Shown here one piece after another: positions 1 to 64,000 of a stretch of 64,000 nucleotides of DNA. This DNA is from Cyclobacteriaceae bacterium (GTDB taxonomy: Bacteria; Bacteroidota; Bacteroidia; Cytophagales; Cyclobacteriaceae). The notes under the pieces are model-generated. The model did no database searches. It saw only the letters and a program-made list of their open reading frames with translations, and was not told the origin of the DNA. Every line of letters starts with the position of its first letter. Position 1 is the stretch's first letter. Position numbers and translations under genes: made by a program. Location of the stretch: positions 68,802 to 132,801 of the forward strand of contig JBGALO010000005.1 in assembly GCA_044223825.1 (NCBI GenBank), read 5' to 3'.

Positions 1-351
1 TACTATGGGATCTTGCTCGACATGGTGGGAGCAAAGGGCTCACATTTTTTTAAGGAAGGTGCATCGATGCAATACGCGCCACGAATCGTTGAAAAGGTTT
101 GGAATGCTGCCTCCAACCTTGGTCATTCATCTTTGTTTGTCAATCAAACTGAGGCTGCGATCACTGATGATCATGTATATATAAACGAGAACGCAAAAAT
201 CCCGACAATTGACATCGTGCATTTCGATCCGGTGGTTGGATATTTTGGTGACTATCACCACACACAAGCCGATAACCTTTCAGTGATCAATAAAGATGTG
301 TTGGGTGCGGTCGGAACGGTGTTGCTGAATGTTATCTACCACGAAGAGTAG
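1..351 (+). CDS. M28 family peptidase / glutaminyl cyclase-like protein, C-terminal part (5' partial)
   Basis: Frame is open from base 1 (YYGILLDMVG...). The LLDMVG, TDDH and YHHT..DN motifs are typical of M28 zinc peptidases. Confidence 0.75.
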   Translation, partial: YYGILLDMVGAKGSHFFKEGASMQYAPRIVEKVWNAASNLGHSSLFVNQTEAAITDDHVYINENAKIPTIDIVHFDPVVGYFGDYHHTQADNLSVINKDVLGAVGTVLLNVIYHEE

Positions 352-354
352 ACT

Positions 355-1215
355 CTAATCCAGAAGTTTTCTCAAGTACACTCCGTAGCCGCTTTTCTCA
401 AGGGGTTTTGCAAGCTTCAGCAACTGTTCTCCGTTAATGAAGCCCATGCGGAAAGCGATCTCTTCTATACATCCGATCTTCAATCCCTGTCGTTGCTCAA
501 TGACCTGAATGAAATTGCCTGCCTGCATCAGTGAATCAAAGGTCCCGGTATCAAGCCACGCAGTCCCGCGGCTCATGATGCCGACTCTTAGCTTGCCCTT
601 TTTCAAGTATAAATTGTTTACGTCCGTGATCTCCAGCTCACCGCGGGGGCTAGGCTTAAGGCTGCCCGCAATTGCCACGACATCGTTGTCGTAAAAGTAT
701 AAGCCAGGCACAGCGAAATTGGATTTCGGATGCGCTGGCTTCTCTTCGATCGAAATGGCTTTTCGGTTATTGTCAAATTCAACAACTCCATACCTTTCAG
801 GATCCTGTACATGATAGGCAAACACAACAGCGCCATCCGGATCTGTATTTTCCTGGAGCAACTTTGTTAACCCTGAACCATAAAAGAGATTATCACCCAG
901 AACCAAAGCAACCTTATCTTTTCCGATGAATTCTTTACCGATAATAAAAGCCTGCGCGAGGCCTTCGGGCCGAGGTTGTTCCGCGTAAGAAAAACTACAG
1001 CCCAATTGAGACCCATCGCCCAGGAGTTTCTTGAATAGGGGCAAATCTGTTGGTGTGGAAATGATTAGAATCTCGCGAATGCCAGCCACCATGAGCACGG
1101 ACAATGGATAATAAATCATTGGTTTGTCGTACAGCGGCATCAACTGCTTGCTCAATACGAGTGTAAGCGGATGCAAACGCGTGCTAGAACCGCCAGCAAG
1201 AATTATTCCTTTCAT
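355..1215 (-). CDS. rfbA: glucose-1-phosphate thymidylyltransferase
   Basis: [45 protein letters not shown] and [10 protein letters not shown] motifs; lies next to rfbB. Confidence 0.97.
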
Positions 1216-1309
1216 CTTTTAAAGATATTGAATTAAAGCACTGAACTGCTAATATGCGCTTCAAGTCCACGCATAGAGAGGTCTACTGGTTTTTATTACA
1301 ATAGGATCA

Positions 1310-2365
1310 TTAACGGTTATGGTACATGCTCTGATAGTAATCACGATAGGCTCCCGACGTAACATGGTCGAGCCACTCCCGATTATTCAGATACCAGTCT
1401 ACCGTCTTTTCTAATCCTTCTGGAAATTCAAGTGATGGTTTCCAACCAAGCTCGGTTTGAAGTTTCGACGAATCAATCGCATATCGAAGGTCGTGGCCAA
1501 GCCGGTCGGTGACATACGTTATCAATTTCTCAGACGTACCCGCAACGCGATTTAGCTTCCTGTCCATCAGTGCGCACAGGGTTTTTACGAGATCAATATT
1601 TTTCCATTCGTTGTTGCCCCCTATGTTGTACACTTCTCCGGCCTTCCCTTTGTGGAAGATCACATCAATCGCGCTAGCATGGTCCTCGACGTATAACCAA
1701 TCGCGGACATTTTCGCCCTTACCATATACTGGAAGAGGTTTTGAATGGATGATATTATTGATCATCAAAGGAATCAGTTTCTCAGGGAAATGATTGGGCC
1801 CATAGTTGTTGGAACACCTGCTGATAATCGTCGGCAGCTTGTAGCTGTTTTGAAATGCCTTTACAAAATGATCGCTCCCTGCTTTTGAGGCTGAGTACGG
1901 TGATTGTGGATCGATTGAAGTCGTTTCGGTAAAGAATCCACCATGATCAAGGGAACCATAGACCTCGTCAGTGGAAATGTGATAGAAGAGTTTTCCCGCC
2001 AGGTTGTCTTTCCATTGCGTCTTTGCGGCTTGCAGCAGATTTAATGTGCCAACGATATTCGTTATCGCGAACTCAGCTGGATTTTCCAGAGACCGATCTA
2101 CATGTGATTCGGCCGCAAGGTGAATAACGCCATCAAACAACTCTTTTGAAAAAAGTTGTTTTAAGAACTCGAAATCGACAATGTCTCCTTTTATGAAGCG
2201 GTAATTGCCTTTGCCTTCGATTTCTTTCAGATTCTCCAGGTTCCCCGCATAGGTTAGCTTGTCAAGATTACAGATATTGTAATCAGGATATTTTTTTACG
2301 AAGAGCCGAACCACATGTGATCCGATGAATCCGGCTCCTCCGGTAATAAGTATTTTTCTTGTCAT
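1310..2365 (-). CDS. rfbB: dTDP-glucose 4,6-dehydratase
   Basis: GGAGFIG Rossmann motif, [28 protein letters not shown] and [12 protein letters not shown]. Confidence 0.97.
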
Positions 2366-3351
2366 CGTGAATAGGCGTCGAAATTCTTGTGGTCGCGCTG
2401 GTAAAGCTCGTCACTGGTGAGTGTCTTAAAATACTCGTAGGTGATCTTCAGTCCTTCAGCTCTCGACACCTTTGGTTCCCAACCGAGGATTTTTTTCGCT
2501 TTGGCTATATCAGGTTGTCGCTGTTTCGGATCGTCTTTTGGGAAAGGGTGGTAAACAATTTTCTGTGCTGTTCCCGTTAGCTTTATGATCTCCTTTGCGA
2601 AATCCAGGATCGTTATTTCACTGGGGTTGCCAATGTTCATTGGCAATGTGTAATCCGACATCAATAACCTGTAGATTCCTTCGATGAGGTCATCGACATA
2701 GCAAAAGGATCGCGTTTGACTTCCGTCTCCAAATACCGTGAGATCTTCACCGCGCAACGCCTGACCGATGAATGCAGGCAATACCCTTCCGTCATTTAGC
2801 CGCATGCGAGGTCCATAGGTATTGAATATCCGCACGATTCGGGTAGAGACCTTGTGATAGGTATGATATGCCATCGTGATCGCTTCCTGAAAGCGTTTGG
2901 CTTCATCGTATACACCACGCGGTCCAACTGTATTTACGTTACCATAATATTCCTCCGGCTGGGGATGGACTGCAGGATCGCCGTATATTTCAGAGGTCGA
3001 TGCAACCAATATCCTTGACTTTTTAGCGCGCGCAAGCCCGAGAAGATTGTGCGTTCCAAGCGAACTTACCTTCAATGTCTGGATCGGGATTTTCAGATAA
3101 TCGATTGGACTCGCAGGCGACGCAAAATGAAGAATATATTCCAGCTCTCCCGGCACATGCACGTAGCGCGATACGTCGTGATGGTAGAATTCGAAATTTT
3201 CAAGCTTAAAGAGGTGCTCAATATTTTTCAGTTCGCCAGTGATAAGATTATCCATGGCGATAACATGAAAACCTTCCTTAATGAAGCGGTCGCACAAGTG
3301 CGAACCGAGAAACCCGGCACCGCCTGTTATTAATATTCTTGGTCTAGGCAT
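2362..3351 (-). CDS. UDP-glucuronate decarboxylase (UXS-like extended SDR)
   Basis: [34 protein letters not shown] and [10 protein letters not shown] motifs; overlaps ugd and rfbB. Confidence 0.92.
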
Positions 3352-4657
3352 TGATTGATTTTCTTCCGATGCTGATGTACGTAAATCCCTGATCCTTCAT
3401 GTCGCGCAGCTCATACAAGTTTCTGCCATCAAAGATAATTTTTGATTTCATGAGAGAACCCAATCGACCAAAGTCGAGGGCCCGGAACTCCGGCCATTCC
3501 GTTGCGATGAAGATGGCATCCGCGCCGTTGGCTGCTTCATATGGATCGTTGTGGTAGCTGATCCGGTCGCCCATAATCTTTTTCACATTGTCCATTGCCT
3601 CGGGATCGTGCGTACGCACCGTGACACCTTCTTTGAGCAAGCCTTCGATGTTATACAACGCAGGGGCTTCACGAATATCATCGGTATGCGGTTTGAAAGA
3701 CAACCCCCAGAACGTAATGACTCGACCTGACAGCGTTCCGTTAAAATGTTTCCTGATAACGGGAAGAAGTTTCGTCTTCTGTATTGAATTTATTTCCATT
3801 ACAGATTTCAGGATTTTGAAATCGTAATCGCTGTCCATTGAAGTTTTGGCCAGGGCCTGAACATCTTTTGGAAAACAGCTTCCACCGTAGCCGATGCCGG
3901 GAAACAGGAATCGCTTACCGATTCTGCTGTCTGTGCCAACTCCTTTCCGCACTGCATCAACATCTGCACCTACCTTCTCACAAAGGTTCGCAATCTCGTT
4001 CATGAACGTGATCTTGGTGGCCAGGAAAGAATTGGCCGCATACTTCGTAAGTTCTGCGGAGCGTTCATCCATAAAAATGATGGGGTTTCCCTGGCGAACG
4101 AATGGCGAAAACAATGCCTCCATAATTTTTCTCGCTCGTTCAGATGAAGTGCCAATTACTACGCGATCGGGCTTCATAAAATCTTCAACGGCAACACCTT
4201 CTCTGAGGAACTCAGGATTTGAAACGACGTCAAACTCTACTTTCGCTTTTGCTTTGATCTTTTCAGTCACTTTCTCGGCCGTTCCCACTGGCACCGTACT
4301 CTTATCGACAATCACCGTGTATTTTTCCAGCAGGGGACCCAACTGATCTGCCACGCCGAGCACATATTTCAGATCAGCAGATCCATCTTCATCAGACGGA
4401 GTTGGTAACGCTAGAAAAATAATCTGGGCATCCTTAATGCCATCCTTCAGGCTTGTAGTAAATGTTAGCCTCCCCTGCTTGATATTCCTATCGAACAAAA
4501 GGTCCAGGCCGGGCTCATAGATCGTCATTTTTCCCGCTGAGAGATTTGCGACCTTTTCTACATCAATGTCAACGCAGGTGACGGTGTTTCCGGTCTCGGC
4601 AAAACAGGTACCGGTTACAAGACCAACATATCCCGTTCCTACAACAGCTATTTTCAT
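3344..4657 (-). CDS. ugd: UDP-glucose 6-dehydrogenase
   Basis: [32 protein letters not shown] and [10 protein letters not shown] (catalytic Cys) motifs. Confidence 0.96.
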
Positions 4658-4891
4658 TTTTGGGGGTTAAATCCGTAGAATCTTATAAATCATATGCCAG
4701 TTGAGGGGTAGGCCCCGATTATTCCGGCTTTTTTCTTTAAAGAGGGTTCAAAATTAGAGTTTTCTCCATTACCGGGGAAAAAAGGATAGCAACAAAGAAA
4801 CAAACTAACACTCGTTTGGCTAACTACTAGAGAAGCCGTACTTTTGGAATCCAAAAAAAAACAGGGTATGGAATTAACGACTGAGGGATCG

Positions 4892-6037
4892 ATGACAATT
4901 GACTTTGAGCAATCAGAAAGCCAGCAAATGGTGGCACAAATGGTGCGGGATTTTGGGGAAAAATTTATCAAGCCCCGCATGATGGAATGGGATGAATCCC
5001 AGGAATTTCCAATCGAACTATTTCATGAGATGGGAAAGCTTGGATTAATGGGAATACTCGTTCCCACTGAATATGGAGGAGCTGGCTTAGGTTATCTCGA
5101 CTACGTGACGGCGATCGCGGAGATCTCGAAGATTGACGGATCAATCGGACTGTCGATGGCCGCCCATAATTCTCTTTGCACGAATCACATTTTGCAATTC
5201 GGGAACGAACAACAAAAGCAAAAATACCTGCCATTGCTTGCGTCGGGTGAATGGATTGGCGCCTGGGGCCTGACGGAACCGAACACAGGATCAGATGCTG
5301 GCAACATGAAAACTGTAGCGGTAAAGGATGGCGATTACTATGTGCTCAATGGCTCAAAGAATTTTATAACACATGGCAAGAGTGGCAATGTTGCGGTGGT
5401 TATAGCAAGAACTGGCAAATCCGGTGACTCGCACGGTATGTCGTCATTCATAATCGAAAAGGGAACTAAGGGTTTCACTTCCGGCCGTAAGGAAAACAAG
5501 CTTGGAATGCGCGCTTCGGAAACCGCTGAGCTCATTTTTTCTGACTGCAGAGTTCACAAGAGTCAGATGATGGGCGACGAAGGAGAGGGATTTATACAGT
5601 CCTTGAAAGTTCTTGATGGTGGTCGCATTTCTATTGCGGCCCTCAGCCTGGGAATAGCGCAAGGTGCGTTTGAGGCTTCGCTGCACTATTCAAAAGAGCG
5701 GCACCAATTCAACAAACCGATATCGGCATTTCAGGGCATTTCTTTCAAGCTCGCTGACATGGCAACCCGCATTGAAGCGGCAAGGCTTCTTACGTACCGT
5801 GCGGCCGAACTGAAAAATATGGGCAAATCGGTCAATAAAGAATCGGCTATGGCGAAGCTCTACGCCTCCGAGGTGGCGGTGGATGTAGCCAACGAAGGGG
5901 TGCAGATCTTTGGCGGATATGGATACACAAAGGATTTTCCAGCAGAAAAGTACTATCGTGACGCCAAGCTTTGCACAATAGGTGAAGGAACCTCGGAAAT
6001 CCAGAAATTGGTGATTTCCAGGGCAATATTGTCATGA
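4892..6037 (+). CDS. acyl-CoA dehydrogenase (short/branched-chain family)
   Basis: [35 protein letters not shown] and IGEGTSEIQ motifs. Start set at ATG 4892 (MTIDFEQSE) rather than the track's 4844. Confidence 0.93.
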
Positions 6038-6063
6038 TCTTGGAAAATTGACTGCGTTTCCCA

Positions 6064-6071
6064 TATATTTG
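6064..6071 (+). promoter_or_regulatory. Bacteroidota sigma70 -7 box upstream of rpsU
   Basis: TATATTTG matches TAnnTTTG, 22 bp before the rpsU ATG; a TTG lies at 6040-6042. Confidence 0.75.
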
Positions 6072-6093
6072 CGGCCCAAACGATTAAAATAGC

Positions 6094-6288
6094 ATGCTGA
6101 TTATCAACATCAAGGAGAACGAGTCGATCGACAAGGCCCTTAAGCGCTTTAAGAAGAAATTTGAGAAGACTGGCGTTTTAAGGGAGCTCCGCGCGCGCAC
6201 TTCCTTCGAAAAGCCATCTGTTAAGCGCAGAGGAGAGGTTTTGAAGGCGATCTACAGACAGAAGCAATACGTCAACGAGAATTACTAA
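6094..6288 (+). CDS. rpsU: 30S ribosomal protein bS21
   Basis: 64 aa; ENESIDKALKRFKKK...FEKPSVKRR is the bS21 signature. Confidence 0.97.
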   Translation: MLIINIKENESIDKALKRFKKKFEKTGVLRELRARTSFEKPSVKRRGEVLKAIYRQKQYVNENY

Positions 6289-6322
6289 GGTTTAGTAACA
6301 TTTCGTAGACATTCTATAAACT

Positions 6323-6360
6323 ATCCCCCCGGGACCTTTTTCCCGGGGGGATTTTTTTTT
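6323..6360 (+). terminator. Rho-independent terminator after rpsU
   Basis: Perfect 12-bp stem ATCCCCCCGGGA/TCCCGGGGGGAT with a 6-nt loop, followed by a long T run. Confidence 0.9.
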
Positions 6361-6394
6361 ATTTTTCTAGTGACGCAGGTTTGTTGCTGACAGC

Positions 6395-7270
6395 ATGATT
6401 GACTCCTTTCTGAATTTTCTTCAATTCGAAAAAAGGTTTAGTCCCCACACAGTTACCTCGTACAAAAACGATTTGTCTCAGTTCGAAGGGTATTTACAGG
6501 AACAATACGAGGAGCATGTACAGTCTGCCTCCTATAGTATGGTTCGCTCCTGGATCGTGCAACTTGTCGACAAGAACCTCGACGCGTTGTCGGTCAATAG
6601 AAAAATCGCGAGCCTTCGTAGTTATTATAAATTTCTGATGCGACAGGGGTTAATCGAGAAAGACCCCATGATGAAAATCAAGGTGTTGAAGACACGCAAA
6701 AAGCTTCCGCATTTCGTTAAAGAGCAAGAGATGGTTGCTGTGCTCGATCAACAGGCGTTTAATGATACGCATGAAGATAGGAGAAGAAAACTGATACTCG
6801 AATTGTTATATGGTACCGGAATGCGATTGACAGAGCTCATCGGATTAAAGGAGAACCAGATTAATTTTCACAACCAGACAATACGCGTTATTGGAAAGCG
6901 CAACAAGGAGCGTGTGATACCTATTTCTGATTCACTCATTCCTGTCATAAAAGAATACATAAAAGCGAGAAACAGAGACATTCGCGTAGGCGATCATGGC
7001 TGCCTGATCGTTTCAGACACGGGATCCCAATGTTATCCTATGCTTGTGTACAGGATTGTTAAATCGTCTCTGGGAATTACGTCAAGTGAAAAAACGAGTC
7101 CGCACGTTTTGAGACACACGTACGCCACCCATTTGTTGAACAAGGGAGCAGAAATCAACGCCGTAAAAGACCTACTGGGGCACAGTAGCCTGGCAGCCAC
7201 GCAGGTCTACACGCATAATTCCATGGAGAAACTCAAGAAAGTGTTTGACCAGGCACACCCAAAAGCATAA
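6395..7270 (+). CDS. xerC: chromosomal tyrosine recombinase (XerC/XerD family)
   Basis: LYGTGMRLTEL, GKRNKER, SPHVLRHTYATHLL and LLGHSS...TQVYTH give an intact catalytic R-K-H-R-H-Y set. It sits in the conserved rpsU-xer-hpf context. XerC versus XerD is not resolved from sequence alone. Confidence 0.85.
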   Translation: MIDSFLNFLQFEKRFSPHTVTSYKNDLSQFEGYLQEQYEEHVQSASYSMVRSWIVQLVDKNLDALSVNRKIASLRSYYKFLMRQGLIEKDPMMKIKVLKTRKKLPHFVKEQEMVAVLDQQAFNDTHEDRRRKLILELLYGTGMRLTELIGLKENQINFHNQTIRVIGKRNKERVIPISDSLIPVIKEYIKARNRDIRVGDHGCLIVSDTGSQCYPMLVYRIVKSSLGITSSEKTSPHVLRHTYATHLLNKGAEINAVKDLLGHSSLAATQVYTHNSMEKLKKVFDQAHPKA

Positions 7271-7323
7271 TGGCATGGAAATCGTGGATTATCTTATGAT
7301 TTATCACTTTAAATTTTAGCTAT

Positions 7324-7626
7324 ATGAGGTTACAAGTTCATTCAATTCACTTCGACGCTGATCAGAAACTGATCAACTTCATTCAGCAACGCGTAGACAA
7401 ACTCCAGACCTTCTATGACCGCATGGTCGATGGAGAGGTTTTCCTGAGGCTCAACAATGAGGGAGTAGAAAACAAGACCGTGGAGATCATGCTGAACGTA
7501 CCTGGAAAAAAGCTTTTCGCAAAAGAGCAGGCACGTTCATTCGAAGCCGCCGCCGATCAGGCGGTTGATGGTCTGCGAAGCCAGCTCAATAAATTCAAGA
7601 CGCGTGTAAAAGCAGGTAGAGTGTAA
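7324..7626 (+). CDS. hpf: ribosome hibernation promoting factor / RaiA
   Basis: 100 aa with the FDADQKLINFIQQRVDKL ... SFEAAADQAVDGLRSQLNKFK pattern of short HPF. Confidence 0.88.
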   Translation: MRLQVHSIHFDADQKLINFIQQRVDKLQTFYDRMVDGEVFLRLNNEGVENKTVEIMLNVPGKKLFAKEQARSFEAAADQAVDGLRSQLNKFKTRVKAGRV

Positions 7627-7648
7627 CTTAACCTGATCTATAAAATAT

Positions 7649-7686
7649 AAAAAAAGGGTCCTGACGCCATGCCAGGACCCTTTTTT
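7649..7686. terminator. bidirectional Rho-independent terminator between hpf and metK
   Basis: A-run, stem GGGTCCTG/CAGGACCC, then T-run, between convergent genes. Confidence 0.88.
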
Positions 7687-7705
7687 ATTCTTATCGACTT
7701 CTATT

Positions 7706-8962
7706 TCATTTCAATTTAAAGGCCTTCTTAACCTGATCAACATAATCAAGTTTCTCCCAAGGGAACAACTCTACCTTTACTTTCTTCTCAGTCTTCTTTC
7801 CCTTGTTGAAAACTTTTTCTACTACCCGCGACTCCCGACCCATGTGACCGTAAGCGGCTGTTTCGGAATAGATCGGCGTGCGCAGCTTAAAGCGCTCTTC
7901 GATGAAATAAGGACGCATATCAAAGATCTTTGAAACTGCGTTGGCAATTTCGCCATCGCTCATCTTGACACTAGCCGATCCATAGGTGTTGACATACAAA
8001 CCAACCGGTTGAGCCACACCAATCGCATACGCTACCTGTACCAACACTTCATCACAAACACCGGCAGCGACAAGATTCTTTGCGATGTGTCGTGTCGCAT
8101 ATGCCGCTGAACGATCAACTTTTGACGGATCCTTACCCGAGAACGCACCGCCACCATGAGCACCTTTTCCACCATACGTATCGACGATGATTTTTCTTCC
8201 TGTAAGTCCCGTGTCACCATGCGGCCCGCCAATGACAAATTTTCCAGTGGGATTTACGTGGTACGAAATATCATTTCCGAAAAGACTCTGAAGGCGTTTT
8301 GGTAATTTCTTCTTGATCCGGGGAACGAGAATGTTAATCACATCATCTTTGATTTTCCTGAGCATCGCTGCATCCTTGTCGAAATCATCGTGCTGTGTCG
8401 ATATCACAATCGTATCAATTCTTTGCGGTTTACCGTCATCGCTGTATTCGATCGTTACCTGTGACTTTGCATCCGGCCTGAGATACGTCATTGTTTTTCC
8501 TTCTCTTCGAATGGCAGACAATTCGCGCAACAGCAAGTGTGCTAAATCAAGCGGAAGCGGCATGTAATTGTCCGTTTCATTCGTGGCATAGCCGAACATC
8601 ATACCTTGGTCGCCCGCGCCCTGATCTTCTTTTTTCTTCCTTTCAACACCCTGGTTGATATCGGCTGATTGTTCGTGAATGGCTGAAAATATTCCGCAGC
8701 TGTTTGCTTCGAACATGTATTCACTCTTCGTGTAGCCGATATTCCGAATTACCTCCCGGGCGATATCCTGCACGTCGAGGTACGCTTCAGATTTAACCTC
8801 GCCGGCAAGCACAACCTGACCCGTAGTCACGAGGGTCTCACATGCGACCTTTGAATTTGGATCGTATGCCAGGAAATAATCAATAAGTGCGTCGGAAATC
8901 TGGTCGGCGACTTTATCAGGATGTCCTTCCGATACAGATTCGGATGTAAATAGGTATGCCAT
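7706..8962 (-). CDS. metK: S-adenosylmethionine synthetase
   Basis: [46 protein letters not shown] and [16 protein letters not shown] motifs. Confidence 0.98.
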
Positions 8963-8989
8963 TCTTTGCTATGTTATGTTTGAAGGCGG

Positions 8990-8997
8990 CAAAGATA
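8990..8997 (-). promoter_or_regulatory. -7 box for metK
   Basis: Minus strand reads TATCTTTG, 27 bp upstream of the metK ATG. Confidence 0.7.
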
Positions 8998-9023
8998 ATT
9001 AGGTTTAGGTATTTATCACATTA

Positions 9024-9734
9024 TCAGGACGCTGCCTGAAAAAGAAACACGGCTGGAACTTTCTCAAACGATGGAACAGAGACTTTCCATTGAGCCACAG
9101 TCTGGCACCTGATCATCTCGTCTTTTGAGGTAAGATCAGACGCAACACACAGTTTCGTATCCGGTTGCAGTGTTTTCAGGAGATGGCTCATCAGGGCATT
9201 GTTTCGGAAAGGCGTTTCAATAAAGATCTGCGTTTGTTTCTTGATCCTGGATTCGCGTTCCAGATTCCGGATTGTCTGAGACGCTTCTTTTCCCTCGATG
9301 GGAAGATAGCCGTGAAACGCGAAGTTTTGCCCGTTCAAACCGGAAGCCATCAACGCAAGTGTGATCGATGAAGGGCCAACCAGCGGAACTACCTTGATGT
9401 TGTTCTGATGTGCGTATGCAACGGCCAATGCGCCCGGATCAGCAATACCCGGACAGCCGGATTCACTCAAAACACCAATGTCTTCTCCGTTCATCACCGG
9501 CAACAATAGCTTCGGTAGCGCGCTTGATGGAGTATCTTTATCGAGAACTTCGAAACGAAGGGTCTCAATTGATGAATGAACTTTGAGGCTGGAGATAAAC
9601 CGTCGCGCCGTTCTGACGTTTTCGCAAAGGAAATATTGAACTTGTTTTATTGATTCCTTTACGGTTGGCGGAAGAACACGGTCTTGTGTGTCGTCACTCA
9701 GCGTCGTCGGGAAAAGAAATAGTTTGCCTTTCAT
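9024..9734 (-). CDS. SAM-dependent methyltransferase, RsmI-like tetrapyrrole methylase family
   Basis: CENVRTARRF, SESGCPGIADPG, PLVGPSSI, FHGYLP and FIETPFRN motifs. Confidence 0.85.
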   Translation of the reverse strand: MKGKLFLFPTTLSDDTQDRVLPPTVKESIKQVQYFLCENVRTARRFISSLKVHSSIETLRFEVLDKDTPSSALPKLLLPVMNGEDIGVLSESGCPGIADPGALAVAYAHQNNIKVVPLVGPSSITLALMASGLNGQNFAFHGYLPIEGKEASQTIRNLERESRIKKQTQIFIETPFRNNALMSHLLKTLQPDTKLCVASDLTSKDEMIRCQTVAQWKVSVPSFEKVPAVFLFQAAS

Positions 9735-9799
9735 TGGATGTCCAATCCGCCTCTAATGTAACGCTTGCCCGCGCTGTTTGAAAAACCTAGGTTTGTTTC

Positions 9800-10705
9800 A
9801 TGCTTTCGTTCAAACATGAGGTGTTCCTTGAGGTTGCTCAGCTGAAGAGTTTTACCAAAGCCAGCCAGTCGTTGTATATCTCACAGCCTGCCATTAGCAA
9901 GCATGTCAAGCAACTGGAAGAGGACTACAAAACAAGTTTATTCGAAAGAAAGGGCAACACCATCTCGCTTACACCAGCCGGACAGATCTTATTAGACGCA
10001 CTTACAAAGGCAAGGGCGCTCGAAAAGCAGCTCGAATTCGATATCAGCACACACCGGGACCCATATTCCGCTAAAGGGGAATTAAAGCTGGGTGCGAGTA
10101 CCACCGTTGCGTTGTATATCATTCCGCCTGTGCTATCAGGGTTTCATCAGAAACATCCTCATGTCCGGATAAGCTTGCTCAACCGCAATTCGGAAACCAT
10201 TTTGAAAGCATTGTTGGACCATGAGATTGACCTCGGAATCATGGAGGGCAAGAATAAGCTCTCCATGGTGAACAGCCAATTGTTCCTTACCGATGAGGTG
10301 ATACCGGTATGTTCAGCCGCAAGCCGGTTAGCAAAAAAGCCGACCTTGCAAATCAGTGACATTCATAAGTATAAAATTGCATTGCGTGAGCGCGGTTCCG
10401 GTACCCTTGCCGCACTGAAATACGCATTGGGAAGTCACGGCATTAAACTTTCAGATCTCGATGTGAGCGTGCGGCTCAGCGGAACAGAGGCGCTTAAAAA
10501 TTTCATCCTGGCCGACGAATGTATCGGTTTTCTACCCATGCGTTCCGTTGCCAAAGAGCTCGCCAACAGCACATTGACGCGATTGTATATCGATGGTCTT
10601 TCGATTACACGCCAGTTTTATTTCATTCAGCGACATGGGGATAAGAACAATGGACTCAGCAATGCCTTTCTAAAATTCGCCAAAACCCATTATAACATTA
10701 AGTAA
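9800..10705 (+). CDS. LysR family transcriptional regulator (CysL-like)
   Basis: N-terminal HTH SFTKASQSLYISQPAISKHVKQLE; GASTT and RERGSGT in the substrate-binding domain. Confidence 0.93.
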   Translation: MLSFKHEVFLEVAQLKSFTKASQSLYISQPAISKHVKQLEEDYKTSLFERKGNTISLTPAGQILLDALTKARALEKQLEFDISTHRDPYSAKGELKLGASTTVALYIIPPVLSGFHQKHPHVRISLLNRNSETILKALLDHEIDLGIMEGKNKLSMVNSQLFLTDEVIPVCSAASRLAKKPTLQISDIHKYKIALRERGSGTLAALKYALGSHGIKLSDLDVSVRLSGTEALKNFILADECIGFLPMRSVAKELANSTLTRLYIDGLSITRQFYFIQRHGDKNNGLSNAFLKFAKTHYNIK

Positions 10706-10726
10706 TGACCAATAAGCAAATGATAT
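10692..10726 (+). promoter_or_regulatory. tandem putative LysR boxes upstream of the threonine synthase-like gene
   Basis: ATAAC-N5-GTAAT (10692-10706) and ATAAG-N5-GATAT (10712-10726); both fit T-N11-A and lie 20 bp apart. Confidence 0.55.
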
Positions 10727-10779
10727 TGGATCAGTAATGACTCTGCCGATAATTTGGCTGTTGCATCTCCTCAACCATT

Positions 10780-11973
10780 ATGGTAGCAACGGCACAATCA
10801 CAGTTTTCACACCTTTCCCATCTTCAGTGCTCAGTATGCAATAAAAGTTATCCCGCCGATGAGATGGCATCCGTAGCAAGTTGCGATAAATGCGATCAGA
10901 ATCACCTATGGAGTATATACGACCACCTTTCAGGACTTACGCCCGCCGATATCGATAAGAAGGAGCGTTCAATGTGGCGTTACTTTCCACTGCTTCCTGT
11001 TTTCGACAGAAAAAATATTGTAACGCTTGGAGAAGGATTTACGCCTTTGCTCCAACTGAACAAGCTCGCAACAGCGCTTGATCTTGATCGTCTCACCATG
11101 AAAGATGAATCATTCAACCCAACCGGATCTTTTAAAGCACGGGGGATGAGTGCAGCCGTATCAAAGGCCCTGGAATTGGGAATTCAGAAGTGTATTGTCC
11201 CTACGGCAGGAAATGCGGGAGGCGCCTTAAGCGCATATTGTGCGAAGGCGGGTTTGGAGGCAATTGTGGTGATGCCTGACCATACGCCGGAGATCTTCAA
11301 AAATGAATGTCGGATGTATGGCGCGCAGGTAATTCTGGAAAAGGGGTTGATCAGCGCTTGCGCTCGAAAAGTGCGGGAAATCAATAAAGACAACGAGTAC
11401 TTTGACATTTCCACGCTTAAAGAACCCTATAGACTTGAAGGAAAAAAAACGATGGGATATGAAATCGCAGAGCAATTAGATTGGAAGTTGCCGGATGTAA
11501 TCATTTATCCGACTGGCGGTGGCACAGGATTGATCGGGATGTGGAAAGCATTTCATGAAATGATCGACATGGGATGGATCGCTCCAACGCTGCCCAAGAT
11601 GATCGCCGTCCAGTCTGCGAATTGCCAGCCGCTTGTTCAAACCTGGACAGGTCAGCAAAACAATTCCAAAAACTATATAGGTCAGGCAACGGTCGCAAAT
11701 GGCTTAGCCGTGCCTAATCCATTTGCTGAACAAATGATTCTGGACATTCTCCGTACCTCGGGTGGTAAGCCAGTTACCGTAGCCGAAACGGAGATTGCAG
11801 CGTGCATGCATTCAATTGCGCGCGAGGAAGGTATTCTTGTCGCACCGGAAGGCGCTGCACTTTTATCAGCGCTAAAGGGACTTCTTACGGAGAACTACAT
11901 TTCCCGCGATGAGCATATCCTTCTGCTAAACACCGGTTCCGGCTACAAATACCTCGAAAATTTTTTCGACTGA
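10780..11973 (+). CDS. threonine synthase-like PLP-dependent enzyme (fold type II)
   Basis: TLGEGFTPL, NPTGSFKARG (PLP lysine), TAGNAG, PYRLEGKKT, YPTGGGTG and PEGAA motifs; N-terminal CxxC...CxxC. Confidence 0.88.
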   Translation: MVATAQSQFSHLSHLQCSVCNKSYPADEMASVASCDKCDQNHLWSIYDHLSGLTPADIDKKERSMWRYFPLLPVFDRKNIVTLGEGFTPLLQLNKLATALDLDRLTMKDESFNPTGSFKARGMSAAVSKALELGIQKCIVPTAGNAGGALSAYCAKAGLEAIVVMPDHTPEIFKNECRMYGAQVILEKGLISACARKVREINKDNEYFDISTLKEPYRLEGKKTMGYEIAEQLDWKLPDVIIYPTGGGTGLIGMWKAFHEMIDMGWIAPTLPKMIAVQSANCQPLVQTWTGQQNNSKNYIGQATVANGLAVPNPFAEQMILDILRTSGGKPVTVAETEIAACMHSIAREEGILVAPEGAALLSALKGLLTENYISRDEHILLLNTGSGYKYLENFFD

Positions 11974-11978
11974 CAACT

Positions 11979-12383
11979 TCAGGAGTGAAGCACTCCGTCA
12001 CGGTCCAGCATTTTAATAAACGTCAGGTTCTCGTCGCAAATCGTGTCCGGCACGAAGACGAACTTCTTATCGTAAATCTGGGTGCCGATATAGTAGCTTA
12101 CCCAGTATTCATTATTGAGGTGGAACACCGCTGAATCAATGGGCTCAATAAGCATTGCACTGTTCGGAGGAACTGTTTGCAGGAAATGACGTAATGTGGA
12201 AGTCTTTTGATTCTCACCGTTGCGCTCGCCATAACCCGTACTTGCCACAAGCGTGTTTTCGAGTGAAACTTCGTTGTGGTTGATTATATAAACCTTCCAT
12301 TCGTCCTGCATAAGGTTATTTTTTTCTTTGGTGACAGCGAGCGTCACATTCTTAACCTCTGGCAACTTGATATCCTTGATCAT
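11979..12383 (-). CDS. conserved Bacteroidota hypothetical protein
   Basis: 134-aa ORF (KTSTLRHF..., LNNEYWVSYY..., YDKKFVFVP) that fills the gap in line with lipB. Confidence 0.65.
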   Translation of the reverse strand: MIKDIKLPEVKNVTLAVTKEKNNLMQDEWKVYIINHNEVSLENTLVASTGYGERNGENQKTSTLRHFLQTVPPNSAMLIEPIDSAVFHLNNEYWVSYYIGTQIYDKKFVFVPDTICDENLTFIKMLDRDGVLHS

Positions 12384-12443
12384 GTGATTTCGAAAAATAT
12401 ACCTTCTAAACCTGTGCGCAGTAAAAAAGATTCACGTGCTGCT

Positions 12444-13154
12444 TTACGAGACGGAACTGTGGAGTAAGTCGAGCAAGTGTTTCTGAAGTCTGCTCTTTAC
12501 TTCATCCATATCCTGCTTTTTTCCAAGCTCTTTTTCCAATGAGGTAACCGCCTTGTCGGAGATCCCGCAGGGCACTATGTAATCAAAGTAATGAAGGTCA
12601 GTGTTGACGTTAAACGCCAGCCCATGAAGTGTTACCCAGCGGCTTGATTTAACACCTAATGCGCATATTTTTCTTGCCATTTCATTTGCGCCGAGCCATA
12701 CACCGGTGAGACCCGGAATGCGCCCCGCCTCAAGGTGGTAATCTTTCAAGGTGAGGATGACAGACTCTTCCAGCAGCCTCATATAGCGATGAATGTCGGT
12801 AAAGAAATTTTCGAGGTCGAGGATTGGGTACACGACAATCTGACCTTCGCCATGGTATGTGATGTCGCCGCCGCGATTTATGTGAAAATAGGTTGCGCCA
12901 ACTTCTTCCAACTCGCGTTTTTCCAATAGAAGGTTTTTTTCTTCGCCGCTTTTACCAAGGGTGAATACGTGAGGATGTTCGCAAAAAATCAGATAATTTT
13001 TCGTTGGAAGCTGGTCGTCTTCGTGACGCTCGCGGTTTTCTTTTTTTACTGTGAGGATCTCGTCAAAAAGTCTCGTTTGAAATTCAAGACCTGCTGCGTA
13101 ATCGATGCGGCCAAGGTCAATAATTTCAATTTCGTGATTGACAGTGGTGTTCAC
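12444..13154 (-). CDS. lipB: lipoyl(octanoyl) transferase
   Basis: EHPHVFTLG, NRGGDITYHGEGQ, KICALG, HGLAFNV and IVPCG motifs. Confidence 0.96.
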   Translation of the reverse strand: MNTTVNHEIEIIDLGRIDYAAGLEFQTRLFDEILTVKKENRERHEDDQLPTKNYLIFCEHPHVFTLGKSGEEKNLLLEKRELEEVGATYFHINRGGDITYHGEGQIVVYPILDLENFFTDIHRYMRLLEESVILTLKDYHLEAGRIPGLTGVWLGANEMARKICALGVKSSRWVTLHGLAFNVNTDLHYFDYIVPCGISDKAVTSLEKELGKKQDMDEVKSRLQKHLLDLLHSSVS

Positions 13155-14173
13155 CTGGATTTTGCGAGCTCGCCTTTCAAAAATGCAACTGTCTCTCCAG
13201 AATCCGGATCTACATCATTCTCTTTGGCAAGGAAAAATGAGATCCAGTCAGTCAGGTGGATGAGGTAATAATATTGTTCAAGAAGGGAGGCGCCTTCTGC
13301 TACGATATCGATGATCGGATTGGAACGCTTTTCGAAAAGCTCCCGACAAATTTCCAGACGTTTTTCCACGCGCTCATGATCGTGATCGGAATACAAGTAG
13401 ATCACCTGAACTTGCTGGAGGATTGGTTCCGGGAAACGCCACCCTGTAAGCTCATTGTGATTCATTTCCGGAAAGGTATTGACATGCGCGATTTGCTTGG
13501 CATTCTCGTTCAGCTGTTGCTGAAAGCGTATAGCCATTGCTTCAAGCCGACCATCACAGTATATAAATGGGAACTTTCCCTTCAGTTTTTTTGCAATCAG
13601 TTCGGCTTCTGATTGGATGGCCTTTTCTCCACGATCAAGGTACTCAACTGCGTTTTCGGTCTCCTTGATAAAGGCCGCGCCAATAAGGTTAGTATGATAC
13701 AAGGCGTAGAGCAACGATACGATCATGTAACCAAGCATCGCTCGTGGGCTTTCGCCCTGGGGTAGCTGTATGTAGTAAAAGTTGTATTCTTTCGCGAGTT
13801 CTAAAAGCCGACCTCCCGAGGTGATACAGATTATGTGCGCACGTTTTAACATTGCCTTCTGCACTGCGGCGAGTGTTTCCTCAGAAGATCCGCTATATGA
13901 GCATGCGATGAACAATGTATGCGGACTGACGAATTGGGGGATGTTATAGCCTTTGCACACGGTAACGGGTATGGGAATCCTTCCAAATGTGAGTGACTCG
14001 ACAAGATTTGCCCCAATACCACTGCCACCCATCCCCGTGATCAGCACATTACGGATGTCAGTTCCTTGTCGCACCAGGTCCACCGCCTGTCCGATCTTCA
14101 ACGCATCGCTTAATTGTCTGGTAAATCCTTCGATTAATTTTTTCATCTCGTGGCTCAGGAGCGGAAATTGCAT
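13151..14173 (-). CDS. bifunctional phosphoglucose/phosphomannose isomerase (SIS domain)
   Basis: GMGGSGIG, SYSG..EET, SGGRL, QQLNENAK and PEMNHNE motifs. The true start may be the second Met (MKKLIEGF). Confidence 0.9.
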   Translation of the reverse strand: MQFPLLSHEMKKLIEGFTRQLSDALKIGQAVDLVRQGTDIRNVLITGMGGSGIGANLVESLTFGRIPIPVTVCKGYNIPQFVSPHTLFIACSYSGSSEETLAAVQKAMLKRAHIICITSGGRLLELAKEYNFYYIQLPQGESPRAMLGYMIVSLLYALYHTNLIGAAFIKETENAVEYLDRGEKAIQSEAELIAKKLKGKFPFIYCDGRLEAMAIRFQQQLNENAKQIAHVNTFPEMNHNELTGWRFPEPILQQVQVIYLYSDHDHERVEKRLEICRELFEKRSNPIIDIVAEGASLLEQYYYLIHLTDWISFFLAKENDVDPDSGETVAFLKGELAKSR

Positions 14174-14181
14174 CCAAAGTT

Positions 14182-14541
14182 ATGCCCATGACAGATAAAA
14201 TAAAAACCGGAAGCGATGGCGAAGATCAGGCAGCAGCATTCCTTGAACAAAAAGGATTCGTTATCCTGGAGCGGAATTTTCGTTTCAAAAAATCTGAAAT
14301 AGATTTAATTGTAAAGCGCGGTAACTGGCTTGTGTTTATTGAAGTGAAGACAAGGACCTCCACTGCCTTCGGTTATCCCGAAGAGTTTGTTGATTATGCC
14401 AAGAGAAAAATGATCTTCGCCGGGGCGTTGGAATATATGACGAGGAAGAACTGGCAAGGCAATGTGCGATATGACATTGTTGCCATAACAATAGTACATG
14501 GCAAATCCGAAATCCATCACATGGAGGATGCGTTTTATTAG
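14182..14541 (+). CDS. YraN family (UPF0102) putative endonuclease
   Basis: G..GED.A..FL, EIDLIV, VFIEVKTR and RYDIVAI (PD-(D/E)xK-like) motifs. Confidence 0.92.
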   Translation: MPMTDKIKTGSDGEDQAAAFLEQKGFVILERNFRFKKSEIDLIVKRGNWLVFIEVKTRTSTAFGYPEEFVDYAKRKMIFAGALEYMTRKNWQGNVRYDIVAITIVHGKSEIHHMEDAFY

Positions 14542-14593
14542 CCCGGCAGACATTAGCCCGGCACACTTGCCCGGCACTTAAGTGCCGGGCAAG
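14537..14593. repeat. direct repeats plus a perfect 28-bp palindrome
   Basis: ATTAGCCCGGCA at 14537 and 14552, then the perfect palindrome CTTGCCCGGCACTTAAGTGCCGGGCAAG at 14566-14593. Confidence 0.9.
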
Positions 14594-15424
14594 CTAGATG
14601 CCTTTGTTTGAGGAAAAGATTTCGCGGCCTTTGTCATCCCACTCTTTGCGAACGAATGGTTTGATCTCTTTTTCAAAAGGTTCTCTAGGATACGACACGA
14701 TTTTTTTTCGCTTGCCGTTGGGATAATTCTCAATCCAATCGCCGACCCTTTCTCCCCATTTATACTCGCCTGTGACCGCTATGGTTCCATTTTCATGGAA
14801 CAGATAATAAAATCCTTCTCGTTCGTCAATCTCAACGGGGATCATCTCTTTGACCTTCTTATGCTCGATCGCATCATAATAAGTTACAATGGATTCTTTG
14901 GGCCAGCCTTTGTAAAACTTGTCTTTATCGTCGAGGAGATTTTGTTTGTCATATTTCATCCACCGTCCATGCTTAGCACCCTTGTAGAAGATGCCCTCTT
15001 CCAACAGTATCCCTGCCTGCATTCTTTTGTAAGGCCCGTGAAGCAATACTCCTTTACTTGGATCAAAGGTCGCTGTCTTACGTACTTCGCGACGGGTAAA
15101 ATCATACCAATATATATCGCGAACGAAAGCGGTTGGCTTATCGGGTTTCTTTAGCACATAGAAAAGCTCAATCGTCATCTTATCAGCCACGCCTTTGCGT
15201 GTATAGCTTTTCCGTGTCCGGATACCGTAGAATGTATTGCGCTTCGGCTTCTTCTTTTTGGCCACGATTGGCTCGGATGTTTGTTCATCCAATTCCAATA
15301 GCTTATAGGGTTTGTCTGTTTCAAACGTGAATTGCCCCTCGGTGCCAAAAACCTCCTTTTCCTTCTGCTGAGAAAACAGGGAAAACCAGGAGAAAAACAG
15401 CGTTATCGTGGCAATGAGGCGCAT
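14594..15424 (-). CDS. exported MORN-variant repeat protein (YwqK-like annotation class)
   Basis: Signal peptide; LHGPYKR, KHGRW, GFYYLFHENG and GDWIENYPNG are MORN-variant-like repeats. Confidence 0.7.
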   Translation of the reverse strand: MRLIATITLFFSWFSLFSQQKEKEVFGTEGQFTFETDKPYKLLELDEQTSEPIVAKKKKPKRNTFYGIRTRKSYTRKGVADKMTIELFYVLKKPDKPTAFVRDIYWYDFTRREVRKTATFDPSKGVLLHGPYKRMQAGILLEEGIFYKGAKHGRWMKYDKQNLLDDKDKFYKGWPKESIVTYYDAIEHKKVKEMIPVEIDEREGFYYLFHENGTIAVTGEYKWGERVGDWIENYPNGKRKKIVSYPREPFEKEIKPFVRKEWDDKGREIFSSNKGI

Positions 15425-15588
15425 TTGCAGTCTAACGAATTTATCAAAAGTTTATTTCATGAAGAATACCACGACACGAATGCCGCGACGCCCTTCCTGC
15501 ACTCAGTGTTTACGGCGGGCACTACGAATTGACGTTGAGTGTCCGCCGCGCAACTTTTATGAGCGTAGCGTCCTGAATCCTTAACTTA

Positions 15589-17499
15589 CTAGGAAACCAG
15601 GTCGACGCTTCTCCTGATGAAATTTGTAAGATCTGCTCCAGTCAACATTCCCTGCGACAACAGCGCGAGGTCATAGGATTGTTTGGCAAGTTGTAGTTGG
15701 TGCTCCTCGTTTTCAGCGGCCAATATTTTCTGAGCAACCTTGTGATTGCTATTTACAGATACAGAATACTGGTCAGGCATCGCCCCCATGAAACTGTACA
15801 TCCCGCCACCCGTCTTTGCCATATCCTTCATTCTCCGCGACCATTCACTCATCGTGACAGTCACCGGTAAGTTATCAGGGGCCAGCGAGTCAATTGCAAC
15901 GGTCATCGAAGGGTTGTTGATAGCTTTCTCAAAAACTCCCTTCAGCTTGTCCTGATCCTCTTTGCTTAATACACTTTCTACCTTTTCGTCTTTGACGATG
16001 AGTTTGTCGATGGTATCACTGTCCACCCGGCGGAATTGTGTTTTCTCGAGCTTCTGTTCAAGTGTGTTGATGAAGTGACTATCCAGAACGCCGTCCAGAA
16101 CGAGCACATCATATGCTTTACGGTTGGCAACTTCGATGAAGCTATGCTGTTTTGCGACGTCGCTTGAGTAGAGATAAATGATGTTTTTGTCTTTATCAGT
16201 TTGAAGATCTTTGACGTAAGTCCCGTACTCGGGCAGCGTGTAATATTTTTTCATCGTGTTCTTCAACAGCGCGAAATCCTTTGCGCGGTCATAGAACTTC
16301 TCGTCGCTGATCATTCCATATTTTACGAAGATGTTGATATCGTCCCACTTCTTTTCAAAATCGGTTCGATCCTTTTTGAACATCTCCTGAAGTTTGTCGC
16401 CAACTTTTTTCGTAATGTGCTGGCTGATCTTTTTCACATTGGAGTCGCTCTGGAGGTAACTCCTCGAAACGTTGAGAGGGATGTCGGGTGAATCCAACAC
16501 GCCGTGCAGCAGCATTAAGAAGTCAGGCACCACGTCCTTCACTTCGTCAGTAATAAATACCTGACGGCTGTACAGCTGGATCTTGTTCTTATTTACTTCG
16601 AATTCATTTTTCAGCTTCGGGAAATAAAGAATTCCGGTAAGGTTGAATGGGTAATCAACGTTGAGATGAATCCAGAATAGCGGATCTTCCGCAAACGGAT
16701 AAAGCTCTTTGTAGAATTTGAGGTAATCTTCATCCTTCAAGTCGTTGGGTGATTTCGTCCACAACGGTTCGGGATTGTTGATGATCCGGTCTTTGGTAAC
16801 CGTCGTATATTTTGGCTTGCCATCTTTATCAACGCCATCCTCGACGCTCTCTTCTTTCGTACCAAATTTGATCTCGACCGGCAGAAACTTGCAATACTTT
16901 TCAAGAATTCCCTTTAGCCTGAACTCATCCAAAAACTCCTCCGAATCTTTGTTGACATGAAGGATTACATCCGTGCCCCTGCTCGCTTTCGGCATGGTCG
17001 ACAACTCAAATTCTGTTGAGCCATCGCATTCCCACCGGGCGCCTTGTTCTTCACCGACTTTATAGGATCGGGAATGGATCACCACTCGGTCCGATACCAT
17101 GAACGCGGAGTAGAATCCCAAGCCGAACTTTCCGATAATATCTTTTGCGTCTGTTTTGTCTTTGAATTTTTCTACGAATTCCGTGGCGCCCGAAAATGCA
17201 ATCTGGTTGATATACTTTTTGATCTCGTCACCTGTCATGCCAAGACCGTGGTCACTGACAGTAATCGTCTTTTTATCTTTATTGAATGTTACTTCAATCT
17301 TAAGATCGCCGAGGTCGCCGTTGAATTCCCCCATTGACGAAAGTTTCTTGAGCTTTTGTGTTGCATCAACGGCATTGCTCACAAGCTCACGAAGAAATAT
17401 TTCGTGGTCGGAATACAAAAACTTTTTAATGATCGGGAAGATATTCTCGGTGTTGATCGATATCGTTCCTTTTTCCGCGGTTTCTGCCATTTCTGCCAT
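15589..17499 (-). CDS. htpG: molecular chaperone Hsp90
   Basis: EIFLRELVSNAVDA, DHGLGMT, IGKFGLGFYSAFMV and IPLNVSRSYLQ motifs. The start codon region is duplicated (ATGGCAGAA x2), so the start is 17499 or 17490. Confidence 0.97.
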   Translation of the reverse strand: MAEMAETAEKGTISINTENIFPIIKKFLYSDHEIFLRELVSNAVDATQKLKKLSSMGEFNGDLGDLKIEVTFNKDKKTITVSDHGLGMTGDEIKKYINQIAFSGATEFVEKFKDKTDAKDIIGKFGLGFYSAFMVSDRVVIHSRSYKVGEEQGARWECDGSTEFELSTMPKASRGTDVILHVNKDSEEFLDEFRLKGILEKYCKFLPVEIKFGTKEESVEDGVDKDGKPKYTTVTKDRIINNPEPLWTKSPNDLKDEDYLKFYKELYPFAEDPLFWIHLNVDYPFNLTGILYFPKLKNEFEVNKNKIQLYSRQVFITDEVKDVVPDFLMLLHGVLDSPDIPLNVSRSYLQSDSNVKKISQHITKKVGDKLQEMFKKDRTDFEKKWDDINIFVKYGMISDEKFYDRAKDFALLKNTMKKYYTLPEYGTYVKDLQTDKDKNIIYLYSSDVAKQHSFIEVANRKAYDVLVLDGVLDSHFINTLEQKLEKTQFRRVDSDTIDKLIVKDEKVESVLSKEDQDKLKGVFEKAINNPSMTVAIDSLAPDNLPVTVTMSEWSRRMKDMAKTGGGMYSFMGAMPDQYSVSVNSNHKVAQKILAAENEEHQLQLAKQSYDLALLSQGMLTGADLTNFIRRSVDLVS

Positions 17500-17518
17500 A
17501 TGGGTATTGATTTAAAGT

Positions 17519-17543
17519 AAAAAATCCTCGGCGGCGAGGATTT
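17519..17543 (-). terminator. Rho-independent terminator after the RNase E/G gene
   Basis: Stem AAATCCTCG/CGAGGATTT with a 4-nt loop; a T-run follows on the minus strand, 30 bp past the rne stop. Confidence 0.7.
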
Positions 17544-17572
17544 CAAACTGTGTTCCAGAAAATTGAAAAATG

Positions 17573-19168
17573 TCAGCTTGTCATGGTTTCCAGCTGTGGA
17601 GCGACATTATTCGCTTTTGTCAGCACGATTTCTTCGCCATCCTTATTGAGAAAGTGGAATTCCACGATTCCCAGGGATGAGTCCTTTACGATGGTAATCC
17701 AGCGTTTGTATTTGAAATACATCTTCAGCTGCTTAGAAATCAATCCCTTCGTATAGTAGGCATACAGAAATGGATGGACAGCCAGCACTAGATTTGTCTC
17801 GTTTTGCTTTTCATACAGATGCTGAATATGCTCTTCGATCTGGTCGGTAATCAGAATACTTGCTGTGATACTGCCGGTACCATTACAGGTCGGGCAAACT
17901 TCTTTGGTAGCAATATTCATCTGCGGACGAACGCGCTCCCGGGTGATCTGCATCAGACCGAATTTTGAGAGTGGAAGTACCGTGTGCTTTGCACGATCCT
18001 GATCCATCTCATCGATCATGGTCTTGTAAATGAGCTTCTTGTTCTCCTGGTTTCGCATGTCGATAAAATCGACAACGATGATTCCGCCCATATCACGCAG
18101 ACGCAGTTGTCTTGCAACCTCACGAGCAGCCTCGAGGTTCACACTCAACGCCGTAGTCTCCTGGTTTTCTTCACGGTTCGATTTGTTTCCACTGTTTACA
18201 TCGATGACGTGAAGAGCCTCTGTGTGTTCGATGATGAGGTAGCCACCAGCCTTCAGGCTTACGGTTTGTCCGAAAGCTGACTTGATCAGCTTTTCTATTC
18301 CGTAATGCTCGAATATTTTGGCTTTGCCACTATACAGCTTAACGATCTTTTCCTTTTCAGGCGCGATGTTGTGGATGTACGTCTTGACCTCCTCAAAGAT
18401 CTTTTTATCATCGACGTGTATGTTATCGAATGATTCGTTGAGCAGATCGCGCAGAATAGAAGAAGTCTTGCTGAGCTCGCCAATGATTTTGTCTCTGGCA
18501 TTACCTGTTGCAAGACGGGCAATACCGTCCTCCCAGGTTTTGACGAGTGTTCTGAGATCTTTATCGAGCTCTGCTACTTCCTTGCCTTCAGCCACTGTTC
18601 GGACAATGACACCAAACCCCTCGGGCTTGATCGATTGGATAAGGCGTTGAAGACGCTTTCGTTCTTCACTACTGCTAATCCGTTTCGACACATTCACCGA
18701 ATGTGAAAACGGCACCATTACCAGGTAGCGGCCGGCAATGGACAACTCGGAAGATAATCGCGGACCTTTTGTGGAGATCGGCTCTTTTACGACCTGAACT
18801 GGAATCAGTTGGTTTTTCGAGAGCTGTTGGCCGATTTTTCCATGCTTGTCAATATCTCTTTCAGGCTGGAATTTGTCGAGTCGGCCGCCGGTGATCTTTT
18901 TCGCACGAACGAGCTTTGTGAACTTCTGAAGTGACGAGAACTGAGGGCCGAGATCAAGGTAGTGGAGGAACGCGTCCTTCTCATACCCGATATCGATGAA
19001 GGCGGCATTCAAGCCCTGGACAACCTTTTTTACGTTGCCCAGGTAAATGTCACCAACTGAAAATTTTCCTCCCCCTGTGTCTTCGTGAAATTCGACAAGC
19101 TGCTTGTCGCGCAACAAGGCGATGCGGCATCCTTCCGGAGTAGCGCTGATGATTAGTTCGTTACTCAC
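17573..19168 (-). CDS. Rne/Rng family ribonuclease (RNase E/G)
   Basis: S1 domain GDIYLGNVKKVVQGLNAAFIDIG, QVVKEPISTKGPRL, IDVNSG, RQLRLRDMGGIIVVDFIDM; GTG start. Confidence 0.95.
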   Translation of the reverse strand: MSNELIISATPEGCRIALLRDKQLVEFHEDTGGGKFSVGDIYLGNVKKVVQGLNAAFIDIGYEKDAFLHYLDLGPQFSSLQKFTKLVRAKKITGGRLDKFQPERDIDKHGKIGQQLSKNQLIPVQVVKEPISTKGPRLSSELSIAGRYLVMVPFSHSVNVSKRISSSEERKRLQRLIQSIKPEGFGVIVRTVAEGKEVAELDKDLRTLVKTWEDGIARLATGNARDKIIGELSKTSSILRDLLNESFDNIHVDDKKIFEEVKTYIHNIAPEKEKIVKLYSGKAKIFEHYGIEKLIKSAFGQTVSLKAGGYLIIEHTEALHVIDVNSGNKSNREENQETTALSVNLEAAREVARQLRLRDMGGIIVVDFIDMRNQENKKLIYKTMIDEMDQDRAKHTVLPLSKFGLMQITRERVRPQMNIATKEVCPTCNGTGSITASILITDQIEEHIQHLYEKQNETNLVLAVHPFLYAYYTKGLISKQLKMYFKYKRWITIVKDSSLGIVEFHFLNKDGEEIVLTKANNVAPQLETMTS

Positions 19169-19190
19169 GGCTTATGATTGGATTATGCGC

Positions 19191-19280
19191 CTATTTCTTT
19201 TTGTGGCGATTTTTTCTGAGACGCTTTTTGCGCTTATGGGTCGCCATCTTGTGTTTCTTTCTTTTTTTACCGCTTGGCAT
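19191..19280 (-). CDS. 30S ribosomal protein bS22 (mS38/AURKAIP1-COX24 family), 29 aa
   Basis: Hand translation gives MPSGKKRKKHKMATHKRKKRLRKNRHKKK*. It is absent from the ORF track because of its length. Confidence 0.9.
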   Translation of the reverse strand: MPSGKKRKKHKMATHKRKKRLRKNRHKKK

Positions 19281-19330
19281 AGTGTGTTTTGTTAGCCCTA
19301 AAGCATTGCGCTTCAGAGTGAGTTAAAAAA

Positions 19331-20143
19331 TTATTTAAGTTCCTCCAGATACGAATCAACCGTTGCCTGAACGGAAGGATCCTTATCCATCTTTTTTACT
19401 TTTTCAAACTGTTGACGCGCCCGCGATTTATCACCTGTATTCATGTAGGCCACTCCAAGAAGCAAGTTGCCTTGCAGGTGCTTGTCATTGACACTCATTA
19501 GCTTTTCAAGCCATTCAACTGCTTTTGCGTATTGCGTGGATTGTATCGAGAGCATCCCCATATTGAACAACGCTAGCTCGTTTTGAGGATCTTTAGCGAG
19601 TACTTCCCTGAGCATCCCGACTCCCTTCATCGGCGCCGAGCTTAGATATGTCATCGCCGTCTTTGTCTTCACCTCCAGGTTATCCGGATGTTTGTCCAAA
19701 ATAGAGCCGAATATTTCCCGCGTTTTTTCCGCCAATGCCTTTTGCTTATTGGCATCCAGCGCGAAAGTGTACGCTTCGTAGTATGCGTTGCCGGCTTTCA
19801 GCAGGCTTTCATCAGTTTTAAAGAACGTCGCTGCTCTTTCAGCAAACCATGCAGCGCTGTCAAAAAGACCCGCCTCATTGTACATGACTGCCAAAGAGTC
19901 GGCAAAGATAGCATTTTTTTCTTCAGGTAAAGCAGATAAGTAACGGGCTCTCAACCTGTTAATGTCGGCACGAAGCGCTATCGGAGTTTGAGCATGAGGA
20001 CCTCCGGCGGATGCTACCGCATTTTCATCGGAGCCTTCGGCTTGCAACTGGCTGTCATTCTCAACTACTGCTTTGGGCAAAAAATATAATGCAACAATGA
20101 GGACAACACTTGCGGCAATTAGGATGATCCGTGTTTTAGACAT
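19331..20143 (-). CDS. membrane-anchored tetratricopeptide repeat protein
   Basis: N-terminal TM segment and TPR-like helices (ALFNMGMLSI...YAKAVEWLEKL; GNLLLGVAYMNTGDKSRARQQFEKV). Confidence 0.8.
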   Translation of the reverse strand: MSKTRIILIAASVVLIVALYFLPKAVVENDSQLQAEGSDENAVASAGGPHAQTPIALRADINRLRARYLSALPEEKNAIFADSLAVMYNEAGLFDSAAWFAERAATFFKTDESLLKAGNAYYEAYTFALDANKQKALAEKTREIFGSILDKHPDNLEVKTKTAMTYLSSAPMKGVGMLREVLAKDPQNELALFNMGMLSIQSTQYAKAVEWLEKLMSVNDKHLQGNLLLGVAYMNTGDKSRARQQFEKVKKMDKDPSVQATVDSYLEELK

Positions 20144-20183
20144 AGGAAAAAGTCAGCGTCAGACGACTGACTGCTGGCCGAAC

Positions 20184-20489
20184 TTATTTCTCAGCGAGCT
20201 GCTTAACCTTGTCACTGTTCTTGATCTTATTGATGAAGACTTTCGCAGGTTTGAAGCTTGGGATGAAATGCTCATCGATAACAATTGCCGTGTTACGCGA
20301 AATGTTTCGTGCAATCTTCTTTTTACGTTTCTTATTGATAAAGCTGCCGAAGCCGCGAACGTAGATATTGTGTCCGCCCGACATCGAATTCTTTACAATG
20401 GAAAAAAATGCTTCCACGGATGCCGTGACATCAGCTTTGTCGATGCCAGTTTTTTCCGCAATTTGATTAATAACGTCTGCTTTCGTCAC
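20184..20489 (-). CDS. HU/IHF family DNA-binding protein
   Basis: MTKADVINQIAEKTG, IYVRGFGSF, ARNISRN and PSFKP motifs. Confidence 0.93.
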   Translation of the reverse strand: MTKADVINQIAEKTGIDKADVTASVEAFFSIVKNSMSGGHNIYVRGFGSFINKKRKKKIARNISRNTAIVIDEHFIPSFKPAKVFINKIKNSDKVKQLAEK

Positions 20490-20524
20490 GGTGCTTGGGT
20501 GTTATTGATTGAGTTTAGGGAGGG

Positions 20525-20532
20525 CAAAATTA
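20525..20532 (-). promoter_or_regulatory. -7 box for the HU-TPR-bS22-rne operon
   Basis: Minus strand reads TAATTTTG, 35 bp upstream of the HU start. Confidence 0.65.
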
Positions 20533-20585
20533 ATTTGCGCAGCCAGAATTAAAAACAATATTGAAAAATTCTGATTATCAAGGAA

Positions 20586-21515
20586 ATGCAGGGTCTTCCT
20601 TACTATGAAAAATTCATCAGAAGATATCCAAATGTAAAAGCCCTTGCCAAGGCAAAAGAACAGGAAGTGCTTCGTTTGTGGCAGGGATTGGGATACTATA
20701 CCCGTGCCCGAAATTTGCATGCATGTGCGAAAACGATCGCAAACAGGTATAAAGGAAGGTTCCCGCGAACGTACCAGGAACTATTGCAATTGCCCGGAAT
20801 AGGCACATATACAGCAGCAGCGATAGCATCGTTTGCATTTGATGAGAAGGTGGCAGTGGTGGACGGCAATGTGCAACGTGTATTGGCAAGGATTTTTGGA
20901 ATCGACAAAGAAGTTTCTTCACCCGACGGAAAGACATACTTTTCCACGATTGCGAACCAACTTATATCAAAAGATAATCCTGCCATTCACAACCAGGCCA
21001 TTATGGAATTCGGCGCACTGCAATGCGTTCCTGGCATGCCGGATTGCGAAAACTGCATCTTTCGCTCAGCGTGTTTTGCATACATACATAATAGCCAGAA
21101 GCTGCTGCCTGTCAAGAAAAAGAAAAGTGCTGTCAGCACTCGCTACTTCTACTATTTCCTGATGCGGAAGGAAAAGAAATTACTGATGATTGAGCGGAAC
21201 GGCAATGACATATGGAAAGGATTACACGACTTTCCGCTACACGAGGAAAATAAACACGTGAACGCCAAAAAAATCTTAGCAAAAATATTCCCGAATGGAG
21301 TCGCAGATGTTATTAACATCTCAAATAGCTATAAACATGTGTTGACACATCAGTTGATCTTTGCCACGTTCATTGAAGTTAAAGTTGATCCGGAAAACAT
21401 CCCCGAAGCCTGGCTCAGGAACGCTGATGCAAGGTGGCGATCAATCAACTCGCTGGAAAAAATTCCGAAACCCGTCCTGATTTCCAGATATCTGAAGGAC
21501 GAATCCATTTTATAG
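20586..21515 (+). pseudogene. mutY: A/G-specific adenine glycosylase, 5'-truncated (about 40 N-terminal aa missing)
   Basis: Has WQGLGYY, HhH LPGIGTYTA, VDGNV and the CX6CX2CX5C FeS motif, but begins at QGLPYY. There is an in-frame TGA at 20562 and no LPWR or WxSEIxLQQT upstream. Confidence 0.7.
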
Positions 21516-21631
21516 GAGTCGGGGAGATTTGGTATTTTTACAACCCTGCCTTCGTCCCGATTTAGTCGTCGGCGCTACGGCAGGCCCGCCCGGCAGCATT
21601 TTCAAACTCGAACAATAACCGCAACATATAT

Positions 21632-22072
21632 ATGTCAGGAGTAAACAAAGTCATTTTAGTAGGAAGGCTCGGAAAAGATCCTGAGGTAAGGAATCTTGAG
21701 AACGGTGCCACCGTTGCAAACTTTACTATGGCCACTTCAGAATCCTATAAAGACAAGACGACTGGTGAAAAGAAAGAAGTTACTGAATGGCACAACATCG
21801 TTTTGTGGAGGGGATTGGCTGATGTTGCCGCCAAATATCTTCATAAAGGTGACATGATTTATGTAGAAGGGAAATTGAGGACGCGTTCCTGGGAAAAAGA
21901 AGGTGTCACACGCTATACAACTGAAATTATCGGCGACAATATGACCATGCTTAGCACGCGACGCGACGGAGGCAGTCAGGAATACAGACCTTCGGCGCCA
22001 TCGCAGCAATCGGCCGGCTCGGATGATTTCAAACCAGGCGCTGACAACAGCACAGATGACCTTCCTTTCTGA
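21632..22072 (+). CDS. ssb: single-stranded DNA-binding protein
   Basis: [35 protein letters not shown] and a C-terminal DDLPF. Confidence 0.98.
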
Positions 22073-22095
22073 GTTGAACATATTCAGACCGCCAC

Positions 22096-23451
22096 TTGGA
22101 ACAACCGGTTTCTTTGGATGAACCCCCCAGTATTTTCCTCGCAGGGATTTTCGCGCTGGAGTTGACTCCGTTTTATCTTTTCAGTTTTCTGGCAATTGCA
22201 GTATTGCTATTGATGTCTGCCATGATTTCAGCATCAGAGGTCGCTTTTTTTTCGCTGAAGCCGGATGATCTTGACAGATGCCGCGATTCTGACAATCCAC
22301 AAGACGCCAGCATCATCGACCTTTTGAAGCGCCCCCGTTTGTTGTTGGCGACAATCCTGATCATGAACAATTTTGTGAATGTCGGAGTTGTGACCATCTC
22401 CACTTTCCTCATGTGGGATATGGCGAATACGAGGAACCCATCTGATACAATTATTGGTATCGTAACCTTTGCCACGACATTTGCCATCACCTTTTTCGGC
22501 GAGATCATACCTAAGGTATATGCCACACAACGCAATATTCTGGTGGCGCGGATCATGGCGGGTGTGTGGAAAGTGCTTGAACGCATATGCCGGCCCGTTT
22601 CATTTATGCTTATGGGTATGAGCGGGCTGATTGAGAGGAGGATCAAGAAAAAGGGATACAGCAGCACGGTTGAAGAGCTCAATCAGGCCCTTGAGTTAAC
22701 GACCGACAACGAAGAGACTTCTGAAGACGAAAAGGAAATATTAAAAGGTATTGTCAATTTCGGAACATTCACCGTCACACAGGTGATGAGATCCAGGATG
22801 GAGATCTCCGCTGTTGAAGTGGATCTTAATTTCAAAGAGCTCCTTGAAGCGGTGAACAAATCCGGCTTTTCAAGAATACCCGTTTACAAAGAAACGATCG
22901 ATCATATCCAGGGTATTTTATACACTAAGGATCTCCTTCCTTACCTTGGCGAGTCAGAGACATTCAAGTGGCAGGAATTGCTTCGTTCGGGATTTTTCGT
23001 TCCGGAGACGAAGAAGCTCGATTCGTTATTGAAGGATTTCCAAAGCAAGCGCGTACACATGGCCATTGTCTCAGACGAGTACGGTGGAACCAGTGGTCTT
23101 GTCACACTTGAAGATCTGATTGAAGAGATCATCGGCGAGATCAACGATGAATTCGATGAAGTCTCTGTTCAATTCCAAAAGGTAGATGACAGAACGTTCA
23201 TCTTTGAAGGAAAAATTTCGCTTCATGATTTTTGCAAAGCGATGGACATCGATCCGCAGTACTTCGACGAAGTCAAAGGAGAAGCGGAGTCACTGGGTGG
23301 TTTGATACTTGAATTGAATCGTTCCATGCCCAATGCCGGAGAGAAAATTACTTACGAGAGATTCTTATTCACCATCGTGTCGGTGGACCAGAAAAGAATC
23401 AAGCGAATACGTGTGACGGTGTTAGATGGGGAAACTGGAGAAGAGGATTAG
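22096..23451 (+). CDS. gldE: gliding motility-associated protein GldE (CNNM/CBS/CorC family)
   Basis: SASEVAFFSL, LLATILIMNNFVN, FGEIIPK, CBS pair and VSDEYGGTSGLVTLEDLIEEIIGEI, CorC_HlyC tail; in ssb-gldE-gldD synteny. Confidence 0.88.
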   Translation: MEQPVSLDEPPSIFLAGIFALELTPFYLFSFLAIAVLLLMSAMISASEVAFFSLKPDDLDRCRDSDNPQDASIIDLLKRPRLLLATILIMNNFVNVGVVTISTFLMWDMANTRNPSDTIIGIVTFATTFAITFFGEIIPKVYATQRNILVARIMAGVWKVLERICRPVSFMLMGMSGLIERRIKKKGYSSTVEELNQALELTTDNEETSEDEKEILKGIVNFGTFTVTQVMRSRMEISAVEVDLNFKELLEAVNKSGFSRIPVYKETIDHIQGILYTKDLLPYLGESETFKWQELLRSGFFVPETKKLDSLLKDFQSKRVHMAIVSDEYGGTSGLVTLEDLIEEIIGEINDEFDEVSVQFQKVDDRTFIFEGKISLHDFCKAMDIDPQYFDEVKGEAESLGGLILELNRSMPNAGEKITYERFLFTIVSVDQKRIKRIRVTVLDGETGEED

Positions 23452-23609
23452 GCGGCAGCATCCTTTCCTGCTTTCTTTAGCTTTTCCATCTTTTCAAGCT
23501 CTCTGTTTTCCCTAGAGATGGAAACAATAAGGCCAACAAGTGGAATCATCAGTGCCACAAAGAGGCATGTCATCGCCACATAGGAGAATATTTCGTAGAA
23601 ATCTGCCAT
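23448..23609 (-). CDS. small single-TM hypothetical protein (53 aa)
   Basis: MADFYEIFSYVAMTCLFVALMIPLVGLIVSISRENRELEKME... The ATG overlaps the upstream stop (TAATG), indicating translational coupling. Confidence 0.55.
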   Translation of the reverse strand: MADFYEIFSYVAMTCLFVALMIPLVGLIVSISRENRELEKMEKLKKAGKDAAA

Positions 23610-23833
23610 TACATTCTCAATAGTTTCTTTGTTCGGCTGTAAAATTTGTACAATCCGACAATGCATCCAAAGATAATCAGTATTCCCGACGTGATGAAGA
23701 AGACTTCTTTGCCGGAATCAATATCACCGAGTATAAGTGTTGCCACTCCACCACTTGACGCTAAAAGAAAGACAGATGCTACTCTAATCACCTCTGTATT
23801 AAAGCGAATCTGTTCTTTAATCTGATCCGTCAA
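23609..23833 (-). CDS. small two-TM hypothetical protein (74 aa)
   Basis: ATG start and two hydrophobic segments (VASVFLLASSGGVATLIL; VFFITSGILIIFGCIVGLY); coupled to the downstream ORF. Confidence 0.55.
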   Translation of the reverse strand: MTDQIKEQIRFNTEVIRVASVFLLASSGGVATLILGDIDSGKEVFFITSGILIIFGCIVGLYKFYSRTKKLLRM

Positions 23834-23908
23834 TTTTATTCTGGTTTGTCTCTCAAATTTAACGGTACTTTACGCGTTAATTGCTTCGGATTGCGTTCGG
23901 AAAACCTG

Positions 23909-24481
23909 ATGAAAAGCTTTCTTGTTCTTATTACGATTGCGTTGTGTGGATTTTCGTGCTCACGCGATTATCAGCCCAAGCCCAAAGGATATAATCGCCT
24001 TGAACTGCCTGCTGTTGCCTATCAGATTTCTCCCGATACATTGCCTTATCAGTTTGAATATTCAACCAATGCAAAATTTTTAAAGGACACTTCGTGGGTG
24101 AGCGACAAACATTGGGTTGAAATTTATTATCCAATCCTCAACGCAACCATACACGTCACATACAAGGCGATCAATCACAACCAAAAGTTGTTGAAGGAAT
24201 TTTATAACGATGCGTATGTATTGACTTCAAAGCACCAGATCAAAGCTTATGCTATTGAAGAGACAATCGTTCACACGCCCTCCGGTAAAACAGCAGTGAT
24301 TGCCGAGCTCGAAGGTGAGGTGCCGAGTCAGTTTCAGTTTACAATGACCGATTCGTCGACCAATTTTCTGCGGGGGGCGTTGTATTTCAATGTGAAAGTG
24401 CAGAATGATTCATTGCAGCCAGCTATTGATTATGTGAAGAAGGATGCGATGCACTTAATAAACACGCTTCGCTGGAATTAG
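23909..24481 (+). CDS. gldD: gliding motility lipoprotein GldD
   Basis: Lipoprotein signal MKSFLVLITIALCGFSC, then PKPKGYNRLELP, QFQFTMTDS..NFLRGALYF and DSLQPAIDY. Start moved to ATG 23909. Confidence 0.93.
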   Translation: MKSFLVLITIALCGFSCSRDYQPKPKGYNRLELPAVAYQISPDTLPYQFEYSTNAKFLKDTSWVSDKHWVEIYYPILNATIHVTYKAINHNQKLLKEFYNDAYVLTSKHQIKAYAIEETIVHTPSGKTAVIAELEGEVPSQFQFTMTDSSTNFLRGALYFNVKVQNDSLQPAIDYVKKDAMHLINTLRWN

Positions 24482-24525
24482 TAACACAACTTTACTCCAA
24501 CAAAGATGAACGCGTGGATTATCCA

Positions 24526-24595
24526 ACGCAAAGACGCCTAGTGCGTGAAGAGGTGTCGTTAATAGCCTTTGGGAGCTTAGCGCCTTTGCGTGAGG
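24526..24595. repeat. intergenic imperfect inverted repeat, family A copy 1
   Basis: ACGCAAAGACGCCTAG ... CTTAGCGCCTTTGCGTGAGG; the right arm is identical to 33376-33395. Confidence 0.75.
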
Positions 24596-24660
24596 TGTAT
24601 TTCGCGTGACGGTTTATTCATAATTTAGCTGCAATTCATTGTCACGAGACGCAATAGCAA

Positions 24661-26751
24661 TTGCCATTCTTCGATACCTCCATAGAATTTCTCAAAGGCG
24701 TAGGCACGCAGCGCGCTGCACTGCTTCAAAAGGAGCTGAAGATATTTACGTTCGGCGATCTGATTCAACACTATCCGTTCCGGTACGAGGATCGCACACA
24801 GTTTTATAAAATCCAGGATGTAACCGAGGATATGCAGTATGTGCAGGTCATCGGAAAGATCACAAAGCTTGAAATTGCGGGGACAGGATTTAAAAAACGA
24901 CTTGTTGGAAAATTTACCGATGGATCAAATACGCTGGAGCTTGTGTGGTTTAAGGGAATCCCCTGGGTTCTTCAAAAAATTAAGCCCGAGATTGAGTACG
25001 TCATCTTTGGAAAGCCCAACCGGTTTGGAAAAACCCTTTCCATCGCGCATCCTGAAATCGAGCTCGCCAGCACGCGCAGCACAAAAGGCGGATACCTGCA
25101 ACCGGTCTATCCGCTGAGCGAAAAACTTCGCAATAAATATCTCGACAGTAAATTCATTTCAAAGCTTGAACAGGAACTACTTCGCGTAGCGCAACCGCAT
25201 ATTCATGAAACATTACCTCCTGCATTACTAAAACAATTTAATCTGATCAGCAAAAAGGAGGCGATCATCAATATTCATTTTCCTTCATCCCTTGAGAGAC
25301 TGACTGCTGCCCAGAACAGGCTGAAGTTTGAGGAATTGTTTTATCTACAGCTGCGGCTGCTGAAGATGAAAATTGTTAGATATGATAAGTTCAAAGGACA
25401 GGTTTTTTCCGATACATCAATCCTCACAAAATTCTATAATGAGTTCCTGCCGTTTCCGCTGACAAATGCTCAGAAGAAAGTTATCCGGGAGATTTACACC
25501 GATATGAAGTCTGGCCACCAGATGAACCGATTGCTTCAGGGTGACGTCGGGAGCGGGAAAACTATTGTCGGATTCATTAGCATATTGCTGGTGCTGGGTG
25601 GCGATGCACAAGCAGCGCTCATGGCGCCAACAGAGATTCTATCACAGCAGCATTACAATAGTCTGAAAAAATACGCCGAGCCCATGGGCATTACGATCGG
25701 TCTGCTAACGGGATCTACGAAGAAATCTGAGCGAAAAAAATTGCATGAAGATCTGCGAAGTGGTGACCTGAAAATTTTGGTAGGAACACACGCCCTGCTT
25801 GAGGAAGAAGTCATGTTCAAGCGTCTTGGCCTTGCCATTATTGATGAACAGCATCGGTTTGGTGTTGCCCAGCGATCGAAGTTGTGGCAAAAAAATGCGT
25901 CGGTGTATCCGCATGTCCTGGTGATGACGGCCACGCCCATTCCACGAACCCTTGCAATGACTTTGTATGGCGACCTTGAAATTTCTGTGATCGACGAATT
26001 GCCAAAAGGTCGTAAGCCAATTAAAACAACGCATCAATATGACTCGCACCGTTTGCAGGTGAATGGATTTATCAAATCACAAGTTGAGGCAGGCAGGCAG
26101 GTGTACATCGTATATCCATTGATCGAGGAATCAGAAAAGCTGGATCTGAAGCACCTGATGGATGGATATGAAAGTATTTCACGCGCGTTTCCTGACTATG
26201 CAATCAGCATCCTTCACGGGCAAATGAAACCTGAAGCCAAGAATTTTGAAATGGCCCGGTTTCTCAAAGGTGAAACAAAGATCATGGTTGCGACTACGGT
26301 GATCGAAGTAGGCGTCGATGTGCCGAATGCGTCGGTAATGATTATCGAAAGCGCCGAGAGATTCGGACTTTCTCAGCTTCATCAACTCAGGGGAAGGGTA
26401 GGCAGGGGAGCAGAACAATCCTATTGTATTCTTTTAACAAGCTTTAAGCTCAGCTCCGAAGCCCGGCTGCGCATGGATACCATGGTGAGAACCAACAATG
26501 GATTTGAAATTGCGGATACGGACTTAAAACTGCGCGGCCCGGGTGATTTAATGGGCACACAGCAGAGTGGTGTACTTGACTTACTCATTGCTGATCTCAG
26601 CAAAGACGGGAAAATACTTTCTGCTGCGCGCGAAGCGGCTGCACGTATTCTTGACATTGATCCTGAATTGACAAAACCTGAACATCAGTCAATCAAAGTT
26701 CACATTGCATCACTTCGAAAAAGTGCGGTGAATTGGGCAAAAATCAGTTAA
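24661..26751 (+). CDS. recG: ATP-dependent DNA helicase RecG
   Basis: LKGVG wedge start, RLLQGDVGSGKT, DEQHRFGV, MTATPIPRTL and QLHQLRGRVGRG motifs; TTG start. Confidence 0.98.
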   Translation: MPFFDTSIEFLKGVGTQRAALLQKELKIFTFGDLIQHYPFRYEDRTQFYKIQDVTEDMQYVQVIGKITKLEIAGTGFKKRLVGKFTDGSNTLELVWFKGIPWVLQKIKPEIEYVIFGKPNRFGKTLSIAHPEIELASTRSTKGGYLQPVYPLSEKLRNKYLDSKFISKLEQELLRVAQPHIHETLPPALLKQFNLISKKEAIINIHFPSSLERLTAAQNRLKFEELFYLQLRLLKMKIVRYDKFKGQVFSDTSILTKFYNEFLPFPLTNAQKKVIREIYTDMKSGHQMNRLLQGDVGSGKTIVGFISILLVLGGDAQAALMAPTEILSQQHYNSLKKYAEPMGITIGLLTGSTKKSERKKLHEDLRSGDLKILVGTHALLEEEVMFKRLGLAIIDEQHRFGVAQRSKLWQKNASVYPHVLVMTATPIPRTLAMTLYGDLEISVIDELPKGRKPIKTTHQYDSHRLQVNGFIKSQVEAGRQVYIVYPLIEESEKLDLKHLMDGYESISRAFPDYAISILHGQMKPEAKNFEMARFLKGETKIMVATTVIEVGVDVPNASVMIIESAERFGLSQLHQLRGRVGRGAEQSYCILLTSFKLSSEARLRMDTMVRTNNGFEIADTDLKLRGPGDLMGTQQSGVLDLLIADLSKDGKILSAAREAAARILDIDPELTKPEHQSIKVHIASLRKSAVNWAKIS

Positions 26752-26772
26752 CACGCATCAATGGCTAACTGC

Positions 26773-26780
26773 TATATTTG
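26773..26780 (+). promoter_or_regulatory. -7 box for the propeller/Y_Y_Y gene
   Basis: TATATTTG, 13 bp upstream of ATG 26794. Confidence 0.7.
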
Positions 26781-26793
26781 ATATTCTTATCAA

Positions 26794-29469
26794 ATGAAAA
26801 AACCCTTCTTTGCTGTAGTCCTGGTTGCGCTAATCTGTCATTCTACAAATGCCCAGACGGGACATTATTTTCTCTCACATTATAAACCTGGCAATGATAA
26901 CATCAGCTACCTGAGCTTTGATATCAAACAGGACAACAACGGAATATTATACTTTGCCAATCGCTCGGGTGTTCTGCAATTTGACGGCCGGACGTGGACG
27001 ATGGTTCCTGTAGGCAGTGGTGTATACTCGCTTGCAGTCACGACGGCAGGTGTCGTTTACGCAGGTGGTCCATCTGGCTTCGGTAAGATGGGACTCAATG
27101 GAACCAATCAACTGAGCTACCTCTCGCTCTCAGATTCATTACCAAAAGCCAAAAATATCTTTGCAGCATATGCTCTTAACAATTCTGTCTATTTCTTAAA
27201 TGATGAAAACCTTTTTGAGTTCGATGTTGCAACAGCGGCATCGAAAGCAATTTTCTCCACCACGCCGGCCCAGGGCCTTTTCACCGGCCTCTATCAAATT
27301 GGCTCACATCTGTATTTGGAGTCGGAGCATGCAGGCCTGAAAAAAATTAACGGCACTTCACTTGAACCCTCCGATGTGCAGGGAACGAAGGACAATCATC
27401 TCATTTTCAGCAAGGCTTCTCCGGATGGCAAAACCTACCTGATCGCGACTGTAGAAAATAGATTCTTTCTTCAGAAGGAGGGAGCCCCAACAGTCGAATT
27501 TTTTCCAAAAGATGTTTCTTACCTCGCAACGAATGTAGTTGCCAATTGTACCTGGGTCACCGAGAAGTTGGTAGCAATCGGTACACTTCGGGGAGGTGTC
27601 GTTTTTATTGACATAGAAACAGGAGAGACGGAGGAAATATCGAATTATTATGCCGGGCTTCCCGACAATGAAGTGTATGCATTGCATACCGACAGGCATC
27701 TTGGAGTTTGGGTCGCCCATGATTATGGATTCACGCGGGCAGCACCTTTTCTTCCTTTCAGAACATTCAATCATTATCCTGGACTTGTCGGGAATTTGTT
27801 GTGTGTTCAGTCCTTTAACGGTCAGGTGTACGTGGGTACAACATTGGGCCTTTTTGTTCTTGCCGGGGAAGAGCGCTTCGAAGACGAATCGTACAGTGTA
27901 AGCCGGACTGTACAGGAAAAACAAGAGCCAGTCAGCGACGCAACCCCACCGCAGGTGCAGAAGAAAAGGAAGGGAATTCTTAATCGCCTTAAGAAAAAAC
28001 AAATCGCGCAGGAAGCCCCTAAGGAAGAAGCCGTAAAATCCAAAACGACTCAATCAACGAAAGTCAAGATTCAAAAAACCAGAAAGGTCTTGAAGGGCAT
28101 CGAGTATGTGTACAAACGCGTTGATGGGATTTTTGGCAAAGCCGACCAGCTTCTCGTCGTTGGTGACAAGCTGCTTTGCGGTGGTGTTGGTGGGGTCTAT
28201 GAGGTGAAAGGTCTTTCAGCTACATCCATCAGTCCTAAACCCATGCGTACAGTTTTTTATTCTCAGAATCTAAAGCAGATTCTTGTCAGCACGTATGATG
28301 ATCAAATAAAATCTTTTCGCTCGAATGCAAAGGGATGGGAGGAGACGGACTTCCCTGATTCACTATCGATGTATGCAGATTATTTCTTTGAAGACAATCT
28401 GCAGGATCTATGGATATGCGGTCGCGACCGCGCTGTGAAGGTAGGAATCGAAGAAGGTGAAATTCTGGATGCGGAGACAATACCATTGCCGTACACTTCA
28501 ATTGATAGAACAGTTGGCTTGTCTTATGGATCAGAAGTGTATCTCACTCAGAACGGAGAATTTTTTCATTACCAAAGTTTTAAGAACAAGTTTGTCAAAT
28601 ATGATTCGCTACCTGGTCCAAAGAAATATTTTGCTTCGGCGGGGTATTTCTGGTTTTATGATGGCCACAAGTGGCGCACGGTTGACAGACGTCTTCAGGG
28701 TTCCATCAAGACCGAATGGTTGGCGCTTTTCCCTGACATCCGGTTTCTCGCTCCTGCAGAACAAGGTAAAAGTCTCTGGGTGATTACAGCATCCAATGAG
28801 CTTTACCGGTTTTCCAGCGACCAGAATCAGGGTACAGTACTGCCGAATCCATTGTTTCTAAAAGAAGTCCGAAGCCAACAGAATAAGTTGTTGCCGCAGC
28901 AAGTGGTGATGGTCGACGAACAGGAAAGCGCGCTCACATTTGAATTTATTCAACCCGAGTATGTTAGCCTCCAGGCGGTGGAATATCGCTATTGGGTAAA
29001 GGGCCTTCAATTGGAATGGTCGGATTGGTCGACGCTGAATAACGTTATCAATTTTCCATTCCTTCCACCGGGCAAGTACAAAGTTCAGATTCAGTCGAAA
29101 GATCTTTTTGGAAAAATCACGGAGTTGAACGCGGTGGAGTTTGATGTGTTGCCACCTTACTGGAAGCGCCCGTGGTTTTATGCGCTCGAGTTTTTCCTGA
29201 TCGGATCCCTCGTTGCTCTTTCACTGCGTGTGAAGAGTTCACGGTATCAGTATCTGAGCAGATTTCTTTCTGCACTTACCGTGATCATCTTGATCCAGCT
29301 GATCCAGACGGTTGCGTACTCTACGATCTCGTTGAAAAGCACTCCTGTTGCAGACTTCTTCATCCAAGTGGTGATCGCATTGCTTGTCCTTCCGGTTGAA
29401 GAATTTCTTCGGGGGAAAATCACCCAGGCGAACACACGAAGGGTAAGTGAATTGGTCGGCAATGATTAA
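26794..29469 (+). CDS. two-component-regulator beta-propeller plus Y_Y_Y domain membrane protein lacking an output domain
   Basis: Signal peptide, Reg_prop-like repeats (QDNNGILYFANRSGVLQFDG; GLPDNEVYALHTD..GVWVAHDYG), Y_Y_Y region (YRYWVKG..EWSDW..LPPGKYKVQI..LPPYW), then about 3 hydrophobic helices. Confidence 0.8.
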   Translation: MKKPFFAVVLVALICHSTNAQTGHYFLSHYKPGNDNISYLSFDIKQDNNGILYFANRSGVLQFDGRTWTMVPVGSGVYSLAVTTAGVVYAGGPSGFGKMGLNGTNQLSYLSLSDSLPKAKNIFAAYALNNSVYFLNDENLFEFDVATAASKAIFSTTPAQGLFTGLYQIGSHLYLESEHAGLKKINGTSLEPSDVQGTKDNHLIFSKASPDGKTYLIATVENRFFLQKEGAPTVEFFPKDVSYLATNVVANCTWVTEKLVAIGTLRGGVVFIDIETGETEEISNYYAGLPDNEVYALHTDRHLGVWVAHDYGFTRAAPFLPFRTFNHYPGLVGNLLCVQSFNGQVYVGTTLGLFVLAGEERFEDESYSVSRTVQEKQEPVSDATPPQVQKKRKGILNRLKKKQIAQEAPKEEAVKSKTTQSTKVKIQKTRKVLKGIEYVYKRVDGIFGKADQLLVVGDKLLCGGVGGVYEVKGLSATSISPKPMRTVFYSQNLKQILVSTYDDQIKSFRSNAKGWEETDFPDSLSMYADYFFEDNLQDLWICGRDRAVKVGIEEGEILDAETIPLPYTSIDRTVGLSYGSEVYLTQNGEFFHYQSFKNKFVKYDSLPGPKKYFASAGYFWFYDGHKWRTVDRRLQGSIKTEWLALFPDIRFLAPAEQGKSLWVITASNELYRFSSDQNQGTVLPNPLFLKEVRSQQNKLLPQQVVMVDEQESALTFEFIQPEYVSLQAVEYRYWVKGLQLEWSDWSTLNNVINFPFLPPGKYKVQIQSKDLFGKITELNAVEFDVLPPYWKRPWFYALEFFLIGSLVALSLRVKSSRYQYLSRFLSALTVIILIQLIQTVAYSTISLKSTPVADFFIQVVIALLVLPVEEFLRGKITQANTRRVSELVGND

Positions 29470-29493
29470 ATTCACCGTAGTAAATAAAATACC

Positions 29494-30216
29494 ATGAGGT
29501 TTTTCGCGCTCTTGCTTACAGCTTTAACTCTTTGCAGCTCATGCGGTAAGAACAGTAATTCGGAAACGGCCTCTCTACCAAAGACGTTCAATGTCGCTGA
29601 ATCTGATCCTGCAGCAGTGGAGCTGGCGGACAGCGTGATGCTGCTTGCCGGTGGGCATGAGAACTGGAGTAAAATGAAGTTTATTTCATGGACGACTCCT
29701 GAGAGGAAACTGGTGTGGGACACACAACGCGGAAAACTGCGTATGGAAAGCCTAACGGAAGATGCGATTTACCTTGTGGACCTGAACAACGGGCAAGGAC
29801 GTGTTCAACAGAAGGGAGAAGAGATCACTGATCCGTCTGAACTTAAAAAAATGCTTGCAAAAGCGAGGTTCACGTGGGTCAATGATATCTATGCTCTGGC
29901 GATGCCCTTCCGCCTGAAGGATGCAGGAGCGACATTGAAATACATGGGCGAAGATTCTTTGAAAGGTGGACTTTTCAATGTCCTTCAACTTACACTTGCC
30001 AATGACGGGACGAGTCAGGACAAATACAAAGTGTACGTTGATATTAAGACCAAGACAATCAGATATTGGGCCTATTTTGCAGACATGAATCAGGACACAG
30101 CCAGCTTCATCCGGACATGGTCAAGCGATAAATACGGAGATGTAATGTTGTCCGCAGGGTCAGGTGGCCTGTCCCTTGATGAAAATTTGCCTGAAAAAAC
30201 ATTCACAGAATTCTAA
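29494..30216 (+). CDS. hypothetical lipoprotein
   Basis: Lipobox LTLCSSC after a hydrophobic signal; 240-aa ORF in the operon. Confidence 0.7.
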   Translation: MRFFALLLTALTLCSSCGKNSNSETASLPKTFNVAESDPAAVELADSVMLLAGGHENWSKMKFISWTTPERKLVWDTQRGKLRMESLTEDAIYLVDLNNGQGRVQQKGEEITDPSELKKMLAKARFTWVNDIYALAMPFRLKDAGATLKYMGEDSLKGGLFNVLQLTLANDGTSQDKYKVYVDIKTKTIRYWAYFADMNQDTASFIRTWSSDKYGDVMLSAGSGGLSLDENLPEKTFTEF

Positions 30217-30222
30217 CCCACT

Positions 30223-30735
30223 ATGTTCCTCAATCTCGACACCATTCCATCTTTTTATAAAGGCTATATTAAGCTTGTTGAGCAAGCTGATCCCCTTCAG
30301 GCTTTGCGGATCTCAGGGTACCGCGCACTGGAAATAGTCCATACAATTCCAGAGGCCAAAGCTGACTTTCGGTACGCAGAAGGAAAGTGGTCGATCCGTG
30401 AAGTGCTTTGTCACATGATGGATGCTGAAAGAATATTTGCCTACCGTGCCCTCACATTTGCGCGCAACGATAAGACACCCCTTCCGGGTTTTGATGAAAA
30501 TGCATATGCTGCGCATCTGAATGCAACGTCAAGAAGCCTTCGACACATCGGAGATCAGATGCAACATCTTCGTACAACATCTGTCGATCTCTTCGATAGC
30601 TTCAGCGAAGAGATGTTGAAGAGAAAGGGAACGGCAAATAATAACGAGCTGTCCGTTGTGGCGTTGGGCTTTATTATTGCCGGCCATGAGATGCATCATT
30701 GCAAGATCCTGCAGGAGCGGTATCTTAAGGCATGA
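30223..30735 (+). CDS. DinB family protein
   Basis: YAEGKWSIREVLCHMMDAERIFAYRAL, PGFDENAY and IAGHEMHH metal-binding His pattern. Confidence 0.88.
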   Translation: MFLNLDTIPSFYKGYIKLVEQADPLQALRISGYRALEIVHTIPEAKADFRYAEGKWSIREVLCHMMDAERIFAYRALTFARNDKTPLPGFDENAYAAHLNATSRSLRHIGDQMQHLRTTSVDLFDSFSEEMLKRKGTANNNELSVVALGFIIAGHEMHHCKILQERYLKA

Positions 30736-32021
30736 TTAAAAGACCTGGGGCGTACCTGCTAATCCTCTTATTGGCTGGTGCATGCTCGTCGAACCGATAC
30801 CTTTCAAACTCAATCCGTCAGACGGAAAAAGACTTTCATGACCACGTTGGATTTGTACTCTACGATCCGACTGCTAAAAAAACCATCTTTGACCACCAGG
30901 GCGAGCGTTACTTCACGCCAGCATCCAATACAAAAATATTCACGCTTTTTTCTTCACTTAAGTTATTAGGCGATTCGATTCCTGCACTTCGCTATACTTC
31001 GTCGAATGACTCACTGTTTATGTGGGGAACCGGGCACCCGGGATTTTTATATGAGAATACCTGGCAGGACAGCGTTGTTTATAAATTTTTAAAAGCGCGT
31101 CGCGAACAGCTATTTTTTTCCTCTTCGAATTTTCAATCTGAAGTTTTCGGCCCGGGGTGGAGTTGGGATGATTATATGTATTATTTCCAGGTCGAACGAA
31201 CACCACTCCCTATTTATGGAAACCTGGCAAAAGTGAAGAAACTGGAGAATGCCTTCTTGTCTGATCCACGTGTATTTGACTTTGTCATCAACTCCACTTC
31301 TTCACCCGGAAAAACCTCAACCCTGCTGAGGGGCAAAGAATCTAATCTTGTGGTGTTCCAGCAGGGACTTGTAGATAAACCAAAGCAATGGACGGTACCA
31401 TTCCATGTTACCGATGATGTTGTTGCCCGGATGTTAAAAGACACGTTGAGAAAGGAGGTCACGCCCGTCAGACGAAACCTTCCCTCAAATGCCCAAACAT
31501 TGTACGCCCCTCACCCAGACAGTCTGTACAAAGTGATGATGGTGGAGAGCGATAATTTCATCGCTGAGCAGTTGTTGTTGATGTGCGCAGGCGTCTTGAG
31601 CGACACCCTGAAACCTGAAATTGCCATCAGGCATGTAAAAAAGAATTTGCTTAATGATCTTCCGGATGAACCATTTTGGGTTGATGGATCGGGGTTGTCA
31701 CGATACAATTTATTCACGCCGCGCTCGATTGTATCGCTGTGGACAAAGATCGATGCAATGATACCCCGCGAAAGATTATTTCAATTGTTGGCGGTAGGCG
31801 GAAAAAATGGTACGCTTAAAAACACCTACAAAGCCGAAAAACCCTACATTTTTGGCAAAACGGGTACATTGAGTAACAATCATGCGTTAAGCGGATTTTT
31901 GGTTACCAAACGCGGGCGTACACTCATCTTTAGCTGGATGAATAATAACTTTGTATCTCCCAACGCTGAGGTCCGCGGAAGAATGGAAGAAGTGCTAAAA
32001 TGGATCTATGAAAAATATTAG
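30732..32021 (+). CDS. dacB: D-alanyl-D-alanine carboxypeptidase/endopeptidase (PBP4, peptidase S13), lipoprotein
   Basis: PASNTK (SxxK), SDN (SxN), DGSGLSRYN and KTGT motifs; lipobox LAGAC. Confidence 0.9.
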   Translation: MIKRPGAYLLILLLAGACSSNRYLSNSIRQTEKDFHDHVGFVLYDPTAKKTIFDHQGERYFTPASNTKIFTLFSSLKLLGDSIPALRYTSSNDSLFMWGTGHPGFLYENTWQDSVVYKFLKARREQLFFSSSNFQSEVFGPGWSWDDYMYYFQVERTPLPIYGNLAKVKKLENAFLSDPRVFDFVINSTSSPGKTSTLLRGKESNLVVFQQGLVDKPKQWTVPFHVTDDVVARMLKDTLRKEVTPVRRNLPSNAQTLYAPHPDSLYKVMMVESDNFIAEQLLLMCAGVLSDTLKPEIAIRHVKKNLLNDLPDEPFWVDGSGLSRYNLFTPRSIVSLWTKIDAMIPRERLFQLLAVGGKNGTLKNTYKAEKPYIFGKTGTLSNNHALSGFLVTKRGRTLIFSWMNNNFVSPNAEVRGRMEEVLKWIYEKY

Positions 32022-33264
32022 TCAAGCCGTAATACTGTTGTTGCTTGTCACGGGATTTTCTTTCGGACAAAGCAGTGACTCGCTCGATATTAAAATCGGT
32101 CAGATGCTGCTGATCGGTATTCCGAGAGCAGAAGTAGATCCACTTGTGTTGGAAGAAGTAAGAGCAGGTAAAGTTGGTTCGATCATATTATTTGAAAAAA
32201 ATATTCCAAAGGGAACGGCGTCATTCACCGCTTTAAAGAAAATAATATGGACCTATCAACAAGCCGCACCCACAAGGTTGATAGTAGCGATTGATCAGGA
32301 AGGTGGAAAGGTTAACCGCCTCAAAGACAAATATGGCTTTGCGAGATCCATTACCGCTCAGGAGATGGGGAAATCTCCCAACCTGGATTCTGTGAGATTT
32401 TATTCTGAGTCAACCGCCGCGACACTCGTTGGACTTGGCTTCAATGTGAATTTTGCGCCGGTTGTTGACCTGGGAGTCAACAAGGACAACACCGTTATTT
32501 ATAAAGTTGGGAGATCGTTTTCAGCTAATGCGGATTCGGTTGCTATGATGGCCGGAGAGTTCATCAAACCACACCGGAGATTGGGTGTTATCACGGTATT
32601 GAAACATTTTCCCGGGCACGGCAGCTCGATGGCCGATACACACCTGGGTGTGGCCGACGTGACCAAAACCTGGACGAATGCGGAATTGATTCCATACCAA
32701 AAGTTGATTGATTCGCATGAAGTAGATGCCATCATGAGCGCACACATCGTAAACAAACAACTCGATCCCGCCGGTCTGCCAGGCACGCTGTCAAAGAGAG
32801 TACTCGACAGTTTGCTTCGCAAGAAGATGAATTACGATGGCGTTCTTTTTTCTGACGATATGCAAATGCAGGCCATTGCAAAGGAGTATGGACTGGAGGA
32901 AGCGATCAGATTATCCATCAACGCGGGGATCGATGTGCTGTGTTTTTCAAACAACATTCAGGACAGCGAGAATCGAACGGTGAACAAAGTTCATGCGATC
33001 ATCCGAAGCATGGTTGAGAAAGGACAAATTACCCGCGAACGCATTGATAAATCGTATGACAGGATCAGGAAGTTAAAAATGCGAATCAACCGGTCCGACG
33101 AAGAAAATTTGGCACGTGACCTGGAGGCTTCCAGAAATGAAGCTGCCGCGCTCCGTCGTGAGGTGGAGCAGCTGAAGCAAAAGCCGGTAAGTCCGTCCCC
33201 GGCTACTGATTCGGTCAAAGAAGAAGAACCGAAGTCAAAAAAGAAAAAGAAGAAGTCTAAATAA
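32008..33264 (+). CDS. nagZ: GH3 beta-N-acetylhexosaminidase (NagZ-like)
   Basis: AIDQEGGKVNR, NFAPVVD, KHFPGHG..ADTH (Asp-His dyad) and FSDDMQM motifs; single TIM domain plus a charged tail. Confidence 0.85.
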   Translation: MKNISQAVILLLLVTGFSFGQSSDSLDIKIGQMLLIGIPRAEVDPLVLEEVRAGKVGSIILFEKNIPKGTASFTALKKIIWTYQQAAPTRLIVAIDQEGGKVNRLKDKYGFARSITAQEMGKSPNLDSVRFYSESTAATLVGLGFNVNFAPVVDLGVNKDNTVIYKVGRSFSANADSVAMMAGEFIKPHRRLGVITVLKHFPGHGSSMADTHLGVADVTKTWTNAELIPYQKLIDSHEVDAIMSAHIVNKQLDPAGLPGTLSKRVLDSLLRKKMNYDGVLFSDDMQMQAIAKEYGLEEAIRLSINAGIDVLCFSNNIQDSENRTVNKVHAIIRSMVEKGQITRERIDKSYDRIRKLKMRINRSDEENLARDLEASRNEAAALRREVEQLKQKPVSPSPATDSVKEEEPKSKKKKKKSK

Positions 33265-33333
33265 ATCGCCGCTGTCGAAAACAGAACCTTGCCTGATCGA
33301 TGCATTATCAGCTTGGTGTTTAAAAATATTTCA

Positions 33334-33395
33334 CACGCAAAACTCGCCAAGAAAAAGCATAAGCTCCTTTGCAATCTTAGCGCCTTTGCGTGAGG
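33334..33395. repeat. intergenic imperfect inverted repeat, family A copy 2
   Basis: CACGCAAAACTCGCCAAG ... CTTAGCGCCTTTGCGTGAGG (20-mer identical to 24576-24595). Confidence 0.75.
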
Positions 33396-33529
33396 GTATC
33401 ATACGTTGGTGACAGACGTATATGCCATCACTGCCACGTTGATTTGTTGATACGCAAAAACATCTTACCTCAGCTTTTGAACAACCTCCAGACATTCGTA
33501 TAAAAAGGTGCAACCAAAAACCAAATAAT

Positions 33530-33841
33530 ATGACAGAACACGAAGAACTGCTCCAATTCCGTGAGGAAAAGAAACACCGCCTAAAACGCGCCAGGATTAC
33601 GGCTTTAATATTTGGTGTCCTTGCAATCACTGGTTTGATTGCCCTTGTCTATGCATTCTTTCAGCAAACTGCTGCCAACAGAGCGCGACTGGAAGCCGAA
33701 ATGAGTGCAAAGTCAGCTGTCGAGTCTGTGCGTATAGCAGACGAAAAAGCTGCGAAGTTTGAAGCAATCGCCCAGCGCCAGACGCGAATCGCGGATAGTC
33801 TCATGCAAGCCTGTCAACAACTTTCAAAAGAATCTAAATGA
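33530..33841 (+). CDS. single-TM coiled-coil hypothetical protein (paralogue 1)
   Basis: Basic KKHRLKRARI, TM ALIFGVLAITGLIALVYAFF, then an Ala/Glu-rich coiled coil. Confidence 0.7.
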   Translation: MTEHEELLQFREEKKHRLKRARITALIFGVLAITGLIALVYAFFQQTAANRARLEAEMSAKSAVESVRIADEKAAKFEAIAQRQTRIADSLMQACQQLSKESK

Positions 33842-34332
33842 CAAGTCAGGAACCATTGGAATTCGACAAAGAAAAGTTCCAAAGAAAAGTACGAAGACAA
33901 GCACGTATCCATTCAATAGTGTTCGGCCTCGCTGGAATGATTGGGGTCCTCGGAATTTTGTATGGATTAATAAAGAACATTGAAGCTGAGGCGCAAATGA
34001 ATCTCGCCATGAGAAATGAAAAGGAAGCAATCGAATCACGGTTGCTTGCCGGCAAACAAAGCGACTTAAATAAAGATTTGGAACGTCAGAATGCTGACCT
34101 CCGGAATCAACTTGATGCGTGCAGTGCCCGAAACGTCAAGGACGCTCAACAAGAGTGTGGAAAGTCGCTAGCGACGGCAGAAGCAATGGTTCTGCAAAAC
34201 CTACAAAGAGCGATAATGGCGGAAGCAGATGCAAAAAGGGGTCATCAAATAAATGAAGCGTATGCAAAGAAGGCTCAGCAAATAAATGACGACCTTAAAA
34301 GACAACTCGAAAAATGCAAAACCGGAAAATAG
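33838..34332 (+). CDS. single-TM coiled-coil hypothetical protein (paralogue 2)
   Basis: KVRRQARI, TM SIVFGLAGMIGVLGILYGLI, then a coiled coil; ATGA overlap with paralogue 1. Confidence 0.7.
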   Translation: MTSQEPLEFDKEKFQRKVRRQARIHSIVFGLAGMIGVLGILYGLIKNIEAEAQMNLAMRNEKEAIESRLLAGKQSDLNKDLERQNADLRNQLDACSARNVKDAQQECGKSLATAEAMVLQNLQRAIMAEADAKRGHQINEAYAKKAQQINDDLKRQLEKCKTGK

Positions 34333-34347
34333 TTGCCAGCTTTGAGC

Positions 34348-35148
34348 ATGGATAAACCGTTTCGGATAATTCCGGCAAAAGCTAAAGGACTACCCATTCT
34401 TCTCAGCGTGCCCCACTGTGGGACAAAATTTCCCGATGAACTCACACATCTATATCATCCTGAACTCATAAAAAACCCTGACGACACCGATTGGTTTGTC
34501 GATCAGTTGTACGACTTCGCTGCCGATATGGGAATCACGATGATTGCAGCAAATTACAGTCGGTGGGTCATTGATCTTAACCGTGATCCGGAAAGTAAAC
34601 CGCTCTATACAGATGGCCGCATCATAACGGGATTATGTCCGATGACAAATTTTCTAGGACAACCCCTTTACAGGGACAACCGGGTAGACATTGACGATAC
34701 TGAAGTCGCACATCGGTTGAAGCATTACTACCTGCCGTATCATACGCAAATACAGTTGATGCTTGATGAGTTGAAAAAGAAATTCAAAAATGTGTTGCTT
34801 TGGGATTGTCACTCAATCCGCCAGGTAGTGCCAACGATTCAAAGGGAAAAATTTCCTGATCTGATCCTGGGCGATGCAGACGGCACTTCTGCGGCTGCAA
34901 TATTGACTCAACGAACTCTGGAAAGCCTGAGGGCCGATAGATTTAAAGTCAGTCACAATCATCCTTTCAAGGGTGGTTATATTACAAGACATTTCGGGAG
35001 GCCTGCAATCGGTCACCATGCGCTGCAACTCGAGATGACAAAGGTCAACTACATGGATGATCATGAAGTGCGTTATGACAAAACCAGAGCCGACAACATG
35101 CGCACGTTGTTGATGAAGACGCTGGAATCTGTGAGCAAGGAATTATGA
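34348..35148 (+). CDS. hutG: N-formylglutamate amidohydrolase
   Basis: SVPHCG, DDTDWFVDQLY, SRWVIDLNR, LWDCHSI, NHPFKGGYITR and HALQLEM motifs. Start set at ATG 34348. Confidence 0.92.
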   Translation: MDKPFRIIPAKAKGLPILLSVPHCGTKFPDELTHLYHPELIKNPDDTDWFVDQLYDFAADMGITMIAANYSRWVIDLNRDPESKPLYTDGRIITGLCPMTNFLGQPLYRDNRVDIDDTEVAHRLKHYYLPYHTQIQLMLDELKKKFKNVLLWDCHSIRQVVPTIQREKFPDLILGDADGTSAAAILTQRTLESLRADRFKVSHNHPFKGGYITRHFGRPAIGHHALQLEMTKVNYMDDHEVRYDKTRADNMRTLLMKTLESVSKEL

Positions 35149-36524
35149 ACCACGAGCAATTGAAATATTTTCGCTTCAACGGAATGCTCCAACGCGAAGA
35201 TTGGTTGCTCCCCGCGTACGTGGGTGTCGACGCATCGGGCAAGATCCAATATCTTTCAAATCATTCTCCCGATGGAATTGCTGTAGAGACTATAAACGGA
35301 TATGCAATTCCCGGATTCCAAAATGCACATTCACATGCATTTCAATATGCCATGGCAGGCCTTGCAGAGAATCATGCTGCTGGCACAGACGACGACTTCT
35401 GGACGTGGCGCGAGGAAATGTACAAGTGCGCACTAACTGTCGATCCCGATCAGGTAGAGGCTATTGCTGCCATGCTATATGCTGAAATGGTTCGACACGG
35501 ATATACTCATGTAGCGGAGTTCCATTACCTCCATCATAATAAAGACGGGAAACCATACAGCAATCTCGCTGAAATAGGTGAGCGATTGGTCGCCGCGGCA
35601 AAAACGGCAGGCATAAAAATTACACTTGTTCCGGTCTTTTACCAGAAAGGTGGGTTCGGCATGGAGCCACAGCCGAGACAACGGCGATTCATATCGAAGA
35701 CACTCGATGAATATTTCAAATTGCTGGATGCTTCACGGTCAGTCGTTTCAGGACATGAGCATGCAAGCCTTGGATTCAGCGTACACTCATTGCGTGCCGT
35801 CAACTTGAATGATATTGTAAAAACTTTTGAGAAGGGTCCGAAAGATTTACCCTTTCACCTTCACGTTGCTGAACAAAAGAAGGAAATTTCTGATTGCCTG
35901 GAGTTTTGCAGCAAACGTCCCATGCAATGGCTGCTCGATAATCTTGCTGTCGATGACCGGTTTTTTCTCGTCCACTCTACGCACCTTGACGACAATGAAT
36001 TAGAGAAGCTGGCTTCATCGAAAGCTAATGTTGTACTGTGTCCATCAACTGAGGGGAACCTCGGCGATGGCATATTCCGGATGAAAGAATATTATGCCTT
36101 AAATGGAAATTGGTGCATTGGCACGGACAGTCACATCGGACTGAATCCGTTGGAAGAATTCAGAATGATTGACTACCGCCAACGCCTGGTAACCAACAGA
36201 AGGAACACATTTACCGGCGACGTGGGAAAATATTTGATAAACGAATCGATCATAGCGGGCCGGAAAGCGATGGGCGTTAAAGCAGCTGATAATTTTTCTT
36301 TGGGACAGCCGCTCGATGCGTTTATTGTTGATGCTTCATCACCGCTTATTTCTGAGACTTCGCTTCGCAATCTTGCAGCTACCATTGTTTATACACAAGA
36401 CCCTGCAACAAGCCTTGGTACGATGGTGAACGGCCGATGGATCGTACGGCATAGCCGGCATGTGAATCACGCCTCAATTGCTAATACATTCTCCCAAGCA
36501 ATTTCCGGCCTGAAAAGCCGCTAA
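35145..36524 (+). CDS. hutF: formimidoylglutamate deiminase
   Basis: PGFQNAHSHAFQ, FWTWREEMY, VAEFHYLHH, HLHVAEQ, CPSTEGNLGDG and GTDSH motifs; overlaps hutG. Confidence 0.95.
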   Translation: MNHEQLKYFRFNGMLQREDWLLPAYVGVDASGKIQYLSNHSPDGIAVETINGYAIPGFQNAHSHAFQYAMAGLAENHAAGTDDDFWTWREEMYKCALTVDPDQVEAIAAMLYAEMVRHGYTHVAEFHYLHHNKDGKPYSNLAEIGERLVAAAKTAGIKITLVPVFYQKGGFGMEPQPRQRRFISKTLDEYFKLLDASRSVVSGHEHASLGFSVHSLRAVNLNDIVKTFEKGPKDLPFHLHVAEQKKEISDCLEFCSKRPMQWLLDNLAVDDRFFLVHSTHLDDNELEKLASSKANVVLCPSTEGNLGDGIFRMKEYYALNGNWCIGTDSHIGLNPLEEFRMIDYRQRLVTNRRNTFTGDVGKYLINESIIAGRKAMGVKAADNFSLGQPLDAFIVDASSPLISETSLRNLAATIVYTQDPATSLGTMVNGRWIVRHSRHVNHASIANTFSQAISGLKSR

Positions 36525-36663
36525 TTCGGGCCGATTACGCCCAATACACTCGGCCGCTATTTCCCGCAACCCGACGGCAGTTTCGTCCTTTTAGCGATGA
36601 GAATCGCAGTTCACACTTACTGTGTGCGAACAATACCGATTAATGCACAACGTTACTTCGGTT

Positions 36664-36930
36664 ATGAAATATTTATTTGTTCTCGCGTTGGCAGCCGTAC
36701 TTGCTGCATGTGGCGAATGTGACAACTCGAAATTCTATCAGATCCGAACGATCACGCCCAAAGGAAGCAACGGGCTTATTTCCAGTTATGGTGCTGAGGG
36801 CCTTGGGCCGTGCACAAGCTGGCAAAAAACAGAAGTCGTGAACTTCACAGACTCAACGAGCCGGTTTAAGCTGAGTCAGATCATCGATCGGGCGACAATA
36901 CTCCAATACGAGTCAAAGGGTACGCATTAG
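36664..36930 (+). CDS. small hypothetical lipoprotein
   Basis: MKYLFVLALAAVLAAC lipoprotein signal. Start moved to ATG 36664. Confidence 0.6.
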   Translation: MKYLFVLALAAVLAACGECDNSKFYQIRTITPKGSNGLISSYGAEGLGPCTSWQKTEVVNFTDSTSRFKLSQIIDRATILQYESKGTH

Positions 36931-36934
36931 AAAT

Positions 36935-38392
36935 TTATTTCTCCCATTTCCAGTCGCCGGCAATAATCAGCGGTTCCTTCAGGTTATTGTCGATCATGAA
37001 CTGCTTTGTCGTCTCGCTGTCCATTTTTTGCGCCGGAAGCTTATCGGCATTGGCAAGCGCATACAATGCCATGGTTCCAAACCTGGCTGTATTGACAAGG
37101 TGTTCTTCATTTACAAGGTTGAAGTCATCGCAGTCAGAATGGTAGCAGCCATAGATCGAACGGTCAAGATTGCTGTGCATCGACAAAATCGGAACACCTT
37201 CAAGCATGAACGGTTGGTGGTCGCTGTGCAATCCTGATGTGTTTGAAAATTTATTCACAAACAACGTGTCTATTTTCTGAATCTCTGCACCAACATTTTT
37301 GAAAAATGTTGAGTCATCGAGTTTGCCGCCGGCATTGAGTCCAATCGGATTACCAGTCATGTCGAGGTTCATCATATATTTCACGCGCTCAATGCTGCCA
37401 TCTTTTGCAGCCTGTTCAACCATGTAACGTGAACCCAGCAAACCTTGCTCTTCGCCCATGAACATGACAAATTTCACAGTGCGTTTTGGCGCCAGCTTGT
37501 TGGCTTTGAACGCGCGTGCAATATCCAGAACAGAAAAAGATCCGATCCCATTGTCGATTGCGCCGGTAGCAAGATCCCATGAATCGAGATGCCCGCCGAT
37601 GACTATTTCTTCATTGGGGAGTTCAGTGCCTTTCAGTGTTGCAATTACATTGCGCGCTCTGATTACGTCGCTGTGGTTGCTCATTGCGATATGAGCCTGA
37701 ATCTTCTTACTCTTCAATTTTTCCTTGATGGCCATCCCGTTCTCTTTACTGATACAGACAGCGGGGATCGGGATTAATTCACCTGTCACTGATGCAGTGC
37801 CAGTAAGCAGTACACCGTTGTCAACCTGATTGAAGATTATCACACCCTTCGCTCCATGTTTAATGGCGATCGCCGTTTTTTCACTGCGATGCAGGTTATG
37901 CAGTCCCTTTTCACTTCCCTCCAAAATACCAATGTAAAAGAAGGCGATCTTACCCTTAACGGCCTCGCCCGCCTTGCCTTCGTAATCTTTCTCCAAACCG
38001 TTTCCGAGATCTACAAGCTCGCCAGTAACATCAGCTGTGATAGGCGAATGACCCAGCGTTACAGCAGGAACGCTGTCGCCATCGATTGCAACAGAAATAT
38101 ACCCCCGCGCCCAAGCTTCAACCTCAAATTCCTGGAACTGCACATCATCAAATCCATATTCTTTGAATTTGTTATAGGTGTAGTCTTCTGCACGATGGCC
38201 ATTGGTTGATCCGGTAAGCCTGTGCCCGATTGTTGACGTCGCCTCCTTCAGTGTGGCGTATGCTTTTGAGTTCTTTTTCACTTCGCTGTCGATGCGCACG
38301 AATGTGTCGTGGAGGGTTTCTTTTTTTGAACAAGCTGCAATGCCGATAGCAAGGATTAACGCAGCGAGCAGGAAGGAGAAAGATTTATTCAT
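36935..38392 (-). CDS. M28 family metallopeptidase with PA domain (carboxypeptidase Q-like), lipoprotein
   Basis: GHLDSWD, GAIDNGIG, GEEQGLLGS, NLDM, SDHQPF and YHSDCD motifs; lipobox IAAC. Confidence 0.9.
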   Translation of the reverse strand: MNKSFSFLLAALILAIGIAACSKKETLHDTFVRIDSEVKKNSKAYATLKEATSTIGHRLTGSTNGHRAEDYTYNKFKEYGFDDVQFQEFEVEAWARGYISVAIDGDSVPAVTLGHSPITADVTGELVDLGNGLEKDYEGKAGEAVKGKIAFFYIGILEGSEKGLHNLHRSEKTAIAIKHGAKGVIIFNQVDNGVLLTGTASVTGELIPIPAVCISKENGMAIKEKLKSKKIQAHIAMSNHSDVIRARNVIATLKGTELPNEEIVIGGHLDSWDLATGAIDNGIGSFSVLDIARAFKANKLAPKRTVKFVMFMGEEQGLLGSRYMVEQAAKDGSIERVKYMMNLDMTGNPIGLNAGGKLDDSTFFKNVGAEIQKIDTLFVNKFSNTSGLHSDHQPFMLEGVPILSMHSNLDRSIYGCYHSDCDDFNLVNEEHLVNTARFGTMALYALANADKLPAQKMDSETTKQFMIDNNLKEPLIIAGDWKWEK

Positions 38393-38424
38393 GGTGATAA
38401 AATATTTAAAAAGAAGGTTGACTG

Positions 38425-40770
38425 TTATTTTTTCAAATTCTGTTCAAACAATTTCAGGATGCGTTTGTACTCATCGGTCCAACTGCTGGGCTCAACAAAG
38501 CCATGATCTTCAACAGGATAAGCTGCAAGCTCCCAGTTATCTTTGCCCAGTTCGATCAGGCGTTGTTGCAAGCGAACGGCATCTTCGAAGTGCACATTCA
38601 CGTCTACCATTCCATGACAGATCAACAACGCACCCTTTAATCCGTTCGCATAGTAAATCGGCGAGCTTTTAACATAGGCGATGCTATCGGTAACAGGTTC
38701 ATTAAGAATACTGGACGTGTACCCGTGATTGTAATGCGCCCAGTCGGTGACCGGCCGTAATGCGGCGCCTGCCGCGAAAACATCGGGTGTCGTAAACATG
38801 GCCATCAAGGTAATAAACCCACCATAGGAGCCGCCATAGATTCCAATGCGCTTCGGATCAATGTTGTGCTTTTCCACAAGCCATTTCGCGCCGTCAACAT
38901 GATCTGTCAGATCCTTTCCTCCCATGAACCTGTAAATTCCAGTGCGCCAGTCGCGGCCATACCCTGCACTGGCGCGATAATCCATGTCCAGAACCGTATA
39001 CCCGCGATCGGCAAGCAGATTATTGAACATGTATTCTCTGAAATAATTGCTCCACCATTTGTGGGCGTTCTGCAAATAGCCAGCGCCGTGAACAAAAATT
39101 ACCGCTGCGCCATTCGGATTTGCGGGCTTGAATACGCGCGTGTAGACATCCGCTCCATCACTTGCTTTAAAAGTCGTCACTTCGACATCGCGCCACGGAT
39201 AGGATTTGAATTCATCACTAAGTGAATTCGTGATTTGTTGGGGTTTGGCGCCGGGCTTGTTCTCCTGAAGATATAATTCCCAGGGTTTATTGGTGTACGA
39301 GTAACGAATCGCCATCCACTTTTCATCGGGAGAAAAAGTGACTTCATTGGCGCCCGTCATCGTTGTCAGCCGTTCTGCTTTGCCGCCGGTGACGGGAAGT
39401 TTGTAGACATTTTTTTCACCGGGATGTGATTCGTTGGTGGTGATATAAAAGAACTTTTTGTCTCTGGAAACGTCGACCGTCTGAACCTCGTACTTGCCTG
39501 ATGTTAACGCTTGCTTTTTTGACGTAACAAAATCATACACGTAGAGATGAGAATATCCTGTCTCTTCAGTCTGGAACCATGCCTGACTGCCGTTTACCCA
39601 GCCGATCGCACCAGGGCCAAAGCCTGAACCCGGACCACTGATCCACGCATCGTCATGCTGACGGTCGATCAATTTCAATGTTTGTGTCGGCACATCGAGG
39701 GAAAGGATCCATCGGTCCTTGTTATCAGAAGCGCGGGCAACGAGTACATTGTTTTTTCCATCGTCGCTCCAATATGGACCGAACAGCGCCAATGCGCGTG
39801 AATCGGGTTTCTTTTCTTTTTCCTTTGTTGTCTTCGCCGGATAATCCTTTTTGAAAGCCGCAATGTCAGTGACGCCCGGGATATCAGCTGTTTTTACAGT
39901 GAGGACCGTATCGCGCTCGATATTATACACCATTAGCTCAGATGTGTTTTGTGCTGCGCCGACTTTAGTGCGCGCTGGAATATCCTCGGTGAAGCCCGAC
40001 TCTGTAACGTAGTTGGGTACAATCGTACTCCTACCATTACCTGCCTTTACAAGGCGGAACGTGATAAACTTTCCGTCCGGGCTCAGTTGAATTTGATCGA
40101 CACCCTTTTCTTCGATATAGATTTCTTTTGGGCGCCGCGGCCTGTCGGCGCGTTGGATCTTGTCGGCTGCTTTCTTGTTAGCATTTCTTTCCCGTAGAAC
40201 CTGAAAATACGCAAGCTGGTCAGCCTTCAGCCATTTTTCTTGTTCGGTTAATTTTGCATCAGGTTTTTTTGTACCCTTTCGAAAATCTGTCAACTGAGCA
40301 AATGAACCGTTGACTGCTTCCCAGCTAAAAAGATTTCCTGCCATCGTGAACAGGATCTTCCTTTCGTCAAATGAAAAAACTGGATTGAATTCGCGTTCAT
40401 TCGTTGATGTTATCTGAATGAGTTTTGCAGTGGGGATATCAAGAAGGAATATATCGCCATTCTTCTCATATACCTTTTTTGTCTTTGTGCGGTTGTACAT
40501 CCCGTTGACTGATGGCAGGGCCCTGCGAATTGCCGTACTTACTTTTTGCGGCGTACGATTTACCGGCGTGATCGAATAAAGTGAATCGCCGGCATTCTTA
40601 TCGGGGTTCCAATTGAAATACAGTTGCTTACTATCTTCACTCCAGAAGATGTTGGATGGCGCCGTGCCGATCCATTTTGGATCGCGCATTATTTTTTCAA
40701 CGGTCAGGGGTGCAAGCTGCTGTGCCTGTATGTAAGAGGTGGCAAACAGCAAAAACAAAATCCTTTTCAT
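38425..40770 (-). CDS. S9 family serine peptidase (DPP-IV/acylaminoacyl peptidase-like)
   Basis: Propeller plus catalytic GGSYGG, D (DVNVH) and H (DHGF). Start reset to MKRILFLL at 40770 because the track's extension overlaps the next gene. Confidence 0.92.
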   Translation of the reverse strand: MKRILFLLFATSYIQAQQLAPLTVEKIMRDPKWIGTAPSNIFWSEDSKQLYFNWNPDKNAGDSLYSITPVNRTPQKVSTAIRRALPSVNGMYNRTKTKKVYEKNGDIFLLDIPTAKLIQITSTNEREFNPVFSFDERKILFTMAGNLFSWEAVNGSFAQLTDFRKGTKKPDAKLTEQEKWLKADQLAYFQVLRERNANKKAADKIQRADRPRRPKEIYIEEKGVDQIQLSPDGKFITFRLVKAGNGRSTIVPNYVTESGFTEDIPARTKVGAAQNTSELMVYNIERDTVLTVKTADIPGVTDIAAFKKDYPAKTTKEKEKKPDSRALALFGPYWSDDGKNNVLVARASDNKDRWILSLDVPTQTLKLIDRQHDDAWISGPGSGFGPGAIGWVNGSQAWFQTEETGYSHLYVYDFVTSKKQALTSGKYEVQTVDVSRDKKFFYITTNESHPGEKNVYKLPVTGGKAERLTTMTGANEVTFSPDEKWMAIRYSYTNKPWELYLQENKPGAKPQQITNSLSDEFKSYPWRDVEVTTFKASDGADVYTRVFKPANPNGAAVIFVHGAGYLQNAHKWWSNYFREYMFNNLLADRGYTVLDMDYRASAGYGRDWRTGIYRFMGGKDLTDHVDGAKWLVEKHNIDPKRIGIYGGSYGGFITLMAMFTTPDVFAAGAALRPVTDWAHYNHGYTSSILNEPVTDSIAYVKSSPIYYANGLKGALLICHGMVDVNVHFEDAVRLQQRLIELGKDNWELAAYPVEDHGFVEPSSWTDEYKRILKLFEQNLKK

Positions 40771-40840
40771 GGGATAGGGGAAATTTGGGGGTAATATATT
40801 GAAAATAGGAGGCGGCCGAACCAGTGTTGTGACGGGTGGC

Positions 40841-41197
40841 TTAATTGTTATGATTGCCCTTATCTTTGGTGAGATCGGTGAATAGGCTATTGAAGACCGA
40901 AAGGACCAGACTAAAGCCCAGTGCCCACCAAAAACCATCGACATAAAAGCTGTCGACGAAATAATCAACGAGCAATATGATGGAAGCATTGATGACAAGC
41001 AGAAACAGTCCCAACGTTACGATGGTGATGGGAAAAGTGAAGAAGATCAGCAAGGGGCGGATGAATGTATTGGATAATGAGACCAGTACGGCGACGAGCA
41101 ACGCAGCCCAATAGTCCTCAACATGCGCTCCTGGCAAGAGATATGCCGTAAGCATCACAGCGACACCGGAGAGGAGAAAGCGGATGATCAGATTCAT
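40841..41197 (-). CDS. YvlD/DUF360 phage-holin-like 4-TM membrane protein
   Basis: TAYLLPG, RPLLIFFTFPITIVTLGLFLLVINA and GFWWALGFSLVLS are signature segments. Confidence 0.85.
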   Translation of the reverse strand: MNLIIRFLLSGVAVMLTAYLLPGAHVEDYWAALLVAVLVSLSNTFIRPLLIFFTFPITIVTLGLFLLVINASIILLVDYFVDSFYVDGFWWALGFSLVLSVFNSLFTDLTKDKGNHNN

Positions 41198-41324
41198 TCG
41201 CTAAATTTAACTCAAGTTGGCAATAGAATGCAATTTGCGCGTAGTGCCACGAAGCCTAGATAGCCTTATTGTTTCTTAGCGGCATTGCATTAGATAACCC
41301 GAATGCGTTTAGTAAATTTCGATC

Positions 41325-42701
41325 ATGTATGCCATTGTAGATATTGAGACGACGGGAGGCTACGCAGAAAATCATAAGGTCACAGAAATTGCCATTTATC
41401 ACCATGATGGCATTCAGATCACGGATAAGTTTCAGACGCTAATCAATCCAGGCCGACGTGTTCCGTATTTCATCACAGGACTGACCGGGATCACCACTGA
41501 AATGGTGAGCCAGGCGCCCGCGTTTACAGACATTGCAGAAGAAATATATGATTGGCTCAAAGACAGGGTCTTTGTAGCGCACAACGCTCACTTCGATTAT
41601 AGCTTTCTGAAGAAGGAGTTCGATGATGCGGGCATCCATTGGAGCACGCGCAAACTCTGCACAGTAAGACTTGGACGGAAAATTATTCCTGGCCTTGATT
41701 CTTACAGTTTGGGCCGGATGGCAGAGAGCCTCGGAATCAGGATTGCCGACAGGCACCGCGCAGGGGGCGATGCCGAAGCAACGGCAAAGATTTTTGACAT
41801 CTTTCTCAAGCGGGACAATGAAGGAGTGATCGCCAAAGCTTTGAAACGCAACTCCGGCGAAACGATTCTTCCACCGAATCTTGCAAAAGAGGAATTCGAC
41901 AAGCTCCCAGCCAAAGCGGGTGTCTATTATTTCCACGATGGTCACGGCACAGTAATATATGTCGGCAAGGCAATCAACATCAGAAAGCGAATTGCAGGAC
42001 ATTTTTCCGGCGACGCCCGGGAATGGAATCGTTCCAACATTCGCAACGAGATCCATCACATCTCTTACGAGCTTACAGGGAATGAATTGATAGCGCTCAT
42101 CCTTGAGTCGCAGGAGATCAGAAGGCTTTGGCCAAAATATAACCTCGCTCAAAAATTCAGGATCGAAGAATGGGGAATATTTGATTATGAAGATCAGCGT
42201 GGGTACATGCGGTTCGCCGTGAACATCGTCAGCAGGAACTCAAGACCACTGATCACATTCAGTTCGAAAGGAGATGCATGGAATTTTCTTTGGGAAAAAG
42301 TCCGCGAATCAGAATTGTGTCCAAAGTTGTCGGGATTGCAAACGGCAAAAGGTCCGTGTTATGCACATCAGTCTGGAACATGCAAGGGCGCGTGCGAATC
42401 AAAAGAGACAGTAGAAGAATACAATAGTCGTGTCCAGACTTCCATCGATTCATTTTTTGGAGATGGAGAAACTGTCGCCATTGTCGGACGTGGTCGTGTG
42501 GTAGACGAGAAGTCGCTCGTGTTGGTTGAGAAGGGTAGTTACCTGGGATTTGGCTTTCTTAGCCAGGACGTCGCCATTACCGATTTTGAAGCGGCCAAGA
42601 GTTATATAAAAACCGGGAAGGAAAACCGCTTGGTGCAAAATCTGGTCAACTCCTTTTTAATGAATCCAAGGGGCACAGAGATCATTGCGTTCGATCGGTG
42701 A
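41325..42701 (+). CDS. DnaQ-like 3'-5' exonuclease fused to a GIY-YIG (UvrC/Cho-like) nuclease
   Basis: VDIETTG, AHNAHFD and HRAGGDA (DEDDh); GVYYF..YVGKAINIRKR (GIY-YIG); UvrC-like Cys cluster near the C-terminus. Confidence 0.88.
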   Translation: MYAIVDIETTGGYAENHKVTEIAIYHHDGIQITDKFQTLINPGRRVPYFITGLTGITTEMVSQAPAFTDIAEEIYDWLKDRVFVAHNAHFDYSFLKKEFDDAGIHWSTRKLCTVRLGRKIIPGLDSYSLGRMAESLGIRIADRHRAGGDAEATAKIFDIFLKRDNEGVIAKALKRNSGETILPPNLAKEEFDKLPAKAGVYYFHDGHGTVIYVGKAINIRKRIAGHFSGDAREWNRSNIRNEIHHISYELTGNELIALILESQEIRRLWPKYNLAQKFRIEEWGIFDYEDQRGYMRFAVNIVSRNSRPLITFSSKGDAWNFLWEKVRESELCPKLSGLQTAKGPCYAHQSGTCKGACESKETVEEYNSRVQTSIDSFFGDGETVAIVGRGRVVDEKSLVLVEKGSYLGFGFLSQDVAITDFEAAKSYIKTGKENRLVQNLVNSFLMNPRGTEIIAFDR

Positions 42702-42827
42702 CCGTCACCCATTTTGGCGCAACCATGGCTATGCCGGGGCCAACAATTAACCGGTTGAATAATCCCGGCAGCGTTTTGACGAATTCAGGCCCCAAATCCC
42801 TATTATTGCGGTTTATTTCAAATAGTT

Positions 42828-43817
42828 ATGGCATTCGAATCGACTACCGAGCAACAACAGGAACACCACAGAAAGATCAAGCAGGTATACACCGAAGTGG
42901 CTAAAGTCGTTGTCGGTCAGGAATACATGGTCAACAGATTGTTGATCGGGCTTTTTACCAACGGCCACGTGTTGCTAGAAGGTGTGCCCGGACTTGCAAA
43001 AACGTTGACCATCTCGACGGTAGCAAAAGTTCTTCACCTCGATTTTCAACGAATACAGTTCACGCCCGACTTGTTGCCGTCCGACCTGGTTGGAACAATG
43101 ATTTATAACCAGAAGGAAGGAAAGTTTGAAGTAAAGAAAGGTCCGATTTTCGCGAATATCATTCTTGCGGACGAGATCAACCGTTCTCCAGCAAAAGTTC
43201 AGTCTGCTTTGCTTGAAGCGATGCAGGAAAAAACGGTAACGATCGGTGAGACGACGTTTACACTTGATAAGCCTTTTCTCGTGTTGGCAACACAGAACCC
43301 GGTTGAGAACGAGGGTACTTATCCGCTCCCTGAAGCACAGGTCGATCGCTTTATGATGAAAGTGTTCGTGGATTATCCGACTAAAGAGCAGGAATTGGAG
43401 ATCATGCGGAGAATATCAAATCTTCAGTTTGATTTTACCGTCAATGCCGTTCTTACGAAGGAAGATATCTTTGCTATCCGTGCAGAAGTCAACAAGATCA
43501 AAATATCCGATTCACTTGAGCGTTATATAATAGAGCTTGTCACTGCAACACGCCGTGCGAAAGAATACAAGCTGGATCATGAAGCGCAATACATTCAGTT
43601 CGGAGCATCACCTCGTGCCAGCATTAACCTTAACCTTGCAGCGAAAGCAGCGGCTTATCTTGAGGGTCGTGATTACGTGCTGCCCGAGGATATCAAGGAA
43701 ATTGCGCGTGATGTGCTCAACCACCGAATCCTGCTGAATTATGAAGCGGAGGCTGACAACGTGAAGACACCGGATATCATTAAGGCGATTCTCAACCGCG
43801 TACCGATCAGCAAGTAA
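42828..43817 (+). CDS. MoxR family AAA+ ATPase
   Basis: EGVPGLAKT, RIQFTPDLLPSDLVG, ADEINRSPAKVQSALLEAMQE, ATQNPVENEGTYPLPEAQVDRF and GASPRA motifs. Confidence 0.95.
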   Translation: MAFESTTEQQQEHHRKIKQVYTEVAKVVVGQEYMVNRLLIGLFTNGHVLLEGVPGLAKTLTISTVAKVLHLDFQRIQFTPDLLPSDLVGTMIYNQKEGKFEVKKGPIFANIILADEINRSPAKVQSALLEAMQEKTVTIGETTFTLDKPFLVLATQNPVENEGTYPLPEAQVDRFMMKVFVDYPTKEQELEIMRRISNLQFDFTVNAVLTKEDIFAIRAEVNKIKISDSLERYIIELVTATRRAKEYKLDHEAQYIQFGASPRASINLNLAAKAAAYLEGRDYVLPEDIKEIARDVLNHRILLNYEAEADNVKTPDIIKAILNRVPISK

Positions 43818-44002
43818 CTCTGACGATAGTCACGATGTTAGGATATAGCGCTTTATCGCAACTTTAATTTCTTTAAAATTCTTTTAACGAAATTTTCTTT
43901 ACGGAAGGAACGTAACTTCTTCTGAATCATTTTAATACGCAAGCTTATTTTACGTCGCATTGCCTTGCTCGGCTATGATCTGCTTATAAGCGACCTCGGG
44001 TT

Positions 44003-44058
44003 TTAACAATTAGGTAACCTACCAGCATTAGCCCGGTAATACTTAGAAATCAACTTTG
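44003..44058 (+). promoter_or_regulatory. TBDR1 promoter: 11-bp-phased direct repeats plus -7 box
   Basis: TTAAC (44003), GTAAC (44014), GTAAT (44036), CAACTTTG (44051). Confidence 0.75.
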
Positions 44059-44078
44059 CGCAAACACCGACCACCCCT

Positions 44079-46904
44079 ATGCGCAATGTTCTTACAGTGA
44101 TTCTCATCTTGGTTGCAGCGAATTTTGCTTTTTCACAAACGGGTTCTATAAAAGGCACAATCAAGGATGAGAAAACGGGCGAGCCCATGATTGGCGCAAA
44201 CGTTGTGATTGAAGGGACAACGACAGGTGGATCGACGGATATTGAAGGTGCTTTTGTGATTCCCAAGGTGAAGGCAGGCACGTATTCAATTGTTGTATCT
44301 TCAGTTTCATATGCCAGTAGGACAATTCCAGGTATTCAAGTATATCCCGATCAGACCACGGTGGTCAATACTTTTCTCAAGGAAGATTCACAGGAGTTAG
44401 AATCGGTCGTGGTGAAAGCGGCGCGATCCACAGACACCGACGTCGCCGTTGTAACGGAATTGAAGATGGCTGATCTCGTGGCCGTGGGAATATCGTCACA
44501 ACAAATACGAATGTCCCAGGATCGCGACGCAGCACAAGTAATCAAGCGCGTGCCAGGCGTCACAATCGTGGGTAACCGCTTCGTGAATGTGCGCGGTCTC
44601 AGCGAACGCTACAGCACTGTAATGTTGAATGGCATTATTGCGCCCAGTTCCGAAGTTGATTCAAGGGCATTTTCCTTCGACCTTATTCCAAGCAACATGC
44701 TTGACAGGATGTTGGTTTATAAATCGGGGTCGGCGGAGCTCCCGGGCGAATTTGCAGGCGCGGACATTAGTATATATACCAAGAGTGTTGTTGAGGAGAA
44801 CGCGCTTTCAGTATCTGCAATGGGTAGCTATCGCGCCAATACAACAGGACAGCAAGTTGCGCTCAGCCCGGAGCAAGGTTCCAAAGATTGGATTGGCAGG
44901 GACGATGGGACGCGTGCCTTGCCATCGGGCTTTCCGTCGGCGAATCTCCGGACGCTGTCAATGGCCGATCCAACCGAGCAAAATCAATTGATTGCCGCCA
45001 CGCATAGTTTGCCCAATACATGGGGCACCCGAAGTGTTAATGTCGCTCCGGATTTCAGACTAAATGTTGACTTCGCGCGTACCATGCGGCTGGGCAAAAA
45101 GCGTTTTGACAATATCACATCAATCAGCTACGCGTCGACCAATCAGCGATTGGAGTTGGAGCAAAACTACTACGATGTGTTTTCGACCACCTTTCAGAAG
45201 AGTACACCGCGATATCGATTCAACGACGTCCGCTTTATGCAAACGAAAAGGCTCGGTATCGTAAGTAACTTCACACTGGAACTCAGTCCGCTGCATAGAC
45301 TTGAATTCAGAAACTTTTACAATCAGCAAGGCCAGAACCAATCAACTTTTCGTACCGGAACAGAAGATGCTCAGGGATATGATGTGAACAACCAGGCATT
45401 TAATTACTTCGGCAGAAACATCTATTCTGGCCAACTGTCTGGCAAGCACAGCTTTTCAGATGCCGTTAGTTTCAATTGGATTTTGGGTTATAATAATACA
45501 TCGGCCGATCAACCAGACTATCGACGAATCCGGTCACAACGCACGATTGGGACGAACGAGCCATTCGCCATCGTCATTCCACCGGGAGCAAGTTCATTTG
45601 ATGCCGGCAGGTTCTATTCCTCCCTTAAGGAGCAGGCATTTTCTGCCACGGGTAATCTGGAAATCAAGCTTAATCCCGCCGCAACGGAAGAATTACAAGC
45701 GAAACTCATAGGCGGATACTATGTTGAACAAAAGGATCGGTCATTTGATGCTCGTTGGTTTTCTTATAAATGGATAAACAGCGGTGTTATCGACAACAAC
45801 CTTCTTCTAACCAGCTTTGATAAAATCTTCGTTCCGGAAAATCTGGGAACCAAATTCATCTTGGAGGAAGGGACCAATGAAGGCCCGGATCTTTACGATC
45901 AGTACGACGGGCATAACCAGCTTTATGCCGGGTATGCAGGTGTCGTCACGCCATTTGCTCAAAGATTCCGCCTTTCGGCCGGCGTGAGGCTTGAGCATAA
46001 CCAGCAACAAATCGATGTGTACGAAGCGAACGGGAACAGGAGACGCGTGACAGATAATGTGACGACGATCCCGATGCCTTTTTCAAATCTGTCATACAGT
46101 CTTAACGAAAAGATGATGTTGCGTCTTGCTTATAGTAAAACCGTGAATAGACCTGTCTTTCGCGAGTTGGCGCCATTCAATTTTTACGACTTTGATCGCA
46201 ACGCAGACATATTCGGAAACAAAGATTTGAAAACCGCAAAAATCGACAACGTAGATCTCAGTTGGGAATTGTATCCATCAAAGCCCGAGAAGATATCATT
46301 TGGTGTTTTTTATAAGCACTTTCAGAACCCAATCGAACAATACCTTTCGCCGGGATCAAACTTGCGTTATGGTTACACAAACGCCGATGAAGCAACCAGT
46401 TATGGTGTTGAGACTGAAATCAGAAAATCACTTGCGAACCTGAATGCACCATTTATTAAAGACCTCACACTTGTTTTCAATGGTGCGCTTATTAGCAGTA
46501 ACATCATACTCCCAGCCAGTTTGAGCAATCTCGAGCATGACCGGCCGATGCAGGGCCAATCACCTTATGTAGTTAATGCAAGTGTTTTTTATAGTCACCC
46601 TGATAATGGATGGCAGTTCAGCGTTCAATATAACGTCTTTGGTAAACGAATATTCGCCGTGGGAGACAAAGACTCCAATCCAAATCAGTATGAAATGCCA
46701 CGGAATCAGGTTGACCTGACTGTTTCAAAGCAAGTATCCGAGCGAATCGAGATTCGGTTTGGAATACAGGATATAATCAATCAAAAATATCAGTTGGTCC
46801 AGGATTCGAATCGCGATGGAAAAATTACCAGTGTGGATGAGACAATTCAAAGCTATCGCTGGGGTCAGTATGCCACGTTGGGATTGGTCTGGAAAGTGCA
46901 TTAA
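44079..46904 (+). CDS. TonB-dependent outer membrane receptor (CarboxypepD_reg-like N-domain, plug, barrel)
   Basis: Signal peptide, GSIKGTIKDEKTGEP, plug RVPGVTIV..VNVRGLSERY, PNLRYG/MQGQSPY barrel motifs and a terminal aromatic beta strand. Confidence 0.93.
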   Translation: MRNVLTVILILVAANFAFSQTGSIKGTIKDEKTGEPMIGANVVIEGTTTGGSTDIEGAFVIPKVKAGTYSIVVSSVSYASRTIPGIQVYPDQTTVVNTFLKEDSQELESVVVKAARSTDTDVAVVTELKMADLVAVGISSQQIRMSQDRDAAQVIKRVPGVTIVGNRFVNVRGLSERYSTVMLNGIIAPSSEVDSRAFSFDLIPSNMLDRMLVYKSGSAELPGEFAGADISIYTKSVVEENALSVSAMGSYRANTTGQQVALSPEQGSKDWIGRDDGTRALPSGFPSANLRTLSMADPTEQNQLIAATHSLPNTWGTRSVNVAPDFRLNVDFARTMRLGKKRFDNITSISYASTNQRLELEQNYYDVFSTTFQKSTPRYRFNDVRFMQTKRLGIVSNFTLELSPLHRLEFRNFYNQQGQNQSTFRTGTEDAQGYDVNNQAFNYFGRNIYSGQLSGKHSFSDAVSFNWILGYNNTSADQPDYRRIRSQRTIGTNEPFAIVIPPGASSFDAGRFYSSLKEQAFSATGNLEIKLNPAATEELQAKLIGGYYVEQKDRSFDARWFSYKWINSGVIDNNLLLTSFDKIFVPENLGTKFILEEGTNEGPDLYDQYDGHNQLYAGYAGVVTPFAQRFRLSAGVRLEHNQQQIDVYEANGNRRRVTDNVTTIPMPFSNLSYSLNEKMMLRLAYSKTVNRPVFRELAPFNFYDFDRNADIFGNKDLKTAKIDNVDLSWELYPSKPEKISFGVFYKHFQNPIEQYLSPGSNLRYGYTNADEATSYGVETEIRKSLANLNAPFIKDLTLVFNGALISSNIILPASLSNLEHDRPMQGQSPYVVNASVFYSHPDNGWQFSVQYNVFGKRIFAVGDKDSNPNQYEMPRNQVDLTVSKQVSERIEIRFGIQDIINQKYQLVQDSNRDGKITSVDETIQSYRWGQYATLGLVWKVH

Positions 46905-46984
46905 CGAATTGTTATTAAGTCAGTTTAGAAAAGAGGTCCTTTCGAGGACTATATTTTGTTTCCATTAACACCAATCGGGTTTTA

Positions 46985-47040
46985 TTAAAGCAGTGCTAAT
47001 TCTTCGTTAATGGTCCCGTAATCCCTCGCATCTATGTTTG
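46985..47040 (+). promoter_or_regulatory. lipoprotein promoter: four 11-bp-phased repeats plus -7 box
   Basis: TTAAA (46985), CTAAT (46996), TTAAT (47007), GTAAT (47018), TATGTTTG (47033). Confidence 0.78.
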
Positions 47041-47076
47041 CTGAAGAAACTATAAGCCAACTTAAACTCACTCAGC

Positions 47077-48486
47077 ATGAAAAGAATTGCGTCTCTCTTA
47101 CCCATACTGGCGATCGCATTATCACTTCTTACCACCTCATGTAAGAAAGATGATGCAACTCCCAGCAATACCACAACAACCACTCAGACCGAGATAACTG
47201 CTCCCATCACGACAAATACAACATGGTCAGCGTCAAAAAAATATCTTCTAAAAGGAAATATTTATGTCCAGGCTCCCGCAGAACTCACGATCGAAGCGGG
47301 TACGGTGATCATGGGTGATAAAGTGACAAAAGGTGCATTGATTGTAAGTCGTGGGGCTAAGATCCACGCTGTCGGAACAGCAACAAAACCTATTGTCTTT
47401 ACATCATCCGCTCCTCAAGCATTCAGAAACTACGGAGACTGGGGTGGAGTTGTTCTCCTTGGGAAGGCTCAAAACAACCAATCTTCAAGCCAGGCAATCG
47501 AGGGAATCTCTGCGCCTACAGGCGATAACGGATTGTATGGTGGCGACGGTACCACTGAAAATGATAATAGTGGTGAGATGCAATACGTCCGGATTGAATT
47601 TGCGGGGATTGCTTTGTCAACTGACAACGAACTCAATGGACTGACTTTCGGCGGTGTCGGTAGTGGAACAAAGATCGACCACATACAGGTTTCCTATTCT
47701 GGCGATGACTCCTATGAGTGGTTTGGCGGAAAAGTTAACACGAGCTACTTAATCGCCTACAGAGGTTGGGATGATGAGTTCGATACGGATTTTGGATACA
47801 GCGGCAACAACCAGTTTCTGGTTTCCTTCCGTGATCCAAACATCGCTGACAAATCAGGCTCAAACGGATTTGAATCCGACAATAATGCGCAGGGCGACGG
47901 TAAAACACCGCAGACCGCAGCAACATTTGCGAACGTGACATTCTTTGGGCCATATATGTTCGCTAATCTTTCAGGAGCGGGCGCACTGCAGACTTCTACT
48001 GTGAGCGCCAATTATCAGCGGGGTGCGCACATCCGAAGAAACACGGCGATGAAAGCATATAACTGCGTGTTTGCGGGCGCCAATACAGTTGGAATCTTTT
48101 TCGATCAGGCTAGTGGGTCTGCTGAGTTCAAAGGGAACTATATTGGCCGTATTCCTCAAACATCCGCATTGGTTACGCCGATTCCGAACGCCCTCGCCGG
48201 AGGTACAGTTTATAACACAGCGAATTTCGCTACGGACAATACAATCGAGAGTCCTGTAAACAAGGTCGATTTATCTGCAACGTTTGCGGGATCTTCATCC
48301 AATCTTTGGAACATCACAACCCCATCGGCATTGCTGGCAGCTGGATCTCCGCTGCTCACAGGAGCGGTAACACTCCCTGCAAGTGGTGGATTCACTCAGG
48401 TTGCTTATAGAGGAGCATTTGATGCATCGAATAATTGGGCATCCAGCACCTGGACAAACTACGATCCCAACAATACAGCGTATTAG
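47077..48486 (+). CDS. surface lipoprotein with a predicted parallel beta-helix (TBDR-associated, non-SusD)
   Basis: Lipobox LLTTSC; WGGVVLLG, DNSGEMQYVRIEFAG, NGLTFGGVGSGT, DDSYEWFGG, DDEFDTDFG and NGFESDN Asp/Gly-rich repeats. Confidence 0.82.
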   Translation: MKRIASLLPILAIALSLLTTSCKKDDATPSNTTTTTQTEITAPITTNTTWSASKKYLLKGNIYVQAPAELTIEAGTVIMGDKVTKGALIVSRGAKIHAVGTATKPIVFTSSAPQAFRNYGDWGGVVLLGKAQNNQSSSQAIEGISAPTGDNGLYGGDGTTENDNSGEMQYVRIEFAGIALSTDNELNGLTFGGVGSGTKIDHIQVSYSGDDSYEWFGGKVNTSYLIAYRGWDDEFDTDFGYSGNNQFLVSFRDPNIADKSGSNGFESDNNAQGDGKTPQTAATFANVTFFGPYMFANLSGAGALQTSTVSANYQRGAHIRRNTAMKAYNCVFAGANTVGIFFDQASGSAEFKGNYIGRIPQTSALVTPIPNALAGGTVYNTANFATDNTIESPVNKVDLSATFAGSSSNLWNITTPSALLAAGSPLLTGAVTLPASGGFTQVAYRGAFDASNNWASSTWTNYDPNNTAY

Positions 48487-48502
48487 TTCTCAAAGTTTGA
48501 TA

Positions 48503-48537
48503 AGGCTCTCCGGTGCTAAATCCCGGAGAGCTTTTCT
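48503..48537 (+). terminator. Rho-independent terminator after the lipoprotein gene
   Basis: Stem GCTCTCCGG/CCGGAGAGC followed by TTTTCT. Confidence 0.75.
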
Positions 48538-48594
48538 TCAATGGTGGCAATGACCAATCCACTGATGAGTTGCGCACCACATTCAGTGTATCAC

Positions 48595-49185
48595 ATGGCA
48601 ATTTTTATAAGAACATCCGGAGTCCGAACATTATATCTTATTTCATTCGTGTTTGCGGCCTGCGCTACACCGAATCGAAATCCGGAAAAATGCTTTACCC
48701 CGGAAGTCCAGAACAAAGTCATATCACAAAGCGTGAGATATTCAGCCAAACTTGCGCCACAGGCTACTCATGAAACCAGGTTTGACACTGCTTTTAATTG
48801 GTATTATAACCTTGCCGCAAAGGAGTATGATTTGCGTGCCTGCATGCAAGACCACGACAGCGGCTATTTCTTTTTGATGACAAGAAAGGCGAGGAGCATT
48901 TGGCCAGCACGTGAAGCAATCGGTGGAAAACTCAGACTGGACGATCAAAACAATCTTGTTGATTACCATGAAGCCTTTAGAACATGGAAAATGACTGAAG
49001 ACTCTCTTAATACACGGGCGTTTGAATTGTTCGATGTAATGGTCAAGGGAAAAGACCTTACGCCCTATCATGCAAAATTTCAGCGTGACCGCTACATTGA
49101 ATTTCCCGATGACCGCTCATTTTGGGATCCAAAGGAAAAACGTTGGCGTGATAGATTTCTTATTGATTCGCTGAGAGTGAATTGA
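48595..49185 (+). CDS. hypothetical (probable lipo)protein
   Basis: Hydrophobic LYLISFVFAAC lipobox-like segment and a coherent globular sequence; the start codon is uncertain. Confidence 0.65.
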   Translation: MAIFIRTSGVRTLYLISFVFAACATPNRNPEKCFTPEVQNKVISQSVRYSAKLAPQATHETRFDTAFNWYYNLAAKEYDLRACMQDHDSGYFFLMTRKARSIWPAREAIGGKLRLDDQNNLVDYHEAFRTWKMTEDSLNTRAFELFDVMVKGKDLTPYHAKFQRDRYIEFPDDRSFWDPKEKRWRDRFLIDSLRVN

Positions 49186-49263
49186 AGCAATACAAGGTTG
49201 GTTAATAATGCCTTTTTGTATCTAAAATGACCTTTTTTGACACATTATCTACGCATCATGTTC

Positions 49264-49319
49264 TTAAAGATTTGGTAACATAGGGAATCATTTTGGGTAA
49301 TACCGTCAAGGCACCTTTG
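49264..49319 (+). promoter_or_regulatory. TBDR2 promoter: 11-bp-phased repeats plus -7 box
   Basis: TTAAA (49264), GTAAC (49275), GTAAT (49297), CACCTTTG (49312); spacing is identical to the TBDR1 promoter. Confidence 0.78.
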
Positions 49320-49336
49320 TGGCAAAATTTACCCAT

Positions 49337-52300
49337 ATGAGAAGGACGAGGAGGAATGTCTTTTATGCTGTTTGTGCGCTTACACTGATCATTACACCTT
49401 TGTTTGGCCAGGTCACGACCAGTTCGGTCACTGGAAGGATCATCGACTCCAAAGGAGAAAGCTTGCCAGGCGCCACCGTGCAACTGGTGTACAAGCCCAC
49501 GAATACAAATTTTGGCGTTGCCACAAATGCAGAAGGACGGTTTAATATCGCCAACCTTCCTCCTGGTGGACCTTACGATGTCATGGTGTCTTTCGTTGGT
49601 TACTTGCCGCAAAGCCAGAATGATGTGACACTAAGACTTGGCGAGGCTCACATTCTGAACTTTACCCTTCAGGATGAAACCCAGCAGTTAGGCGAAGTAG
49701 TTGTAGTCGGTGTATTGACAGATGCTACTGAGAAAATAGGTACAGGTAACAGCGTTGGAAAATCCCAGATTCAAACTTTGCCCACGTTGAGTCGCAGCTT
49801 TTCGGACTTCACCAGGCTAACACCACAAGTGAGCAACAACTCTTTTGCAGGCACAAGTTTCAGATATAACAACATTACACTCGACGGCGCAATAAACAAT
49901 GATGCAATTGGCTTCAGTCCTTCCCTCGGTGGTGTAAGTGGAACAGCCAACCAACCCGGCAGCAGTACCCGGACCAATTCATTCAGCCTTGACGCCATCC
50001 AGGAAGTGCAGGTTCAGATAGCACCTTACGACGTAACGCTTGGGAATTTCACAGGCGGAAGTGTCAACGCTGTATCGCGTAGTGGCAGTAACACTGTGTC
50101 AGGTTCAGTTTATGGGTTTGGTAGAAATGCCTCGATCACCGGCAAATACAAGGGTAGTGACAAGGTTGGCGACGGGTCGATTGACAACACCTATTCAGAC
50201 TATCAGACTGGTGTTCGCATCGGTCTTCCGATCATCAAGGACAAATTATTTTTGTTCACCAATGAAGAGGTGACTAATAGCCAGATGCCGCTTTTCTTTC
50301 CTGCAGGAGCGCCGGGCTACTTTATGACCACCGATATCGCGAATCAAATTAAGAACAAGCTAGCCACACTGCCCGTAAGCGCGTACAATCCTACCGGTGG
50401 TTATGACGCCGGCGCAACAACGGACTACAGTATTTATTCGAAAAGCAGAAAGTTCTTTAACAGGATTGACTGGATCATCAACAAAAATCACCAGTTAGCT
50501 ATTCGTAATAACTCTGTTATTTCAGAAGCAACAAACCTTGAGCGATCAACCAACGAGTTTCAGTTCGGCAACTACGACTTCCTCCAGAAAAATACTAATA
50601 TCAGTACCGTGGCGGAATTGAAGAGCCGCTTCGGAAATGCAGCCAGCAACAGCCTTATTGTCGGCTATACAGATATCAAAGACAGTCGCGACCCACTTGG
50701 CACGATATTCCCCCAAATTCAAATCAACGGTATCGGCAGTGGCCGCGCGTTGATAGGAACAAATCGCGAGGCCGGCATTTTCAACATGCGTCAAAAGACT
50801 TTCGAAGTGACCGACAACTTCCGGTTTTTCGCTGGCAAGCACACATACACCATTGGCACACACAATGAATTCTACAACATCGATTACAATTTTATTAACT
50901 CGTGGAACGGCCGCTATGATTATGCAAGTCTTGCAAGTTTCCTTGCAGACACGCCATCCAGGATGAGAGCGATCTATAATCCTGCAGACAACACGCGCGA
51001 CGTCAACCTTTCCAGCTCACCTGCCAAATTCAACATAGCGATGCTGAGCTTCTATATGCAGGATGAATTGGCGGTTAATGATAAGTTCAGGTTGACCTAC
51101 GGTTTGAGAGGAGATATGACATTGCTTCCTTCAGGTCCGGATGCAAGCGGGCAAAAGAATTTTCCAGCCAATCCGGCCAACTACGGAACGACCTACGATT
51201 ATGGAACCCCTGTTCCTCAAATTGGAAGCCAGTACTTTAGTCAACTGTATGTCTCTCCAAGAGTTGGATTCAACTACGACGTTAAGGGAGATCAAAGCGT
51301 GATCGTTCGTGGAGGATCTGGGATCTTCACTGGAAGAATTCCTTTCGCATGGCTGGGTTATGCCTTTTATAATAATGGAGTCTCTTACGGTGCAATGGAC
51401 TTGAATCCTCCCAAGGCCGGCACTCCTATTCCAACTGACCCTACGAAATTTCAAGCTTTTGCTGCAGCAAATGGCTCCAAGAACAGAACAGAGCTTGACG
51501 TTATCGACAAGAACTTCCAGATGCCAAGGGCATGGAGAAGCAACCTCGCAGTGGACTTTAAACTAGGTAATGGCTACGGATTGACTTTGGAAGCGCTTTA
51601 TACCCAGGTCATCAAGGATGTTCAAATCAAGCAAATCAATCTTAAGGACTCCGTGTACTACGCTCCGAATGATGTAAATAAGCAGCAGCCTCTTTACTTG
51701 TCGTCATCGACGGCTACCGGAACATCGAACCGCGTGAGCAACAACTTCTCCAGCGTCTATCTGATTACGAACACCAATCTGGGAAGCCGTTATCAGTTGA
51801 CTGCGAAAATGACGAAGGAGTTTAAATCCGGGTTGAGCATCATGGCAGCTTACACTTACGGTCAATCAAAGGATATCCTCAACGGTATCCGCAACTCGCC
51901 TGAGTCTGGTTGGCAGTTGAATCAGGCTTTGAATCCAAATAACCCTGGTCTCACATATTCAAACTTTGATATCCGTCACCGGATTGTTTCCTCTATTCAA
52001 TACAAAAAGACCTGGGCAAAGAGAACAACTTCCTATGCTTCTCTTATCTACACTTCTCAGTCAGGTTCACCCTTTACCTATGCGATCACTTCCAGCAACA
52101 ACCTGACGAGAAACGGTCAGCAAATCGACATGTTCTTTATACCTGCATCGTCAGATCAAATCAACCTGGTTAACAGGGTAAATGCTGATGGGTCGATTAC
52201 AACGCCTGCTCAGCAGTATCAAGAGTTGGATAATTTCATAAAGAGCGATAGCTATCTGAACAGTCACAGAGGTCAATTTGCAGAAAGAAATGGTGCGAGG

Positions 52301-52615
52301 ACGCCATGGAACAATCAACTCGACCTTCGATTGATGCAGGATTTTAACTTCTCTGTGGGCGGTGGAAAAATGAACACCATCCAGGTAAGTTTTGATATAA
52401 TCAACTTGTCGAATCTGATAAACAAGGATTGGGGAGTCGTTTACTATACACCAAATACGCTGAACTCTTCTGTCGACGTTGGCTTAAGGGTTACCCGGGC
52501 AGCCACTTCAACAGCGGCACCCACTTACACGTTTACCACACCCGGCGCGACTTACTCCATCGACCAATTCAGTTCAAGGTGGCAGGGTCAGTTAGGAGTC
52601 AGGTATATCTTCTAA
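49337..52615 (+). CDS. Oar-like TonB-dependent receptor with carboxypeptidase regulatory-like N-domain
   Basis: GESLPGATV, GRFNIANLPPGGPY, LPTLSRSFSDFTRLTPQ, NITLDGAINND, GNFTGGSVNAVSRSGSN, FAERNGARTPW and C-terminal RWQGQLGVRYIF. Start set at ATG 49337 because the track's GTG overlaps the -7 box. Confidence 0.93.
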   Translation: MRRTRRNVFYAVCALTLIITPLFGQVTTSSVTGRIIDSKGESLPGATVQLVYKPTNTNFGVATNAEGRFNIANLPPGGPYDVMVSFVGYLPQSQNDVTLRLGEAHILNFTLQDETQQLGEVVVVGVLTDATEKIGTGNSVGKSQIQTLPTLSRSFSDFTRLTPQVSNNSFAGTSFRYNNITLDGAINNDAIGFSPSLGGVSGTANQPGSSTRTNSFSLDAIQEVQVQIAPYDVTLGNFTGGSVNAVSRSGSNTVSGSVYGFGRNASITGKYKGSDKVGDGSIDNTYSDYQTGVRIGLPIIKDKLFLFTNEEVTNSQMPLFFPAGAPGYFMTTDIANQIKNKLATLPVSAYNPTGGYDAGATTDYSIYSKSRKFFNRIDWIINKNHQLAIRNNSVISEATNLERSTNEFQFGNYDFLQKNTNISTVAELKSRFGNAASNSLIVGYTDIKDSRDPLGTIFPQIQINGIGSGRALIGTNREAGIFNMRQKTFEVTDNFRFFAGKHTYTIGTHNEFYNIDYNFINSWNGRYDYASLASFLADTPSRMRAIYNPADNTRDVNLSSSPAKFNIAMLSFYMQDELAVNDKFRLTYGLRGDMTLLPSGPDASGQKNFPANPANYGTTYDYGTPVPQIGSQYFSQLYVSPRVGFNYDVKGDQSVIVRGGSGIFTGRIPFAWLGYAFYNNGVSYGAMDLNPPKAGTPIPTDPTKFQAFAAANGSKNRTELDVIDKNFQMPRAWRSNLAVDFKLGNGYGLTLEALYTQVIKDVQIKQINLKDSVYYAPNDVNKQQPLYLSSSTATGTSNRVSNNFSSVYLITNTNLGSRYQLTAKMTKEFKSGLSIMAAYTYGQSKDILNGIRNSPESGWQLNQALNPNNPGLTYSNFDIRHRIVSSIQYKKTWAKRTTSYASLIYTSQSGSPFTYAITSSNNLTRNGQQIDMFFIPASSDQINLVNRVNADGSITTPAQQYQELDNFIKSDSYLNSHRGQFAERNGARTPWNNQLDLRLMQDFNFSVGGGKMNTIQVSFDIINLSNLINKDWGVVYYTPNTLNSSVDVGLRVTRAATSTAAPTYTFTTPGATYSIDQFSSRWQGQLGVRYIF

Positions 52616-52659
52616 ATAATCTTCAACCGAAAAACACGCTCCTCCGTGGTGTCGATAAT

Positions 52660-52723
52660 CATAGCCCGGGGTTTAAACCTCGGGCTATGTGTTTAAATGA
52701 CATGCAATGGGGTTTTTACCCCA
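52660..52723. repeat. REP-like palindrome pair
   Basis: CATAGCCCGGGGTTTAAACCTCGGGCTATG (30 bp, one mismatch) plus TGGGGTTTTTACCCCA, between convergent genes. Confidence 0.8.
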
Positions 52724-52736
52724 AATAACACCGCCG

Positions 52737-53429
52737 TTAATTCACCTTTCTTTGTCGCTCCCTGTGAAGCTCTATTACTTTTTGAATCTGCTCGCCGGCT
52801 AGTTTCACAGAATCCTGTGACTTCTTGTTGTTGATGATCTTTTGGTCGAGCACAAGCTTCTCGAGCTTATTTGTTTCCAGGTTTTTTTCAAGTTGAATTT
52901 TTTCCTGCGCGTTGTTGGTCAACCTCAGGTTCAGGTTTTTATTTTCATTAACCAACCTTTGTTGTTGCCGGGTCACGGCCTCACTTGCGCGAATCGCCTC
53001 ATCGATCTGAGCCTGGATCTTATCACGATAAAACTTAACACCAAATTGGTAAACGAGCTTTTCAATCTGTCCTTCCACGATTTTGATGTCGTTTACTGTC
53101 CACTCCTCCGCCTTAATGCCCATCCAGACTGAAGTTTTCTCTTCGTTTCCATCGGCAATCACATATAAGATGCCCGTTTGATAAACTGTTCCGCCCATGG
53201 CAGGGCCTTCTATATACTGGTAATTGCTTCCTGAACGAACTTTTCCGAGGTCTTTTAGAAACCGATTCAAGGCTGTAGTGACTTTATCCTGACTTCCCTC
53301 CAACGTAGTGCCATAGCCATCTGCTGCATCTCCTTTTATCTTATCGCCCTTCTTATTCACTGTGACTTTTTGAGAAAAAGCGAAAGTGGTGATGCATAGC
53401 GCGAGAAGTACCGTAAACTTTTTCATCAT
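52737..53429 (-). CDS. exported coiled-coil hypothetical protein
   Basis: Signal peptide MMKKFTVLLALCITTFAFS; long heptad-rich C-terminal half. Confidence 0.72.
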   Translation of the reverse strand: MMKKFTVLLALCITTFAFSQKVTVNKKGDKIKGDAADGYGTTLEGSQDKVTTALNRFLKDLGKVRSGSNYQYIEGPAMGGTVYQTGILYVIADGNEEKTSVWMGIKAEEWTVNDIKIVEGQIEKLVYQFGVKFYRDKIQAQIDEAIRASEAVTRQQQRLVNENKNLNLRLTNNAQEKIQLEKNLETNKLEKLVLDQKIINNKKSQDSVKLAGEQIQKVIELHRERQRKVN

Positions 53430-53432
53430 TGA

Positions 53433-54377
53433 TTGGTTATCTTACACAAAGATGATTTAAAAAATATTGTTTTGGCAATCTCTGTTTTGATCACCGGTGC
53501 ATCTGGATTAGTTGGCTCGCGCCTGACTGACTTGCTTATTGAAAAGGGCTTCCAGGTATCTCATCTCGGGCGTTCAAAGAAACTGGAACGCGTTCCATCA
53601 TTTGTGTGGGATGTCGATAAGGGTACAATGGACGAAGACGCATTGCGTGGCGTTCAAGTTGTTATACACCTTGCCGGTGCAGGTGTGGCGGAAAAGCGGT
53701 GGACAGACAAAAGAAAACGCGAGATTCTTGAAAGCCGCACGAAGTCGTCTGAATTGCTTTTCAAAACGCTTCAGAACTCAACGCATCCTGTGAAGGCTGT
53801 CATCTCAGCTTCAGCGATCGGTTATTACGGTAGTACATTAAGTGATAAGGTGTTTAAAGAGGATGATGATGCAGGTGGTGACTTCCTTGCTGGAGTGGTC
53901 AACGCGTGGGAAAAATCGGTGGAGAAAATATCTTCGCTTGGTATAAGAGTGGCCCGTATAAGGATAGGGATAGTTCTTGCTAAGGAAGGCGGCGCGTTGA
54001 AAAAAATGGCAAGACCTGTAAAACTTTTTGTGGGCTCACCACTCGGGACAGGCAACCAGATCGTGAGCTGGATCCACATCGATGACCTTTGTGGAATATT
54101 TATCAAAGCAATTGAAGATGATTCTATGGCCGGTGCTTACAACGCTGTGGCGCCGCATCCGGCATCAAATCGCGAAATGACCAAAGAGATAGCAAACGTG
54201 TTGAAACGGCCGATCATCTTTCCACCTGTCCCCACATTTTTGCTGCGCATCATTCTGGGAGAAATGGTTGACGCAGTGGTCAAAGGGAGCAATGTCTCAG
54301 CGGAAAGAATCTTGAAAGCCGGATTTCGCTTTAGATTCGAAAATCTGCGCGATGCGCTGGCAGATTGTTTGAAATGA
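53433..54377 (+). CDS. TIGR01777 family NAD-dependent epimerase/oxidoreductase (YfcH-like)
   Basis: ITGASGLVG, HLAGAGVAEKRW, SASAIGYYG, RIGIVL and SWIHIDD motifs; the start is uncertain. Confidence 0.9.
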   Translation: MVILHKDDLKNIVLAISVLITGASGLVGSRLTDLLIEKGFQVSHLGRSKKLERVPSFVWDVDKGTMDEDALRGVQVVIHLAGAGVAEKRWTDKRKREILESRTKSSELLFKTLQNSTHPVKAVISASAIGYYGSTLSDKVFKEDDDAGGDFLAGVVNAWEKSVEKISSLGIRVARIRIGIVLAKEGGALKKMARPVKLFVGSPLGTGNQIVSWIHIDDLCGIFIKAIEDDSMAGAYNAVAPHPASNREMTKEIANVLKRPIIFPPVPTFLLRIILGEMVDAVVKGSNVSAERILKAGFRFRFENLRDALADCLK

Positions 54378-54388
54378 TTACACAGGAC

Positions 54389-54401
54389 GCTCCTACGGAG
54401 C
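54389..54401. repeat. short intergenic hairpin GCTCCTACGGAGC
   Basis: 5-bp stem with a TAC loop, preceded by ACAGGAC, 12 bp after a stop codon; resembles REP-type repeats. Confidence 0.45.
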
Positions 54402-54505
54402 TTGAATACAAATTAACCCACGTGACTAAACACAGAACGCGCCGATGGCGCTTGTCTGGAAAGCGTAGGAAAATTGTACAAGGAGTGGAAGTACGCTTTA
54501 GTCGA

Positions 54506-55606
54506 TTATTCAGCAACAGCTACAGCGATTCGCGAATCTGCAGTGCCGTAATACAGAAACCATTTACCCTTGAAACGCACCATTCCCTCTGCAAAGCAAA
54601 CTCTATTGACCTGGCCTGTGATTTCGTAGGGCTTGTCAGGCATAAGAAAATTTTTCTCAAGCCTCTTAATCATGACGGATGGATTGATTTTGTCGAATAA
54701 TGCTTGCCCCATACAATACGCACCTTGCGGAATCGCCGGATCGCCGCCTTGTTCTAGATTCATTCCGTTATATATCAACAAGATTCCTGCCTCGGTGACC
54801 AATGCAGAAGGCCCGCTCTCGACGAGGCGACTGTCAAAATATCCAGGCCGCGGTTTGAGTACTGATTTGAGTTTGCCATTCTCTAGCACAGGCTTCCAAT
54901 GAATAAGATCTTCTGAAGTTGCCATGAACAGATCGGTATCGCCCCAATACATCCAATAGTATCCACTGATCCTTGCGGCGACAATCCTTCCGCCTTTTTC
55001 TTCCGCTACAATTGACCCGGATTTACTCCAGGTATCTTTGTGCTCGTCGGTTAAAACTAGCCCACGTTTAATCCAATGGGTTAGATCTTTTGAAGTTGCC
55101 AAACAAAGCCGTGCGAGCTTGCCATCGTAGGCCGTGTAGGTCATGATGTACGTGGTATCTTCACTTTCGACAATGCGTGGATCTTCAATGCCACCTTCCC
55201 ACTCATAAATTTTCATGTCATCGTTTTGTGGATACAAGACGGGCTCTGGATGCTTAGAGAAATGAAAACCATCGGTGCTTGACGCAAGTCCGATGCGGGA
55301 AGTGCCAGCAAATTTTCCAATGGTGTCTTCGGCACGAAACAACAAATAGATCTTCCCATCCCGCACGACAGCTGCCGGATTGAACACATCTTTTTTATCC
55401 CACATTACCTTTTGATTTAGCACGGGACAAAGAAATTGATTTGTGTCTGGCTTCAGCACCGGGTTGATACTGTCGACCTTTGAAAATGCAGTTATCGCCC
55501 AGTCATCGTGAGCCACTGATTTTCTCTCGGTGCAATACATGAGGATCAGCGAATAAAGAGAACATGTTGCGACCGCAGCGAGCCTTCGAACATTGATATT
55601 GTGCAT
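54506..55606 (-). CDS. glycoside hydrolase family 130-like protein (5-bladed propeller)
   Basis: VFNPAA, LLFRAED, SRIGLASS.DG, GGIEDPRI, YTAYDG, WSKSGS and VCFAEG motifs; N-terminal export signal. Confidence 0.85.
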   Translation of the reverse strand: MHNINVRRLAAVATCSLYSLILMYCTERKSVAHDDWAITAFSKVDSINPVLKPDTNQFLCPVLNQKVMWDKKDVFNPAAVVRDGKIYLLFRAEDTIGKFAGTSRIGLASSTDGFHFSKHPEPVLYPQNDDMKIYEWEGGIEDPRIVESEDTTYIMTYTAYDGKLARLCLATSKDLTHWIKRGLVLTDEHKDTWSKSGSIVAEEKGGRIVAARISGYYWMYWGDTDLFMATSEDLIHWKPVLENGKLKSVLKPRPGYFDSRLVESGPSALVTEAGILLIYNGMNLEQGGDPAIPQGAYCMGQALFDKINPSVMIKRLEKNFLMPDKPYEITGQVNRVCFAEGMVRFKGKWFLYYGTADSRIAVAVAE

Positions 55607-55644
55607 TTTTCTATCTTCGACTTTGATTTATGAAGTTATAAACT

Positions 55645-56403
55645 ATGGCAACGAAAACGAAGAAGAAAAAGAACGGTGAGGAACTGATCAAACAGGCATT
55701 AGAAGAAGAACATAGAATCAGAAAAGCATTCAAAGACAAGGATTGGGCAGAGATCAAGAGTTCTGACTCATGGGTGATATTCAAAGTCATGAGTGAATTT
55801 GTGGAAGGATTTGAAAAGCTCGCCAAGATCGGACCATGTGTTACTATTTTCGGATCTGCCCGGGTGAAAGCCGGACACCCATATTATAAAACCGCTGAGG
55901 AAATTGCATACAAGCTAGTCCAGCACGGTTACGGCGTTGTTACCGGTGGTGGACCTGGTATCATGGAGGCAGGAAATAAAGGCGCTAATCGCGCAGGTGG
56001 AAAGTCGGTAGGTCTCAACATTTATTTGCCGCATGAACAAAAAGGCAATCCCTACATTGATGCCGACAAGCTGATCACCTTTGATTACTTTTTTGTTCGA
56101 AAAGTGATGTTTGTAAAATATTCTCAAGGTTTCATCGTGATGCCTGGGGGATTTGGTACGATGGACGAGCTTACAGAGGCATTGACCCTGATTCAAACCA
56201 AAAAGATCGGGCGATTCCCGATTGTGCTCGTCGGTAAGAAATTCTGGCATGGCATGATCGACTGGATCAAGAAAGTTCTCGTCGAAGAAGCCATGGTACA
56301 CCCGGACGACTTGTACCTGTTCAATGTTGTGGACACACCTGCCGATGCCGTTAAAGTAATTGACGATTTCTACGCTAAGTATTTGTTGTCGCCGAACTTT
56401 TGA
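55645..56403 (+). CDS. LOG family protein (TIGR00730)
   Basis: IFGSAR, TGGGPGIMEAGN, FFVRKVMF and PGGFGTMDE motifs. Confidence 0.93.
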   Translation: MATKTKKKKNGEELIKQALEEEHRIRKAFKDKDWAEIKSSDSWVIFKVMSEFVEGFEKLAKIGPCVTIFGSARVKAGHPYYKTAEEIAYKLVQHGYGVVTGGGPGIMEAGNKGANRAGGKSVGLNIYLPHEQKGNPYIDADKLITFDYFFVRKVMFVKYSQGFIVMPGGFGTMDELTEALTLIQTKKIGRFPIVLVGKKFWHGMIDWIKKVLVEEAMVHPDDLYLFNVVDTPADAVKVIDDFYAKYLLSPNF

Positions 56404-57347
56404 TGAAAGACCTGTCGCTTTTTGTTTCGCTGGGAACACTCGTTATTCTGTTGGGGTATATCACTTACCGCGGTGGAACGGACCATATCGAAAAAGGAGC
56501 GATCTCAGACGAAGAAGTTGCGTTGGATAACATCGAGGAGGAAACCGAAGATGCGTTTCCGGTTCCGGCAATCTCATTGGATCTCCCTACCGAAGCGTCT
56601 TTTGCAGGCGAGCCTGTTCCATTGAACGATCCCGATGTTAAGGAGCGCCTCGATCGTGAGATACAGGTAAACACCTACACACACAGCAACACACTTTTTC
56701 TTATCAAGCGTGCGAATCGCTGGCTTCCACAAATCGATTCGATCCTCGATAAAAACGGAATACCAGATGATTTCAAATATCTGCCGCTGATCGAGTCGGC
56801 ACTGATTAATGATGTTTCTCCTAAAGAGGCGGTTGGATTTTGGCAGATATTGAAAGGCTCCGGCAAAGAACTTGGACTTGAAGTCACTAAAGAAGTCGAC
56901 GAGCGTTATGATCCGTTGAAGTCAACTGAGGCCGCATGCAAATATCTCAAACAAGCCTATGCAAGGTTCGGCAACTGGACGTTGGCTGCAGCGTCTTACA
57001 ACCGCGGTCAGTTCGGGCTCGACAAGTCAGTGGAGAATCAACAGGTAAAAAGTTACTATGATCTGTATCTCAATGACGAAACTGCGCGATACGTTTTCAG
57101 AATCCTTGCCATCAAAGAGATCATTGAACATCCGCGTAAATACGGATTTATCACGCAGGAGAGTCACTTGTACAATAGAGAACCGGTGCGTCACGTGCGT
57201 GTAACCGAGACGATCAAGAATCTCATCACATTTGCGAAGCAGGAAGGAATTAATTACAAGCTTCTCAAACGTCACAACCCCTGGCTCCGTGATGATAAGC
57301 TTACTGTAAAAAAAGGAAAGAGTTACTCAATCGCCATCCCGCTATAA
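56400..57347 (+). CDS. lytic transglycosylase (SLT domain, MltD-like)
   Basis: YLPLIESAL (catalytic Glu), AVGFWQ, VDERYD, LAAASYNRG and ETARYVFRILA motifs. Confidence 0.92.
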   Translation: MMKDLSLFVSLGTLVILLGYITYRGGTDHIEKGAISDEEVALDNIEEETEDAFPVPAISLDLPTEASFAGEPVPLNDPDVKERLDREIQVNTYTHSNTLFLIKRANRWLPQIDSILDKNGIPDDFKYLPLIESALINDVSPKEAVGFWQILKGSGKELGLEVTKEVDERYDPLKSTEAACKYLKQAYARFGNWTLAAASYNRGQFGLDKSVENQQVKSYYDLYLNDETARYVFRILAIKEIIEHPRKYGFITQESHLYNREPVRHVRVTETIKNLITFAKQEGINYKLLKRHNPWLRDDKLTVKKGKSYSIAIPL

Positions 57348-57408
57348 CGTCTCACAGGTACAGATTAAGTTGGGATCACGCAAACACACGGTTAACCTAA
57401 CCAGCAAC

Positions 57409-57485
57409 TAGAATCCAGAATCCAGAACCCAGAACACAGAACTTAGAACACAGAACTTAGAACACAGAACTTAGAACTCAGAACC
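57409..57485. repeat. tandem array of 11 heptamers (YAGAAYN)
   Basis: TAGAATC CAGAATC CAGAACC CAGAACA CAGAACT TAGAACA CAGAACT TAGAACA CAGAACT TAGAACT CAGAACC. Confidence 0.93.
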
Positions 57486-57496
57486 CACCACCCATC

Positions 57497-58258
57497 ATGC
57501 GACCCTACATCCTCGTCGAAAACAATTGGAAGACCGTCAAAGACACGCAATATGACCTTGCGATCCTTCCCTGGGGCGCGACTGAAGCGCATAATTATCA
57601 CATGCCCTACGGCACCGACATCATCGAAGCAGAACACATCGCGGCGGAGTCGGCACGTATCGCGTGGGAGCGAGGAGCGAAAGTCATTGTGTTGCCGGTT
57701 ATTCCTTTTGGAGTCAATACCGGTCAGTCAGACGTGAAGCTTGATATCAACATGAATCCGAGCACGCAGCTTGCCGTGTTACGCGACATAATAGAAGTAT
57801 TGGACCGGCAGGTTATCCATAAGCTGATCATCTTAAATAGTCATGGTGGCAATGATTTCAGGACGATGATCCGCGAGCTAGGACTAAAGTTTCCAAACAT
57901 GTTCCTGGCGCAATGCAACTGGTTTCAGTCCATCGATCAGAAATTGTTTTTTGAAAACAAGGATGACCATGCCGGTGAAATGGAAACAAGTCTTGTCATG
58001 CACCTCACACCAAACCTTGTTCGCCCATTGAGTGAAGCCGGAGACGGCGCTGCAAAAAAATTCCGGTTCACTGCAATGCAGGAAGGCTGGGCGTGGGCGG
58101 AGCGCAAATGGACACAGGTTACCAAGGACACGGGAGTAGGCGATCCGCGCAAAGCGTCAGCTGAAAAGGGAGCGAAGTATTTTAAAGCTGTGACAGAAAA
58201 AGTAGCGCAGTTATTTTATGAGGTGGCGAAGACAGACAAAAAAGATTTCTACGTCTAG
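57497..58258 (+). CDS. creatininase family amidohydrolase
   Basis: PWGATEAHNYHMPYGTD, NSHGGN, DHAGEMETS and GVGDPRKAS motifs. Confidence 0.92.
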   Translation: MRPYILVENNWKTVKDTQYDLAILPWGATEAHNYHMPYGTDIIEAEHIAAESARIAWERGAKVIVLPVIPFGVNTGQSDVKLDINMNPSTQLAVLRDIIEVLDRQVIHKLIILNSHGGNDFRTMIRELGLKFPNMFLAQCNWFQSIDQKLFFENKDDHAGEMETSLVMHLTPNLVRPLSEAGDGAAKKFRFTAMQEGWAWAERKWTQVTKDTGVGDPRKASAEKGAKYFKAVTEKVAQLFYEVAKTDKKDFYV

Positions 58259-58264
58259 TTCCAA

Positions 58265-58364
58265 GCAGAGTCTCCCGTCAGGGGACTCTGCGAAAACTCA
58301 GATCGCCTCTTAATTTGAACAATTGATGCAACACGTGCAGAGTCCGCAAAACGCGAGACTCTGC
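58265..58364. repeat. two hairpins with identical GCAGAGTC/GACTCTGC stems (BIME-like)
   Basis: Stems at 58265-58291 and 58337-58364, between convergent genes. Confidence 0.8.
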
Positions 58365-58370
58365 TGCGAA

Positions 58371-58952
58371 TCACTTCTTCGGTGGATCAATCATAATATG
58401 CGCCCTGTGCGTCCCTGGATTCATGATCCAAGGCATACCTGGTGCGCCGGGTTTGGCTGGTAAACCGGTGCTTTCCGGCGTTGCATATGGAATGTAGACT
58501 ACAGATCTTGAATAACCGTTTGTGACTTGTCCGGTTTGTTCATCGTATTTATCGGCAGTAAAAACAACCAGGTTCGCTGGAGCGGTATTCATTTTCAATT
58601 TTCCGGCTTTGACTTCCGCCTCACGTATCTCAAAAACCTGGTCAAACGTTTTTCCTTCTTTCTTCAACTGACGTCCACGCGCCATGAAGGGTTCGAGACT
58701 CTTATGATAGCATGAAACGCTGATGCCATTCTGCGAAGGATCATCCGCAAGGCATACCAGTTCATTTTCACCTTTTCGTAAGACGATAAAATCGCCCTTC
58801 GGTGAATACCCATACACCATGGCTTTCTCCTTCGCCTCCTCCGGCGCAGCAAGCAACGCAACTTTGATCTGAGTCTCTGGTGATGGAATGTTTGTCTGAG
58901 CTGATGCAAGCGTTGTCAGGATCACCAAGAGAATAATGGATATGTATTTCAT
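58371..58952 (-). CDS. exported hypothetical protein
   Basis: Signal peptide MKYISIILLVILTTLASA; C-terminal PWIMNPGTHRAHIMI. Start moved to 58952. Confidence 0.72.
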   Translation of the reverse strand: MKYISIILLVILTTLASAQTNIPSPETQIKVALLAAPEEAKEKAMVYGYSPKGDFIVLRKGENELVCLADDPSQNGISVSCYHKSLEPFMARGRQLKKEGKTFDQVFEIREAEVKAGKLKMNTAPANLVVFTADKYDEQTGQVTNGYSRSVVYIPYATPESTGLPAKPGAPGMPWIMNPGTHRAHIMIDPPKK

Positions 58953-58969
58953 AGTCGTGGGTTCAATAA

Positions 58970-59001
58970 TCTTCAAATTTCCAAATCTTCAAATTTTCGA
59001 A
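58970..59001. repeat. four degenerate octamer tandem repeats
   Basis: TCTTCAAA TTTCCAAA TCTTCAAA TTTTCGAA. Confidence 0.55.
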
Positions 59002-59007
59002 TTGTTT

Positions 59008-60873
59008 TTACCAACCTATCCCATAATCCTCCCCGTGATTGCTCGAACCTCCCCAGAAACTTCCATGTGCCCAATCAAACCAGATCGCATTGATCGGTCC
59101 ACTCGTTCTATCTTGATAGGAGAGTTTGTATCCCATCCGCGTGAGGTCCTTTCTCACCCATGGTGGCATCGCACTGTTAAGGGTTAATCCGCCCGGTACT
59201 TTTTCATGATCGCCAAAGCTTGAGTACATCTGGAATGTTTTGAAGCTCGGAGCCTCGCAAGACTCCTGGACCGTCATTCCAAATTCAACAATGTTTAAGA
59301 AGAATTGCAACAGCAGTTGATCCTGTTCATCACCCGCCTGTTTTGCAAAGGAGAGGAATGGTTTGCCATCTTTTAGTGCCATACTGGGAGTAAGCGTTAC
59401 GCGTGGACGTTTTCCCGGCTCGACGACATTAAACGGACTTTCATTTGCATCCAATACAAATGACTGCATGCGCTGACTCATACCAATGCCAGTATTTCCG
59501 GCAATGCAGGATGGAACCCATCCACCGCTGGGTGTGATTGATACAACCCAACCCTCCTTATCTGTTGCCTCGACTGATGTGGTTCCGGCGGCGAAGTTTT
59601 CAAGAAACTTTTCATTGAACGGGTTGTTCAAAATACTCAGTGATGCCTGTGACGTGCCCCACTTTTTCAGAACATCATTGAAAGGGTTTTGCCTTCCTTC
59701 GAAGGGATAGGGATCACCGGGGCCTGCCTTCACATCATTCATTTCCCAATTGATGCTCTTCACTCGCTCTTTCGCATATTCTTTTGACAACAATCCCTTC
59801 ATTGGCTGTTCGCTTTTCGCGAAAGCAGGATCGCCGTAATAAAAATCACGATCTGCAAAAGCAAGGTTCATAGCCTGATACAACGTGTGGATGTAGCGTG
59901 TTGAATTGTACCCCATGCTTTTGAGATCAAAATTTTCGAGAATGTTGAGTGTCTGAAGCAGCGCCGGACCTTGTGTCCACTGTTGGAGCTTATAGACTTC
60001 AATGCCCTTGTACGTTGTCATCAACGGCTCCTCGATCTTGACTTTCCAGTTTGCGAGATCCTGTTCTGTTATCAATCCACCTTGTTCTTGCGATCCTCTC
60101 GCAAATTCTTTGGCTATATCTCCTTTATAGAACCGATCATAAGCTGCATAGATTGCCTCCTTACGACTCTTTCCTTTCTTTAAAGCCTGCTGCTCGGCTT
60201 CTACCATCTTTTGAAGAGTTGAAAGCAAATCCTTCTGAACAAAAATTTCTCCGGCATCCGGTGCTTCTCTCTTAGAACCGAGATGCGGCAAAAACACCTT
60301 CGTAGAATATGGCCACTTCTTGATTTCATCTTTTCCTCTTTCGATGGAATTGGCAGTCTGCGCTTCTATCGGATAACCCTCTGCAAGTTGCATCGCGGGA
60401 GTCAATACATCTTTAAGACTCATCGTTCCATATTCCGCAAGGATCGTCATCAAACCGCCTGGCGTTCCCGGGGTGACTGCAGCAAGCGGACCATATTGTG
60501 GCGGATATTTCATGCCCTTCCCCTTAAAAAATTCTGGCGTCGCACCGGTTGGCGCAACACCCAATGCATTGATGGCAATGACTTTCTTTGTTTTAGGATT
60601 ATAAATGAGGGCTTGAGTTTCGCCACCCCAGGCAAGTACATCCCACATTGTGCACGTGGCTGCGAGCATTGCACACGATGCATCGACTGCATTTCCTCCT
60701 TTACTGAATATCATCGCACCGGCTGTTGCAGCAAGCGGTTTACCAGTGATAGCCATCCAATGCTTTCCGTGCAGGGGAGGCTTTTGTGTCGTTACTGGAA
60801 AGTTGTTGAATGACTGACTGTGCGCGCTTAGAGTAGCGACACTTATCAGCAGGAGCGTTATATATTTTCCCAT
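59008..60873 (-). CDS. ggt: gamma-glutamyltransferase family (Ntn-hydrolase), exported
   Basis: GGNAVDA, VTPGTPG, LAFADRD, autoproteolysis site G-TTSV..D, PGKRPRVTLTP and GDEQDQ motifs. Confidence 0.9.
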   Translation of the reverse strand: MGKYITLLLISVATLSAHSQSFNNFPVTTQKPPLHGKHWMAITGKPLAATAGAMIFSKGGNAVDASCAMLAATCTMWDVLAWGGETQALIYNPKTKKVIAINALGVAPTGATPEFFKGKGMKYPPQYGPLAAVTPGTPGGLMTILAEYGTMSLKDVLTPAMQLAEGYPIEAQTANSIERGKDEIKKWPYSTKVFLPHLGSKREAPDAGEIFVQKDLLSTLQKMVEAEQQALKKGKSRKEAIYAAYDRFYKGDIAKEFARGSQEQGGLITEQDLANWKVKIEEPLMTTYKGIEVYKLQQWTQGPALLQTLNILENFDLKSMGYNSTRYIHTLYQAMNLAFADRDFYYGDPAFAKSEQPMKGLLSKEYAKERVKSINWEMNDVKAGPGDPYPFEGRQNPFNDVLKKWGTSQASLSILNNPFNEKFLENFAAGTTSVEATDKEGWVVSITPSGGWVPSCIAGNTGIGMSQRMQSFVLDANESPFNVVEPGKRPRVTLTPSMALKDGKPFLSFAKQAGDEQDQLLLQFFLNIVEFGMTVQESCEAPSFKTFQMYSSFGDHEKVPGGLTLNSAMPPWVRKDLTRMGYKLSYQDRTSGPINAIWFDWAHGSFWGGSSNHGEDYGIGW

Positions 60874-60898
60874 ACCGGATAAAAAGTTTAGGTATAAT

Positions 60899-60906
60899 CA
60901 AAGATA
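60899..60906 (-). promoter_or_regulatory. -7 box for ggt
   Basis: Minus strand reads TATCTTTG, 25 bp upstream of the ATG. Confidence 0.68.
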
Positions 60907-60989
60907 ATGATTGGCTTCAAGAATCTGTCGGCTTTGTGACAAGGGGAAAAAGAAGCGTTGAAGCGAATATTTAACCGTGATTTTGAGGT

Positions 60990-60997
60990 TATATTTG
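60990..60997 (+). promoter_or_regulatory. -7 box for purine nucleoside phosphorylase
   Basis: TATATTTG, 21 bp upstream of ATG 61019. Confidence 0.7.
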
Positions 60998-61018
60998 ACC
61001 ATTACTCAAGTATAAGTT

Positions 61019-61834
61019 ATGCTACAAGAGATCAAAGAAGCTGCATCTTTTATTCATCAGCATGGAATTACAGAGCCGAAAGTCGGCGTTATTTTAGGCA
61101 CTGGTCTTGGCGACCGCTTCGTGAAGGAGATAAAGAATCCTGTCGTCATTAATTATAATTCGATTCCACATTTTCCGGTATCTACCGTTGAGTTCCATCG
61201 TGGAAAGCTCATCTATGGAACGATCAAAGGAAAAAAAGTCCTCGCCATGCAGGGAAGGTTCCATTATTATGAGGGATACAACATGCAACAGATAACGTTG
61301 CCTGTTCGCGTAATGAAGATGCTTGGCGTTGAAAACCTGCTGATATCCAATGCAGCAGGCAATATGAACATGAAATGGAAGAAAGGTCAGCTCATGCTGA
61401 TCGATGACCACATCAACCTTCAGCCCGACAATCCCCTGCGTGGAGAAAACTTTGAAGTGCTTGGACCCCGTTTTCCGGACATGAGCAGACCTTACGCGCC
61501 CGATCTTAACAAGAAGTTAGTTAAGCTCGCAAAGAAAGCTGGTATCAAACTGAACGTAGGTGTTTATGCCGGCGTTACCGGCCCGAATCTGGAGACACGT
61601 GCGGAATATAGATTTCTGCGCACCATCGGAGCGGATGTAGTCGGAATGAGTACAGTACCCGAAGTCATCGTTGCAAATCATATGGGGCTGCCTTGCTGTG
61701 CGATTTCAGTTCTTACCGACGACTGTGATCCCGACAATCTTAAGCCTGCCACCATTTCCGAGATTGTCAAGGTTGCCCAAAAGGCTGAATCAAAGCTCAC
61801 GGAGCTGTACGTAGGTCTGATCGCGCATTTGTAA
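61019..61834 (+). CDS. punA: purine-nucleoside phosphorylase (trimeric type)
   Basis: ILGTGLG, QGRFHYYEG, SNAAG, GPNLETRAE and VGMSTVPEV motifs. Confidence 0.95.
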   Translation: MLQEIKEAASFIHQHGITEPKVGVILGTGLGDRFVKEIKNPVVINYNSIPHFPVSTVEFHRGKLIYGTIKGKKVLAMQGRFHYYEGYNMQQITLPVRVMKMLGVENLLISNAAGNMNMKWKKGQLMLIDDHINLQPDNPLRGENFEVLGPRFPDMSRPYAPDLNKKLVKLAKKAGIKLNVGVYAGVTGPNLETRAEYRFLRTIGADVVGMSTVPEVIVANHMGLPCCAISVLTDDCDPDNLKPATISEIVKVAQKAESKLTELYVGLIAHL

Positions 61835-61838
61835 CAGC

Positions 61839-61865
61839 GCAACCTTTATCGCGTTATAGGTGTCT
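61839..61865 (+). promoter_or_regulatory. candidate ECF-sigma promoter
   Basis: GCAACC-N16-TGTCT, 20 bp upstream of ATG 61886. Confidence 0.45.
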
Positions 61866-61885
61866 TATACCCCAAATAAGACCCC

Positions 61886-62752
61886 ATGAAACCAATTTTA
61901 TCCGTTTTCAGCCTATTTCTGGCATTTTCGTCTTTTGCGCAGACAAAGAACGAAGGTGAATATCATGTTGACAGGGACTACAAGATCAGCCCTACCGGCA
62001 CCCTTCGCCTGAACTGCTCCGATGCAAAAGTTTATATCACTGGCTCATCGCGATCGAATGCACATGTCAAAATAGATCGCGTTGTTACCACAAAAGGTAT
62101 CAGCTTTGGACACGATGAGTTTAGCGTTGATATTTCCGAACAAGCGGGCGACCTCGAGATACGCGAGCATTCCAACTCGGTGTCGGTAGGTATGATCGGA
62201 TATCATTATGAAAAATATACGATCAACATTGACCTTCCCCAGGGCACGAGCCTTCAGGTGAAGGGAGATGATGGCGATTACTGGCTGAAGAATGTCGATG
62301 GCGCTATATCGCTTGTTCTTGATGATGCGGACGTCGAACTAAGCCAATGTTCCGGCAACAAATTTTATTTCAGAATAGATGACGGTGATATTCGAATGGA
62401 TGAGGGAAAAGGAAGTCTTGAGATCGATGGCGATGACGCTGATGTTGAGATAAAGAACGGTAACTTTGATTTCGTAGAAGCAAAACTTGATGATGGCGAC
62501 CTCATCATTGAGACCGCATTGTCAGACAAAGGCGAATACCGCATTAACGCACAGGATGGTTTGATCGCATTTACAGTAACGAAAGGCGGTGGCAAATTCG
62601 ATATCCGACATGACGATGGCCGTGTTACCACAGACGGAGATTTCACTACAGAAGAAGACAGTGAAAACTGGACGCGTGTAACAGCTTCAAATGGCACCGC
62701 CCGTGTCGACATCCGTGCCGACGACGCAAGGGTGAAACTGATCAAGAGATAA
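61886..62752 (+). CDS. DUF4097-like beta-strand repeat (adhesin-type) exported protein
   Basis: Signal peptide followed by repeated [I/V]xxDDGD[I/V]x[I/L] beta-solenoid units. Confidence 0.8.
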   Translation: MKPILSVFSLFLAFSSFAQTKNEGEYHVDRDYKISPTGTLRLNCSDAKVYITGSSRSNAHVKIDRVVTTKGISFGHDEFSVDISEQAGDLEIREHSNSVSVGMIGYHYEKYTINIDLPQGTSLQVKGDDGDYWLKNVDGAISLVLDDADVELSQCSGNKFYFRIDDGDIRMDEGKGSLEIDGDDADVEIKNGNFDFVEAKLDDGDLIIETALSDKGEYRINAQDGLIAFTVTKGGGKFDIRHDDGRVTTDGDFTTEEDSENWTRVTASNGTARVDIRADDARVKLIKR

Positions 62753-62847
62753 TCGACAGGCCAACTATAACTGTCGAAGTGGCGCACCCGGATTCTCAAT
62801 TCTTTTTTTGCGGGCTTTGCGACGTTGCGTGAGAGTTCATTAAATCA

Positions 62848-62882
62848 GGAAACCCGCCGGCATGCCAGCGGGTTTTCCTTTT
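62848..62882. terminator. Rho-independent terminator between convergent genes
   Basis: Stem AAACCCGC/GCGGGTTT followed by a T-rich tract. Confidence 0.75.
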
Positions 62883-62973
62883 CCCTATGAAGAAGAAATA
62901 CTTTTTACTGATGTTTATTATGTATTTCTCCGGCTACAACTCACCGCCTCTCGAATGACGGTAAGCATGGAGC

Positions 62974-64000
62974 TCAATTGAATAGAATCGTGCTTACATC
63001 TTCCCAGGCGATGTATTTCGGCTCGTCTTTTCCTGCAAAAACGAGTACGCCCTGGTTAAGCTCCCCCACATCCTGCGATTCTGCCAGCGATAAATTTTCT
63101 CCATTCCTCAGCTCCACAGTCACTTTATCGCGGGTCTTGATTGTGATCTTTTTTACGTTGCGCAACGGTATGGCAAAATCAATGTCAGCCTCCTTCCCCT
63201 GGTACAATTCGAAGTCATATGCCTCGTCAAGGTCAAGGATAATTTTTCCTGATATAGATTTGCCATCCTTGGTAGTGACGGTTGCTGATATCTCTTTCTG
63301 GGCTCTGAAGTCATCATAGCGCCTCAACGGTTTAGCGGGGGCATCGGCAAAGTTTACGCGCTTGAATTCGTCCCACGGTACATCGACGATTGCGCCGCTC
63401 TCGGTGGTTATAATAATGCCACGGTTGCCGGAATTCACATCGTTCGACCCACGCATGTCCAGTTGCCTGCCTGATTTCAATGTGACACTGGTGTGATTCA
63501 TTGAACGTTCAAGGGTCTTTATTTTCTCAAAGAGCAGATGGACCTTTCCGTCTTCGGCATCGCCATCCAATTTGTCAGTCGTCAGTCTTTCATCATGGTC
63601 CCATTGAATGTAACCCGTAAACGATTTTGAATAGGCATCCACGGTACCGTACAGTGGCATCCCGAATTTTTGCGCAAGCTTGGCCGGTGTCGCCTTGAAT
63701 TCGATCTTTTCAATATCGTGCCACTCAATTTGCAATTCGCCGATCTCTTGATCGATCACCCTGATATCCGATCCGATATCATTATATCCTTGTCCCTTCA
63801 CATCGACTTTGATGCCACTTTGAAGTTCGACCTCCACGAGATTTCTGCTCACGATCCTGACGCTTTTGATTTCACCAAACTGACAACTGAATTGATGCGT
63901 GAAATCATTGTTTTCATCGTTCCAGCTTATCAATCGCCAATTGGAAGATCCGGAAAAGTGCCGGTGAGACCAATGAAGCTGATCATCCAGCTTGTCGCGC
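62974..64000 (-). CDS. hypothetical protein with about three internal ~110-aa repeats (5' partial)
   Basis: Frame is open to the window edge (RDKLDDQLHWSHRH...LISWNDE). The repeats share G.I..D.DE...G....I.F..IK......V.L..G....L..S.DV...N.G...V.W.. Confidence 0.75.
   Translation of the reverse strand, partial: RDKLDDQLHWSHRHFSGSSNWRLISWNDENNDFTHQFSCQFGEIKSVRIVSRNLVEVELQSGIKVDVKGQGYNDIGSDIRVIDQEIGELQIEWHDIEKIEFKATPAKLAQKFGMPLYGTVDAYSKSFTGYIQWDHDERLTTDKLDGDAEDGKVHLLFEKIKTLERSMNHTSVTLKSGRQLDMRGSNDVNSGNRGIIITTESGAIVDVPWDEFKRVNFADAPAKPLRRYDDFRAQKEISATVTTKDGKSISGKIILDLDEAYDFELYQGKEADIDFAIPLRNVKKITIKTRDKVTVELRNGENLSLAESQDVGELNQGVLVFAGKDEPKYIAWEDVSTILFN

What the first reader, a model, noticed from the sequence alone, without database searches (positions are those of the whole stretch)
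44003..49319. Three promoters with identical phased direct-repeat architecture define a candidate outer-membrane uptake regulon
Seen in sequence: P1 (44003) TTAACAATTAG-GTAACCTACCA-GCATTAGCCCG-GTAATACTTAGAAAT-CAACTTTG; P2 (46985) TTAAAGCAGTG-CTAATTCTTCG-TTAATGGTCCC-GTAATCCCTCGCATC-TATGTTTG; P3 (49264) TTAAAGATTTG-GTAACATAGGG-AATCATTTTGG-GTAATACCGTCAAGG-CACCTTTG. All three have NTAA(A/C/T) half-sites on an 11-bp period, start with TTAA, and place GTAAT exactly 15 bp before the -7 box start. P1 and P3 both have a weakened -7 box (CA instead of TA), as expected of activator-dependent promoters. An extra TTAAA/TTAAC pair 11 bp apart lies at 43873/43884. Established: OmpR/PhoB-family regulators bind 11-bp tandem repeats near the -35 region. 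Inference: TBDR1, the lipoprotein and TBDR2 are co-activated by one response regulator not encoded in this window; phosphate starvation is the leading guess.
Basis: partly seen in the sequence, partly recalled or inferred. Interest (0 to 1): 0.8.

Follow-up and report, generated by a model that had tools for sequence, protein, structure and literature searches.

The report
Phosphate-starvation (Pho box) promoters of uptake genes
Three neighbouring outer-membrane uptake genes each carry the same conserved promoter, which in related bacteria also sits in front of the classical phosphate-transport genes, so this locus is most likely switched on by the phosphate-starvation regulator PhoB.

Summary
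The composite pattern occurs exactly three times in the 5.2-Mb genome, and all three copies are in this locus. A position-weight-matrix (PWM) scan scores them 48, 47 and 26 bits, with the next best site at 8.6.

The architecture is four 11-bp units (nTAAY, often TAACATTGG), with the last unit 15 bp before a Bacteroidota -7 box. It is conserved before orthologues of TBDR1, the beta-helix lipoprotein and TBDR2 across the genus. It also occurs in 56 of 301 genomes of the order, against 2 control hits.

In other families the same motif precedes porin O/P or DUF2490 genes followed by pstS, a histidine acid phosphatase gene and a metallophosphoesterase gene. In one genome a single island reads: Pho box, TBDR1, beta-helix lipoprotein, orf214 homologue, exbBDD-tonB, phoB-like gene, Pho box, oprP, pstSCAB.

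The genome has a PhoB/PhoR-like pair outside the window. Orthologues of that regulator are present in every motif-bearing genome tested. The genome itself has no pstS, phoU or oprP.

Flavobacterium johnsoniae induces a comparable receptor plus beta-helix lipoprotein pair under phosphate depletion. I found no published Pho box for this phylum in the papers searched. This is a new member of a known kind.

The parts
43853..43900 (.). Upstream auxiliary element. It includes the TTAAA/TTAAC pair at 43873/43884. In relatives it reads on the minus strand as ATAACAT(0)-TTAAw(11)-GTAAT(22)-TTAAr(31)-TTTGG(37). It is degenerate in this genome.
   Evidence: Alignment A2 of 19 oriented sites shows a conserved block about 130 bp upstream of P1. 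Sequence. Function not established.
44003..44058 (+). P1, a Pho-box promoter. Units: TTAACAATTAG (44003), GTAACCTACCA (44014), degenerate GCATTAGCCCG (44025), GTAATACTTAG (44036). The -7 box CAACTTTG is at 44051-44058. The ATG is 20 nt further.
   Evidence: Conserved with identical spacing before TBDR1 orthologues of 38-72% identity in more than 60 genomes of the genus.
44079..46904 (+). TBDR1, a TonB-dependent receptor (CarbopepD_reg, Plug, beta-barrel).
   Evidence: Pfam and NCBIfam. Orthologues follow the motif in the genus and in other families.
46935..46960 (+). Terminator-like hairpin plus T-run between TBDR1 and P2.
   Evidence: Equivalent hairpins are present in G007 and G002.
46985..47040 (+). 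P2, a Pho-box promoter with four units: TTAAA, CTAAT, TTAAT and GTAAT at 48/37/26/15 bp from the canonical -7 box TATGTTTG (47033-47040). The ATG is 36 nt further.
   Evidence: The same unit positions occur in G002, G003, G007, G072 and G114. In a further clade the units are shifted by whole helical turns.
47077..48486 (+). Surface lipoprotein of the Beta_helix_4 family (PF28492).
   Evidence: Precomputed Pfam annotation on homologues. Lipobox in the N-terminus. 46% identical orthologue in the G397 Pho island.
48541..49185 (+). Small lipoprotein orf214. The start is probably the ATG at 48595, giving the signal peptide MAIFIRTSGVRTLYLISFVFAAC. It is a conserved third gene of the module.
   Evidence: Homologues of 184-198 aa follow the lipoprotein in relatives. 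29% identity, E 2e-16, to the G397 island gene.
49264..49319 (+). P3, a Pho-box promoter. Units: TTAAAGATTTG, GTAACATAGGG, degenerate AATCATTTTGG, GTAATACCGTC. The -7 box CACCTTTG is at 49312-49319.
   Evidence: TBDR2 orthologues in G112, G014 and G005 carry the same motif.
49337..52615 (+). TBDR2, a large outer-membrane barrel (OMP_b-brl_4 plus CarboxypepD_reg). The ORF caller starts at the GTG at 49319. The ATG at 49337 fits the 16-22 nt spacing seen in relatives.
   Evidence: The gene is absent from this position in G007 and G002.

Best explanation
P1, P2 and P3 are PhoB-dependent (Pho box) promoters of the Bacteroidota type.

**Architecture.** Each has up to four tandem 11-bp units (nTAAY, fuller consensus TAACATTGG). 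The promoter-proximal unit starts 15 bp before the -7 element (TAnnTTTG, here CAnnTTTG in P1 and P3). The units therefore occupy the place of the missing -33 element.

**Proposed mechanism.** The phosphorylated OmpR/PhoB-family regulator binds head-to-tail as tandem dimers on one face of the helix and recruits RNA polymerase when phosphate is scarce. The best candidate regulator is the PhoB-like protein at C1:304059-304748 of this genome, which sits next to a PhoR/PnpS-like kinase. This would switch on TBDR1, the beta-helix lipoprotein with the small lipoprotein orf214, and TBDR2, an outer-membrane system for a phosphorus-containing substrate.

**Shown:**
- the motif, its uniqueness in this genome and its conservation;
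- its helical phasing;
- its association with pstS, oprP and phosphatase genes in relatives.

**Inferred:** binding by PhoB, activation under phosphate limitation, the transcription start sites and the substrate.
For: 1. **Uniqueness.** There are three sites in 5.2 Mb, all in this locus and all co-oriented with their genes.
2. **Genus-wide conservation.**
   - 51 of 101 genomes match a strict pattern, with 0 control hits.
   - 14 sampled genomes that miss the strict pattern still have P1 with the last unit changed to GATAAT, GGTAAC or AGTAAC, scoring 34-58 bits, mostly 44-58.
   - The motif sits 16-22 nt before the ATG of TBDR1 or TBDR2 orthologues of only 38-72% identity.
3. **Order-wide spread.** 56 of 301 genomes match, against 2 control hits. 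The unconstrained third unit shows nTAAY (T 42, A 39, A 44 of 53), and the TA of the -7 box also emerges.
4. **Phasing.** P2 units lie at 15/26/37/48 or 26/37/48/59 bp from the box. 22 of 28 nTAAH occurrences in the six closest genomes share one residue class mod 11, and the more distant clade, read by eye, keeps the same phase with one 1-bp exception.
5. **Promoter type.** TAnnTTTG is enriched 0-30 nt before ORF starts in this genome.
6. **Pho link.**
   - The motif is followed by Porin_O_P or DUF2490 and then pstS in G355, G397, G289, G246, G215, G199 and G395.
   - It also precedes His_Phos_2 and Metallophos genes.
   - The G397 island joins the orthologous module, exbBDD-tonB, a phoB-like gene and oprP-pstSCAB under two boxes.
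7. **Regulator.**
   - The best NCBIfam hits of the regulator are PhoB, and those of the neighbouring kinase are PnpS/PhoR.
   - Orthologues are present in all motif-bearing genomes tested, at 60-95% identity.
8. **Published experiment.** F. johnsoniae induces a TBDT and the beta-helix-like lipoprotein FII of its phoBR cluster, OprP-cluster genes, a MauG-like protein and a glycosyltransferase under phosphate depletion (PMC8115612).
9. **Resemblance to a known box.** Own knowledge: the B. subtilis PhoP box is four TT(A/T/C)ACA repeats on an 11-bp period.
Against: - No expression, transcription-start or binding data could be obtained.
- This genome lacks pstS, phoU and oprP. The Pho link therefore rests on other families of the order.
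- The PhoB-like regulator and its kinase score below NCBIfam's equivalog cut-offs: 228 against 296 bits, and 261 against 334 bits.
- A second PhoB/YycF-like regulator exists (C19:197802).
- The third unit of P1 and P3 is not a half-site.
- Some downstream genes in other families (a Fur-like gene, a thioredoxin-like gene, large surface proteins) are not obvious Pho genes.
Confidence: 0.8

Rival explanations
1. The units bind a different OmpR-family response regulator that responds to a signal other than phosphate, for example an RprY-like or CusR-like regulator. The pstS association in other families would then reflect a shared or cross-talking site.
For: - Ten OmpR-type regulators are encoded.
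- In a 20-genome sample, a CusR-like and an RprY-like regulator tracked presence of the locus: 9/10 against 0/10, and 10/10 against 2/10.
- GTAAT/GTAAC half-sites resemble several family members (own knowledge: CpxR GTAAA, PmrA CTTAAT, cop box TGTAAT).
Against: - Across 101 genomes those regulators are absent from many motif-bearing genomes. G100, G110 and G111 lack all three candidates at E 1e-60 yet have perfect motifs.
- The PhoB-like regulator is present in all of them.
- The motif sits before pstS operons and next to a phoB-like gene.
Confidence: 0.1
2. The strongly conserved pair GTAAY-N17-GTAAT in P1 is the site of an AraC-type hybrid two-component system or a SusR-like regulator. In Bacteroides these are predicted to bind direct repeats about 21 bp apart.
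For: - In genus-level P1 only the units at 0, 11 and 33 are conserved, so the two best units are 22 bp apart.
- Ravcheev et al. 2013 report direct repeats spaced about 21 bp for HTCS and SusR regulators (PMC3878776).
Against: - P2 and the sites in other families have four units at 11-bp spacing.
- No such regulator gene lies next to the locus in any relative examined.
- The pstS, oprP and phosphatase context points to Pho.
Confidence: 0.04
3. The conserved blocks are the -35 and -10 of an alternative (ECF-type) sigma factor, for example GTAACA-N17-TAATAT, rather than activator sites.
For: GTAACA and TAATAT are 17 bp apart in P1 and P3. TGTAAC-type -35 boxes are known for ECF sigmas (own knowledge).
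Against: - The distance from the units to the TTTG box is fixed, and TAnnTTTG emerges unconstrained in other families.
- In P2 of a second clade the units sit 11-22 bp further upstream while keeping phase. That does not fit a -35/-10 pair.
- No sigma/anti-sigma pair is linked to the locus in this genus.
Confidence: 0.03
4. The region is a transcribed RNA element (the ACCC...GGGT hairpin between the units), or simply a chance similarity.
For: An ACCC / GGGT inverted repeat is frequent in genus-level P1.
Against: - No pair shows compensatory change in helix A. Helix B has one varying pair and is no better than slid controls.
- Conservation is of sequence, not of pairing.
- Chance is excluded.
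Confidence: 0.01

Closest known systems
Pho box / PhoB(PhoP)-dependent promoters, especially the Bacillus subtilis PhoP core binding region (four TT(A/T/C)ACA repeats, 11-bp period)
   Same: - Tandem direct repeats on an 11-bp period.
- Two dimer sites, so four units.
- A TTAACA-like half-site.
- The units occupy the place of the upstream promoter element.
- The box lies in front of pstS, a phosphate porin gene and phosphatase genes in relatives.
   Different: - The core promoter is the Bacteroidota -33/-7 type (TAnnTTTG), not -35/-10.
- The unit consensus (nTAAYATTGG) differs from the E. coli CTGTCAT.
- In this genus the third unit of P1 is replaced by gACCC.
- In this genome the only strict boxes serve a TonB-dependent system, and pstSCAB-phoU is absent.
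Flavobacterium johnsoniae phosphate-depletion clusters PUSIII/PUSIV: a TBDT plus the 'FI/FII' polygalacturonase-like lipoproteins, Fjoh_0545/0546 in the phoBR cluster (Lidbury et al. 2021, PMC8115612)
   Same: - A TonB-dependent transporter with CarbopepD_reg and Plug domains paired with a beta-helix-fold surface lipoprotein rather than a SusD.
- Physical linkage to phoB, seen here in G397 and G345.
- Induction by phosphate limitation, measured in F. johnsoniae and predicted here.
   Different: - Sequence homology between this lipoprotein (PF28492) and Fjoh_0546, Fjoh_3856 or Fjoh_4889 was not tested.
- The order differs (Cytophagales against Flavobacteriales).
- No Pho box is described in that paper.
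- The function of those clusters is still stated as unknown in a 2026 preprint.
HTCS / SusR direct-repeat operators of Bacteroides polysaccharide loci (Ravcheev et al. 2013, PMC3878776)
   Same: Direct repeats upstream of TonB-dependent receptor genes in Bacteroidota. The two strongest units of P1 are about 21-22 bp apart.
   Different: - Here the period is 11 bp with up to four units.
- The regulator is not encoded beside the locus.
- The regulon is phosphate-related, not glycan-related.

Membership tests
Pho box / PhoB-dependent promoter | Two or more tandem direct repeats on a period of about 11 bp | tested here: met
   Units lie at 0/11/(22)/33 in P1-P3. The unconstrained third unit is nTAAY in 53 order-level sites. 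22 of 28 P2 units fall in one residue class mod 11.
Pho box / PhoB-dependent promoter | The box replaces or overlaps the upstream promoter element, in fixed phase with the core promoter | tested here: met
   The last unit starts 15 bp before the -7 box in all sites. It shifts only by multiples of 11 in a second clade, with one 1-bp exception in G021. The -7 box is the genome's normal promoter element.
Pho box / PhoB-dependent promoter | Occurs in front of hallmark Pho genes (pstS, phosphate porin, phosphatases) | tested here: met
   Met in other families of the order: Porin_O_P or DUF2490 followed by pstS in 7 genomes, plus His_Phos_2 and Metallophos. It cannot be met in this genome, which has no pstS, phoU or oprP.
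Pho box / PhoB-dependent promoter | A cognate PhoB/PhoR pair is present | tested here: inconclusive
   The regulator at C1:304059 has PhoB models as its top hits, and the adjacent kinase has PnpS/PhoR as its top hits. Both score below the equivalog cut-offs. Orthologues are in all motif-bearing genomes tested, and one lies adjacent to a Pho box and pstS operon in G397.
Pho box / PhoB-dependent promoter | Bound by phosphorylated PhoB and induced by phosphate limitation | not testable with these tools
HTCS/SusR-type operator | Two conserved sites about 21 bp apart, with the regulator gene co-located with the receptor locus | tested here: not met
   P1 does have 22-bp spacing between its two best units. 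However, four 11-bp units occur elsewhere, and there is no regulator gene in the conserved neighbourhood.
ECF-sigma-dependent promoter | A -35/-10 pair at fixed spacing, with a linked sigma/anti-sigma pair | tested here: not met
   The units move by 11-22 bp relative to the core promoter. No ECF or FecR genes are linked to the locus in the genus.
Structured RNA leader | Base pairs supported by compensatory changes | tested here: not met
   No pair has changes on both sides in helix A. Helix B is no better than slid controls.
F. johnsoniae PUSIV-like TBDT plus beta-helix lipoprotein module | A TBDT with CarbopepD_reg and Plug domains next to a beta-helix-fold lipoprotein, linked to phoBR and phosphate-responsive | tested here: inconclusive
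   The domain make-up matches. Linkage to a phoB-like gene is seen in G397 and G345. Sequence homology to Fjoh_0546 was not tested, and expression is not testable.

The most novel reading that the evidence does not exclude
In this family of Cytophagales the classical high-affinity phosphate machinery (pstSCAB, phoU, oprP) has been lost, while PhoB/PhoR and its box are kept. The only full Pho-box promoters of the genome drive a TonB-dependent receptor, beta-helix lipoprotein and second receptor system.

That system would then be the organism's main phosphate-starvation uptake route, taking up an organic or condensed phosphorus substrate across the outer membrane. PhoR would have to sense phosphate without PstB/PhoU.
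Probability: 0.3. Interest if true: 0.7.

Novelty: new member of a known kind. Interest (0 to 1): 0.5.

Why it matters
**A usable sequence definition.** This gives a concrete definition of the Pho box for Cytophagales, and probably more widely in Bacteroidia: four 11-bp nTAAY(ATTGG) units phased to the -7 box. I found no such description in the papers searched. With it, Pho regulons can be read directly from Bacteroidota genomes and metagenome-assembled genomes.

**A functional assignment for an uncharacterised gene module.** It places a widespread and functionally unknown module in the phosphate-starvation response: a TonB-dependent receptor, a Beta_helix_4 lipoprotein and a small lipoprotein. 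The search for lipoprotein homologues returned more than 7,500. This agrees with proteomics from Flavobacterium johnsoniae, where the function of the comparable clusters is still open.

**A natural test case.** It identifies a lineage without the Pst system in which this module is the only strict Pho target. That makes the lineage a good place to ask what these receptors import.

Tried and rejected
2. **Genome-wide regulon in this genome.** The full PWM and relaxed regular expressions found nothing outside the locus. Half-motif scans gave hits at about the number expected by chance, before an amino-acid permease gene, an Nramp gene, folP and PiT. I did not count these as regulon members.
3. 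**Looking for pstS and phoU in this genome.** Both are absent. This first looked like evidence against the Pho idea and was only resolved by the order-wide search.
4. **Hairpin or RNA element between the units.** No covariation.
5. **Phylogenetic profiling of the ten OmpR-type regulators with concatenated queries.**
   - The CusR-like, RprY-like and second PhoB/YycF-like regulators looked promising in 20 genomes.
   - They failed in 101 genomes.
6. **A regulator gene beside the locus.** None in the window or in five relatives' neighbourhoods.
7. **Solved structures by sequence.** No matches for the lipoprotein or orf214.
8. **Alignment A1.** It mixed orientations, because loci from minus-strand pattern hits are not re-oriented. 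It was redone as A2.

Full report
**The observation**

The three 56-nt strings are in the window exactly as written, at 44003, 46985 and 49264.

| Promoter | Gene served | Gene coordinates | Gap from TTTG to ATG |
|---|---|---|---|
| P1 | TBDR1, a TonB-dependent receptor (CarbopepD_reg, Plug, barrel) | 44079-46904 | 20 nt |
| P2 | Lipoprotein with no hit in the local Pfam copy; its homologues carry PF28492 Beta_helix_4 | 47077-48486 | 36 nt |
| P3 | TBDR2 (OMP_b-brl_4 plus CarboxypepD_reg) | probable ATG at 49337, to 52615 | 17 nt |

A terminator-like hairpin follows TBDR1, and another follows the lipoprotein gene (sequence). Separate promoters are therefore plausible.

**Is it more than chance?**

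Yes.
- In the whole 5.2-Mb assembly the pattern nTAAY-N17-GTAAT-N14-TTTG occurs three times, and those are the three reported sites. Order-3 Markov genomes give 0-1.
- A 56-nt weight matrix built mainly from relatives scores P3 at 48.2, P1 at 47.1 and P2 at 25.8 bits. The best of the other 10.4 million positions scores 8.6.
- Looser expressions, two or three phased TAAY plus the box, also find only these sites.
- TAnnTTTG is enriched four- to six-fold in the 30 nt before ORF starts. The organism therefore uses the Bacteroidota -7 element, and the boxes sit at a normal distance from their genes.

**Conservation in the genus**

- A strict pattern hits 51 of 101 genomes of the genus, 57 sites in all. 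The reversed control gives no hit.
- In 29 of 30 loci the motif is followed after 11-36 nt by an ATG, and 28 of those genes match a locus protein. 24 match TBDR1 (38-72% identity over the N-terminal half), 2 match TBDR2 (69% and 56%) and 2 match the lipoprotein.
- In 14 sampled genomes that have the lipoprotein but miss the strict pattern, P1 is still there. Only the last unit has changed, to GATAAT, GGTAAC, AGTAAC or GTTAAT, and the sites score 34-58 bits, mostly 44-58.
- The genus consensus is TTAACAATT-nn-RTAAYAT-(gACCC...)-rGGTAAYAT-N9-sACCTTTG.
- In P2 all four units are real. They sit at 48/37/26/15 bp from the box in six genomes.
- In a more distant clade of the genus the units sit at 59/48/37(/26) bp. 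This is a shift by whole helical turns, with a single 1-bp exception. Conservation of phase rather than of distance is what an activator that must face RNA polymerase would produce.
- The ACCC/GGGT complementarity between the units shows no compensatory change. I reject an RNA structure.

**What regulates it: the first attempts**

- No regulator gene lies in the window or next to the locus in relatives. The conserved neighbourhood is Metallophos(-), MoxR, TBDR1, Beta_helix_4, an orf of about 190 aa, orf230(-), and an epimerase.
- The genome has ten OmpR-type regulators.
- It has no PstS (PF12849) and no PhoU (PF01895). This at first spoke against a Pho regulon.
- Profiling the ten regulators pointed to a CusR-like and an RprY-like protein in 20 genomes. 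In 101 genomes, however, many motif-bearing genomes lack them, including G100, G110 and G111.

**The turn: the order-wide search**

- A pattern that leaves the third unit and the TA of the box free was searched in 301 genomes of the order. It hit 56 genomes in 32 genera, against 2 control hits.
- In the 53 representative sites from other genera, nearly all from other families, the free third unit reads nTAAY (T 42, A 39, A 44 of 53), and TA appears at the head of the box.
- Four 11-bp units plus a -7 box is therefore a general promoter class of the order.
- The genes behind it are telling:
  - phosphate-selective porin O/P in five genomes of two families;
  - a histidine acid phosphatase;
  - a metallophosphoesterase;
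  - DUF2490 outer-membrane proteins;
  - a glycosyltransferase;
  - a MauG-like peroxidase;
  - TBDR1, lipoprotein and TBDR2-like orthologues.
- A PstS search in 14 of these genomes was the decisive step. In 7 of the 12 that have pstS, the motif lies 1.5-2.5 kb upstream on the same strand, in the order motif, porin O/P or DUF2490, pstS, pstC.
- In G397, which belongs to another family, one 15-kb island reads in order:
  1. box
  2. TBDR1 orthologue (43% identity)
  3. beta-helix lipoprotein orthologue (46% identity, E 4e-112)
  4. orf214 homologue (E 2e-16)
  5. exbB-exbD-exbD-tonB
  6. phoB-like regulator gene
  7. box
  8. porin O/P gene
  9. pstS-pstC-pstA-pstB
- This ties the module in the window to phosphate acquisition within a single genome.

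**The regulator**

- The most conserved OmpR-type regulator of this genome is at C1:304059-304748. Its best NCBIfam hits are PhoB models (TIGR02154 at 228 bits, and the Bacteroides PhoB model at 225 bits).
- The kinase that follows it has PnpS and PhoR as its best hits. Both proteins score below the equivalog cut-offs.
- Its orthologues are present in every motif-bearing genome tested, at 77-95% identity in the genus and 60-69% in other families.
- These include the genomes that lack the other candidate regulators.
- One homologue lies immediately upstream of the Pho box and pstS operon of G397. Another lies behind a box-driven receptor gene in G345.
- Its own upstream region carries three phased units in inverted orientation. 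This hints at autoregulation.

**Comparison with what is known**

- Own knowledge: E. coli Pho boxes are pairs of 11-bp repeats that replace the -35 element. The B. subtilis PhoP core site is four TT(A/T/C)ACA repeats on an 11-bp period. The present units (TTAACA, GTAACA) are closest to the B. subtilis site.
- The difference is the Bacteroidota core promoter and the lineage-specific unit consensus.
- Lidbury et al. (PMC8115612) showed the following in Flavobacterium johnsoniae under phosphate depletion:
  - strong induction of a TBDT (Fjoh_0545) and a polygalacturonase-like lipoprotein 'FII' (Fjoh_0546) in the phoBR cluster;
  - induction of the related FI and FIII lipoproteins, a MauG-like protein and a glycosyltransferase.
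- This is the same gene set that follows the motif here. That paper does not mention a Pho box.
- A 2026 preprint still calls the function of those clusters hard to predict.
- My searches found no description of a Pho box for this phylum. This covers the held library only.
- A class-wide scan hit 17 of about 243 genomes of other orders, against 1 control hit. The box type probably extends beyond Cytophagales, but I did not annotate those sites.

**Verdict**

These are Pho-box promoters, and TBDR1, the beta-helix lipoprotein with orf214, and TBDR2 are predicted PhoB targets.
- **Shown:** the motif, its uniqueness, conservation and phasing, and its linkage to pstS, oprP, phosphatase genes and phoB in relatives.
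- **Inferred:** binding by PhoB, activation on phosphate limitation, the start sites and the substrate.
- It is a new member of a known kind of element.
- The more interesting open point is that this family (G000, G204 and G122) has no Pst system. In this genome the strict boxes serve only this receptor system.

Noticed in passing
own genome, whole assembly (outside the window); G204 and G122 of the same family: No PstS (PF12849) in three genomes of the family. In this genome there is also no PhoU (PF01895), no Porin_O_P homologue and no His_Phos_2 homologue, although a PhoB/PhoR-like pair is kept.
   Followed up: partly
own genome C1:303972-304040 (outside the window), upstream of the PhoB-like gene at C1:304059: Three nTAAY units at exact 11-bp spacing on the minus strand, plus a forward TTAACACTGG unit and a TACTTTTG box. 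This is one of only six triple-phased TAAY sites in the genome, so autoregulation is possible.
   Followed up: partly
own genome C23:202165-204753 (outside the window): Three DUF2490-like outer-membrane genes. Two of them are divergent around an intergenic region packed with TAAY units, including two triple-phased sites. In other families DUF2490 genes sit between the Pho box and pstS.
   Followed up: partly
own genome C19:365680-365753 (outside the window): Six GTAACAT-type units in three 11-bp pairs, upstream of an aldehyde dehydrogenase gene. No TTTG box is at the usual distance.
   Followed up: no
own genome C23:193187-193210 (outside the window): Two units (TTAACACTGGC ATAACACAGGG) about 100 bp upstream of a PiT-type phosphate transporter gene.
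   Followed up: no
window 46905-46919: Right after the TBDR1 stop codon there is a conserved AATTGTTA. On the minus strand it reads (T/G)TAACAATT-nn-TTAAA, a two-unit site. It is also present in G007 and G002. Part of the conservation comes from the Phe-stop codons.
   Followed up: partly
window 44055-44064 (and P3 at 49316-49328): The -7 box runs into a small palindrome, TTTGC(n)GCAAA, that is common in genus-level P1 promoters. It could be start-site context or a second operator.
   Followed up: no
window 42828-43817: A solitary MoxR-type AAA ATPase gene always lies directly upstream of TBDR1 in relatives, without the usual DUF58 or VWA partner genes.
   Followed up: no
L088 (G345:C1:223021-226876): The receptor gene behind the second box of G345 is split into several short frames, so it is a possible pseudogene or carries sequencing errors. 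A partial phoB-like gene follows it.
   Followed up: no
L042 (G066:C38): A weaker copy of the motif lies 11 nt before a Metallophos gene, the family that is a conserved neighbour of the locus.
   Followed up: no
window 48493-48538: An AAAGTTTG box and a strong hairpin (CTCTCCGG...CCGGAGAG plus a T-run) lie between the lipoprotein gene and orf214. It is unclear whether orf214 is co-transcribed or has its own start.
   Followed up: no
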